Shown: one piece after another, positions 1-64,000 of the stretch
Layout of the letters: every line of letters starts with the position of its first letter
How positions within the stretch are numbered: position 1 is the stretch's first letter
Source of the DNA: Cyanophora paradoxa CCMP329
Lineage: Eukaryota; Plantae; Glaucophyta
NCBI GenBank assembly: GCA_004431415.1
Contig: QPMI01000089.1
Location: forward strand, 186,001-250,000
Direction of reading: 5' to 3'
DNA: 64,000 nt
Notes under the pieces: generated by a model
Told to the model about the DNA's origin: nothing
What the model saw: the letters and a program-made list of their open reading frames with translations, nothing else
Databases searched by the model: none
Translations under genes and position numbers: made by a program

Positions 1-48
1 ACGGCACGCTTCTCGACTCCTCGTTGACGGCTGCTCCGTTCCGCGCAG

Positions 49-2073
49 AGCCCCGCGCCCCCGCCGATGGAGCGAGACATCCACGCAGAGCTTCTAGAGT
101 GGCAGGTGCTCCGCGCTGCACGCTTTCGTCTGCGGCGTCATCGTGCCTGACGCGGGCGGTTTGACCGACACCAAGAACCATGAACTGCCATTGGTGCGCT
201 AGTGTCCCCCGTTAGCCATTGCTACGCTCTAATCTTATGTGCGCTCTCAGATTCTGGAGTCCCTCGACTTGGGTCTCAAGCTGCCGGACGACCCAAGATC
301 GAGGGGCGTGCTGTGCGTCCTCTTTCTCTCCGCTCCGCTAGCGCGCACATTCCGCGTACTGACGCCGCTCTGCCGCTCATGCAGGACGCTCGCTTTCTGC
401 CACGGGTCCGCCCGCAAGCCGCTGAGCGCCCGCCGCGCGCTCGAAAGGGCCGTGCGCTTACCGCACACGCGCGTGCGTGGCTGCAGGTCGTTCCTTCGGA
501 CGAAGCGGGCGCGGGACGTCGCGATGAACTTCCTGTACACGCGATCCGCGACGTATCAGCGCCTGGAGTTCTACGGGGACCTCGTTCTCAAGAAGGTGCT
601 CGGCGGCGCCCTGTTGCACGACGACGAGGAGCCGCGGTCAGAGCACGAGCTCACCGAGTGCAAGTCGCACCTGTGCGCACGCGTTGGCGCCGGCGCTCGC
701 GCCCGGGCGGCGCGCCGCAGCGCAGCAGCCTGACGGGCGCCGGCGGCCGCAGGGAGAGCAACCGGAACTGCGCGGCGGTGATGCGGGGGGCGGGCCTGGA
801 GCGGCACGTTCTGGTCGGGGCGCACCTGGCGCAGAGCGGGCCGCTCCCCGACAAGCTGTGCGCCGACGTCCTCGAGTCCTTCATCGGGGGTGCGCCCCGC
901 CGCCTCCGCCGCCGCCGCCGAGCCTCCCCGGGGCGTCTCCGAGCGTGCCGCGCAGCCGTGGAAGAAGTATACGGACACGCACAGGCCGAGCGGCTCGTTC
1001 GGAAGCTGTTCTTCGGGCACGAGGACGCGCCGGCGCCGCGAAGGCCCGAGCCGCGCCGGGCGCCGGCGCCCACGCCCGAGCCGCCCTCGCCCGAGCCCGG
1101 GACGACGCCCCTGGGCGTCGAGCTTGAGGGCCACCTCGCGCGGGCGCGGGCGGCGCAGGGCCTCCCGCCCCCGCCGCGCCGCCGCCGCACGGCCGGCGAC
1201 TGGCGGCGCACCTCCGAGGGCACCCTCATCCCCTGTGCGTGTACCCCGCGCGACTCCGTTCGTTCGTGTCTGACGGCGCGCGCGGCAGACACGGCGGAGG
1301 ACCTCTCGGACGACGGGGTGCTGGCGCTCGCGCCGTCAGCGGCCGCCGCCGGCCCGTCCTCCTCCTCCTCGGAAGGCAGCCCCGCGCCGGCCCCGTCGCC
1401 CCTCGAGGCGCCGCCCGTGACGCTCAAGCTGGCGTGCGTGTGCCGCCGGCACGGCCGCCGCGCGATGCGCGTGGCTGGGAGCTGGCGGCGGCAGGGCAAC
1501 GCGCACTTCATCGTGGGCCAGTGGCAGCGGGTCCGGCCCTCTCCCCTCGATCCCGCCTTCTTCATTCAACAGATTTGGCTGACTGGGCGAGCTGCCCAGG
1601 CTGTGGACGCGTACGCTCGGGCCGTGGAGCTCGACCCGACCTGCGCCTTCTCGCACGCGCTGCGCTCCATCGCGCGGCTGCGGGCCGGCGACGTCGGCGG
1701 CGCCCTCTGCGACGCCCGGCGGGCCGTCACGCTCGACCCGGAGTACGCGAAGGCGTACGTGCGCCTGGGCGAGGCGCATTTGGTGCGCCAGGAGTGGAAG
1801 GAGGCAGCCACGGCCTTTGCGAGGAGCCTGGAGGTCGCCGCGCTCTCCCCGCGGCGCTGCCCCGCCTGCAACCGGAAGCTCCCGGAGGCCAAGAGCGGCG
1901 GAGGAGGGGGCGGCGGAGGGGGCTACCGCGCCGCGGGACGCGCCTCGTCCTCCTCGCGCAACGGCCACGTCTCGGGCCCCGCATCGATCCCGGAGCGCGG
2001 CGCGGGAGGCGGCGCGGCGCGGCGGCGCGCCAAAGCGAAGACGGGAGCCGGTTCCAACGGCCCCTCGTCTTAG
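49..2073 (+). CDS. Ribonuclease III domain + C-terminal TPR repeat protein (spliced; probably begins upstream of window)
   Basis: RNase III signature YQRLEFYGDLVL (~554-590) and second motif KLCADVLESFIG(A) (~852-890). After a Pro/Ser-rich linker come about three TPRs: WRRQGNAHF, AVDAYARAVELDP, ALCDARRAVTLDPEYAKAYVRLGEA. A branch/acceptor (ttgac...gcag) ends at 48 in frame with ATG 67, which suggests an upstream exon. Stop at 2073. Confidence 0.8.
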
Positions 2074-2447
2074 TGTAGATTAGTGTACATAGATTGCGAC
2101 CCCAGCGCAGATCTAGAGCGGAGCAGGGCAGGGCAGGGCAGGGCGGCCTGGCAGATCAAGATCAGCCCGAGTGCCCATTTCTTTCAGCCGCCTTAGTGGC
2201 GAGTGTCGTAGCGAACCCGGAAGGCGTGAGCGCGTGCGTCTTCCGAGTTCTCCAGTGCACAGGACTTGTGTGTTACTAAGTTAGCTTGGCTATGACTGCC
2301 ATCCAAACATTTCAATGCCACTCAAGCATTTCATCAGTTTGCAAAGCAGCACCGGTACCCGGGACCGGCGAACCGCGCAGTCTCACAGAGTCTCGCAGGG
2401 CCGGGCCCGGCGGTCACACCGGGTCCCTCATTAAACTACAAAGCTGC

Positions 2448-2475
2448 GCACTGCGGCATGCGCACTGCGGCATGC
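2448..2475 (+). repeat. Dispersed intergenic 14-mer GCACTGCGGCATGC (two tandem copies here)
   Basis: Exact copies at 2448-2461, 2462-2475, 7970-7983, 15862-15875 and 56738-56751. Confidence 0.8.
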
Positions 2476-2873
2476 GGCCCGGCCCCCCGCGGCCGGCTGA
2501 AATTAACTTTAGTGACTTAGTAATGCTGAACTTCCGAAAGTGCCTCTGAGCCTCGGAGTCTCACACTGTGACAGTCGAAACTTGAAACCTTCTTAACTTA
2601 GTAATCAGGCCCGAGGCCCGCGGCCCTGCCGTGCTTAGCTCGAGGCTTCAAAACTTGAAACTCGGGCCGGCAGTCGCGCTCGACCACCAGATCTAAGAAA
2701 GCTGAACCGGTGATCATGACCGGATTTCCAATTCCGAAGTTCTATGATGATAATCAGATTATTAATAATGGACAGAGAGACGCCGTGACGAGCCTCGAGG
2801 GGAAGTGGGGCTGCAGCTGGCGTGGGGGGGGGGGGGGGGGGGGAACCACCTCAGGCCACCTCAGGCCATCTCT

Positions 2874-5405
2874 CTACGAGGTGAGGTCCTCCAGGGCGGC
2901 CACGGCGTCGCCGTAGTACTCGAACCCGAAGAGGTGCGCGTGGTTGAGCAGGTGGTAGAGCTTGTACGCCCCCAGCCGCTCCTCGTACCCCGGGGCCCGC
3001 GGGATCGCCTCGTGGTACGCGTCGAAGAAGGCAGAGGGGAAGCCCCCAAAGAGCTGCGCATGCGGGGCGGCCGGTCAGCAGAGCGGAATGCCGGCATGGA
3101 AGAAGTGCTTAGAGCTGTTTGAAGCTTAAAAGCTAAGAGGCCGTAGTCACGATCATCATATTCATGATCAGCATGCAGCCTGGCAGCTGGCGCGCAGGAC
3201 CCAAGCACGGCGGAAGCTCAAGCTGGAGGCCAGCCCGGAAGACGAGGAAGTGCTTAGAGTTCGATGCTTGAAGGCTTCGAGGCCGAAGTCATGATCCGGG
3301 CGAGGGGCGGAGGGGCGGAGCAGAGCGGCAGGGGCCCGGTGCCCTTCAGGCAGAGCCGAAGATCCATCTAGAGCGGGGCCGGGGAGTTTGACGCTTAATC
3401 TTAGGCTCCAAGCGGCCAGGCGGGGCGGAAGGGGAACGGAAAGGGTTTGTAGGCAGAGCGGAGGGCCCGGCCCCAGGGGCCGCCTTGCATGAAGCCTAAG
3501 CGAGAGCAGGGGCGGCATGGCGGCGGGGGGGGGCGGGGCGGAAGGGGCGGAAGGGAAACGGGGAACCGTCTAACTCGAAGCAGAGACCGGGGCGGGGGCC
3601 CGGGGGACGCTAAGCAGAGCCAGGCAGAGCCGTCTAACTTTAGGCCGGGGCCGGGGGCCGCGGTCCGCTTCCGCGTGGGCGTAGTACGCCGCCGGGCGGG
3701 TCGAAGACGTAATTGTAATTATAATTATAAGCTAAGGGCCCAACCAGCGATCTACAAGTAATTAGGTCTGCCCAACCATAGGTCTGCCGCTAGGGCCCAA
3801 CCATAGGTACATAGGTTTATAAGCGAGGAAGTAATTATAATCTATAAGCGCGCCTGGGCGATGCCGAGATCGGCCTCCGCGTGGGCGTAGTACGCCGCCG
3901 GGTCGAAGACGGCCGGCCGCCCGTCCTCCAGCGCGGCCGCGTTCCCGAACCATAGGTCTGCCCCACGATCAAATTCATTTATCAAAAGTGGGCCGGGGGC
4001 GCGCCCCCCACCCACCGCCGTGGATGAGGGCGGGGCGGATGGGCCCCGCGGCGGCCATCAGCGCGGGGAGCCGGTCCAGCAGCCGCGCCGCCCGTCTCCG
4101 CACGTCCTCGTCCCGGAAGCTGCGCCTCGAGGGCTTAGGCTCGCTTGCTTCAGGAGCCGAGCCGGCCCCTGAGCCGGCCAGCCGGCCAGGCCGCTGAGCC
4201 GCCCGACTCGGCAGGACTCGAGGTCTGGAGGCCCGAGCCTCGGAGGGCGCTAAAGCAAAGCTCAGGCGCACCGGCGGGCGACGCGCCCCGCCATGGGCGC
4301 CAGGCGCTGCTCCCCGAAGAAGGCCGCCCAGTCGCCCCGCCACGCGTTCGCCTGATCATGAGGCTCACCTGAGGTCCGCCTCACCTGACCCGGCGGCTCC
4401 GAGGCTCACCTGGGGCGTGCTCCCGATGGTGTTGTCCACCCAGAACCCGAACTGGCCCTCCGGGGCGGCCCCGTACCCCAGAACTGCTCCGGCATCAGCG
4501 GGCCGGGAGATTGGCGGCCGCGGGCACGGCGGGCGCGCGCACGGGAGGCGGGAGGGGCGAGGTGCATGCGGGCGAGGGCAGCCCCGAGGGCCGCGTGCGA
4601 CGCCCGCGGCATCGAGGGCGCCAAGGGCAGCCACTCCATCAGCGCGAAAGAGCCGCCGGTCGCGTGCTCTGCGGCGCGAGCAGCGCCCGCGGCTTAACTA
4701 AAGGCTCTGGGCGTGAGGCTCGCTCGGTTTTAGGCTTAGCTTCACTTTAGAGCTCCCGAGTTCGGGGCGGGGGGCGCGCCCGGCGCCCGCGCGCACCGTT
4801 CTGAAGCGATCCGACGGCGAGCGGCTTCGGGGCGACTACGGCCCCCGTGGCGAGAATCGCCTCAAGCCCGAGCTGCTCGGCGCGGAACATCGAAGGGCCC
4901 GCGCTCTCGTTCACTGCGCGCGCGCGCCGGCGCCACGCGCGAAACTCGTCAGTTGGACTGGGCTGCAGACTTCGTGCGCCGCTCGGGCGCGCGAGCCTTT
5001 GCAGAAGTACTCGGCGCTCCCGCCGCCGGCGTCGGCTGCGCGTGTGCACGTGATCCGGTACGCCGCGTTGATGCTGCCGCCGCTCACGGGGCGCACGTCC
5101 TCGACGCGCCGCACGCCGAGCTTGCCGAGCTCGCGCACGATGGGGCCGAACGAGGGCGGCACCGCCTCCCCCGCCTCCGGCTGATGGCTCGCATGGGCTG
5201 CCCTACGCCTGGCGGCAGGCCGAGCGACGGGGCCCCAGCGCTGCCTCCGCCCCGCGCGCATGCGCAGCTGCGTGCCCCAGAAAGACGCCGAGCAGCCCAG
5301 CCGAGTTGAGACACCAACGTTCCTAGGCCTGCACCCGCCCGGCGCGCATGCGTATGGCGGCAGCTGCGGCGCCGCGCAACTGAACGCGCAGCCCGCTGCG
5401 CTCAT
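2874..5405 (-). CDS. Fructosamine-3-kinase family protein (ribulosamine/erythrulosamine kinase-like), predicted plastid-targeted
   Basis: Spliced motifs VSGGSINAAY, YFCK, MFRAEQLGLEAI, LARMH, FGFWVDNTIGSTPQ, PALIHG|DLWFGN, VFDPAAYYAHAEADLGIAQ|LFGGF and YKLYHLLNHAHLFG. The N-terminus MSAAGCAF...FWGTQL is transit-peptide-like. TAG at 2874-2876. One 800-nt GC-AG intron at 3054-3853. Confidence 0.9.
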
Positions 5406-5854
5406 GGGGCGCTGCTGCGGGCCTAGCAACTGTCACAGCGTCGCGCCTTGGAGCCGCGCGTCGATCGATGTCGGCCCCCGCCTGGAGCGCGTCGCTGGTC
5501 GACGCGCGCGACGACGTCGGTGCGGCGGGTAGAGGGCTACTAGCCTTCCAGCTACCACAGGCTCGTTAGAAAACTAGCCGAGCCTGACGAAAGGTCAAGA
5601 CGAACGACGTCAAGCTTCCCAGATACGCGGGAAAGACAGCTCGTCACGGGGGGTACACATTGAATAAAAGTGAGGCCGCGTTCGGCTTTCTGGGCTTCCG
5701 CCACGCTAAATACGGAGCACGGACGCTCGCAGGAGAGAGCGCAGGTTCGAATTTCTGCTTTCGCCGCTGTCCTGTCCATCAACGGCTTGACCGAAGCGCA
5801 GCTCCCGCGCGGAACCTGATGCTCTTTTCGAGAAATTGAGTGTCCAGCCCACAC

Positions 5855-7575
5855 ATGACGGCGTCCTTTGCCCCCACATGCCTCTCCCCGGCGCGGGTGG
5901 TGGTCGCCATCGGCCAACGGCCTCTTGGGCCCCCAGCGTCGCCTTCCGTCCCGGCTGGCGGCAGCAGGGCGCATTCTTCAGAGCCGTCGCCTTGCGCACG
6001 GGAAAGGCGGCCGTTGCACCCCCAGCAGCAGCATAGCCCGCCCCCGCAGCGATCACAGTTTTTCCGCGGATCTCGTGAGCACTCCTCGGCCCGGCCACAA
6101 CCCGCAAACAGCACCAGCAGGCGATTCTTTATCCCCAGCTGCATACAGGTTCCGCTCGGCGGCGGCCCTGCGCGCGAGTTTCGAGATCTCTTCAGCGTTG
6201 CGCTCCGACCTGTGTCCAGCGCGTCGTCCAGCTTGCTTTCGGCACTGCTTCCGGCGGATGTCCGAGAAAAGCTCGTGCGGGCGGCCAAGCACGACGCGTC
6301 CGCGGACGCCTCGGGATCCTGGCTCCCAGGCGTCTTCCGCGGCCACAGCGTTCTTGCGACTGTCGGCACGCTGGCGCTCGCACTGTGCTATGGCTCGAAC
6401 TTGCCAATCAGCCTCTCCGTCGAGCTGCAGACGTGGATCCTGGCGGCTTTCTTCATTGCCATCGGTCTTCCCCACGCCGCGCTCGACCACATTTCCGCCT
6501 ATCCGTCGTTCCAGGTGCCTTCCTGTTATCGCCATATGTCAATCATTGCCGGTGGTCTGACGCGGGCCTGCCGCGCTGCAGGGCTGGTTCAGCGAGAAGG
6601 GCTGGCTCCCGGCGTTCCTCACCTTCTACCTGTCCCTGACGGCTGTCACTGGCTACTTCTGGATGGTGCAGCCGTTCTGGTCCCTGCTGGCCTACCTCGG
6701 GCTCGCGGTCCTGCACTTCGGAAGCGGTGACCTGGAGCACGGGAAGACCGGCGCCATGGGCGCGTCTTTTGCGACTGAGATCCTGGCTCGCGGCCTCGTT
6801 CCCATCTCCGCGACTCTTAAATACTGGCCCACGCAAGTGGCCGACCTCTTCCACCTCGTCTCCGGCCTTCCCGCGGTTCGTGACGTATGAGCGCTCCCCG
6901 CGCGTCCACGCCTCCCGCTGACCGCGCCCGTGCAGGCCACTTTCGTTCCTTTCATCTCCGCCTTCTCGCGCATCCCGTCCATCCCAATCGTCGCCCTTGC
7001 GTGCTTCGGGTCCGTCCTCTCGCCCTCCGCGCCCGGCGCAAGCTGACGAGCAGGCGCGCAGCGTGCTCTTCACCCGGGCGATGAGGAGGAAAGCGGCCGC
7101 CGACGCTCCGGAAGCCGTCCCCGCGTCCCTCGTGTACAACGTCTGCCGCGTGGCCGAGCCAGCGACTCTGTTCCTTCTCTTCCGGCGCCTGCCGCCCCTC
7201 CTCTCCTTCACCACGTACTGGATCTTCTGGCACAGTGTCCGACACGTCCTCCACGTCTCCAGCGCCCTCAGCGACGCCGGCCCGCTCGACGCGCTCCGCC
7301 AGTTCTACCGCCTCGCCGTGCCCTTCACGGCGGCGCCGCTGGTGCTCTTCGCGTGCCTGTACGTAGGCCTCATCAACCGCGTCGGGAGCGCCGTCGCCCT
7401 CCTCCGCATGATGTTCGTCGGCATGTCCTGCGTCCTCCTGCCCCACGTCATCGTCTCCGCGTGGGCCCACCGCTCCGGGCCCGCCTCTGCCGCCTCCTCT
7501 TCTTCCTCCTCCTCCTCAGCTCCCGCCGCCCCCGCCCCCTCCACTTCCCGCTCGAAGCTCGCGTCTCGTCCTTAG
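5855..7575 (+). CDS. blh: Brp/Blh-family beta-carotene 15,15'-dioxygenase (retinal-forming), predicted plastid-targeted
   Basis: Four His motifs typical of Blh/Brp in a hydrophobic multi-pass protein: IGLPHAALDH, AVLHFGSGD, YWIFWHSVRH, LLPHV. Three short introns splice in frame. Long Ser/Pro/Arg-rich N-terminal extension starting MTASFAP. Confidence 0.85.
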
Positions 7576-8518
7576 GCGACCGCCCCTCCCGACATCGGCG
7601 GGCCTGGCAATAGGGTGAGCTGTTTGTATGTCCAGTTCGTAGCTAATCGATTCCCAGTCACCTTTTCAGCTGTCAGAACCTCACGAATCATGTAATGTGT
7701 CTTGAATCAAAAACAGGCTCATGTGTACTTCGCGATTCGCCCGTGTAATTTGCTTAGTACGCCGGGGCCGGCGCAAGCCGGCGCCGGTCACTGTAGCCAG
7801 CGCTGCGAGCTTGCAGCTTGCGGCATGCCCTGCGGAATTTGATGCGTATACGTACTGCGGCATCCCCCCGGGCCGGGGCGGCCGGCCCGGCCCACGATAT
7901 CGATCGAGGGCCCGCGCGCCTGGCTAGCGCTAGCGCTAGCTATAGCGCTCAGCGGCTAGCGCTAGCCGTGCACTGCGGCATGCGGTCCCCAATTGCAATA
8001 TATATTTAATCGAAGAGCCCTTCGCGATTCTCACTATCATGATTAGCTATAGGGCCTTCGAATTCTGGCCGGGTCCGACGCCGTGACGTCTGGAGTCTAG
8101 ATCTGGCCCGGCCCGGCCCTAGGCCTTGCCTTCGGGTCTGGTCCGGCCCTTGCCTTCCTACACCTGCATGCGCACCGGTGCCGTCGCAAATCACAGTGTA
8201 CATGTACCAGCCTGGCAGTACACGGCCTGAATTCTACTGTATTGATTGGATACACTACAATAATATGTGTTACAACACTGCGGAAGGCAGAAGAGCTCTC
8301 GATGTGAAAGTAAGATCCGGAGGGCAGAAGCGCACGAATTTCAATGAAGACGAAAAATGGCGATGCTACGTGTATAGGAAACGACAAAACCGAATTATGA
8401 TGGGCAGCCAAAACTTAGCTCTCTGACTATCTAAATATCTAATATCTACACCCGCTCCCAGGCAAAATTATGGTGGTGGTACAAGTGGGGGGCGACAGGT
8501 CGACAAATATCGAGGGTG

Positions 8519-9768
8519 TCAAGAAGAAGCCGGCAGCGCGAGCTGCGGGCGGGAAAAAGCGCCGCGGTCGCCCGTTTGAGGGCGCCCGCCGGCCGCGGGA
8601 GAGATCGACCAGGGACTCGCGGTCTGCGCGGCGGGGCTCAGGGCTCAGGAGGGAGGGACGGCGCATGGCGGGGCGCGGCGCGGACCCTCTGCTTCTGGCG
8701 CGCGGCGTTCACGAGGGCGAAGCGGCGGAGCGAGAGCGACGGGCTCTCCGACGAGGCGGGGGCGGCCTCGGCCGCCCCGTGGGAGCCGGACGATCCAGAG
8801 GGCTCGCTCGCGAGGCGCTGCCGCTGGGGCGGGGACGGGCTCGAGGGGCCCGACTCGCTGAATGACCGCTGCCGCGTGACCCCGGTCTGGGGCGGCGACG
8901 CCGGCGGCCGGTGCGTCTGGTTCCCTTTCCGCCGGCTGCTCGGGATGCAGGAGCCCAGCTGGACGCCTGCACGCGCGTGCTCAGCGGCGGCAGACGCGAG
9001 GGCGCGCGACGGCCCGAATTCAAAGCGGCCGCACTCGCGTAGGGGAGGAGGAGCCGCTCGCCGTCCGGCGCCATGTACGTGATGGAGTGCAGCAGCTTCT
9101 GCAGGAAAAGGGCGGCCCTGCGCGGCGCGGCGGCGGAACGTCGGCGCAAACCGCGCGGCCCGAGCGGAAGCGACGCACAGGTCGGGCTGAATCTGCCCGT
9201 CGACAGCAGTCCAGCGCTCAGCAAGCGTCACCATCATCGAACTGAAGCGCTCCTTCGGGACGCATGTGTTGCCCTTGCTGTCCGCGATGAAATCGCGCCA
9301 GGCCTTTTCGAAAGCATCCTTCTCGTTGAACTCGGTGCGTAGCGCCCGGAACACTGCAGCAGGTTTTGTCAATTGCCAGAGCGGCCGTGCACGACTCGGC
9401 TGGGCGCACTGCAGGAGTGGAATGGGATGTAGCGATCCCGGGTAAGCTGGTCTGTTCCCTCGGTGACTGTCTCCCATAGCTGCGACAAAGCATTCAAAGA
9501 CGGGCGTCACTCTGCCAATGCGAATTAGACTGACCTCCTCCACCTGCTCGAAAACTGTGGTGGTTTCGTTCCGCTCGTCCGGGACTCGGCCAGTTGCGTT
9601 CGTTGCGTTCGACAAATTGAGAGGATGAATTGCCATCAGCCTTACTGGCTCCGGCTGCGACGCCGCCGCGCCGCCGGTCTTGCTTTTCTCCAGCTCCGAA
9701 ACCGGGCTTTCGCGGCCAGAACCAGACCCGGCGATGGCCGTCCGAAGCCGAGTGAGAAGTCGAGACAT
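8519..9768 (-). CDS. Hypothetical protein with degenerate EF-hand-like pair
   Basis: Exons splice to LWETVTEGTDQLTRDRYIPFHSCMFRALRTEFNEKDAFEKAWRDFIADSKGNTCVPKERFSSMMVTLAERW...FLQKLLHSIT, followed by a Ser/Pro-rich tail. The 3' end is uncertain (8519 or 8439). Confidence 0.55.
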
Positions 9769-10432
9769 TGCACAGCACTACTGTACTGCCAGGCACCGTA
9801 ACGCCCGATCAAGCCGACATGTACAGGACCCACCGAATAGACCGCAAGGGAAACTAGACAACTCCTGGCCGCGGCCGGAGCGCCTTCGCCGCTTCGGCTC
9901 GCTACGCCGTGCAGGTCGATCGATGCTCGCTGGCGGCGCGATCAGCTCGGCGACCGCGCGGCCGTCGGTCCTGGTCCGCTTGTTTCTCGTTCGTTTGGGG
10001 GTACGCAAACGCTTGCGAAGACTGGGGGGTACGGTCTGAGTTCGATCGAACGATGTGAAGTCGACGATCGCGACGACGAAGCAAAACAGTGCTGCGCATA
10101 CAACTCCGTGGCATTGACGATTCGCGATCTCGAGAGGACGCCGAGAAAGCAACGTAACACTAGTACTGTGACATCGGTATCTACACGCTACATACAGATA
10201 GAGCTAGAGGCAACTGCAAACATAAACCCACAAGTACACTCGTGGCAGTCAATCGCAAGCAGCACTGCGCATGCGGTACGCGCGCTGATCATGAGAGCAG
10301 ATAAAGAGATCTAGATTCTGGATGCTGCCCTCAACACAATTCAATCATTCGGATGCATCGTATCGATATGTCGTCGCGCGCGCGCGCGCGCGGGCGTCGA
10401 CGTTACGTCGGCGTTCGTTCGCTTCGCTTATA

Positions 10433-13400
10433 TTAGGCGCGGGGCAGCTCGAGGAAGCGGGCGACGGCGGTGACGAGGCGGTCGTACTGGACTGGCTTCG
10501 GGATGTGCATGTTCATCCCGGCGTCTGCGGGTGGGGGGGGCGGGGGTGTCAGAGAGGGGCGGGGGTGTCAGAGAGGGGCGGGGGCGTCGGAGAGGGGCGA
10601 AGCGTGGGCGTGAGCGCTCTAGCGAGCCCAGGCCAGCTCCAGGGCGCCGCCGGGCTCCAGATTCGATTAGGGAGGGGGCCGGGGGTTCGTTCGTTCGCCG
10701 CGGACGGATGGGCGGACGGACGGACCGTAGCAGCGCATTTCGTCCTCCCGGAGGACGTGGGCGGACAGGGCGATGATGGGCGTCGCCGGCTGCCGCACCT
10801 CCCGCTCCAGCTCACGGATACGCCGCGCCGCCTCGTACCCGCTGCGTACCCCGGCCAGTGAGGAGGGGGGGAGGGGGGGGGGGGGGGGGGAGGGTGGTGG
10901 TGGGGGCCTCACTTGATCTGGGGCATGTCGATGTCCAGGACGACCACGTCGAAGCGGCGGCCCGAGGCGAGGCGCTCCTGAAAGGCCGCGACGGCCTCCA
11001 CGCCGTTCGACACGTGGTGCACCTCGTGTCCCGCCCGCTCCAGGAACTTCGTTGAGACGAGCGCCGCCGTCTTGACGTCCTCCGCGAGCAGGATGTTCCC
11101 GGGGCGCGAGGGCGGCGGCGGGGCGGCGGCCGCCGGCGCCGGCGACTCGGCGGCGACGGCCGAGGCGACCGAGGCGGAGCGGGTGCCGGTCATGAGCGGG
11201 AGGGAGACGGTAAACTCGAAGGTGGATCCCTCGCCGTACGTCGAGCGGCAGGCGAGCTTGCCCCGCATCAGCGCCGCGATGTCCCGCGAGAGCCACAGGC
11301 CCTGCGCGCGCGAGCAACCACGGCGAGTGAGCGGGCCGCTAGCTAACTAGCCAGCCAGCTAGGCGCACGATGCCGCAGCCGCCGGGGTCCTCGACGGAGG
11401 GGTCCCGCAGGCGGGTGAAGAGCGAGAAGAGGCGCTCCTGATCCTCCGGCTTGATGCCCACGCCGTGGTCGACGACGGCGATGGAGAGGTGGGCGCTCTG
11501 CTCCGTGACCTCCAGCGCCCCGACCTTCACCTCGATGCCCGTCCCGGCCTTCGAGTACTTGATCGCGTTCGTGATCAAGTTCACTGCGCCGCGCGCGCGA
11601 GCGAGTGAGTGAGAGGGCGCGGAGAAACACAAGGGGGGGGTGCCCCGTCCGGCCGGCCCGGCGGCCCGGCGGCCCGCCCGCCCCCGCGCACCGAGGATCT
11701 GCTTCAGGCGGTCCGCGTCTCCGATGCAGGGGCGCTCCGGGAGCGGCCCGACGGCCACGACGCGGATGTCGGAGCGGCGCGAGGCGGCGCGGGCGCCGGC
11801 GATGTTCACGGCGCCCTCCACGGCGACGAGAAGGTCGAAGGGCTCCTTCTTGAGCACGAGACGCTTGGCCTCGGCGAGGGAGACGTCCAGAATGTCAGAG
11901 ATCAAATTCTGGAGGTACTCGCCGCAGTCCGCCGCCTTGGTCACGTAGTCCTTCACCTCGGTCGGGAGGTCGGTGTCCGAGGCGAGGGCCAGCATGCCCA
12001 TGATCCCGTTCAGCGGCGTCCGTAGCTCGTGGGACATGGAGGCGATGAAGTTGGACTTGGCCGTGTTCGCGCTCTTGACGGCCGTGAGCTCCTTGAAGGT
12101 GGAGACGTCCTGCAGCACGACGATGACGCCCTCGACGGCGCCCTCGCGCGTGATCTCGGCGCCCGTCGTGAGGAGGAAGAGCCGCTTCTGCACGTCGGGG
12201 CGCGGCTGCAGCGAGAGCTCGAGGTCGCGGGTCTGCACGCCGTCCAGCGCCTTCGTGAAGACGGAGGAGAGGATGTCGGCGACGTCGTACTGGTCCGGCG
12301 CGAGGACCTCCATCGCCACCTGCCCGATGACGTCCTGGCGCTCCCACCCCAGCATGTGCTCCGCGGCCGGGTTCCACTCGCGCAGGCGGTACTGGTTGTC
12401 GAGGCGGAAGACGGCGACGGGGACGTTCGAGATGATCTGGTGCATCTGCTCGGCGAGCATATTGAGGCGCTTGGTCGAGGAGGAGATCATCTTGTTGATG
12501 CGCAGCGCCTCCGCCATCGTGTTGCCGACCGCCTGCGCCGCGTTGAGGCAGGACTCGTCCCACGGCTCGCACCGGTCCATCACGAGCTCGCGCCCTGCCG
12601 CCGGGCGCGCTCGGAAAAGGAGGAGGAAGGAGGGGAAAGGAGGAAGGGGGCGGCGCACATTTCTGGAACGAGGCGCGAGGGTTGAGGTCGCCCTCCTTGT
12701 CGATGGAGTAGGCGCTGCCGGGCGGGGCGCCGGCCCAGCTAACCTCCCGCTCCACCGCCGGGCGGATCCACATGACGTAGACCTGCATGCGCCACGAGAC
12801 TTGCACGAGGAGGGCCCCCGCCGAGATGCCCGAGATGAGCCGCGCCTCGGGTATCAGGTCCGAGAGCTTGTCCGTCAACTGCCGCACCGGCCAGCGTCAG
12901 TCGGCCTCGGCCGGACCGCGGGGGAGGGGGAGGGAGGCGGCCCTACCCAGAGGCGGCCAGGGTCGAGCGAGCTGGTGGGGGGGCGGTCGGTCAGCGGCGC
13001 CCGGGTCGGGCAGGGAGCGGGGGCGGAGAGAGGGGGGGGTACCCGGTCATCCACGTGCTCTCGATGGGATTCGTCGAGGAGCGGATCATCTTCATGGTTC
13101 GCAGGATGAAATCCACGGGGGGCAGCGGGCCCGTCCCGCACAGCACCTGGCAGGCCGCCCCGCCCGCCCGGTCGGCCTCGGCCCCGGACAAGAGGTGGGG
13201 GGGGGGGAAGGGGAAAGGAGGGGGGTACCTCGTCGTCGTGGAACACGACGCAGGAGCCGCAGGGGAGGGCGTCCTTGAGGGACGGCTGCCCATCCAGCAT
13301 CCCCATCAGAAAGTTGGTCTGGCCCCGCAGCCGCCCGAAGATCTGACCGCGCGCGGTGGCCTCAGTTGAGCGCCGGGAAACGGCGGGCGGTGGGGCGGGC

Positions 13401-14845
13401 GGGCAGGCCGCGCCTGCAGCTGGAGCTCCTTTGCCCGGGACTCGTCTGCCATGCGCTTCCGAGCCTTAATGCTCTTCAGAGTCCCCGCAAACGTCCGGAC
13501 CTGCGCGCGCGAGGGCTCGCCCGGCTTGCGCATGCCGCGGAGCACGAGACGCCGCGAGGCGCACGAGGGGCAGCAGGGCTGCGCCGGCCGACGTCAGCCA
13601 CGGCGGGGTGCGAACGGAAGAACCGAGAACGAACCATTCCTCTTGACGATGGGCACGTAGTTCTCGGTAGTGCTATGGAAGGAGAGGAAACCCTGCCGGC
13701 GGCGTCAAAAAGGAATTTCGAGCAGGGTGCGGGCCGCACCCAGAGCCCTTGCCCGGGTAGCTCAATCGCATAAACGAGGATTGCTTTTACTCCCATGTTC
13801 TGCGGCAAATCGATGGAAGCGTGAGCCACAAGAGAGAGAGCCGGCGAACACTGGAAGCAGTGCCAGAAGAACGAACTACGTAGTACTGCTGGCAGCAGTT
13901 CGTGTAGCCACGCAGGAAAGAGCGAGAGAGATCCGGCGGGCTGACGACGCCCGGCGCGATCTTCACAAGCGGGATCTGCGGGCCAGACACCGCCGCCAGA
14001 TACCGGTGCCGAGTCAACTGGAAGAGTTTGCGAGCTGCGTTCCGACCGTGAGCTGCTTTGAATACAGCTATGGTGGTATGTACTTACAGGAAAAAGGAAC
14101 GTCAGAAGACGGGAAGTTCAGACCCTTGAAGGTCTGCCAGCCTGCTTCCTTCCCACAGCGCAGGTTCTCAGCCATCACCCGACCGTGCGCGCCGCCGCTG
14201 CAAAGAAAAGCGTTAGCGATAGACTGTGGGATTCTCCGCTCGCCGTGGCGGTGCGCACGTCGCGGGCAGGAAGTGATAGATGAGCACGCGGTCGCCGAAC
14301 GAGCACAACTCGGACGTTTCCTTAATCATCTGGGTGAGGAGTTCCTCTTCATTGTCTATGCACAGAATCCGTTCTGCAACCGTGTCAGGCAGCGAAGCAA
14401 CAAGATCGAAACGCACGCGCACCGCTCGCTTCGTTGATGCTGTCCTTCATCTTCGCCAGCGACTCCGCGCAGTACTCTTCAAACTCGAGGAGGTAGTATT
14501 CCTCGGTCGTGTGGATTGAGCTGCACGCTTTGCGTCAAGAGGGGGAGCCGTCGCCCGAGCAGCGAGGGGTGCGTACCAGTGGAACTGCTTGCCCTTTGTG
14601 GTGGTGAACGCAACAGCGCGCCAGCTGTTGAAGTCATCGTTGCGAAGCACGGTGCGCGCCTCGGGAACGATCAGCGCGATGTCTATCCCGTTCGGCTCGA
14701 GCGAGAGGCTGTCCAGCTCGAAGCCGAGCCACTCGAAAGCGCGCTCCGAGCACCAGACGATGAACTGATCTGATGGCCGAACGACAAGCACGCACCCCCA
14801 GCTCTGAATCCGTGCTCCCTCGCATCGCTCTAAGTCGCCCCACAT
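10433..14845 (-). CDS. Tandem-cysteine phytochrome, hybrid histidine kinase (PAS-GAF-PHY-PAS-HisKA-HATPase-REC), glaucophyte GPS-like
   Basis: PAS: RIQSWGCVLVV. GAF: GDRVLIYHF, HGRVMAE, GLNFPSSDVP, LRGYTNCCQQYYVNMGV (CC codons 13892-13897), LWGFLSFHS. PHY: WIRP..WAG..LNPRASF. PAS: EWNPAAEHMLGW. H-box SHELRTPL; NLITNAIKY, DHGVGI, GCGIGL. REC: LLAED, VVLDIDMP, HIPKP. TAA at 10433-10435. Confidence 0.95.
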
Positions 14846-16495
14846 AGCGGCGCGCGACTGCGCGAACTGTGCGGATGCTGACGATGCAACGGCTTGCTTC
14901 TGCGTCTAGCTATCGAACGTGTTGCGAGAAAGCCGGTCACGCAGCCCCGCGCTGAGGCCCCGCTCTGCTCACAACTTCGAACTTCTTCCCCCCTGCCGAG
15001 GGGGGTTCAACCTGCTTTTTGGTCACGGGGTCCGTCGGTTGGCCAGCGTGACCGGCAGTGTCCGGCACGGACACCCACTGTACATGTGTCACCCAGCTGC
15101 AGGGCCCGGGGCCCGGGCCTGTCACGGTCACAGCCTCACAGGCTGTCACGGTCAGATCAGTCACTGAGTGCTGTCAGTGCAGCCTAGGCCTGTCACGGTC
15201 AGAGCTCGAGCCTCAGGGGCCTGTCACCCGGCGCGCAGGCTAGCGCTAGCCTAGTAGCGCTACGTATACGGTCACCCCGGGCCCGGGTAGCGCTGCGCTT
15301 GCCAGCCTGCAGCTCAGCGGCTGCAGCTGGCAGTTGCCGCAGTGCGTCGAGTCGTACCGTAGTACCGTAGTACTAGTAGTACCGTACTACCGGTAGTACG
15401 CGTGGGCCGCGGCGTGGCCCAGTGGGCCGCGTGGCACGGTCATGATCATGATCACCGGGTGCTGCTGTCACAGTGTCGAGTCACTGTCGACGTCCGACGG
15501 TCAGCCTCATGATCAGCGGCCGGGCCGGCGCCGCGGCGCCTGCAGCTGCTGTACATGTCGGGCTGCTGACCGTCCGGGATCCGACGGCCGCCGCTGCGGC
15601 TAGCCTCGAGCTCGCCGAGTCGAGCTCACGACGTCCGACGTCCGTAAGCTTGCAAAGCCTTGCATGCGCATTGCGCACCCGTGATCATGGCCGTCGACGT
15701 CACCGATTTTAATCCTGCACCATATACTATGATCCGATGATCATGATACGTACGCGTGGCACCGTACCGTAAGTACGGGTGGCCCGGGGTGGGCCGGGGT
15801 GGCACACTGGCACTGCGCAAATTAGCAACGCGATGCGCACTAGCTGCGCATGCGCATATGCGCACTGCGGCATGCGGGCAGTCTGCCGCAGTGCGGCATG
15901 CCGCGCGCGCGGCAGCAGCACTGCGGCAGCTCAGCGGCTAGCGCTGCTGTCGATCAGACTCCGAGGCTCGGATCAGTGTGCTCCTGTGTGCAGCAGCACT
16001 GCGGCGGCAGCGCTAGCTGCAGTCTGGTCGGGCGAGCTCGCGCGCATGCCGCTCTGTCCCGCACAGGCGGCACAGCCTGGCAGCGCTATATATGCCGCTA
16101 CCGGTAGCGCTAGACGCCGCGGCGCCGCCGCCCGGCCCGCACGCGACCGGGGTCCGACGGTCACCGGGCCGGCGGGCCCGGCCCGGCCCCGCCGCCCGCT
16201 ACGCGTATAAGTACTTGATACTACTTGGACGGGATCTCGATTAATCAAGATTTCAGACCCTACTTTGTCAACACAAAAGAGCGTCTTATCGATCGGAAGC
16301 ACAAGCATATCGTATGCGAAAACCTATGCCGAAGCATTCTAGGGGCAAACACAAACAAACTACCGCAAAAGCAACCCATACGGAAGAATAACACGGGGAT
16401 CGGAATAACCAGATGCTATCGAAGGCGAGCTGGAGAAATATGCAGACAAGCCTACCTACTGTGAGGACGTATACACGAAGGAGGGGAGGCGGTCC

Positions 16496-19400
16496 TTAGC
16501 CCTGCATCATGTGCTGGGGCGGGGAGGAGGCGACCGACGAGGCGGCGAGGGGCGTGCCGGGAGCTGTCTGCGAGGACGTCGCTATGTGCACCGCGTTGAA
16601 GCACGGGAGCCACTTCTGCGGGGGGCGTCAGTCCGCGAACGAAGGGAGGGCCCAGACTCGGGAGGGGAAGAGCGATGGCGCGCCTTGACGAGCTCGAAAA
16701 GGACGCTCTGGGAGTAGGCACGGGCGGCGATCACTTCCGGCCCGACGCTCGCCGGCGCGTGCGCCATGTTCGTCTCCGGGTGAAGAATCGCGATGACGCC
16801 TGACAGGCGTCAGCGGAGGCTGCTCGCGGGGCGGGGGCGGGGTCGGGGAGTGCGCGGGCACCGATGGCGTTGCCGTCGGCGTCGCGGCGAGGGGCGGCGT
16901 AGAGCGTGCACTGCATTCCGCCGCCGCGGGTGCGGATGATCGTGTGGATCTCGGAGCCGACGTGGTGCGCCGGGGTGCTCGCGAAGGTGGAGGCGGAGGA
17001 GGAGGTGGCGGAGAGGGAGGAGAAGGGGCGGGCGGGGGTCCCCGGGTGGCCGTGGCCCCCCTGGGCGTCAGCGAGGAGCCGGTCGAAGAGGTCCCGGACG
17101 TGCCCCGCCTGCGTCGGGTCCAGCGCGCGGGAGAGGAACGAGGCGCCGATCATCTCGGCGCGGGGGTACGCCGTCAGCTTCGAGGCCATGAGGTTCCAGT
17201 CGGTGATGCGGTAGTCGCGGTCCGTCGCGAGGAGCGGGAGGGGCATCGTCTCCACGAGGCCGTCCACCTCCTGCTGGAACATGCCGAGGAGCTCGCTCCC
17301 CGCGTGCTCCAGCTTCTCGTGCAGCCGCCGCAGCGCCCCGTCCCGCCCGCCCAGCGTCCCCGCCATCCCATCCACCGCGTGCATCGCCGGCTGCGGGGCG
17401 GGGCGGGGCAGAATGAGTCGGTTCACGAGCCTGGGCCTCGAGAGCGAGGGCGCCCGCACCGCGAGGCCAATGGAGGCCACGTCGAGGACGGTCATGCGGA
17501 GGGCGCGGGCGCAGGTGATGTCGCGCTGCGAGAAGGCCACGGCCTTGCCCTTGACCAGCTGCACGTACTTCTGGAACGAGGCGCGCGGGTTCAGGCTCCC
17601 GTTCTCGCCCCGCACGATCGCGTCCTTCAGCGGGCCGCCCCAGTTCTCCTCTTGTATCACCTGAAGAGGGCCCCGCGTCAGTTGGCCCCGCCCGCCGGCG
17701 CCTCCGCCGCGCATAAATGAGGGGAAGGACCTCGGGCCTGAACCAGAGCGCGTACTGCGCGCGGGGCGGGGCGGGGGGCGTCGGTGAGGCGGCGGGCGCG
17801 AGGCGAAGCAGACAGAGAGAGCGGGGCGGGGCGGGGCGGGGCGGGGCGGGGCGGGGCGGGGCCGGAGGGGGGCTCACGTCGCCGGGGAAGTGGGAGAGGG
17901 AGACGGCGAGGAGGCCCGATGCGACGTCGCGGACAAAGGCGGCCCCCTCGAAGTGCTCCGAAAGGCAGTCCGTGCACCACACGTCGTCCGTCATGTTCGA
18001 GTTGAGCCACTCGATCAGGTCCCGCAGGTCGATCGGGCTCGGCGTCCGCCCGAATGTCGCAAGGCCGGCCGCCCGCGTGTAGACCGCCGCGCCCCCGCAG
18101 TCGAGGATGTCGAAGACGTTGGGGCGGCCGGTGCAGAGGCCCTCCGGGAACCGGCCGTCCAGGAGGAGCTGGTCGAGGAACTGGGCCTGGATCTCCTTCG
18201 CGCGCGCGATGTGCTGCCTTAGGTCCTGCTGCTCCTTGCGCGCCAGTAGGGCGGAGAGGACGCGGGAGAGTAGGATGCAGGCCTCGCGGTGCTCGAAGGA
18301 GAGGCGCTTGGGGGAGTAGGAGTAGCAGATGAAGAGGCCCCACAGCTTCTTGTCCTTGACGATCGCGTTCGAGATCGAGGCGGCGACGCCCATGTTCTTC
18401 AGGTACTGCGTGTGGCATCGGGAGACGGCCCGCAGGACGCTCTTGCTCATGTCCAGCGGCCGCTCCGTCACGGGGCTCACCGCCGGTGTCACCTCGCACG
18501 GCTCTGCAGCGGCGGGCGGGCGGGCGGGCGGGCGCGTCGGCACAACAGCGCTGCGTGGCGTAGCGGGGGCGGGGCGCACTGGCGAAGGCGTCGGCGATGA
18601 CGCGGACGCGGTTCAGGACGAAGAGGTTCCGCGCCACAGTCGGGATGTCCGTCGCCGCTGCGCGGGCGCGGAGGGGCGGCGTCGGCCAAGCCGGACGAGC
18701 CGGGCGGAGGCGGCTGGCTCCCGGGCAGCGGGCCGCACGGACGGAGCTAGTGGTTCGGTTCTTAGAGTTCGGCTGTGGTTCTAGGCGGCGGGCGGGCGGG
18801 CAGGCGGGGGCGCACGGAAGTTGAGGCCCAGGTAGGGCTCGATGCCCTCCTTCTTGAGGACCTCGGCGAGGACCTTGCCGTGGCCCTCCGCCCCGAACCG
18901 GTACACCATCACCCGGTCGAACCCCGTGATCTGAAACTCGCAAGTGAGTGAAACTTCGGCGCAGAAACTCCAGCTCTCGCGAGCTCCGGCGCACGTCGGA
19001 GACTTCGTGGGCGAGGATCTGGCAGAGCTCGTCGACGCTGGCCGCGTTCTCGAGGTTCTCGAGGGCCGCCCGGATGCGCCCCGAGTCCGAGAAGACGAGC
19101 GTGATGTCCCGGCTAAACGGCTCCAGCTCCAGGACGACGCAGGAGGAGGCCCGGTGGAAGAGCCTGCGCGCGGTTCGGGTACCTTTCAGGCGGCGCCGAG
19201 GTTTCTCCTTCTTCAGATTGGGGGCCGCGCACCCGTCCCATATGACGCGCTCGCCGTTGTCGCGGCGAATGGTGGAGACTAGGACGGGGCTCGCGACGCG
19301 GATCTCGCCCTCGTCGCCCACCGCGCTCTGGATGACCCGCACGGACTCCTCGTCGAAGAGCGAGGAGATGTGCTGACTCACGAGCTGGTCCGGGGGGATC

Positions 19401-20640
19401 GCGACGAGCGCTTCCACGTTGGAGGAGACCTGGGCGATCGTCCAGTCTGCGTCCCGGATCGCAAGGAGGATCCCGTGGTGCTGCACGGCTCCGATCGTCG
19501 CGATCGGCTCGTAGTTCACGCGCTGCGCCGTCACCGCGTCGATGAAGCCGTCAGGCCGCCCGTCCTCCACCAGCCGCCGCTTCCGCTTCGCCGCCGCCGA
19601 CTCCGACGGGCCCTGCACACCCACCCCGCAGGCGCGCGTCACGGGCGCGGCGGCGCAGGCGCCGCGAGCGCGCGGTCGCACCGCGTCCCCTATCGACATC
19701 ACCCGCAGCTTCTCCAACTCGTTCATTAAAGTCTCTTTGTCTTTCTGTAGCTTCGCGTTCTGCGGCGGGAGCGGCGTCGGCCCCCCGTGACCCCGCGCTC
19801 GAGGAAGAGAAAGAAAGCAACCTCGTCGGCCAATATGTTCAGGTGGTCGATCGCCTTGCCTGCGGTGCGGCCGGAGACGTCAGCCGCAAAGGATGCGGTC
19901 TCTTGTCCGCGGGGACGACGAGCGAACCGAGGACCGTCGCCTTGTTCGCCTGCGAGCCCGTTGTCTCCGGGACTATCCTCCTTAGCTCCTCTATGCGCTC
20001 GTTGATCAGGTCTCGCCTTCTCCTTTCCACCTCGCTGTGGTTCTCTCTCCTTCTCGCAGGCTTCACTTCGGCGAACTGCTTGGGAATGAAGATCGGCATG
20101 CCTCCGGGTCCCGCCATGATACCGACGGGCGCGAGCCCTGGCGGAAGGCCTGCGGGGAGCTGGAACGCTGTTCCCTGCAACGCGCCCAACGATGATGTTG
20201 GAATAAAAGTGGCGCCGCCAGTCAACTTGAGCCCGGCTGCCGCCGCGGCCTGCTGGAGAGCCGCCGCGCCAGTTTCGCCAGCATACGAGAGCGATGCCGT
20301 GTTACTCGCGCCTGAGCGGGCTCAGAAAACAGAAATCCGAGGAGAAAAGGATGGGCCCACCTGCGGCGCTTAGAGGGGGCGATGCGACAGAGGGGATCGA
20401 CGTTCCGGCCGGGGACATGGACGGACCGGCACCGCCACCCCCTACGGCGCCTGAAGAAGAACTGGATGCCGAGTACTGAGATACGGACGGCGAGACGGAG
20501 GTATTCTGGCCCTGCAGAAAGGAAATCCGAGAGATATCCGCGGGGTTCATCGGCATGCGATTCTACCGAGCACGATCACTTAGGCGCGCGTATCGAGAGG
20601 ACGGCAAGCAAACGCACGAGAAACATGCTCCTCGCATCCA

Positions 20641-20702
<62 letters not shown>

Positions 20703-21210
20703 TGTGCCTGACGCTCGCTCATGAGCAACCTGCCGGGGCGGAGGCCAGTCACGCAGGCGGCAATCGAGAAACACAGCAAGGAAGAAAAGTGAAGAGCTCA
20801 CGCTTGGAGCACGTCCTGATCGAGGTGGCTGCCGGGGCGCTGCAGGCTCGCTAGTTGCGCAGCCCGCAGCTGCTCCTCCATCGCCGATCGTTGAGCCTCA
20901 TGTGCTTGCGCCTGCGTCTGCTGAGCTTGGACCATCTGCTGGAACACCGCCGAGTGGGCCGGCTGAGATCCGAGGGCCCCCAGCTGCAGAAAGGTTGGCG
21001 TCTGCGGCTGTTGCATGGGAAAGCTTGGGGCAGCATGCTGTTGTTGGCCGAGAAGCTGGGCCTGCAATGCCTGCAGCTGCGCAGCGCCCAGACCGCCGCT
21101 AGCTTGCAGGTACGCACTGCGAGGCGGTAAACGACACAAACCGCGTCTGCCGGGGAGCACAGGGCGGCTCACAGCACGTCTGTTAGCGATGGTGGTTCGT
21201 TATCATCCAT
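16496..21210 (-). CDS. bHLH-leucine zipper - phytochrome fusion (Q-rich - bHLH-Zip - NLS - PAS-GAF-PHY - PAS; no kinase)
   Basis: ATG at 21210 (MDDNEPPSLTDVL...). Exons splice in frame through the Q-rich region, RENHSEVERRRRDLINERIEELRRIVP...NKATVLGKAIDHLNILADENAKLQKDKETLMNELEKL, KRKRR, EPIATIGAVQHHG, GFDRVMVYRF, GLNFPATDIP, RAVSRCHTQYLKNMGV, WFRPE..WGG..LNPRASF and PAS DWNLMASKLTAY. Stop at 16496 if the last GC-AG intron is used, otherwise 16582. Confidence 0.92.
17821..17862. repeat. Intronic (GGGGC)n pentamer repeat
   Basis: About 8 copies. Similar tracts at ~40073-40100 and ~63864-63902, all in introns. Confidence 0.85.
20642..20704 (-). repeat. (CAG)n microsatellite encoding Q21 in the bHLH-phytochrome N-terminus
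   Basis: (ctg)n on the + strand. The flanking splice phases put it in the Gln frame (MSERQA-Q21-LDARSMFL). Confidence 0.9.
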
Positions 21211-21260
21211 CTTCGCCCAACCTTCAATCCGAACCAAAACCCTGCCGGCAGCCGATATAC

Positions 21261-21266
21261 CACGTG
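21261..21266. promoter_or_regulatory. G-box (CACGTG) ~50 bp upstream of the bHLH-phytochrome ATG
   Basis: The exact hexamer is present. Function is unproven, and hexamers occur by chance every few kb. Confidence 0.25.
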
Positions 21267-21934
21267 CACTCGCTGGCTGCCGCTCTTCGGTGAATATGCG
21301 AGCTTATGCTCCAGGTCTAGATAAAAGCTTCGCGAGCTTCGCCCAACGTGCTACCTTATATTAACGCGCCTCGCGGCGCGCCGGCGCAGGCCTAGGGGAC
21401 TAGACGGGGAGGGGGTACACCCGAATCTAATGCGCATGCGGAGGTACCGGTATACGCGTATACGTATACTGGTGAAAGTAAGTGCGCGTCTTGAACTGCA
21501 TAAAATATAATTGGCGGATGAGTCACCGAATCGGCACTCATGGCCATGGATTATCGATGATCATGATCCGATGATCGGCGATCGTGATTCGTGAGTCGTG
21601 AGTCATGAGTCGTGACTGTAATATTAATATATAATATATGCCATTATATATGCATCGTGCATGTGTACAAGTGTCACCAATGATTCACCATACAGATGAC
21701 CTTGGCCCCCGCCGCGCGCGGGCCCCGCGGCCCGCGGCCCGCGGGCCGCGGCCGCCGGCCGGGCCCGGCGGGGGCCGGCCCGGCGGCGCCCGGGGCCCGG
21801 CGGCCCGGGCCCGGGGGCCACTGGGCCAGGGGCCAGGGCCGCTCCCGCGGCCGGGGGCCCGCGGCCCCCGCCGGGGCCCGGGAGGGACCCGGGGACCACC
21901 GGGGATCCCGGACGGTGCGGGTTCGATCTAAAGG

Positions 21935-24900
21935 CTAGAGCATCAAGGAGTCCATGTCGAGAGAGCCGCCGTGGGCCGCAGACGTGAGGAGGGCCTTGTT
22001 GGGGGGCGCGACGAGTGTCGCGTGGTCTGGAGCCTGCGCATGCGAAGCGAGGGCGTGAGGCGAGGCCGGGGCGCGCGGCCCGCGCCGCGCCGGCCCGGCC
22101 CGGCCCGGCCCGGCCCGGCCCGGCGTCGGCCCCCGCTCACTCACCTTGAGTCGCTTCTGGCTCTTTGTCACGATGTCGATGCCGGCCTTGGTGAGGGGCG
22201 GGGCACGCTCGAGGAAGTGGAGGTGGCCCGGAGCACCGGCGCCGGCGCCCCCCCTGGCCATGGGGCTGCCGCCGGCGCCCCCGCTGAGGAGGACGGGTAC
22301 GGCGACGAGGGAGCGGTCCGCGGCCCCTATGATCTCGTCGGCCCTCGCCAGCCGTGCGTGCCGCGCCGCTGTCCGGGGCGTCTCCCCCAGCTCGCCACCG
22401 GGCCCTGCCATCCCCGTGGACGCGCGGCGCTGCGGCGCCAGCTCCGCTGTTCGGCAGCGAGGGTCCATCGGAGGCGGCTCCGGGCTGGGGGATTCCTCCC
22501 TTGGCGACGGGTCCTTTCCCGGAGAGGCGGGGGCGGGGGCCGGCGCTGTTGAAGGCCTCTCCCAGAAGCTGTGCGGGGGGCCGGTCAGCGTGCGTTTTGC
22601 GGTCTCGTGCGGCGCACGCACCCGTCACTGGAGACGGGCGCGGAGTAGGGCGGGGCGGCGGCCGTGGCGGGGCGCCGGAGGGAGGCGGACGAGACGGAGC
22701 GCCCGCCGGCGGGGCTGGGCCAGGGGCCGGGCGGCGCGCCGAGCGAGGCCGCGCGGGAGCTGCGGCCGCCAGGGCTGCGGGCGACCGACTCGGCCGCCGC
22801 GACGGCCATCTTGCGGGCCAGCTGCGCGGGGCGCTCAGCGGCGAGGAAAGGCGAAAAGAAAGACGAGGCGGGGGTACCGCAAAGTCGTCGGAAGAAGCGG
22901 CGTCGCGCGTCTGGTTGCGCAATGTGTTGACTGACTCTGTGGAGTTGCGGGAAGGGGTCCAGCACTGCGGGGCCAGGTTGTAGGCGTTGGAGCCGGCGCT
23001 CCGCCGGCTGATCATCTGCCGTGCGGCCTCAGAAGGCGTAGGGGGCGCCATCCCCCGCTGAAGGACTCGTACCCGGATGAACCCGCTGTTCGGGCGGTCC
23101 TTGGCCCTCCCCAGATCGAGCTCGACGTCCTCATCGTTCTGAGGGCGCGTCGGCGTCGGCGCGCGGCCGGGAAGGGCGAAGCGGACACGCAGGCGGGCGG
23201 GCGGGCGGGCGGACCACGTAGGCGTTCGCGGCCACGGCGGCCAGGTCCGCCACGCTTCCCATCAGCGACTGCCTCCTCCCGACGAGGGACGAGCTCCGCC
23301 GCCCTCCGGACGCGCTCGCCCGCCGCCCGCCGGGGCTAACGGAGCTCCGCCGCCGGGCGGAGGGCGGCCCGTGGGCCGGGCTCCCGGGGCTCCCGAGGGA
23401 GGGCGAGAAGGCCGCGTACGGAGACGCCCCGGGGCTAAGAGTGCTGCGCCGGGACTCTGCCGGCGCGCCCGTCAGCCTCGGAAGGGGCGAGCGGCATGGC
23501 TGCGTCGCGCTGGGGCGCACCGGGCGGCTCGGAGGCGGCCGGCGTGTCGTGCTCGGGCTCGAGAACCGCAACGTCGATCGAGACCGCGAGCGAGACGCGC
23601 CGGCGGCGCTGCTCCTGGAAGGAGGGCGAGGGGCCCTGCGCGCCGCTCTCCGGCGATGGCGGCTGCTGCGACTGCGTCGACGCGATGTGCGCGTGCAGCG
23701 CGTGCTCCCGGTGGGGCGGGGGCGCCCGCTGCGAGGGCAGCGGCGGCGGAAGGCCCATCTCGATCGCGCGGGCGACGGCCTGCGAGCGAGCGAGCGCGTC
23801 AGAGCGGCGCGGCGCCCGGCGCGGCGCGGCGCGGCGGGCGGGGCGGGGCCCGTCGCGCCTCGATCTGGCGGAGCTCGGCCGCGTAGGCCGGGGAGGGGAA
23901 GGCCGCCGGGCCCGAAAGGATCTATGGAAAGGTCACGGGGGCGGCCTGAAGGGTTAAGGGCGAGGGGCGCCCGGACCTTTGCGTTCGCGAGGACGGCCTG
24001 CTGCAGGCTGTAGTCTTCGGCCTGCGGCACGGCCGGGCTGACGTCAGCGGGCCGGGCCGCGGGCCGTCGTCGCGGGGCGGGGCGGCACCTTGAGCATGCG
24101 CAGCTTCTGGTCGATCAGGTGGTCCACCTCCGCTCTCGTCCGGGGCGTCACCGAGAGGTCCTGGGCCTCCAGCGGGAACGCCAGAAGCGGGGCGCTGGCC
24201 GAGGCGTTGAGCGAGGACGTCGAGGCGCGCCGGCGGGCGGCCCCCGTCCCCAGGCTGGCCGTCGAGGCCCGGCGGGCGAGCCCGGCCACGGCGGCCGCTC
24301 CCGCGCCGGCGAGGGTTGCAGCCGAGGCCCGCCGCGCGGCGACGGCGATCGAGGCGGCCGAGGAGCGCCGCCCAGCGGTGCCGGGCGCCGTGACGGGGAC
24401 GAAGGAGGGCGGGGGCGGGGAGGAGACGCGGCGGCCCCGGGGTATACTGAAGTCGTCCAGGCTCTCCGCGTGCGGCTCGGGGACCGTTCCCGCGAAGCGA
24501 GGCATGTCCGCCAGAAGGGATCCCCTCCGCTCCGGCTCCCGCAGATCCGGGGGCACGCCATCCCTGCTCTGGATGACCCGCACCAGGATCTGCTCTTTCT
24601 GCCGCTGCTCCTCCTGCGCCCGCGCCGCGCGCTTCCCATCTGCGCACCGCACGTCACCGGAGGGCTGAAGCGCGCGGAGGCAGAGGGCAACCCGCACCGT
24701 ACTTTTCTCGGATCTCGTCGAGGCGACGCTGCCTTCGCGCCGCGGCCTCCCTCACAATGTCGACCGACTCGCGGATCGAGGGACGCTGAAAGGGAGCATA
24801 AGCAACGACGACCTGCGCTCGCAAGGCGGTACGGCCGCACCCCGGCAGCGAGATCTTCGGCGTACGGACCCCGAATGCTGCAAGGGATTGAGCGGCTTGC

Positions 24901-24998
24901 CGCGCGAGCGGCCAGGAGGCGCACGTCTCTGGGGTTTCAGCTGGTTCTGGATAGAGAAAGCGCGCGCCGCCGCGCTCCTGCGCGGAGCTCCCCGACAT
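21935..24998 (-). CDS. Hypothetical low-complexity Ser/Arg/Pro-rich protein with N-terminal coiled coil
   Basis: The 5' exons splice to MSGSSAQERGGARFLYPEPAETPETIRGPYAEDLAAGRPSIRESVDIVREAAARRQRRLDEIREKYDGKRAARAQEEQRQKEQ. Repeated RRxS motifs follow. It ends ...DMDSLML*. No recognisable domain. Confidence 0.55.
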
Positions 24999-25773
24999 TG
25001 GGCTGGAGCTCCCGATAGGGACTGCGTGGCTTGTTGTTAAAACCAGTCCAGTGAGAGCCTTTCTACAGTCTATCGAGTGCCGTGCGTTGCGGTCGAGCCG
25101 GCATTGCTGGAACGCTGGATAGCGACGGCCGCAACAACTGACCGGATCAAGCCGCACTGCTGATCAGTGATGGAAGGCGGCGTTCTAATCACGGGCCGCT
25201 GCGCTGGCTGCGGGATGACTGGTGGTTCTGCTTCCGGGACGGGCGCAAACGGACGGGCTTCAGCTTTGTGTGGCCTTGCTGATCATAAACAGAGCCTCGA
25301 ACGGCGGTTTCGCAGCTCGGCGCCAGATCGACTTTCGCAGTGAGGGGGTACGTGCGTTTGTGAAAAAAACGTATCCGAAGAGCAAGCACCGCACTCGGCC
25401 CGCGCAGCAGCCCCTGCCGTTTCACGCAGCTCCGAACTGCGCCCCAGTGTCAGGCACTGCCAGCGCAGCCAGCGCAGAGCTCTGCGCAACATCGGAAGTT
25501 CCACGCGGACCTCGTTATCGAGAGGAGGAGCTCCGCGGCCGCCGCCTTTCCCGCAGGGGAGCTTTGCTAGACACTGTGAAGATCAGTGCAAGCTCTGCCC
25601 GGCCTGCGCCGGACTCGCGCGCGGCTTGCAAGCTTGCCATTTCGGGCTTCAGAGAGTGCGCGTCCTGCGCGGTCTGCGCGGTCTTCAAGGTATCACCATC
25701 AATCGCGATCAACATAGCTTTGGAGCTGATTTCTCGTTTCGCCTAGGAAGGGGTAATCCACGGGCGCGCGCTG

Positions 25774-26417
25774 ATGGGCGGCGCCTGCGTTCATGCCTCG
25801 CCGGGTCCCGGCGTGCGTGCTGTTGGTGAGGAGAAGCCAACAGATTCGGGGAACGTCGGCCCCGCGGCGCTCAAAGATGCCGTCGAGGCGACGCGGCGCC
25901 TGGCCCTCGCTACCACGATGCGGAACATCGCTATGGCGCACATCTCACTCGGGGATCTAGAGAAAGCTCAAGTGATATTACAGGTCTGCATGCTCAGTTT
26001 GTGCCGGGTCTGCCGGCGTCACATGTGGTTCACAGACTGACTCATGTGCCGCAGCAAGTAGCAGAGATCCACTTGGCGGAGCTGGGGCGGCACGTCGAGA
26101 CTGCGAAGACATTCTACATCCTGGCTGACACACTCCGCTCCCTCGGCAACTACGACGAATCAGAGCAGGCTTACCGGCAGTGCATCGAGATCCGCAAGGA
26201 GACGCTGGGGCCAGAGCACCTGGAGACCGGCATTGCGATGAACGAGCTCGCAGGTGCGCCTCTTGAAGGACGTTCTGCCCTTCTATATGTACCTAAGTTC
26301 TCACGCTGCTCCGCTCCAGAGCTCTATCTTCTCAACGGTTCCTATGAGGAGTCGACGGCGCTATCGAAGGAGGCGAGCCTAATAATGTCGAAGGCGGCCA
26401 TCGCGGCGGAAGCTTGA
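25774..26417 (+). CDS. TPR protein (kinesin-light-chain/TPR_12-like); 5' end uncertain
   Basis: LATTMRNIAMAHISLGDLEKAQVILQ|QVAEIHLAELGRHVETAKTFYILADTLRSLGNYDESEQAYRQCIEIRKETLGPEHLETGIAMNELA|ELYLLNGSYEES. Additional upstream exons from about 25170 are possible. Confidence 0.75.
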
Positions 26418-27707
26418 GCTGGCGAGCTGCTAGGCTGCTATTCCCTGTAATTTATTTTTCGCTTTCTTTCGGCCCTGCCGCCCCCATTTTTGTTCCCTGA
26501 GTTATCCTGAAGCGATCCGAAGCTCCTCCCGAGTTTTCCTCCGGCCCTCTATTCCCGCCTCCCTTGAATGTTCTACGTATGTGCGCGCTTTTCGTCAGAG
26601 GCTCCTCAGCTCATCGGGCCCCTACAGCTAGCTAGCTTTAGCTCCCCTGAGTTCTGAGCAGCTGCGCCTGTGAGGCGTTTCAATTTTTGGTGTAATTTAT
26701 TTCGCCTGCGCCTCTCTCGACCCTTTCCTTTGCCGCAGTGCCTTCCTCACTCTTTGAGCCAGTCTCCGTCCATCGTCCCTCTCGCCTCCGCGATCCTCCT
26801 CTGAGCCCCTCTCCCGGCCCTCTTTCTCCCTTTGCTTCACTGTTCTCTCTTACCATGTTCGCCTTCCTCCTCGCGCTCCCCCTCGTATTTTGCATGTATG
26901 GACAGCTTCTTGAGTTTCTCTACCCCAAGCGCTGCTGCTGTACCCAATTACAAGCGCTGCCGCTCGCATTCGCGCGCCGTATGAGAGATGGACGCCGACG
27001 ACGACACAATCCCGCCACAAACGCACATTCGGCCGCGCTCCCATGTACACCCGCCGCGGGCTCGCGATCGAGCTTTAGATCTCCATAACGATGCATACGC
27101 GTCGCGCGAGCCCAAAACCGCGGCCGATCCCGAGGAGAGCGAGTGCGTGTGCCGCCGTATGCGAATATTTATAATTATTTATAAAATTTCATGTTTGATA
27201 TGGACCGGACCGGCGCGCGCGGAGGATATGCGCATGCCATGATGCAAATGCACGCGCATGCATATGCGCGCCTTGCAGTTGCGACCGCGCATGACATATT
27301 CGATCGCAGAATTGCAGTTGCGACCGCGCGGGAAGCCGAACAGCAGCTCGATCGCGAGGCCCCCGCTCGCGCTCTGGATCTGGACATTGCTCTCGACGTT
27401 TCAGAGCTGGCGCTGGGCGATCGATATCGTGAGGAGATCGGCGCTAGCGCTGGATGTCGACGCTCAGCCGTCGACTTAGAAGCGGAGGAAGTGATCGTCG
27501 TTGCCAGCGCAGTCGCCGTCATTTCATCGGATTCACACGTCGGCGGAGCCGACCGCGGGTGAAATGCAGCCCGAGCGACCTCTGCCAGGCTGTATAAATG
27601 TACGTGTCCGGCTGAGCGTGCACTCGGGTCGCGGGCCCGGATCATTACTAAGTTAAGACGCGGAAACGTGCGAAAAAAATCCGTGTTCAAAGAAGCGGAG
27701 TGCTACG

Positions 27708-30490
27708 CTACCTGAGCCGCACAGGCATGGAGCCCGGTGCGGGGGCGGGGCGGCCTTTCTGACTGGGCGGCCGCGCCTTGTCTTGACTCGGCGGGCGGTT
27801 CGCGGCGGCGTTGGCGGGGCTAGGGGGGCGGGCGGAGGAGCTAGCGGAGACGGAGGAAGAGGGGGCCCGGCCGGCCTGGCTGGACGGGCGGCGGCCGGAG
27901 GGGGAGCGGGGCGGGCCGGCGTGGGCGGAGGAGCGGTGGGAGTGGTGGCCGTGGGCGGCGGCCCCGGAGCTCGAGGGCGGGCGCTCGTCCATGATCAGGA
28001 CGGACGAACTCGCGCTCTCTCGTACTCCTCCTCGCGAACCTGGAGCTCTTGCACGTTCGCCCCGGTCGCCCGCGTGTCGCCTGACGACCTGCCCTGGTTC
28101 TGCGCGCGAGGGGCGCGGTCAGCAAGAGGGCTCCCTGGGGGGTGGGACCCCGCCGAGCACGCCTGGGACGGGGGGACGGGGGTCTGGGTAGTCCCGGGAG
28201 GTCTGGGCCGGCTCGTAATTGGGAGACGTCACTTCGTTGCGCCAGGCCACCCAGGGGACGAGGCGGTTGATGGCGCTGCCGACTGGGAGGACCCGGGGGC
28301 GGCTCTCAGCGGAGGAAGGATTAAAGGGAGATGATTAAGGGAAAGGGAGCACCAACGGCGTGCTTGACGTTTTGGAGGGCCTAGCGGGCGAAGCTAGGGT
28401 CAGACAGGAAGGCGGGCGGGGCGCCCCCCAGACGGCCCGGCCCCGGACAGGGCCGACTGGCCCGCCCCGAGAGATCGCACCTGGAAGCGGCGCCACTGGG
28501 TGACCTGCTCCGCGACGCGCGCGATGACGGCCGTCTCGACGCTCACGTACGCCGACTTGACTACCGACTCGATCCGCCGCTGCGCGCGCGCGCGGGGCTT
28601 CAGAGGGAGGCGCGGGGGGGGCGGCGGATGGGTAGGAAGGATGGATCCGGCCCCGCACCGCCTGCTCGGCCTGGAGCGCCGCCTGGCGCTCCTGGAAGCG
28701 CCGGTCGGCCTCCTCCTTCTCCCGGCGCCTCCGTTCCTCCTCCTCCGCGTCGCGCCGCCGCCGTTCGGCGGCGAGGGCCCCCGCCCGCAGCCGCCGCAGC
28801 TCGCGCCACGCCCGCCGCCTCCGCACCGCCGCCGCGATGACCGACTGCGCGGTCCCCTTCCGGTCCCTCGCCGCCCGCTGCCGCCGCGCCAGCTCCCGCC
28901 GCGCCCTCCGCGCCCGGAACGCCGCCTGCAGCACCGCCGCCGCGCGCTCGGCGCGGGCGCGCCGTCGGAGGTACGCGCGGAAGGAGCGCTGGATGCGGCG
29001 GGCGGCGAGGCGGCGGCGGGCGCGCTCGAGGGCGGCCGGCTGCGTGGCGGCCTCGCGCGGGTCGATGGGGATGTTCGAGAAGAACTCGATCTCCCGCTTG
29101 ATCAGCAACCGCGAGCGGTTCACCAGCGGCAGCCGCACGATCTCCTCTCCGCCGGCCTGCTGCAGCTGCAGCTGCTGCTGCTGCTGCCGCCCCGCCCGCT
29201 CCCCCGCCGCCGCCTCGTGTGCCTCTAGCAGCTTCCGCCGGTGGTCCCTCTCCGCCTCCTCCAGCACCGCGCGCTCCGCCGCCGCCACCCGCGCCGCCCC
29301 CTCCGACGCCTCCTCTCCGCCGCCGCCCCCCGCCGCCGCCTGGCTGTAGTAGTGCCCGAGGCTCGACTCGGGCCGCTCGGGCGGCGCCTCCTCGTGCGAC
29401 GCGGCCGCCTGCCGCACTCCGGCCCGCGACGAGGGCCGAAGCGCGCCCGCCAGCGAAGGCCGCCCGCCGGCCCCGGAAGAAGACGTGCCCGGTCTGGCTC
29501 CCGAGGCCGTCCCCGGGCGGGAAACGGAGCCGGAGCGGGCGCGGGAGGATGCGAAGAGGGGCGCGGCGCCGCGGACGGCGGGGTCGAGCTTGTGCACGAA
29601 GTCCAGGTCGCCCTGCATCTTCAGCAGGTAATTCACGCCGCCCCACATGTACGCGCGCGGCTCGCCCCGCTCGTCGGTCTCCTCGCCGTCCCGCCACTGC
29701 ACGATCGCCTCGACGGCCTCCACCGAGACCCGCTGGTTCGCCACCAGCGCCTCGGCGAGTTGCTTTCGAAGCGCCCGACGCTCCTCCGCGCTCCTGCGGC
29801 GTGCGCGCTCAGCGCTCGGTCGGGGCGCCGGCGGTGGCGCGCGTCCGCTTGCGCACCGGTCGGGGCGCTCGGCGAGGAGTGCCTGCACGAGCTCGTAGGC
29901 CTGCTGCAGGTTCTCCTCCCGCTGCGCGATCAGCGAGTCCACGCCCGATCGCCTCGCGAGCTCCGCCTCCACCCGCTTTATCTGCGGGCCGCGGAGGCTT
30001 CGTCGTACACAGCACCGGGAGATCGGACGGGGGGAAGGGGGCACCTCTGCCCTGATGGCGTCCGAGTTCAAACCCAGCCCCTTGCCTGCGGAGGCGCTCG
30101 GCGGGGGCGCCCTCGTGCTGGGCGCAGGGCCTGTGGCACCTGCGTGTTGCTGGGTGAAGCGGAGCCTCCACTGCTCCGGCGCGCTCGCATCGTCCCAGAG
30201 CTCGTTGAGCCTGCCGAGCCGGGGCCGGCGGGGTGAGAATACGTTCGCGCCCCCGCACCAGCTAGGACAGCCGGGCGAAGGGAGGATGGCCACCTGGGCT
30301 CCCACGCCTCCGCGGTGACCACTGCTGTCGAGACTGCTTGTAGTTTCCCCTTCTTGAAGCTCGCGGATAGCGACAGCCGCCGAGTCGGAGTGGCCGGCCG
30401 AGCTGCCTTGGACGTGCTGGCAACCGGGCCGTCAGGCTCGGGGCTGCTTCCTGCTGGAACGTGCTGCATATCGAGCGGAAGGGGCGGCAT
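27708..30490 (-). CDS. Coiled-coil protein with 'W..NYLLKM..DLDF' domain and IQ motifs
   Basis: RLNELWDDASAPEQWRLRF...VEAIVQWR...YMWGGVNYLLKMQGDLDFV. IQ-like motifs ARRIQRSFRAYLRRR and AAVLQAAFRARRARR. Charged helical region and Ser/Pro tail. Confidence 0.75.
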
Positions 30491-30672
30491 AGCCGCTGGC
30501 CCCGCCAGCCTACCTGCCAGACTTCAGTGCCTCACTGCCAGACCGTTTTTAGGGCTTTCTCCGCAGCGGTTGTGGCTCCTCCCCCTCCCCCAATCGGGAG
30601 TACAACAGAATTCTATTAACCGCATCGGCGAGCTAGCGCCCGCAGCGCAGCGTGTACCAGCGGCAGACGGCG

Positions 30673-33600
30673 ATGGAGGCGCCGGTGGTATCCAGGCTCC
30701 CGCCCATCACGGCGGGGCAGCCGGGGGCGAGGAAGAAGGCCTCTCCGCCCAGCACCTCGGGCATGGAGCCCCTGGCGCCGCTGAAGAGCGTAGATGCCAT
30801 CATGAAGGAGAGCAGGATCTTAGCCGACCTCGAGCGGCACAAGATGCGCCTGCAAGCTAGGCCAGAAGACCCAGAGCGGAAGCCGTGCGCGCCCCTGCCC
30901 CTGCTTGCCCCGCCCCGCTAGCTGTTGGGCGGAGCCTGCGCCTGCGGCAGCTGCTCAGTCTCTGTGTCGCGCGCAGGACGCCTGGGCAGCTGAAGAAGAA
31001 GATCAGGGGTCCCGGCTTTGTGACCAGCGGGCGGGCGGAGATTCCAGAGTACGACGCATCGCGGGACAAGCACTGCGTGGTGTACAAGGATGCCTACGTC
31101 AACCTGACATCGGACTCGGTGAACATCTCGCGCGACACGGCCCCCGTGGCAAAGAAGCAGGGGAAGAGCAAGCGGAAGGAGGCGTGGCCCGATCAGTCGC
31201 GGGCCTCGTCGCATCTGCAGCCGCTGGATGCCAGCGCGCTCGCCTCCTCCGCGCTGGACAGCCCGAAGCCCAACGAGAGCGCCCTGCTGGCGGAGTCCTT
31301 CGAGTCTCGGTCAGCGCCGGTCAGCCGGGAGCGCCCGGCCATCCTTGCACCGCTGGAAGGATCGGATGCGAGGCCTACCACGTCAGCGGGCGGGTTCAGG
31401 CCCTCCACCTCGGCCGGCGGGGTGCGCGGGGCGGACGCGCCGCGCCGCCGCGCTTCGTCACCAGCTGACCGCCGCGCGGCGCAGGCGCGGATGAAGCCTC
31501 TGGCGGGGGCGGCGGCGGCGCAGACGTCGAGCGCGCCGGACCTGCACGATGCGCAGGCGTCGGCGCGGGCGCGGCAGGCGAACCTGGGGGCCGGGGAGCC
31601 GCGCCCGGCGACCTCGGACGGGCGCCCCGTCGACCCGGAGGACCTGGACGCCGGCTCCGAGGCGTACGAGACGCGGATCTTCAGGAAGTCGGTGGCGCGG
31701 CTGCAGGCGCTCTGGGACGAGCTGCGGGTCCCCGACGAGCACCGCTCCGCCTTCGCGGATCGGTACTTCGCCTTCAGCACCGTCAACCACGCCGCCATCA
31801 CCGACGAGGCGCGCCTCCGCCCGCCCGCCCGCCCGCCCGCCCGCCCGCGCTCCTTTTCCCTTCCTTTTCGCGAGCGTGCGGGTGCGCGGCGCAGATCGTG
31901 CGGCTCACGGAGCACCACCAGCGCGCGGCGGCCGTGCGGCGGGCCATCGAGGGCAGGGAGGTCTTCGTCGAGCAGCTGCGCGCCCTAGTCACCTCCGCGT
32001 GCGCCCCGTGCAGCCCGCCCTCCGCCGTCCCTCCGCCTTACTCAGCTTCCTCTTCTGCAGGCCGGTCTTCGACGTGCCGGCGATCGCGAAGAACGTGACG
32101 TCACTGCGGCTGGCGACGATCGAGTGCGTGGAGGCGGTCCTCGCGTGGCGCCGCGCGCTGGGCGACCCGGCCGCCCCCTTCTACTGGCGCCGCCAGAACT
32201 ACCTCCTCAAGATGAAGGATGACCTCGACTTCCTCGGGGTGCGCCGCTCTCCTCCTCCTCCTTCTTCTCCCGCGCCGCCGACTCCGCCTCCGCTGACTTT
32301 GCCCGCAGGACGTCGACCCCTCCCTCTGGAAATCGATGCCGATCCTGCAGAGCCCGCTGCTCTCGCTGCACCCGCGGCTCTTCCAGAGCCCCTACCTGGA
32401 GGCCAAGCCGCACCGGAAGGGCCCGACGCCCGTGTCGCAGGACGCGGCGCGCGTGCAGGCGGCCCACGACGCCATCCTCGCCGAGGTCGCCCGCTGCAGC
32501 GAAGACCCGGCCGAGGCCGCCGCCGCCGCCGCCGCCGCGCTCCCGACGCGCCGGGGCAAGGCCGGCGGCCGCGCCCGCTCGCCGGGGCGGCAGGCGGCGA
32601 TGACGGCGGAGGAGGCGGCGGCGGCGGTCGAGGCGCTCCTGCGGGAACAGGAGGCGCTGGCCGCCGCGCAGGAGGCGCAGGCGGAGGAGGCGCGGGAGCC
32701 CCTCTCCAGCTTCGTGGCGACGTTCTTCTCCCTGCCACAGTACCCCAAGCCGCCGCTCCTGCCGGCGCACGCGCCCCGCGGGGAAAGCCGCGCCGGCGGG
32801 CGGCCCGAGTCGCGGGCGGGGCCGGCGGGCGGCGCGGCGGATGCGGCGGAGGCGGCGACGGGCGAGGCGACGCAGGCGCTCTACGAGCTGGAGGACGCCG
32901 CCGACGAGCTGCCCGAGGACGCGGCCGGCGGGCAGCAGCTCCCGCCGCCCTCGCGCGGCTCCTCGCGGGCGCCCTCGCGCGCCGGCGGGCCCTGGACGCC
33001 TGGCGCCGGCGGGGCAGGGGCGGCCGACTGGGGCGGCGCCTTCGGCGGCGGCGGCGAGAGCGACGAGGAGGCGGCGTGGTGGGCCGGCGAGGAGGAGCCC
33101 GAGCTCCTGGACATGGAGGTGGACGACTTCGCGCGGCGGCTGGTCCGCGGCACGGTCGCGGCGCTCGTGGCGGACGAGGAGCGCGCCGCCGCCGCGCACG
33201 CCCGCTTCCTCCGCACCGAGCACCTCATGCCCAAGTACGGCGTCGAGGCGTACGCGCGCAAGCAGGCGGAGCGCCAGGAGCGCCTGGGCCGCATCAAGCG
33301 CGAGATCGAGGCGGCGCGCGCGGAGGAGGAGCGGCAGCTGCGCGCCGCCTCCGCCGCGGCGCTCGCGGCCGTCGCCGACGCGGCGTGCGCGGGGTACGAG
33401 GAGTGGTTCGTGGCGCCGCGGCTCGCGGCCGTCTTCCCGCGGTGCCTGGAGGAGGCCGTCGTCGAGCTGGCCGAGGAGGCCGCCCTCGCCTCGGTCGCCG
33501 CGTGGGCCGTCGAGGGCGCCCTCGAGGCCGCCGCCGCCGAGTGTGAGGCGGAGGTCGCGGGGGCCGTCGGCGCCGAGATCCGGGCCCTGGCCGAGGCGGT

Positions 33601-36445
33601 GCGGGAGGCGGTCCAGCTGGACTACCTCAGCGAAGAGGCGGAGGCCCGCCGCGCCGCCGCCGCCGCCCTCCGCGACTTCGTGCGCGGACGCCCGCGCGCG
33701 CCGCCTTCGCCTTATCCGCACGCGTCGAACTGACGGCTTATCCGTCCGCAGGCGTCGGGCCTGGCGTGGGAGCTCGCGGGCGGCGTGGCCGACCGGAAGG
33801 CGGAGGAGGCGCGGCGGATCGCCGAGCACGCGGCGCGGGTGCGGGCGGAGGAGGAGGCGCGGGCCGCCGCGGAGCGGGAGGCGGCGCGGCTCAGGGAGGA
33901 GGCCGAGCGCGCGCGCGAGGCCGAGCTGCAGCGGCTCGACGAGGAGGCGCGCCGGGCGGCGCTGGAGGCCGAGGAGCACGCGCGGACCGCCGACGAGGCG
34001 GTCCGCCGCGCCGCGGAGGGCGCCGCGCGGGCCGCCGAGGAGTCGGCGCGGCGGCGGGAAGAGGAGGCGGCGCGCCTCGCGCGGGAGGCTGAGGAGCGGC
34101 GGGCGCGCGAGGAGGCCGAGGCCAAGGCCAGGGCCGACGAGGAGGCCCGCCTGAAGGCGGAGGAGGAGGCGCGAGCCAAGGCCGAGGCGGAGGCGAAGGC
34201 CAGGGCGGAGGAGGAGGCGCGGGCCAGGGCCGAGGAGGAGGCTCGGCTCAAGTCGGAGGCGGAGGCCAAGGCGAAGGCGGACGAGGAGGCGCGGCTAAGG
34301 GCCGACGAGGAGGCGCGGGCCAAGGCCGAGGCGGAGGCGAAGGCGGCGGCGGCGGCGGAAGAGGAGGCGCGGAAGGCGGCGGAGGAGGAGGCCGCCGCGA
34401 GGGCGAAGGCCGACGCCGACGCCGCGGCGGCCGCCCCCGCACCGGCGGCGGCAGCAGCGGCGGCGGCGGAACAGGAACCGGAAGCGAAGGCGGCAGAATC
34501 AGCAGCAGAAGCAGCAGCAGCCCCCGAGGCGACGAAGCCCGCAGCAGAGGAGCCGAAGCCCGCAGGATCGCCTCCGAGGCCAGCCGAAGCGCCTCCGAAG
34601 CCCGCGGAGGACGAGGAGGGGGGGGAGGAGGGCCCGCTGACGACGGCGCGGGCGTCGACCGCGGCCTCGCAGGTGCCCAACTAACTGCCTGGCCCGGCCC
34701 TGGTTCTGGCCCGGCCTTACCCTTGAGCCGCCGCAGGTGCTCGAGCAGGCGACTGCCGCCGTGATGGCCTCGCTTCTCCCCGAGGACGCCGCCGAGGAGT
34801 CTTCGGCGCCCAGGAAGGCCCGCGTCGTCGCCGTCGCGGCCCCCGAGGGCGGCGCCGCCGTCCCCAAGCTGGGCCTGGGCATCCCCGAGGGCCCCGGGGT
34901 CGGCCCCTCGCCCCGAAAGGTGCGGGCGCCTTCGTCGATTTCGGTCTGTTTGTTTGTTTGTTGATCTGACGGGGGCAGCAGGCGCCGATGGCGTCGCAGT
35001 TCCCGCAGGACCTGAACGCGCTGACGGTGCGGACGGCGCGGCGGAAGAGCCTCTCGGCCCTGGCGCCCGTCACCGAGAGCCACGACGCCGAAAAAGAGGA
35101 GGAGGAGGAGGAGGAGGAGGAGGGCGAGGACGGGGCTGGGGCGCAGGCCAAGGCGCCCGAGGCCCCCGCGGCGGCGGCGGCGCCGCCGGAAGGCGAGTCC
35201 TCATCCTCGTCATCCTCAAAGCCAGCGGAAGACGCCTCGGCTTCGGCGGAGGCGTCTTCGGCCTCGGCGGCGGCGGCGGCGGGCGGGGAGGCGTCCCGGG
35301 CGGCGGAGGTCCCGCGCCAGGCGACCGTCCCGCCGCTCCCCGAGTTCGGCGAGCGCCCGGCCTCGGCCGGGCTCAGCATCCCCACCGGGCGCTCCATCGG
35401 CTCGGTCATCCTGGAGCGCGAGCTGGCGGCGGCCGGGATCAGCATGTCGGCGCTCTCGGCCCGCGGCGGCGGGCGGGAGCCGAGCCACACGGAGCGCGTC
35501 GCCCTGCTCGTGGACGAGCTCCGGGGCCTCGGCCTCTCCAGCGCCGAGATCTCGGAGGCGGCGCCGGCGGGGCGGCGGGTGGCGGCGGCCAAGGCGCGGC
35601 TCGCGCGGGCGGCGGGCCCCGAGGAGGAGCAGGAGGCGAGGGAAGACCTCCGCCTGGCCCAGCTCGTCGAGGGCGAGCAGCTGAGGCAGGCGATCGAGGG
35701 CCGCCGAGCCTACCACGCCGTCCGCCGCGCTGCCGAGGGCCCCGCCGCCCCGGCCTCGGGGCCCCTCCCCTACTCGGCGAGCTTCGGCGTGAACCGCCCG
35801 GGGAGCGCCTCGGGCCCGGCGCGCATCCGGGCGCTGCGGTCGAACCAGGCCCTCTACGGGCCCCAGGAGCCGAGCCGAGAGGCCGTACAGCTCCTCGGGG
35901 AGGAGGGGGAGGGGTACGACGCCTTCGACGACTCGGGCGCCGGCGTCGTCGTCGTCGCGGGGCCCTCGGGGGCCGGCGGAGGCGGGGGCGGGGGCGGCAG
36001 CCGGGCTGCCCAGCTGAAGGCGGCCTTGGAGGCGGTCTCGACGCAGGGGTGGACCCTCGAGCGGCCGTCCTCCTCCTCCTCCTCCTCCTTCGCGGGGCCC
36101 GGGCGCCCCTCGCAGGGCCTCCTCCTCGCGGAGGCGCTGACGCCGGCGAAGCGGGCGGCGGCGCTCCCGCCGGGCGCCATGAACCGCTTCGAGCAGCGGC
36201 TGCTGGCCGGCGACGACGCCGCCCCGAGGCCCACGGGCGCCCTACTGGACTCGATCCTCGCCCCCTACCGCTCCGGAAGCTCCTCGGCGCTCCTGGGACC
36301 CGGCCTGGGCGCGGCGGCCCCCGACTCCCGCCCGGGCTCCTCCTCCGGCGACGCGGCGGACTCCCACCGCGTCACGGGCGCCACGACCGACAGCCTCCTC
36401 AAATCCATCCTCGCCTCCGTCCCCGCGCCCCCTTCCAAGGCGTGA
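30673..36445 (+). CDS. Large coiled-coil/single-alpha-helix protein with 'W..NYLLKM..DLDF' domain
   Basis: MEAPVVSRLPP...; RLQALWDELRVPDEHRSAF...VEAVLAWR...FYWRRQNYLLKMKDDLDFL. E/A/R/K-rich repeats (EEEARAKAEAEAKARA) at ~33790-34410. The last exon ends ...PAPPSKA* at 36445. Confidence 0.75.
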
Positions 36446-36844
36446 TCCCCCAGCCCCTCTTCGACGAGCCCCAGCTTTCTTTCCCCTGCCGGGCCCCACC
36501 CTCTATGGGCCCCACCCTCTATGGGCCCCTTCTTTCGTCCCGCCCAGTCCAGACCTTTCTCTCCGCTTGTGGGGCTCCAGCCCCTCTGTTGTTATACAGT
36601 GCACTTTGCGAGCTCTCTTTCATCGCTGCCGGCGCTGAAGGGCGTGGGAGGGGGATGGAGTTGGGGGGGGGGGAGAGAAGGGGGGGGGCAACTAACGGCT
36701 CAAAGCACGTGCATTAGCGGCGCCGGCTTCCAGCTGCAGCTCAATCAACTGCCGAGACGCCCACCGCTCGAATCGCGCAGCACGACCGCAACGCGGCGCC
36801 CTTGATCTAGGTCTCCGATCAGTCTGACACCGGCCCCGGCCCGA

Positions 36845-38164
36845 ATGGCCTTCGTATGCTGCCCGTTGCCAGCGCGCCTCGCATATGCATCGACGGGAAG
36901 CCTGGCGGCAGCGCCCGCGGCGGAGCTGCTCAGTCCGCGATGGAGCGCCGCGCCGGGCGCCTCTCCGAAGTGGGCCCGGCCGCGGTTTAGCGCCGCACCC
37001 GTCCCTCTTCGGTTTAGCGGCATAAGATCTTCGTCATCCATACAAGCAACGCAAGCAACACCCCCGGTGATACAGTGGAACGTGGTTCGCTCCGTCCGGC
37101 ACGCTCGCCCCGCCCACGGGCCCTGACCCCTGCGACGCAGCCCGCGCGCGTGAAGTTGGATCTCGACGGTGCGTTGATATCAGTTGTGTGCTACGCCCCG
37201 CCTCGTCGCTCACCCCTTCGGCAGATATCAACAGGTTGGGGCAGGCCTATAGCTATTCCGGCAGCATCCGCGCGGAGCGCTGATCGCAGGAGCAGATTGA
37301 CGAAAGGAGATGCGACTAAAGCGAAGGGTGGCTCTCGCAACGTGCCCCACCGCTTGACCCAGAGCGTACGCGCTGTCCGGTCAGAAACCTGGCGCCAGCC
37401 GCTGAGAGCCACCTCGCTCGCAGGAGCGCTTACTCTTCGAGATTGCGAGAACGCAGCGCTTTGCAGTCTTGAAAGACAGAGAGAATGTCAGGAACATATG
37501 GTGCCCGCCTGCTCCCAGCGCGCTCCTCCCTCGGCCACAGCGCACCTGAACGCTAACGCTGCCCGCCGCGCAGGGAGAAGTACTGCCACATGAAGGTCCG
37601 CCCTTGTCACGGAAGCGCGTATCCTTCCCCTTCCCTGTTCTCAGCGGCCGCGGGTCGCAGGGCATGACGACGGTCTGGGTCGACCAGAGGGGCCCCCTCG
37701 ACTTCGTGGGATGCGACGTGACGACCAGCCGCGCGTGGGAGGCGTGCCCCGAGGAGGACCGCATCCGCCTCCTCCAGCGTGCCTTCGTGGAGCTCGTCAC
37801 GGCGATCAACGGCCCCGACGCGGCGGAGGCGGCGCTGGCGGCCGCGCGGGGACTCCAGCCCGGCGTTGCCTCGGCTGGCTCAAAGGCATCTATCTGGGAC
37901 GACGACTCGCGCTCCGACTCGCGCCCTGTCAAGCCGGAGGCGAGGCCTGTGTGGGAGCCCTCGTCCGCGCAGAAGGTGCGGCTGCTCCCGCCCATGGCCA
38001 CGCCCACGTCCGCTCTCCCGCTTTCTTTGATGTCGTTCCGGCAGGCTTACGACATAGTCGCCATCTGGGAGCGCGGGATTTTCGAGGTCCGAGGCCTGAC
38101 GCGGTCGGAGAGCAAGCACAAGGCCCGCGCCGCGGCAGAAGCGCTGGAGAAGTCGCTCGCCTGA
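36845..38164 (+). CDS. Plastid-targeted hypothetical protein
   Basis: Starts MAFV with a Ser/Ala/Pro-rich presequence. Exons splice in frame to ...KLDLDDINRSRLTKGDATKAKGGSRNVPHRLTQSERLLFEIARTQRFAVLKDRENVRNIWEKYCHMKGMTTVWVDQRGPLDFVGCD...EKSLA*. Confidence 0.7.
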
Positions 38165-38902
38165 TGGGCCGTTTGTCGTACCGGGCTCAGCTGAAGTAGA
38201 GAATTCTTTAATAGACTTCTTACCCGAGAAACAGGCGCGCGCGCGCGCGCGCGAACGGCGAGACGAGTCGCAGATCAATTTCGGCAGGTTCATGTCCCCG
38301 GTCCGGCGCCGGCGCGGCGGCCCTCGCCCAGCCAGCTGCAGCGTGCGGGGCTAGGAACAGAATGCACTGTGCTGCACACTGTGACACTCGGACATGTACA
38401 TGTACAATGTGGGTGGGCCCCAAAGAGGGGCACAGCTTTTTCACTTCGTTCGCAGCTTGAAGTGAGGCCGCCGAGTCGGCGCCGACTAGCTCGCCGGCCG
38501 GCGGACTGATCGATTCTGCGCGGGTGGGCCTTGTAGCTGTTGCCAGCTCTCTTCGCCATCTTCGTGTGTGTCTTTTTTACTTTCTGGCTTTTCGGGCGCT
38601 CCCTGAGTTAGCCCGGGCTGAACCTCCGCCAGCGCGCACGGCCCAGCTGATCGAAGCCGGGCCGGGCCGATCGGAGGCTTCTTCTCGCTTCCGAAGTTCG
38701 GTTAGGTATACATAAAGCGACCTTCCTCGCTCGCTTTCCGGATTCTCCCGCCCTGATTGCACTTGTTTAGGGCGAGCCCCGAGCTCGGAGCCCGTCCGGC
38801 GTTTCCGCCAGTCTCGTTCGTTCATCTTTCCTTCTTACAGGGGATTTCCCGCGTGAAATGATGCTCGCAGGGTGAAGACGCGTCGCGGCGAACGTCGAAG
38901 GC

Positions 38903-41900
38903 ATGAATCGGTCCGCACGAGTCCTGCCGTGCTATGTACGCACGCATTTGCCCAATTATAACACCACGCAGGGGCTACGATCTCGCGTACTCCGGCCACG
39001 GCCACCGCGGGTCCGCGACCGTAACGCTTGTCGGGCTCGGGCTCAGAGCCGACCTCTGACCCTCGCGTTCTCGTCTCCAGCTGCGACTGCCCGTGTCATA
39101 GGCACCACGGCGGTGGTCATGGAGCTCGCAGAAAGCCTCGGGCAGCGTCGGTGAGCAGATCCCCCGGCGTTAGATTCGCTCGAGCTCGGGCGCTCACACG
39201 TGCGTTTCGAATTCGCAGCCTGTCCGCAAGGGACCACCGTGCGATCCCGATCTTCAATGTTGTTTATATGCGCGCCCGCCGACGCCGCCCGGACGCAGGA
39301 AGCCAGCGGCGGCGCCGCGGCCCGCGCCGGCCGTTCTGCCGCCTGTCCCGGCGCCCGAGCCCGAGCCCGAGCCGATGGAGGAGGAGGAGGAGCACGCGCC
39401 GCCCCCGCGGCGGGAAGAGCCATTCCGGAACATCGTTTTCGCCCCCCCGCGCTCCATCGGTTCGCCTGCCACTCCTCCGCCCGGCTCGACACGGGCCGGT
39501 TCCTGACGCGCGCGCCCGCCCGCAGCGCCGCCCGCGAACCTCTTCCCCACCTGGGCCAAGCAGGCTCCCAAGATGATCTACGTGAGTCCGGGCCCCTGCC
39601 GCGCCACTCTCCGGCAGCGCCCGACGCGGCGGGCGGGGCGACAGGTCCCAGACCCGAGCGCTGCGGACCGCGAGGCGGAGCTACGGGCGATGCGGCAGCA
39701 GATCGAGACCTCGCACGAGGCGAGCGGGCCGCCCTGACTTCTAACTTCTAACTTCTTCTTCTTCTTCTAACTTCCCCGGCAGGAGCGCGAGGCGGAGGCG
39801 GATGCCCTCAAGAAGCGCGTGGCGGAGCTCGAGGACGCGCTAAGGGACGCCCTGAAGCGGGCCGGCGAGGTGGAGCAGCGCGCCCGCGCCGCCGAGGGCC
39901 GCGTCAATCACGTGCGCGGCTTCACCCCCCCCCCCCCCCCCCCCCCGCGGCTCAGATCATGTCTGATCGCGGGCGGGACAGGAGCCGACGCAGCTGTTCG
40001 CGGAGCTTGCCGAGGCGAAGGCCAAGCTGCGAACCTCGCTCCCGCCGGCCGCCCTGCCGAAGGCTCCGGTGTGCCCCGCCCCGCCCCGCCCCGCCCCGCC
40101 CGCCCGCCCCACTACTCGCTGACGGGCCTTCGGTGGGGCCGCAGGCGATCACAAAGGTCGCTCCGGCGGGGCCCGGGGCCGCGACGATCGCGTGGAGCGT
40201 GCCGGTGGCCGACGCGGCCGCGGAGCCCGTCAAAACCATCGACATCTGGTGGGACGGCAGGAAGCAGGCCAGCGTCGGCCCGCAGGAGTCGAGCTACACG
40301 GCTCGCGGCCTAAAGCCCGGCGCGCCGTACGCATTCAGCCTGCGCGGAGTCAGCGACGCCGGGAAGGGGCCCCTCTGCGCCCCTGTCAGCTACGTCGAGG
40401 TGGTGGCGCCGGCGAAGCAGCCGCGGGTGAACGCGCCCAGGGACGTGGCGGCGAGCGAGGCCGGGCCCGGGGCGGCGACGGTGAGCTGGCGGGAGCCGGA
40501 GCCGCTGGAGGGCCCCGTGGCGCGCTTCGACGTCTACTCGGAGGGCGCGGCGGCGCCGCTGGGGAGCGTGCCGGCGTCGGCGGGGACGGGCAAGGCCGGC
40601 GCGCGGGCGTACGAGTTCAAGGCGACGGGCCTGAAGGCGGGCGCGCACGCGTTCTCGGTGGCGGCGGTGGGCGAGGCGCCGGCGGACGCGGCGGCGGCGG
40701 TGCCGGTGGCGCACAGCGCGCCGGTGCTGGCGACGATCTCGACGGGCCTGGCGGGGCGCCGACGGCCTGGAGGCCAAGGCGGAGGCGCCGGGCAGCGGCG
40801 CCGTCGGGCTGACGTGGAAGGCCCGCGGGCGACGCGGCGAAGGTGGAGGGTACGTCGTCTACGCGGACGGGGAGAAGATCGGCGAGGCGCCGGCGGGCAA
40901 GAGCGCGGAGGAGCCGATCAAGTACCGGGCGACGGGCCTGCAGGCGCCGCGGGCGTACGCGTTCACGGTGGCGGCGCGGACGAAGGCCGGCGAGGGCGAG
41001 CGGTCGGCGCCGGCGTCGGCGCTGGTGGCGGCGGTGGCGCCGCGGGTGAACGCGCCCAGGGACGTGGCGGCGAGCGAGGCCGGGCCCGGGGCGGCGACGG
41101 TGAGCTGGCGGGAGCCGGAGCCGCTGGAGGGCCCGTGGCGCGCTTCGACGTCTACTCGGAGGGCGCGGCGGCGCCGCTGGGAGCGTGCCGGCGTCGGCGG
41201 GGACGGGCAAGGCCGGCGCGCGGCGTACGAGTTCAAGGCGACGGGCCTGAAGGCGGGCGCGCACGCGTTCTCGGTGGCGGCGGTGGGCGAGGCGCCGGCG
41301 GACGCGGCGGCGGCGGTGCCGGTGGCGCACAGCGCGCCGGTGCTGGCGACGATCTCGACGGGCCTGGCGGGGCGCCGACGGGCCTGGAGGCCAAGGCGGA
41401 GGCGCCGGGCAGCGGCGCCGTCGGGCTGACGTGGAAGGCCCCGCGGGCGACGCGGCGAAGGTGGAGGGGTACGTCGTCTACGCGGACGGGAGAAGATCGG
41501 CGAGGCGCCGGCGGGCAAGAGCGCGGAGGAGCCGATCAAGTACCGGGCGACGGGCCTGCAGGCGCCGCGGGCGTACGCGTTCACGGTGGCGGCGCGGACG
41601 AAGGCCGGCGAGGGCGAGCGGTCGGCGCCGGCGTCGGCGCTGGTGGCGGCGGTGGCGCCGCGGGTGAACGCGCCCAGGGACGTGGCGGCGAGCGAGGCCG
41701 GGCCCGGGGCGGCGACGGTGAGCTGGCGGGAGCCGGAGCCGCTGGAGGGCCCCGTGGCGCGCTTCGACGTCTACTCGGAGGGCGCGGCGGCGCCGCTGGG
41801 GAGCGTGCCGGCGTCGGCGGGGACGGGCAAGGCCGGCGCGCGGGCGTACGAGTTCAAGGCGACGGGCCTGAAGGCGGGCGCGCACGCGTTCTCGGTGGCG

Positions 41901-44900
41901 GCGGTGGGCGAGGCGCCGGCGGACGCGGCGGCGGCGGTGCCGGTGGCGCACAGCGCGCCGGTGCTGGCGACGATCTCGACGGGCCTGGCGGGGGCGCCGA
42001 CGGGCCTGGAGGCCAAGGCGGAGGCGCCGGGCAGCGGCGCCGTCGGGCTGACGTGGAAGGCCCCGCGGGCGGACGCGGCGAAGGTGGAGGGGTACGTCGT
42101 CTACGCGGACGGGGAGAAGATCGGCGAGGCGCCGGCGGGCAAGAGCGCGGAGGAGCCGATCAAGTACCGGGCGACGGGCCTGCAGGCGCCGCGGGCGTAC
42201 GCGTTCACGGTGGCGGCGCGGACGAAGGCCGGCGAGGGCGAGCGGTCGGCGCCGGCGTCGGCGCTGGTGGCGGCGGTGGCGCCGCGGGTGAACGCGCCCA
42301 GGGACGTGGCGGCGAGCGAGGCCGGGCCCGGGCGGCGACGGTGAGCTGGCGGGAGCCGGAGCCGCTGGAGGGCCCGTGGCGCGCTTCGACGTCTACTCGG
42401 AGGGCGCGGCGGCGCCGCTGGGAGCGTGCCGGCGTCGGCGGGGACGGGCAAGGCCGGCGCGCGGCGTACGAGTTCAAGGCGACGGGCCTGAAGGCGGGCG
42501 CGCACGCGTTCTCGGTGGCGGCGGTGGGCGAGGCGCCGGCGGACGCGGCGGCGGCGGTGCCGGTGGCGCACAGCGCGCCGGTGCTGGCGACGATCTCGAC
42601 GGGCCTGGCGGGGGCGCCGACGGGCCTGGAGGCCAAGGCGGAGGCGCCGGGCAGCGGCGCCGTCGGGCTTACGTGGAAGGCCCCGCGGGCGGACGCGGCG
42701 AAGGTGGAGGGGTACGTCGTCTACGCGGACGGGGAGAAGATCGGCGAGGCGCCGGCGGGCAAGAGCGCGGAGGAGCCGATCAAGTACCGGGCGACGGGCC
42801 TGCAGGCGCCGCGGGCGTACGCGTTCACGGTGGCGGCGCGGACGAAGGCCGGCGAGGGCGAGCGGTCGGCGCCGGCGTCGGCGCTGGTGGCGGCGGTGGC
42901 GCCGCGGGTGAACGCGCCCAGGGACGTGGCGGCGAGCGAGGCCGGGCCCGGGCGGCGACGGTGAGCTGGCGGGAGCCGGAGCCGCTGGAGGGCCCGTGGC
43001 GCGCTTCGACGTCTACTCGGAGGGCGCGGCGGCGCCGCTGGGGAGCGTGCCGGCGTCGGCGGGACGGGCAAGGCCGGCGCGCGGGCGTACGAGTTCAAGG
43101 CGACGGGCCTGAAGGCGGGCGCGCACGCATTCTCGGTGGCGGCGGTGGGCGAGGCGCCGGCGGACGCGGCGGCGGCGGTGCCGGTGGCGCACAGCGCGCC
43201 GGTGCTGGCGACGATCTCGACGGGCCTGGCGGGGGCGCCGACGGCCTGGAGGCCAAGGCGGAGGCACCGGGCAGCGGCGCCGTCGGGCTTACGTGGAAGG
43301 CCCCGCGGGCGGACGCGGCGAAGGTGGAGGGTACGTCGTCTACGCGGACGGGAGAAGATCGGCGAGGCGCCGGCGGGCAAGAGCGCGGAGGAGCCGATCA
43401 AGTACCGGGCGACGGGCCTGCAGGCGCCGCGGGCGTACGCGTTCACGGTGGCGGCGCGGACGAAGGCGGCGAGGGCGAGCGGTCGGCGCCGGCGTCGGCG
43501 CTGGTGGCGGCGGTGGCGCCGCGGGTGAACGCGCCCAGGACGTGGCGGCGAGCGAGGCCGGGCCCGGGCGGCGACGGTGAGCTGGCGGGAGCCGGAGCCG
43601 CTGGAGGGCCCCGTGGCGCGCTTCGACGTCTACTCGGAGGGCGCGGCGGCGCCGCTGGGAGCGTGCCGGCGTCGGCGGGACGGGCAAGGCCGGCGCGCGG
43701 CGTACGAGTTCAAGGCGACGGGCCTGAAGGCGGGCGCGCACGCGTTCTCGGTGGCGGCGGTGGGCGAGGCGCCGGCGGACGCGCGGCGGCGGTGCCGGTG
43801 GCGCACAGCGCGCCGGTGCTGCGACGATCTCGACGGGCCTGGCGGGGCGCCGACGGCCTGGAGGCCAAGGCGGAGGCGCCGGGCAGCGGCGCCGTCGGGC
43901 TTACGTGGAAGGCCCCGCGGGCGGACGCGGCGAAGGTGGAGGGGTACGTCGTCTACGCGGACGGGAGAAGATCGGCGAGGCGCCGGCGGGCAAGAGCGCG
44001 GAGGAGCCGATCAAGTACCGGGCGACGGGCCTGCAGGCGCCGCGGGCGTACGCGTTCACGGTGGCGGCGCGGACGAAGGCCGGCGAGGGCGAGCGGTCGG
44101 CGCCGGCGTCGGCGCTGGTGGCGGCGGTGGCGCCGCGGGTGAACGCGCCCAGGACGTGGCGGCGAGCGAGGCCGGGCCCGGGCGGCGACGGTGAACTGGC
44201 GGGAGCCGGAGCCGCTGGAGGGCCCGTGGCGCGCTTCGACGTCTACTCGGAGGGCGCGGCGGCGCCGCTGGGAGCGTGCCGGCGTCGGCGGGACGGGCAA
44301 GGCCGGCGCGCGGCGTACGAGTTCAAGGCGACGGGCCTGAACGCGGGCGCGCACGCGTTCTCGGTGGCGGCGGTGGGCGAGGCGCCGGCGGACGCGGCGG
44401 CGGCGGTGCCGGTGGCGCACAGCGCGCCGGTGCTGGCGACGATCTCGACGGGCCTGGCGGGGGCGCCGACGGGCCTGCAGGCCAAGGCGGAGGCGCCGGG
44501 CAGCGGCGCCGTCGGGCTTACGTGGAAGGCCCCGCGGGCGGACGCGGCGAAGGTGGAGGGGTACGTCGTCTACGCGGACGGGAGAAGATCGGCGAGGCGC
44601 CGGCGGGCAAGAGCGCGGAGGAGCCGATCAAGTACCGGGCGACGGGCCTGCAGGCGCCGCGGGCGTACGCGTTCACGGTGGCGGCGCGGACGAAGGCCGG
44701 CGAGGGCGAGCGGTCGGCGCCGGCGTCGGCGCTGGTGGCGGCGGTGGCGCCGCGGGTGAACGCGCCCAGGGACGTGGCGGCGAGCGAGGCCGGGCCCGGG
44801 GCGGCGACGGTGAGCTGGCGGGAGCCGGAGCCGCTGGAGGGCCCGTGGCGCGCTTCGACGTCTACTCGGAGGGCGCGGCGGCGCCGCTGGGAGCGTGCCG

Positions 44901-47900
44901 GCGTCGGCGGGACGGGCAAGGCCGGCGCGCGGCGTACGAGTTCAAGGCGACGGGCCTGAAGGCGGGCGCGCACGCGTTCTCGGTGGCGGCGGTGGGCGAG
45001 GCGCCGGCGGACGCGGCGGCGCGGTGCCGGTGGCGCACAGCGCGCCGGTGCTGGCGACGATCTCGACGGGCCTGGCGGGGGCGCCGACGGCCTGGAGGCC
45101 AAGGCGGAGGCGCCGGGCAGCGGCGCCGTCGGGCTGACGTGGAAGGCCCCGCGGGCGGACACGGCGAAGGTGGAGGGTACGTCGTCTACGCGGACGGGAG
45201 AAGATCGGCGAGGCGCCGGCGGGCAAGAGCACGGAGGAGCCGATCAAGTACCGGGCGACGGGCCTGCAGGCGCCCCGGGCGTACGCGTTCACGGTGGCGG
45301 CGCGGACGAAGGCCGGCGAGGGCGAGCGGTCGGCGCCGGCGTCGCGCTGGTGGCGGCGGTGGCGCCGCGGGTGAACGCGCCCAGGGACGTTGCGGCGAGC
45401 GAGGCTGGGCCCGGGCGGCGACGGTGAGCTGGCGGGAGCCGGAGCCGCTGGAGGGCCCGTGGCGCGCTTCGACGTCTACTCGGAGGGCGCGGCGGCGCCG
45501 CTGGGAGCGTGCCGGCGTCGGCGGGACGGGCAAGGCCGGCGCGCGGGCGTACGAGTTCAAGGCGACGGGCCTGAAGGCGGGCGCGCACGCGTTCTCGGTG
45601 GCGGCGGTGGGCGAGGCGCCGGCGGACGCGGCGGCGGTGGTGCCGGTGGCGCACAGCGCGCCGGTGCTGGCGACGATCTCGACGGGCCTGGCGGGGGCGC
45701 CGACGGCCTGGAGGCCAAGGCGGAGGCGCCGGGCAGCGGCGCCGTCGGGCTTACGTGGAAGGCCCCGCGGGCGGACGCGGCGAAGGTGGAGGGGTACGTC
45801 GTCTACGCGGACGGGGAGAAGATCGGCGAGGCGCCGGCGGGCAAGAGCGCGGAGGAGCCGATCAAGTACCGGGCGACGGGCCTGCAGGCGCCGCGGGCGT
45901 ACGCGTTCACGGTGGCGGCGCGGACGAAGGCCGGCGAGGGCGAGCGGTCGGCTCCGGTGGCAGTGCTCATCGCTGCTCAGGCAGCGACAGTCGGAGCGCC
46001 CAAGGACGTGTCGACTGTTGAGGCGGGCCCTGGCGTCGTTCTCGTCATGTGGCGCGAGCCAGACCCTGCGGAAGGCACTGTCACCTTGTACGAAGTGTAC
46101 TCGGAGTCCTCATCGAATCCGTTCGGAACAATCGGGACGGTGCTTCCATCTGCAGTGTCCGGCAAGCCTGGTACCCGGCGATACGAGTACAAGGCGACAG
46201 GATTGAAGCCCGGCCCGCACTGCTTCGTGATCACAGCTGTTGGAGAGCAGCCTGTGGCGGGGACCGACGGACGCGGAGCCCGCACAGCAGCCGGCGCAGC
46301 ACCAGCGCCAACGGCTCACAGCAAGCCTATCATGACGCACGTTTCTACGGGCCTGGCTGGGGCGCCGACGGGCCTGGAGGCCAAGGCGGAGGCGCCGGGC
46401 AGCGGCGCCGTCGGGCTGACGTGGAAGGCCCCGCGGGCGGACGCGGCGAAGGTGGAGGGGTACGTCGTCTACGCGGACGGGGAGAAGATCGGCGAGGCGC
46501 CGGCGGGCAAGAGCGCGGAGGAGCCGATCAAGTACCGGGCGACGGGCCTGCAGGCGCCGCGGGCGTACGCGTTCACGGTGGCGGCGCGGACGAAGGCCGG
46601 CGAGGGCGAGCGGTCGGCGCCGGCGTCGGCGCTGGTGGCGGCGGTGGCGCCGCGGGTGAACGCGCCCAGGGACGTTGCGGCGAGCGAGGCTGGGCCCGGG
46701 CGGCGACGGTGAGCTGGCGGGAGCCGGAGCCGCTGGAGGTCCCGTGGCACGCTTCGACGTCTACTCGGAGGGCGCGGCGGCGCCGCTGGGGAGCGTGCCG
46801 GCGTCGGCGGGGACGGGCAAGGCCGGTGCGCGGGCGTACGAGTTCAAGGCGACGGGCCTGAAGGCGGGCGCGCACGCGTTCTCGGTGGCGGCGGTGGGCG
46901 AGGCGCCGGCGGACGCGGCGGCGCGGTGCCGGTGGCGCACAGCGCGCCGGTGCTGGCGACGATCTCGACGGGCCTGGCGGGGCGCCGACGGCCTGGAGGC
47001 CAAGGCGGAGGCGCCGGGCAGCGGCGCCGTCGGGCTTACGTGGAAGCCCCGCGGGCGACGCGGCGAAGGTGGAGGGTACGTCGTCTACGCGGACGGGGAG
47101 AAGATTGGCGAGGCGCCGGCGGGCAAGAGCGCGGAGGAGCCGATCAAGTACCGGGCGACGGGCCTGCAGGCGCCGCGGGCGTACGCGTTCACGGTGGCGG
47201 CGCGGACGAAGGCCGGCGAGGGCGAGCGGTCGGCGCCGGCGTCGGCGCTGGTGGCGGCGGTGGCGCCGCGGGTGAACGCGCCAGGGACGTCGCGGCGAGC
47301 GAGGCCGGGCCCGGGGCGGCGACGGTGAGCTGGCGGGAGCCGGAGCCGCTGGAGGGCCCGTGGCGCGCTTCGACGTCTACTCGGAGGGCGCGGCGGCGCC
47401 GCTGGGAGCGTGCCGGCGTCGGCGGGGACGGGCAAGGCCGGCGCGCGGGCGTACGAGTTCAAGGCGACGGGCCTGAAGGCGGGCGCGCACGCGTTCTCGG
47501 TGGCGGCGGTGGGCGAGGCGCCGGCGGACGCGGCGGCGGCGGTGCCGGTGGCGCACAGCGCGCCGGTGCTGGCGACGATCTCGACAGGCCTGGCGGGGGC
47601 GCCGACGGGCCTGGAGGCCAAGGCGGAGGCGCCGGGCAGCAGCGCCGTCGGGCTTACGTGGAAGGCCCCGCGGGCGGACGCGGCGAAGGTGGAGGGGTAC
47701 GTCGTCTACGCGGACGGGGAGAAGATTGGCGAGGCGCCGGCGGGCAAGAGCACGGAGGAGCCGATCAAGTACCGGGCGACGGGCCTGCAGGCGCCGCGGG
47801 CGTACGCGTTCACGGTGGCGGCGCGGACGAAGGCCGGCGAGGGCGAGCGGTCGGCGCCGGCGTCGGCGCTGGTGGCGGCGGTGGCGCCGCGGTGAACGCG

Positions 47901-50900
47901 CCCAGGGACGTCGCGGCGAGCGAGGCCGGGCCCGGGGCGGCGACGGTGAGCTGGCGGGAGCCGGAGCCGCTGGAGGGCCCGTGGCGCGCTTCGACGTCTA
48001 CTCGGAGGGCGCGGCGGCGCCGCTGGGAGCGTGCCGGCGTCGGCGGGACGGGCAAGGCCGGCGCGCGGCGTACGAGTTCAAGGCGACGGGCCTGAAGGCG
48101 GGCGCGCACGCGTTCTCGGTGGCGGCGGTGGGCGAGGCGCCGGCGGACGCGGCGGCGGCGGTGCCGGTGGCGCACAGCGCGCCGGTGCTGGCGACGATCT
48201 CGACAGGCCTGGCGGGGCGCCGACGGCCTGGAGGCCAAGGCGGAGGCGCCGGGCAGCAGCGCCGTCGGGCTTACGTGGAAGCCCCGCGGGCGGACGCGGC
48301 GAAGGTGGAGGGTACGTCGTCTACGCGGACGGGAGAAGATTGGCGAGGCGCCGGCGGGCAAGAGCACGGAGGAGCCGATCAAGTACCGGGCGACGGGCCT
48401 GCAGGCGCCGCGGGCGTACGCGTTCACGGTGGCGGCGCGGACGAAGGCCGGCGAGGGCGAGCGGTCGGCGCCGGCGTCGGCGCTGGTGGCGGCGTGGCGC
48501 CGCGGGTGAACGCGCCAGGGACGTGGCGGCGAGCGAGGCCGGGCCCGGGCGGCGACGGTGAGCTGGCGGGAGCCGGAGCCGCTGGAGGGCCCGTGGCGCG
48601 CTTCGACGTCTACTCGGAGGGCGCGGCGGCGCCGCTGGGAGCGTGCCGGCGTCGGCGGGACGGGCAAGGCCGGCGCGCGGGCGTACGAGTTCAAGGCGAC
48701 GGGCCTGAAGGCGGCGCGCACGCGTTCTCGGTGCGGCGGTGGGCGAGGCGCCGGCGGACGCGCGGCGGCGGTGCCGGTGGCGCACAGCGCGCCGGTGCTG
48801 GCGACGATCTCGACGGGCCTGGCGGGGCGCCGACGGCCTGGAGCCAAGGCGGAGGCGCCGGGCAGCGGCGCCGTCGGGCTGACGTGGAAGGCCCCGCGGG
48901 CGGACACGGCGAAGGTGGAGGGGTACGTCGTCTACGCGGACGGGAGAAGATCGGCGAGGCGCCGGCGGGCAAGAGCGCGGAGAGCCGATCAAGTACCGGG
49001 CGACGGGCCTGCAGGCGCCGCGGGCGTACGCGTTCACGGTGCGGCGCGGACGAAGGCCGGCGAGGGCGAGCGGTCGGCGCCGGCGTCGGCGCTGGTGGCG
49101 GCGGTGGCGCCGCGGGTGAACGCGCCAGGGACGTCGCGGCGAGCGAGGCCGGGCCCGGGGCGGCGACGTGAGCTGGCGGGAGCCGGAGCCGCTGGAGGGC
49201 CCGTGGCGCGCTTCGACGTCTACTCGGAGGGCGCGGCGGCGCCGCTGGGAGCGTGCCGGCGTCGGCGGGGACGGGCAAGGCCGGCGCGCGGCGTACGAGT
49301 TCAAGGCGACGGGCCTGAAGGCGGGCGCGCACGCGTTCTCGGTGGCGGCGGTGGGCGAGGCGCCGGCGGACGCGGCGGCGGCGGTGCCAGTGGCGCACAG
49401 CGCGCCGGTGCTGGCGACGATCTCGACGGGCCTGGCGGGGCGCCGACGGGCCTGGAGGCCAAGGCGGAGGCGCCGGGCAGCGGCGCCGTCGGGCTTACGT
49501 GGAAGGCCCCGCGGGCGGACGCGGCGAAGGTGGAGGGTACGTCGTCTACGCGGACGGGGAGAAGATCGGCGAGGCGCCGGCGGGCAAGAGCGCGGAGGAG
49601 CCGATCAAGTACCGGGCGACGGGCCTGCAGGCGCCGCGGGCGTACGCGTTCACGGTGGCGGCGCGGACGAAGGCCGGCGAGGGCGAGCGGTCGGCGCCGG
49701 CGTCGGCGCTGGTGGCGGCGGTGGCGCCGCGGGTGAACGCGCCCAGGACGTCACGGCGAGCGAGGCCGGGCCCGGGGCGGCGACGGTGAGCTGGCGGGAG
49801 CCGGAGCCGCTGGAGGGCCCGTGGCGCGCTTCGACGTCTACTCGGAGGGCGCGGCGGCGCCGCTGGGGAGCGTGCCGGCGTCGGCGGGGACGGGCAAGGC
49901 GGCGCGCGGGCGTACGAGTTCAAGGCGACGGGCCTGAAGGCGGGCGCGCACGCGTTCTCGGTGGCGGCGGTGGGCGAGGCGCCGGCGGACGCGTGGCGGT
50001 GGTGCCGGTGGCGCACAGCGCGCCGGTGCTGGCGACGATCTCGACGGGCCTGGCGGGGGCGCCGACGGGCCTGGAGGCCAAGGCGGAGGCGCCGGGCAGC
50101 GGCGCCGTCGGGCTTACGTGGAAGGCCCCGCGGGCGGACGCGGCGAAGGTGGAGGGGTACGTCGTCTACGCGGACGGGGAGAAGATCGGCGAGGCGCCGG
50201 CGGGCAAGAGCGCGGAGGAGCCGATCAAGTACCGGGCGACGGGCCTGCAGGCGCCGCGGGCGTACGCGTTCACGGTGGCGGCGCGGACGAAGGCCGGCGA
50301 GGGCGAGCGGTCGGCGCCGGCGTCGGCGCTGGTGGCGGCGGTGGCGCCGCGGGTGAACGCGCCCAGGGACGTGGCGGCGAGCGAGGCCGGGCCCGGGGCG
50401 GCGACGGTGAACTGGCGGGAGCCGGAGCCGCTGGAGGGCCCCGTGGCGCGCTTCGACGTCTACTCGGAGGGCGCGGCGGCGCCGCTGGGGAGCGTGCCGG
50501 CGTCGGCGGGGACGGGCAAGGCCGGCGCGCGGGCGTACGAGTTCAAGGCGACGGGCCTTGCGTTCGGCCCACACGCGTTCTCCGTCGCCTCCGTTGGTGT
50601 CCCAGCCGCTGGCTCGCCAGAGGGCGCGGCCCCCGTGGCGCACAGCGCGCCCGTGGCGCTCGCGCTTGTCAAGCCCCGCCCCCCGCCGTTCGAGCTGCGC
50701 GTCGCCTCGACGTGGGAGACTGGCGTGGAACTGGCGTGGACGCGCCCGCGGCACGTGCCGCAGGGCTCGATCGTCGGGTTCGACGTGATGCAGGACGGCC
50801 GCGCGGTCGGCACGGCGCCGCCCACACCCGATGTCGCCTACAAGGTTGACGGCCTCGCGCCGGGCTCGTCGTACCGCTTCGCGGTGCGCACGCAGCTGGC

Positions 50901-53900
50901 GGGCGGCGCGGAGGCCGGTGAGGACCTGTGCAGCAGCCCCGTCGTTGTCACCGTGCTGGTCCCGAAGCCGCCGGCGCCGCCGCCGCCGTCGCCGCCGCCG
51001 GCCCCGGCGCCGCTGCCAGCGACGGCCAGCGCCATGGAGCTCAACCTGATCGACGTCCGGGTGCGCAGCGAGCATCGAATTCCCGACATTTCCGCCCGTG
51101 GCCACGCCTCTCGCCCTGCCTCTGACCTGGGCCTTCCCCTCGCAGCCGCGGACGGCGAACGTGAAGTGGAAGCGGCCGCAGGGCCTCCCCGCCTCCATCG
51201 TCGTCGACGCCTACGAGGTGCGCCAGCAAATTTCCAGCGAATTTCATGGGTCGGAACCAGGGAAATCGCGTCCTTGTAAACGGAACCGGGGGCTCTCCAC
51301 GCGAATTTAGACGGAGTGCTTGATGCGCCTGTGAAGGAACTCGCACCCTTACAAGACAAAATCGGCCCGGGGACAAATTAGAGTCGTCCCCCCGAGATTC
51401 CAACGAGCACCGACGCGTTTGATTTTCGGCGCAGGTGTACGTGGACGGGAAGCACGTGGCGACGGTGAGCCCGCTCTCGATGAAGCCCGAGCCCGGCCCC
51501 GGGGACGACATCCCGCACTCGCTCCTCGGGCTCGAGCCCAACACGACGTACGCCGTCTCCGTCAACGGTGAGCGCCCGTCTTGGCGCGCGCTGCGCGCTC
51601 TCCGGGACGACTAGCTAGAGGGAACACCGCCCACTTCCGACTCCACTGCGTGGCTAGTGCTCTCCACTGCCTTTGGGATCCCCGACCTAGAGGCCATGGC
51701 CGAATTAGCTTGATTATGCTTAGCTTCACAGAGAGCTCCACATTTAGGTGGCGATGGGAATCTCTCCGACCTTGACGCTTCATCTTTCGCCTTTCGGATT
51801 CCGTTTTTCTGATCGTGGGCACCGGCTTCGTGCGTGCGCAGCGATGTTCGCGGGGAGCGTGGTGGGGAGCGTCCCGCCCATGCTCGTCTCGACGCCCCCG
51901 CTCGCCATCTCCTCCCGCTCCGTCCGATTCGCCCTCCGCATCGCCGACATCCGGGTGCGCGGTTCTAGTAATCTTCTGGAAGCCGCAGCTAGAAGCTTAT
52001 AATTAAGCGTGGGCTTGACGCCATAACCGACAAGCCGCTCGCCCCCACGTCTTCGTCCAACACTGTCCTCGCCCGACACTAACGCCCTCGCCCTATTCGT
52101 CCCGCCCGCCCGCCCACTTCTAACGACTCTCACCCCACGTCCTCGCCCGATTCTAACTAACACCCCCGCCCCCGCCCCCGTCCCCGCCATCGCCCCCGCC
52201 CTGGCCCCACCCGCCCGCCCGCCCACTTCTGACGGCCCCGCCCCCGGCAGTCGGACACAGCGATGCTGGAGTGGAACCGCCTCGACCTCCCGGACGTCTC
52301 CCACTACCAGGTTCGAAACCGGCATAGTTACATTTACAATCCAGTCCTTCGGCTGCTGTACAATATCTCCATTATGAGATTAGAAGTAAAGGATGGCCAC
52401 GGGCGCCGGCCACGCTTCTCGCCTCCAAACGAATCGCGCGCTGTTTTCAATCTAATTTCCACTGTGAAAATCGCGGCTAGTTCTAGACCTCCCGGACGTC
52501 TCCCACTACCAGGTGCCCCGCGCCGCGCCCCGGGCTGTTGAATTCGAAACCGGCAAATTTATATCACAATGCAATCTTTTAGCGGCTGTAAAACATCGAT
52601 TAGAAGTCACGGATCGCGAATCGCTGTTTCCAGCCTCCAGGATCGGAACGGCAATTGTACGAGTGCTTATAAATTACGCCCCGGGGCGCAGGTGTACCAG
52701 GATTACTTAGCCTGCGCCCCGATTACTTAGCGATAGCGAGAGAAATTTAACAAACGTGAGCTTAGAGCTCACGCCCCGGGGCGCATGCGCAGGTGTACCA
52801 GGACGGCGACATGATCGCCGACAACGTCGTACCCTTCGACGCGGGCACCGAGGTGCGCGTGCGCGCGCGCCCGGACGGATGGGTGGATGGATGGAGCGCT
52901 AAGAACCCGCGCCGCCGCTCGCGATCGCTCGCTAGAATTGAGGGTTAGGAATCCCTTCCGTGGGGTCCCTTCCGTTCTAGAATTGAAACCGCGGCGCTCG
53001 AGTCGTCGAGCCTAGGTGCGCGTGCGCACCCGGATGGATGGATGGATGGATGGATGGAAACAATTAGAGATCCCTATAGCCGTTTTCAACAAGATTAGAT
53101 TACTAAAATCCATTGATGATTATGGATGGATAGAGCGCTGAGAACTCGCGCCGCCGCTCGCGATCGCTCGCCCCCATTCGTTGATCATGGCTCGTGCCGG
53201 CGCCGGCAGGCCGTGTCGCCGCGCAGGATGCCGGTGTACCACCCTGTGGACGGGCTCGAGCCCAACACGACGTACGACTTCTCCGTCCAGGTCCGTCCTT
53301 GTACAACAAATATTATATCATTTATTGGATGCCGCTTCTCTTCGCGTATATATACATATAAGCACGCGCTTTTAACGGGGAAAGGGGGCCGCCCCGGCCC
53401 GCCGACGAGGGGGCCGCTTTAACAGCGGCTCCGTATACGCTGCTCCGAAGGTACAGCTTGCGCCACGGCTGCGATAATCAGAAGCATCGGGGGAAATTTA
53501 ACTGCGGACACTCGAGGCGTCGAGCCTAGGCAGTGCTACATTTGCTTCCTACCTTCCTTCCTAGGCAGTGCTACATTAGCTTCCTACCTTCCTTCCTAGC
53601 TTCACGCACTAGCTTCTCATCTAAGCAGTGCCCAACACGATGTTAGCCGCACGTGTACGCTGCTCCGTGGGTGCAGCTTGCGCTGTAGCCACGGCTGCGA
53701 TGGTCAGAAGCGGGCGCTCGAGTCGTCGAGCCTGCGCAGTGCTACCTTCGCTTCCTACCTAGTGCTACCTGATCATTAGATTTATTTTTAGCTACACTTA
53801 GTGCCTCGCCGCTCCAACCTTGACCTGACCTGCCGCACTGCGGCACGCGCGCGTGCCGCTTCTCCTCCGTGCAGGCGATCTTCAAGGGCGGCAAGCCGGG

Positions 53901-54053
53901 GCCCCTGACGAACACCGTCGAGGCGACGACCACCGAGGAGCACGAGCACGAGGTCCGCCCCTTTAACTTCGATTTCCCAGAGAGAATCTTCTTATATTGA
54001 TCGATCTGAACGCCTCGCAGAACATTCACGTCGGCATCATCGAGCACCTCTGA
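38903..54053 (+). CDS. Giant fibronectin type-III repeat protein (~37 FN3 domains), no signal peptide; array frameshifted in this sequence
   Basis: The 5' exons splice to MNRGYDLAYSGHGHRGCDCPCHRHH..., a Pro-rich region and a coiled coil. FN3 motifs follow (ATIAW, TVSWREP..FDVY..YEFKATGL, GLTWKAP..GYVVY..YRATGL..YAFTVAA). Three distinct C-terminal FN3 domains (GLAPGSSY, GLEPNTTY twice). Last exon NIHVGIIEHL* ends at 54053. Confidence 0.85.
40421..50670 (+). repeat. Exonic tandem array, 624-bp unit (208 aa, two FN3 domains), ~16.5 copies
   Basis: Unit starts (ccgcgggtgaacgcgcc) at about 40421, 41040, 41658, 42282, 42902, 43519, 44133, 44750, 45365, 45990 (divergent), 46653, 47266, 47886, 48499, 49110, 49727 and 50347. 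The frame-intact unit 41658-42281 is 624 bp. Confidence 0.95.
53032..53057 (+). repeat. (GGAT)n intronic microsatellite
   Basis: ggatggatggatggatggatggatgg; a shorter related tract lies at ~52873-52894. Confidence 0.8.
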
Positions 54054-56907
54054 GCGGGCTCGAGCTCGAGGCGGGCCCATTTCCTCTGTATTTAATTTCT
54101 TTAATTTGTAGGTATCCACAGTTGGTTTTGCACGCAACGACGTCGCGCGATGCGTTGATCTTTCCAGGGTAGCGAATTTGGCCATGGGTAGCTTCTCCGT
54201 TTCTGAAAGGTTTTGACGGGGTGTACTTAGGCTTTCGCCGTATGTGTATTTTATATTTTTGTAATTATAGCTAGATTGAATGTGAACTTGGATCAATATA
54301 TGATTGTCTAGATCTGATCATGACGCCGTGCGTGTGATCATGATCATGATATCGATGTTGATGCGGGCCCGGGGGTCATCCGTAGTTACCGACGAAGTAT
54401 CGATCTAAACTAATATGAATTATAAATAATTGAATCTCGGCTGTAAGAAAACTAGCTATAGGCTGCATTGATTTGAAAGCCAACTGACGGTTGAAGACTA
54501 GATTGCAAGGGGGGGTACCCCCTCCCTTGCTCCCCTGGTGAATTGGTGCGGCGTACTTTCTGTGTTAGCAATTTTTGTAAGATGCGATTCTTTGCATGCG
54601 CTCTCGTATAGGCGTGATCACATCGTAGCCGCTGCGAGCGGCGGAAAAAAATGCAAGGGCGGGGCTGCGCAAACATGTCGCGCTCGCGCCTCACCTGCTA
54701 TCGCTATATGCGCCAAACCACGTGCACCTGAATGCTCTCAATGCGCTCTACAAACTCTGTCATACATGCCTTGGCTCTAGAAGCGGCGCGTGGCTCGCTA
54801 GGCCGCCTCAAGTACCTGTTGTACCGGGCGCCGAAAAAATGCGCTCCTGCGAGTTTCAGGGATATCGTGTTGCAGTACCCGGCCAGATAGCCCCCCCCAA
54901 AGCCTTGAACCGGGTACGCGTCACCCGGCCTTCGCCCGGGTCCGCGGACGACAAACGTAGTCGCAAGCGAAGGTCAGCTTTGCTCGAGCTCCATCGCAGC
55001 CGCTCGGCTGCCATACTGGCGGCAAATGCACTCGCTGCGCATGCTGGAAGCACTTCGCTCGACCGGACACGTTGGCACGTGAGAGAGTGCAGAAAGAAGG
55101 CGCCCACTACGCAGCGTTCCGGTGCGCGCCCGGCTGCGTCGCGGCCTCGAGCTCGGCCTATAGCTACGCTCTCGGTTTCTGACGGACTCCGGTTCAAGCA
55201 GACTTCAGCTCGGCGTTGTCATTCTCTTCAAGCACAAGAACCTGCACAAGCACGTTCGTCAGTGCCGGAAGAAGGCGCCCGCGACGCCGCCTTCCGGTGC
55301 GCGCCGCTTGCAATTGGCCGAGGCCGCGCCGATGGTTCTGCAGCTGCAGCTGACTGCCGGCGCCTTTCGCCCGCCGACCGCAGATCCGAGCTTCAGCAGC
55401 AGCAACCTCTGACGCGTGGCCATGGGTCTGGCCTCGCCTCTAGCAGCAGCCTCTAGCAGCAGCAGCCTCGCCTGGCCTCCCTCGCCTGGCCTCTAGCAGC
55501 AGCCTCTCACGCGTGGGCACGTTGTCGGAGTGAACCTGCATCTGCCATATTGGTCTGCATCGGCCCGCGCGCGCCACGCTGCCCTCGCGCACCGATGCCG
55601 GCGCCATGCAGCCGGCGGCAGGCTCGAGAGACAAGTGACGGCGCGGCTCGACGGGCGGGGCGGGAGCGCGGCGGGCTGGGTGCGGCTCGCCGGTCAAGCA
55701 TGCGCATGCGCAGGCTATGAACAGGGCGCGGCGCCACCTGCCGCCGCTCCGCCCGCTTCCTCGCCCGCCGCCCCGCCGGCTGCTTCAACTTCGTCGACTC
55801 CAGGTTCGCCACGCCGCTGCTGCTGCGCACCTGACCCGGCCGACCCCGCTGGGCCCCGCCCCGCACAGTCGCTGTCCAGGGAGAGCTGACGTCGGCTCTG
55901 CGCATGCGCAGGCTAAGTGCATCCACTGCCTCTCCTCCCACTTTCACGCCCGCCGCCGCCCTCGCCTGTCCGCCGCCGCCGCTCGCCACCCCTGCTCGCC
56001 TCGCCACCCCACCCAGGCCCGTCCGCCCGCCCCGCCTCTCTGACCCGCACCCCCCCCCCCCCCCCCCCCCCCCCCCTTCCCCCTCCCCCGCCCCGGCGCC
56101 CGCCTCGCCCGGCCGCCCACCTCGCGTCTCTGCCCCCCCCCCCCCCTCTCAAGACCCCTGCAATGTGCACAAGTACCCCCCCTTGCACCTCCGCGCGCGG
56201 CCCGCACTTGCCGCACTTGCGCACGGCCGGGCGCGGTCTGCTAGTATAGTCTGGGGTATACGTAACGGCGTACGGGGACGCCACAAGTAGGGGAGCGGAA
56301 CTCAGATACTCACTTTTTTGTAGCTATAGGCAATGGCGTACAGCTGCAAAGCCGACAGCTGCAAAGCCGAGGCAATTGCAAACAGCTGCAAAGCGTCAAC
56401 TTGAGACAATCGCAAGTAAGCAACGGCTATATAGCTATGGCTACAGCTACGTATACGGCAGAAACTGAAACTTTGGCTACGGAAACGGCGGCTGGCCATG
56501 GGTCGACAAGCCTACTAGTGGCCGCTTGTGGATGTGCCACGGTGGGCGGCCACTTGCAATTGTGGGCGGCCGCTTAAGCTTGTTCGCAGTAAAATACGTA
56601 CTAGCGAAGTCCGGCGCCAGCATAAAACCCGGGCTTGCGCGAGCTAGCTATATATATAGACGTAAAGCTAGATACACGGCAAAAGGTCGGGTTACGGCCT
56701 GGCCATGGTGTGAACTTCGGAAGGCCCCGCACGGGGCGCACTGCGGCATGCTGGTCATGAAGCCCGACGGTCGAGCACAATCCCCTCCTTCGCCGCCGCC
56801 CCTCCTCCGTGCCCGCTCATCCTTCAGAACATAGAAAACATGAACAAGTGAGGCAAATAACACGTGCACTACGGTAAATATAAAGCGCCAAATCACCTTT
56901 TCGCTCG

Positions 56908-59900
56908 CTATCGAGTCGGGCCGAAGATACGGAGCGAGAGTAGCTCGAGTTTCGTCATTCGAACCTGTGCGATCGCGAGTGGTGCCCAGGCTCAAATTCG
57001 CCTCTCGCTACTTTACCCTTTCCCCTGCCTTCGAATTCCCACGTACCTTCTGTGGCGGGTCGATCTTGTACCCGCAGGCGATGAGGGACGCGATCGTTGC
57101 TGCGGGGGGGGGGGGGGGGGGGGGGGCGAACATTCAGGCGCGATCGGCAGCCCGATCTATAGCTAAGCTTCATCCGAATGATTTGATTTTAAATGAATTT
57201 TAAAGGATTTAAAGGCCACATCTACGTGCGCAGTGTACATGTGGGGACGGGGACGGGGTGGGATGGGGCCGCGGCCCGAGGTGGGACGGGGCCAAATAAA
57301 TGTAAACAAATACGGAAAACGTCTTCGAGATGCCCATGGCCACATCTATCATATATGCATTTATAAAATTAGATATAGGCTGCACCACGAGGAGTGATCA
57401 GGTTGTCGCGTTGGTCGCCTTCCTCGAGCAGCTCGTACGGGATCAGCCGGTGGTCTGCCTGTTATGCCATGATGGGTTCTGAAGCTCAGGCATCGCATGC
57501 GCATGCATTGCATGCGCGCATATATATGTATATATTCTATAGTATTGTAGTTATGTTTATACCTTCTTTTTCTTACTCCGAGCCTCGCCGTAGGTCCACC
57601 CTGTGGGTCGACGTCGGACTCAGCTCAGCTTCTATGAGAATATCAGTGGCGAGGCGCGCGCCGTCTTCCTTCTGTTTGAAAGCCCATTCGTTGAAAGAGT
57701 TTTTGGCGAGGAGCTCGATAAGCAATTGGTGATGGGGCTCGAGCTCGAGCCCCAGATAAAAGGGCTCCACAACCCGCGGCGCAAATCCGGGCTTCAGGCG
57801 CCTTTCCAAATCACTCAGCGTCAGCTCCCCGCCTTCCCCCGCCGGCGCCTCTTCTAGATCTCTTGCCAGCTTCGCCGCGAACGTCACCGTGCTCCGCTCG
57901 AGCCGTTCGAGCGACTTCTGCACCAGCAGCTCTGCGGTCACCTCCGGATCCTCGTCGCTGCTGGCCGGCAAAACCAAATTGGCTGTGAGAGGGAATGGGG
58001 GAAAGTGGGAGTGGGGGTGTTTTTCTGGGGAGGGGGGGCCGGGGGGGGGGGGGGGGGGGGGGGGGCGAGATACCCAGACGCTAGAATCTGGTATTCGAAC
58101 AGTGTGATCCCACGGATGACCTGCGGGGCGCAAGAGGAAGAGAAGGGTCGGACAAGGTCAGACTGCGCCACCTGCAGCTGAAACGGGTGCACGCACCTGC
58201 TTGACGGTGTCGATGTTCCACATCCTTGAGCCCATGTTGATGTCCCTGAACGGCGCCAAGTCCTGCGCGCGACGTCATGGCCCATGTGCATGCATGAGAG
58301 AGAGAAAAAAAACGGCGCACGGCGACGGCCCCGTCGGGCTTCGGGTCGGGGCCTTCCCACCAGAAGAACCCCTCCGGCTTGCGCAGCTGCCGGGGGCCTC
58401 GGCGAGGATCCGGAGAAGGAAAAGGCAGAGAGATCTAGAGGGGGGCGAGGGCAGAAGGAAGCGGGCTCGCCTTCTCGATGCACCAGGACTCGTGGACGAG
58501 CTCGGCGATGCGGTCGAGGAGGCGGGGGTCGAGCTGGTCCACCGGGTCCTCCGTCGTCTCCGCGATCCGCCGCGTGTTGTACGGCCTGGGCACGAAGGGC
58601 CGGATCCTCTCCCGCTCCAGGATCAGATTGTCGAAGCACGACTGCGGGAACGTCGAGAGGAAGCGGACGGTCTCCCGCTTGATCTGCCGCCCCCCGGGCC
58701 CGCCCTCGGGCCGCATTCAAAGAAGAGACGGGGGGAAGAGGAGGGTACCTTGATCTCGGAGACGTCGGCCTTGCCGCCGCCGGCGATCGTGAGCGCGCTG
58801 CGGACGATCTCCTCCATCTGCGCGCCCCCGGTCAGAGAGGGCACGGCAGGTCGGAGGCTTGGGGGAGGGGGGTACGGCGTGCCTCGTCGTAGCGGAGGGA
58901 CTCACGAATGATCTCAGTGTGCACACCATCCTGCGCATGCGCGCAGCAAGTGTGGCCTCAGCAAGTTCGGACGGGGAGCGGGGCGGGGCGGGGCTTCACG
59001 TTGGCGATGGCGGCAGCCAGAAGAAAGAATTCCTCCACGCGCCTGTCAAACGCGTCCGCCAGCAGCCTCAGTCGTTTAAACATTCTCTGCGGTTTTGGCG
59101 TCAGATTCTGGCATGCGCAGCGTCGATTCTGGCATGCGCAGCGCACCGAGACGATGTCGACGTTCTCAGGATGCTCCTTTAGTTCCAACAGCTTCAGGTA
59201 CGGGTCCACAAACTACGGGCCCCAGGGGGGAAGGGGAGGGTATAGGAAGGGTCGCAAGCGTCATGATCACGACGGGCCGGGATCGAAGGGGGGGGAGGGG
59301 GGGGGGGGGGGGGCGGGGGAGAGCGCGCGGAAGCGAGGGCCGGGAGTTCGAGCACCTTCGGGGCGATCGAGGCAGCGGGAGGGAGCGTCCCGGTAGAAGC
59401 GAGGGAGTTCGGGGCAGCGAGGGAGTTCGGGGCAGGCGCGGAGAGGGCCGGCACCGCCTCCGAGGTGGGGGCGACGAGGGGAAAGAGCGGAGCGAGGGCG
59501 GCGGGGCGCTCGACGATTGCGGGGACCTCCGAGAGCATTGCGGGGAGGCTCACACCCGATTGAGAACCCACGGCGACCCCATGTACGCGTGCAAGCACAC
59601 GTTTTTCATGATCATGATCAGGCATCATCTGCAGCGCCTTTGCCTACGACGATTCCATGTGTGAGAGAACTCGTCATGAGCACACGGCTGGGCATGACGC
59701 AGAGGCAGATGGGCTCGCCTTCCACTTGGAGTACTCATCTTCGGTGGACATCTCGCCGTACCGCATGAACTAAGCACATGTGGGGCCGGTCAATGATTCA
59801 CGAAAGACCGTCATATAATTAGCTATAGCGTGCATCGGCTCTCTATCTAGATCTTGATCTATCGCGTGCGCACCATCGTGTGGAGGGCGTTTATGTTGGA

Positions 59901-62888
59901 GGCCTCGTGCACCAGGTACGACATGTTGCGTTCCTCGGCCTCTCCGAACAGCTGTGGATCGGATCGAAAATCAACTCACCATTAGATATCAATCAGCAAA
60001 TGAGACATACGCCTTTTCTTTTGTAGAAATCTTCAAGCTCGCAAATGATGGCGAGCATCTCTTCCAGCTTGAAGGTCTTCCGTGCGGGAAAAAGTCCCGA
60101 GACGCTCCCGGTCCCTCCCTCCTTCAGCTCCTAATCATCAAATATAGACATAAGGACGCTGAGGCCAACAAGGGAGAGCTCGCGATCGAACATGCCTGGT
60201 TGCGGCCGGAGATGCGTATGAGCTCATTCTCAAGAACCGCGTCCTCCAGAATCGCCCTTGGGCAATCCAGTTGGAAATGCCCGAAGAGCGCTTTCGTACG
60301 GTCTTCAATCTGCAAAAATTCTGAGTTGGTGTAAACGCTTGAGCAGGCCTAGCTATAGGCCGGACCTGCTTGTAAGGGGTGAAGATGAAGGATGCGACCA
60401 GCTGGGCGCTCGTAGAGTGCGCAAGCCGCAACAGTGATCCAACGTAGATCTCAAGCTTCCTTGCCCGCTTGGCGCCCAGGGCGGTGCGGGCAACGACGCG
60501 GCACTTGAGGGAGACAGAACCGTCTTCCTTTAACTCTGGCTGCAGACCGCGGAATGTTCATCGATCAGCATGAGATAGGAAGGGATCGGAGTTCTGAAAG
60601 TGCAGGATCAGAAGCGCACGCTCTCGATAACCTGGAGGTGCAAATCGCCGTCCCAGGACGTCGACGATGGAGGCTGGAGAACGAGGTGGTGACCAAACTT
60701 GAGGTTCTCCAGCACGAAGAAACGGTACGCCTTCTTCGCCTCTACCACCGCTTTCACCACCTGGTATGGGGCAAGAATGAGCGCCCAGATGTGAAGCGGA
60801 TCGGAGCGGCAGCCACTGCGCGCCTTGGGCTCCCTCTCTTGGCGGGGTCCGGGCACGAGCTCCCTCTCGGCGGCCGCGGGGTCCGGCGTGAATTCAGGCG
60901 CTCGCATCAGGACCGCCTCACTCGATAGCTCCATCTGCGCTCGCCTGGTTTAATTTGATATAGTCTCCGTGCACAGGCAGCTGCAGGCGATCGCCGGGCA
61001 GGGACTCAAGGCACCACCACGATGTTGTCAACAGCGATGTCAATCGATGCAATATTAATGCGGCCTGGCAACGTGCGCGGCTTCACCAATCGGCTCACCT
61101 GCCGAAAGTAAGTAACAAGTGCAGTAAGCTCACTACAAAGAGCACCGTGGCCCGGAAGGTAAAGAGCTTGTTAAAATTAGACATAACTTCCTCTGGATCA
61201 GCTTCCGCTTGAAGTAGGGCCTCCTTAGTCACCGCCTCCTCTCCCGCAGATTGATAAAACTGGCAGGCGGCGTGCGTAAATTCAATTTTACGCACGGCAC
61301 TCAAAGAACTCAAACAAGCTAGCGCTCGGTACCTTTCCGATGATGGCAATGAAAATATTGATGAGAATGAGCGACACAACGATCACAAACGAGAAGTAGA
61401 AGAACCTGCGCGTGCGAAGGTGCACGTGCGAAGAAGAAGAGTCTAAGAAAGGGTGATGAAACGTGAATGGCGAACATGTACAACGCACACGCCGGCCCCC
61501 GGGGAGGCGTCGAGAAGCGAGGAGATCTCGAGGCCCCCGCCCAAATTGCCGAACAGGGTCGCGAAAGAGCCATAAAACGTAGTGAAACCTTCCAGCCGCG
61601 CTTAGCGGGGCGCGTGCTCGTTTCCTGGCGGAGCCATGCGCACTTTCAACCCTGTAGCCGAAGCTCACCCAGCCGAAGAAGGCGTATCCCCTGGGTAGAA
61701 AGTTAGAATAGGCGAATCTCCAGGAAAAACAAAGAGGGCTGCGGGGAAATCGATGCAGTACAGCGCACGCAAAGATGATGACAAAGATGACGAGGAACGC
61801 CGTCAGGTCGGGAACGGCCTGATCATATGCATAGGGGGGTTCGGGGTCTAGCTTTAGTTTGCAGAAGGCATGGGGCGGGGGGTATGTGCACGCCTGGCGG
61901 ACGGTGTTCGTGAGGATGCTGAGCCTTGGCTGCAACTCGAAAAACTGCAGGGCGAAGATCAGAAGAAAAAAAAGGGGAAAATTAGAGGGCGAGGGGAGCG
62001 AGGGAGGGATATGGGGGGGGGAGGGTGGAGGGGGAGGGGGGGGGCGGTCGCGCGCCTTGAAAATTCGGATGCAGCTGAAAAAATGGCGACACCCGCGATC
62101 TCCTGTCGGTGGTAACGGGCGTGGGTTAGCGACGGCTTCCCGGGTCCGCGGCAGGGAACTTCCCCATGCACCTGCATGCGGATCGTGTAGTCAACGGCTG
62201 TGCTGAGGTCATAGAAGAGCGATTGATCCAGCTCCCTCGCCACCGGCTGTATATATACGCATGAGGGATCACGTATGCCGGAGGGACTTGTTTGTGCCTC
62301 ACCCCGAGGGACTTGCTCATACCTCCCGCCCAGGTGAGGTACTCGCCATACTTGAAGAAGCTGGGACAGGGGAAAGTGGGGGGGGGGGGGGGGGGGGGGG
62401 GGGGGGTAATTATAATTAGTAATTAGGGGGTGTGCGCTTATAAGGGAATACGCGTAGCGCACAGGGCGATGATGAGTGCCAGGGTGGTCGCGTCGAAGGC
62501 GTTGGACCAGGTCCTTTTGGGGGCATAAGACGAAAACAGCATTAAACATTTCAGTAGTAGGGGTAGAGATTTCAGTAGAGAGCGATCGCGACGCACGCGA
62601 AGTAGGGGATAATGCCCTCGCGCCACATCTGCTTCACCTCAATGAAGACGTAGACTGTGGAGACGTTGACGTCAGATCTAGAATGGTGAGCGCACAGAGG
62701 TGGGCGGGCGCACTGCTGGAGAAGATAATGAACACGATGCCTGAGAAGATAATGAACACGATAATCAATAGCGAATTCGAGGATAGTCAACGTAAGACGC
62801 GGCGTAAGCTTAAGAATGGCTCACCGAGACCAAGGACCACGCTAGAATGGCCGCCGGCGTCGATCTTGCGTGCGCTGAGTGAATCAAC

Positions 62889-62919
<31 letters not shown>

Positions 62920-64000
62920 GGACCTGGACGGAGTTGGCGCGGGCGGAGTTGAAGGCCTGGCCCATCGCCTGGAACTCGGAGAGCAGCTCCACCACCAGGT
63001 ACGTCCCTGCCTCCCGTCAGCGAGGCGGGGGCGGTGGAGGGATGGCGCGCCGGCGGAAGGGGCGGCGGGGCGGGGGCGCGGGCGCGGGCACCGGTGTGGC
63101 GGTTGTAGAGGTTGAAGGTCGCCGTGACCGCCCGCGTCAGCTCGTCGTGCCACTGCGCCCCCCCGGCTTCGTGTTCAGCCGCCCGGCCGGCGACGGGCGC
63201 GCTTCCGGGCCCACGCATTGCCCAGGAGCAGCTCCCCGCCCCCGCCGTCCCCTGGCGCGGGCGCGGGCACGGGGGCGGCACCTTGTTGTCGATGAGGGCC
63301 TGCACCGCACCAACCGCCTCCGCCTCCGGCACCGGCACGTCCACCACGTACCCCCCGCGCCCGTAGGACCAGCTGTACCCCCCGTCCCGCAGGAAGGCCG
63401 CCGAGGGCCGCAGCTCGGGGAGCCCCTCCCGCCACGTCCACGTCACGTTCTCGTTCCCGTACGCGCTCCGGTCCTCCCCCGCGTCCTGCCGGGTACCCGA
63501 TTCCTCGTCAGGGGATGGGGGTACGTGTGCCGGACGCGCGGGCGCGCCTTGAACTGGCCGGAGCAGCGCGTGGTGGGGTCCTGCGTCCACGTGCAGGGGC
63601 GGGGCATTCCCCGGACCTTCGGGGGGGCGGGGGGGGGGGGGGGGGGGGGGTAAGCAAACCTTGGAGAAACCTTTTCGGGGCCCGCGGGGGGGGGGGGGGG
63701 TACCTGGCGTAGGCGGAGGGCGCCGAGGCGGGTGAAGAACATGGCGACGTCGGGGTTGCTGTCCGGGTCGATGAGGGGGATCAGCGTCCCCTGCACGTAC
63801 GCATAGAAGTCGCCTGCCGCGCCCCCCTCCCCCGTGAGCCGCGCGACGCGGAGCAGCCGGCGGCGGGGCGGGGCGGGGCGGGGCGGGGCGGGGCGGGGCG
63901 GGCTGACTCATGGTGTTGATGGCGGCGTAGGCGGAGTTGTCGGCGCCCCTCGCCACGAAGTTGAGGAAGGCCCCCGAGTCCAGCTGCGCGGCGCGGCGGC
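56908..64000 (-). CDS. Polycystin (PKD2/TRPP-type) cation channel with two C-terminal ryanodine-receptor repeats; 5' end beyond window
   Basis: PKD motifs: RLGALRLRQ, YGRGGYVVD, WHDELTRAVTATFNLYN, FIEVKQMWREG, WSNAFD, PRLSILTNTVRQAVPDL..FLVIF, GYAFFGWVSFG, FFYFSFVIVVSLILINIFIAII. RyR repeats: FVPRPYNT..LDRIAELVHESWCIEK..DLAPF..WNIDTVKQVIRGI and FAPRVVEP..LIELLAKNSFNEWAFKQKEDG..HRLIPYELLEEGDQRDNLITPRATIASLIACGYKI. Splicing of 58900-61100 is not fully resolved. Confidence 0.78.

What the first reader, a model, noticed from the sequence alone, without database searches (positions are those of the whole stretch)
16496..21210. A phytochrome fused to a bHLH-leucine-zipper DNA-binding domain: candidate one-component bilin light-switched transcription factor
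Seen: an uninterrupted in-frame splice path from ATG 21210 through a Gln-rich/Q21 region into a bHLH (HSEVERRRRDLINERIEELRRIVP..NKATVLGKAIDHL) and a four-leucine zipper (L-ADENAK-L-QKDKET-L-MNELEK-L). A basic NLS (KRKRR) follows, then a complete PAS-GAF-PHY module (DIP, Cys-His, WGG, PRxSF) and one PAS, with no kinase. The joining introns are 19860-19927 and 19760-19821, both GT-AG. The end of the zipper lies in the same open frame as the PAS domain (ORF 17678-19726), so that junction does not depend on splice prediction. Known: the H-x3-E-x3-R basic signature marks G-box (CACGTG) binders such as USF, MITF, Cbf1 and plant PIFs. Land-plant phytochromes signal through separate bHLH PIF proteins. 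Photoreceptor-TF fusions are known for LOV domains (aureochrome, WC-1). I know of no characterised bHLH-phytochrome, but I cannot check the literature here. Inference: light directly gates DNA binding or dimerisation, a 'Rosetta-stone' parallel to phy-PIF signalling and a possible optogenetic tool. The DNA-binding domain is N-terminal to the photosensory core, opposite to the usual C-terminal output.
Basis: partly seen in the sequence, partly recalled or inferred. Interest (0 to 1): 0.96.

Follow-up and report, generated by a model that had tools for sequence, protein, structure and literature searches.

The report
Phytochrome fused to DNA-binding bHLH-zipper
The alga Cyanophora paradoxa expresses one gene that joins a DNA-binding transcription factor to a phytochrome light sensor; related algae keep the same pairing and sequence databases already list it, but I found no study of it, so light control of its gene-regulating activity is still untested.

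Summary
The fusion is real. A 17-exon minus-strand gene (21210-16496, 1174 aa) encodes Q-rich N-terminus, bHLH-zipper, NLS, PAS-GAF-PHY and PAS, with no kinase. Spliced contigs from three public runs join the bHLH exon to the PAS and GAF exons. Residues 294-1174 equal Cyanophora paradoxa 'phytochrome sensor 2' (AHB62100.1), which lacks 293 N-terminal residues. Orthologues with the same bHLH occur in Gloeochaete and a third, unnamed glaucophyte-clade sequence. The three form one clade and all lack an intact kinase, so the bHLH is the only intact output. The bilin Cys-His, DIP and tongue motifs are kept; His290 is Tyr, as in glaucophyte phytochromes without bHLH. The NLS lies 15-19 residues before PAS in all three, while the zipper-to-NLS gap varies from 9 to 47. 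This favours light-gated nuclear access over rigid coupling to DNA binding (inferred). No PIF ancestry is shown. I found no functional paper, but four key Lagarias-lab papers were unreadable here and may already show the architecture. This scan noted a bHLH-phytochrome before, on another piece of this genome (s1-572092).

The parts
16496..21210 (-). Whole gene, 17 exons, 1174 aa (CparGPS2 with its 5' extension). Introns: 21172-21117, 20801-20730, 20617-20563, 20360-20312, 19927-19860, 19821-19760, 19681-19613, 19232-19164, 18994-18931, 18815-18658, 18579-18504, 17877-17755, 17730-17661, 17459-17391, 16861-16800, 16683-16616 (GC-AG)
   Evidence: Model; 12 of 16 introns seen as joints or a loose end in spliced contigs; aa 294-1174 identical to P0001
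21110..21186 (-). Conserved L-x-D-[VIL]-L-x-Y motif (aa 9-15, spans intron 1); candidate activation-domain helix
   Evidence: Same motif within the first 35 aa of P0002 and P0003; chance 0.0006 in shuffles of the 310-aa N-terminus. Function inferred
20642..20704 (-). Q21 run within a Gln/Ala/Ser/Gly-rich N-terminal region (aa 1-305); the Q-richness is not shared by the orthologues
19834..20051 (-). bHLH (aa 310-359), group-B signature His314, Glu318, Arg322
   Evidence: Pfam HLH; 63% identical to both orthologues with saturated synonymous sites; PDB relatives MYC2, USF2, SREBP1, USF1, MITF, Max
19697..19854 (-). Helix 2 and leucine zipper (aa 353-384), 3-4 heptads
   Evidence: Heptad register kept in orthologues; continuous helix in the low-confidence model
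19574..19588 (-). Basic NLS-like motif KRKRR, 17 aa before the PAS start (KKRK at 15 and 19 aa in the orthologues)
   Evidence: function inferred
19118..19513 (-). N-terminal PAS of the photosensory core; the BphP biliverdin Cys is replaced by Val
   Evidence: PAS_2
18241..19036 (-). GAF: DIP 18649-18641, bilin Cys-His 18417-18412, His290-to-Tyr at 18324-18322
17475..18195 (-). PHY with tongue motifs WGG (17642-17634) and PRASF (17588-17574)
   Evidence: model pLDDT 91.9, Foldseek to Cph1 E 2.9e-52
16777..17270 (-). Single C-terminal PAS with a Ser/Thr-rich insert
   Evidence: Pfam PAS
16580..16701 (-). Short KKWLP-containing tail shared with the ends of REC-bearing glaucophyte phytochromes; read as a remnant of a deleted HK-REC module
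   Evidence: Alignment A1; interpretation inferred

Best explanation
A one-chain, bilin-switched transcription factor of glaucophyte algae. SHOWN: one spliced mRNA encodes N-terminal region, bHLH-zipper, NLS and PAS-GAF-PHY-PAS; the arrangement is conserved in three glaucophyte-clade proteins; the ancestral histidine-kinase/receiver output is deleted (Cyanophora) or degenerate (the other two). FROM KNOWN FAMILIES: the GAF Cys binds a reduced bilin (probably phycocyanobilin), photoisomerisation refolds the PHY tongue, and the bHLH-zipper dimerises and reads CACGTG through His, Glu and Arg. INFERRED: the segment just before PAS occupies the place of the plant phytochrome N-terminal extension, which folds onto the bilin pocket and tongue in one photostate only. 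Here that segment carries the NLS at a fixed distance, so photoconversion most likely hides or exposes the NLS and sets how much of the factor reaches the nucleus, where the zipper-dimerised bHLH binds G-boxes and the N-terminus activates transcription. I put about 0.7 on 'light regulates this factor's transcriptional output by some route' and about 0.4 on the NLS/N-terminal-extension route.
For: Spliced joints from bHLH exon to GAF exons in one 1646-nt contig in X1 and X5, while a DNA-type contig (X15) covers 18560-20600 unspliced (exon arithmetic). GenBank protein identical. Orthologues P0002 and P0003 are the only other hits from the bHLH side and the top hits from the GAF side; an intact 1412-aa ORF on a 6273-nt transcript contig. 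The three form one clade, SH-aLRT 98-99. bHLH 63% and GAF 73% identical while about 60% of shared codons differ synonymously. No H-box His in P0002 or P0003. D207, C259, H260, Y176, Y263, R222, R254, WGG and PRxSF equivalents kept; confident canonical fold. NLS-to-PAS 17/15/19 aa against zipper-to-NLS 9/26/47 aa. The phyB N-terminal extension is unstructured in Pr and folds onto the pocket and tongue in Pfr (PMC13276271).
Against: No spectrum, localisation or DNA-binding data exist here. The spacing argument rests on three sequences, two of them sister rows in the tree. AlphaFold places nothing for the NLS segment (pLDDT under 50). His290-to-Tyr and Trp478-to-Tyr/Phe change the D-ring and tongue environment, so the photocycle cannot be predicted. 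In phyB, nuclear import depends on the C-terminal PAS repeat, not on the N-terminal extension (PMC13276271), so the analogy is partial.
Confidence: 0.45

Rival explanations
1. Direct gating of DNA binding or dimerisation: the photosensory modules change their dimer arrangement in light and thereby bring together or pull apart the two zippers, switching G-box binding, as aureochromes do with LOV.
For: phyB switches from a head-to-tail to a head-to-head dimer on photoactivation (PMC13276271). The zipper is short (3-4 heptads), so extra dimer contacts could matter. The Cyanophora linker from zipper to PAS is only about 35 aa.
Against: The linker is variable in length (about 35-75 aa) and low in complexity and conservation (17-31% identity), so it cannot transmit a helical register; bHLH-zippers usually dimerise on their own (own knowledge).
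Confidence: 0.22
2. DNA-tethered phytochrome: the factor is always nuclear and DNA-bound, and light changes cofactor recruitment, condensate formation or protein turnover through the photosensory module and the PAS tail.
For: A canonical NLS is conserved, and an activation-type motif is kept at the N-terminus. Plant phytochrome signalling uses photostate-dependent partner binding and condensates (PMC13276271).
Against: It does not explain the fixed NLS-to-PAS spacing. The C-terminal tail is poorly conserved (26-30% in the second PAS) and mostly deleted in Cyanophora.
Confidence: 0.2
3. A light-blind or mainly chemical sensor: the module reports bilin availability from the plastid (apo against holo form) rather than light.
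For: His290 is Tyr, His202 is Asn and Trp478 is Tyr/Phe, against His, His and Trp in most bacterial relatives.
Against: The Tyr at 290 is also present in the glaucophyte phytochromes without bHLH, P0004 and P0005. Two glaucophyte phytochromes are known to photoswitch (CparGPS1, GwitGPS1; PMC12558739, PMC12420706), though I could not check their residue at this site. All photocycle motifs, including the PHY tongue, are conserved.
Confidence: 0.12
4. Annotation artefact: a bHLH gene and a phytochrome gene lie side by side and are joined only by prediction or rare read-through.
For: A tandem phytochrome lies next door, and assembled contigs can bridge neighbouring genes. The runs' RNA status is a guess by the tool.
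Against: Three consecutive GT-AG splice joints link bHLH to PAS in frame in three runs; the GenBank record has the fusion; two other species have it.
Confidence: 0.01

Closest known systems
Glaucophyte phytochrome sensors (GPS); this gene is CparGPS2, AHB62100.1 / UniProt V9PWX6
   Same: Identical protein over aa 294-1174; PAS-GAF-PHY followed by a single PAS, as described for GPS (PMC4525182).
   Different: GPS are described with a His-retaining kinase; this protein has none and has an N-terminal bHLH-zipper instead. Li et al. 2015 list 'Cyanophora paradoxa 2' (KF615870, presumably this gene) but never mention HLH. The public record lacks 293 N-terminal residues.
Aureochromes (bZIP-LOV) and other LOV transcription factors
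   Same: One chain with the DNA-binding domain N-terminal to the light sensor (PMC10967245; order from own knowledge).
   Different: Flavin LOV sensor and bZIP there; three-domain knotted bilin sensor and bHLH-zipper here. No homology.
Plant phyB-PIF module
   Same: Phytochrome coupled to a group-B, G-box-type bHLH.
   Different: Two proteins there, with PIF inactivated by Pfr; PIFs and canonical phytochromes arose in streptophytes (PMC13167755). No PAS-PAS-HKRD tail here, and a zipper that PIFs lack (own knowledge). PIF ancestry not shown.
bHLH-zipper factors USF, MITF/TFE, SREBP, Max, Cbf1; plant MYC2
   Same: Basic-region His/Glu/Arg, helix 2 running into a zipper, low-complexity activation-type N-terminus; phmmer 35-42 bits.
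   Different: None carries a photoreceptor; no hit is close enough to assign a subfamily.
Cph1-type phytochromes (GAF-Cys, PCB)
   Same: GAF Cys-His, no N-terminal biliverdin Cys, same fold (TM 0.82-0.86).
   Different: His290-to-Tyr, His202-to-Asn, Trp478-to-Tyr; no kinase.

Membership tests
Knotted phytochrome (PAS-GAF-PHY) | PAS, GAF, PHY in order with canonical fold | tested here: met
   Pfam; AlphaFold pLDDT 91.9 and Foldseek
Knotted phytochrome (PAS-GAF-PHY) | Bilin-binding Cys and pocket residues (DIP, CH, Y176, Y263, R254, R222), tongue WGG and PRxSF | tested here: met
   exception: His290 is Tyr
Knotted phytochrome (PAS-GAF-PHY) | Covalent bilin attachment and reversible photoconversion | not testable with these tools
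   needs recombinant holoprotein
Glaucophyte GPS | Photosensory core groups with glaucophyte phytochromes; single PAS after PHY | tested here: met
   Five-row clade, support 100 against bacterial rows only, quick tree; named in the public record
Glaucophyte GPS | C-terminal histidine kinase with phospho-acceptor His | tested here: not met
   Absent in this gene; H-box lost in P0002 and P0003
Group-B bHLH-zipper | HLH domain with H5-E9-R13 basic signature | tested here: met
   His314, Glu318, Arg322, invariant in three orthologues
Group-B bHLH-zipper | Heptad zipper continuing helix 2 | tested here: met
   (3-4 heptads; shorter in Gloeochaete)
Group-B bHLH-zipper | Sequence-specific binding to CACGTG | not testable with these tools
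   needs EMSA or DAP-seq
PIF (bHLH VIIa) | bHLH groups with the streptophyte PIF clade; APB motif | not tested
   No PIF sequences were available by reference; no PIF among PDB hits; PIF origin in streptophytes (PMC13167755)
One-component light-regulated transcription factor (aureochrome-like mode) | Sensor and DNA-binding domain on one expressed chain | tested here: met
One-component light-regulated transcription factor (aureochrome-like mode) | Light changes DNA binding, localisation or transactivation | not testable with these tools
   no functional data

The most novel reading that the evidence does not exclude
The first natural one-chain bilin-switched transcription factor: a glaucophyte-wide phytochrome that lost its kinase output and instead gates its own bHLH-zipper by light, reaching G-box genes without a separate PIF-like partner, with no functional study published so far.
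Probability: 0.5. Interest if true: 0.85.

Novelty: new variant of a known kind. Interest (0 to 1): 0.7.

Why it matters
How phytochromes outside streptophytes reach the genome is open, because PIFs arose later. A conserved phytochrome-bHLH chain gives a directly testable answer for glaucophytes, an early-branching lineage of plastid-bearing algae: one protein can be expressed, loaded with bilin and assayed for G-box binding and nuclear import in each photostate. It would show that phytochrome-to-G-box signalling arose twice by different routes, and that a phytochrome can signal through its N-terminal side alone. A one-chain bilin-switched factor could also serve as an optogenetic tool. The corrected N-terminus (293 extra residues) matters for anyone cloning from the public record.

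Tried and rejected
(homologue search with a 208-aa exon) was blank because of the tool's length window and is uninformative. The JGI metagenome scan with the bHLH-PAS alignment found no further loci. The ESM Atlas gave no cluster joining HLH with phytochrome domains; all feature scores were under 0.9 and small clusters are not searched. The full-length fold from 5 sequences was poor (pLDDT 52) and is used only for helix boundaries. A G-box 51 nt upstream of the ATG is not more than chance (15 seen, 12.2 +/- 3.5 expected). My first model mis-picked two splice sites and was corrected with the reads. I first read His290-to-Tyr as specific to the bHLH clade; the ungapped register shows it in all five glaucophyte rows. 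Ten literature searches found no paper on a bHLH-phytochrome. Rockwell 2014 and Duanmu 2014 (PNAS) and Rockwell and Lagarias 2017 and 2020 are not held. The careful tree did not finish; the quick tree is reported. The joined spliced model was never sent to a search tool: I searched exons by reference and the public protein by its id, so the N-terminal 293 residues were compared only locally.
Full report
Observation. The minus strand from 21210 to 16496 carries a 17-exon gene with one stop-free frame of 1174 aa. The exons score separately for HLH, PAS_2, GAF, PHY and PAS in Pfam. Twenty public runs of one organism hold the stretch. In runs X1, X5 and X8 the contigs skip exactly the predicted introns, including 19927-19860, 19821-19760 and 19681-19613, which lie between the bHLH and PAS. 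One 1646-nt contig runs from upstream of the bHLH into the GAF exons, and a contig of run X15 covers 18560-20600 unspliced and without differences. The tool only guesses that these runs are RNA, but precise GT-AG skipping beside an unspliced contig shows that they are. The reads moved the acceptor of intron 3 to 20563 and confirmed a GC-AG last intron. Introns 1 and 2 were outside the stretch laid. The joined model was built and compared only inside scripts; searches used exons by reference or the public protein by id.

Identity. A search with the genomic ORF returned UniProt V9PWX6 / AHB62100.1, 'phytochrome sensor 2' of Cyanophora paradoxa, 881 aa, with HLH among its precomputed domains. It equals aa 294-1174 of my model exactly, so the public record starts at an internal Met. 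The extra N-terminus has independent support: RNA continues upstream of that Met, and a L-x-D-[VIL]-L-x-Y motif at aa 9-15 recurs near the start of both orthologues (shuffle frequency 0.0006).

Conservation. An exhaustive search with the GAF-PHY exon gave two close relatives, P0002 (1279 aa) and P0003 (1411 aa); both have HLH, PAS_2, GAF, PHY and PAS. P0003 is from the Gloeochaete wittrockiana transcriptome, with an intact ORF on a 6273-nt contig. P0002 has no species name; it groups with P0003. A search from the bHLH side found only these three. They form one clade, sister to two glaucophyte-clade phytochromes without bHLH (quick tree), so the fusion most simply arose once, before Cyanophora and Gloeochaete split. 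Identity to the orthologues is 63% in the bHLH, 73% in GAF, 51-55% in PHY and 17-31% in the linker, while about 60% of shared codons differ synonymously. Both halves are under purifying selection.

Output. Described GPS proteins end in a His-retaining kinase (PMC4525182). Here the kinase is absent, and only a short KKWLP tail shared with REC-bearing relatives remains. P0002 and P0003 keep a kinase-like region without the H-box His. The bHLH-zipper is therefore the only intact output in all three. Its basic region has His314, Glu318 and Arg322, the group-B signature for CACGTG (established knowledge). Its nearest solved relatives, MYC2, USF2, SREBP1, USF1, MITF and Max, score 35-42 bits, too even for a subfamily call. 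PIFs arose in streptophytes (PMC13167755), so the phy-PIF parallel is best read as convergence; I did not test this with a tree.

Sensor. The core folds confidently (pLDDT 91.9, pTM 0.89) and matches Cph1 and bacteriophytochromes (TM 0.82-0.86). Equivalents of Cph1 D207, C259, H260, Y176, Y263, R222, R254 and the tongue motifs are kept, and the N-terminal biliverdin Cys is Val, which points to a reduced bilin on the GAF Cys. His290 is Tyr in all five glaucophyte-clade rows, so the colour of the photocycle cannot be predicted. The two characterised glaucophyte phytochromes are atypical; CparGPS1 has a blue/far-red cycle (PMC12420706).

Mechanism. The basic motif lies 17, 15 and 19 residues before the PAS start in the three proteins, whereas its distance from the zipper end is 9, 26 and 47. 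The phytochromes without bHLH have no such motif. A linker that varies this much is unlikely to transmit a rigid signal to the zipper, while a motif pinned to PAS sits where plant phytochromes have the N-terminal extension, which folds onto the pocket and tongue only in Pfr (PMC13276271). I therefore favour light-gated NLS exposure (about 0.4-0.45), ahead of dimer-geometry gating of DNA binding (0.22), light-dependent partner recruitment or turnover on DNA (0.2) and a light-blind bilin sensor (0.12). These routes can coexist. None has been shown, and the spacing argument rests on three sequences.

Novelty. The sequence and its domains are in public databases, and 'Cyanophora paradoxa 2' was used in a phylogeny that does not mention HLH (PMC4525182). 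A 2025 review of algal photoreceptors names only GPS1 proteins and no bHLH (PMC12558739). Ten searches found no paper on the fusion. I could not open the depositors' papers; from memory, unverified, one of their architecture figures may carry an 'HLH' label, and I put about even odds on that. I found no functional study. This scan has noted a bHLH-phytochrome on another piece of this genome (s1-572092); I could not tell whether it is a duplicate assembly of this locus or a paralogue. The databases show one Cyanophora protein only.

Verdict. A real, expressed, conserved and apparently uncharacterised phytochrome-transcription-factor fusion: a new variant of the one-component photoreceptor-factor kind, and a GPS that fails the kinase criterion.

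Noticed in passing
window 14845-10433 (-): Tandem neighbour: PAS-GAF-PHY-PAS-HK-REC phytochrome with intact H-box (HELRT) and receiver Asp, but a divergent pocket (SDVP in place of DIP; tandem Cys followed by Gln in place of Cys-His). It could form a functional pair with GPS2 or have a two-Cys, blue-shifted cycle.
   Followed up: partly
window 21261-21266: A CACGTG G-box 51 nt upstream of the ATG; it would allow autoregulation, but the count in the window is at chance level.
   Followed up: partly
window 16683-16616 (-): GC-AG intron, spliced in three runs.
   Followed up: yes
window 17452-17778 and 18277-18663: Other contigs, at least 95% alike, match the PHY-tongue and GAF exons and then diverge or have different introns: close phytochrome paralogues elsewhere in the genome.
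   Followed up: no
window 20562-20512 (-): The RNA-supported 5' part of exon 4 encodes a short motif that aligns with a conserved 'RFFTDQIPF' stretch of both orthologues, a second conserved island in the N-terminus.
   Followed up: partly
proteins P0004, P0005: Glaucophyte-clade phytochromes with PAS then REC and no kinase: a second line of kinase loss, sister to the bHLH clade.
   Followed up: partly
same genome, another piece (s1-512676): The scan notes a bHLH-zipper-LOV-LOV gene; a heterodimer with GPS2 would combine flavin and bilin inputs. Speculation, not tested.
   Followed up: no
window 38000-50000: A long stretch at 76-80% GC with strong positive GC and AT skew; not examined.
   Followed up: no
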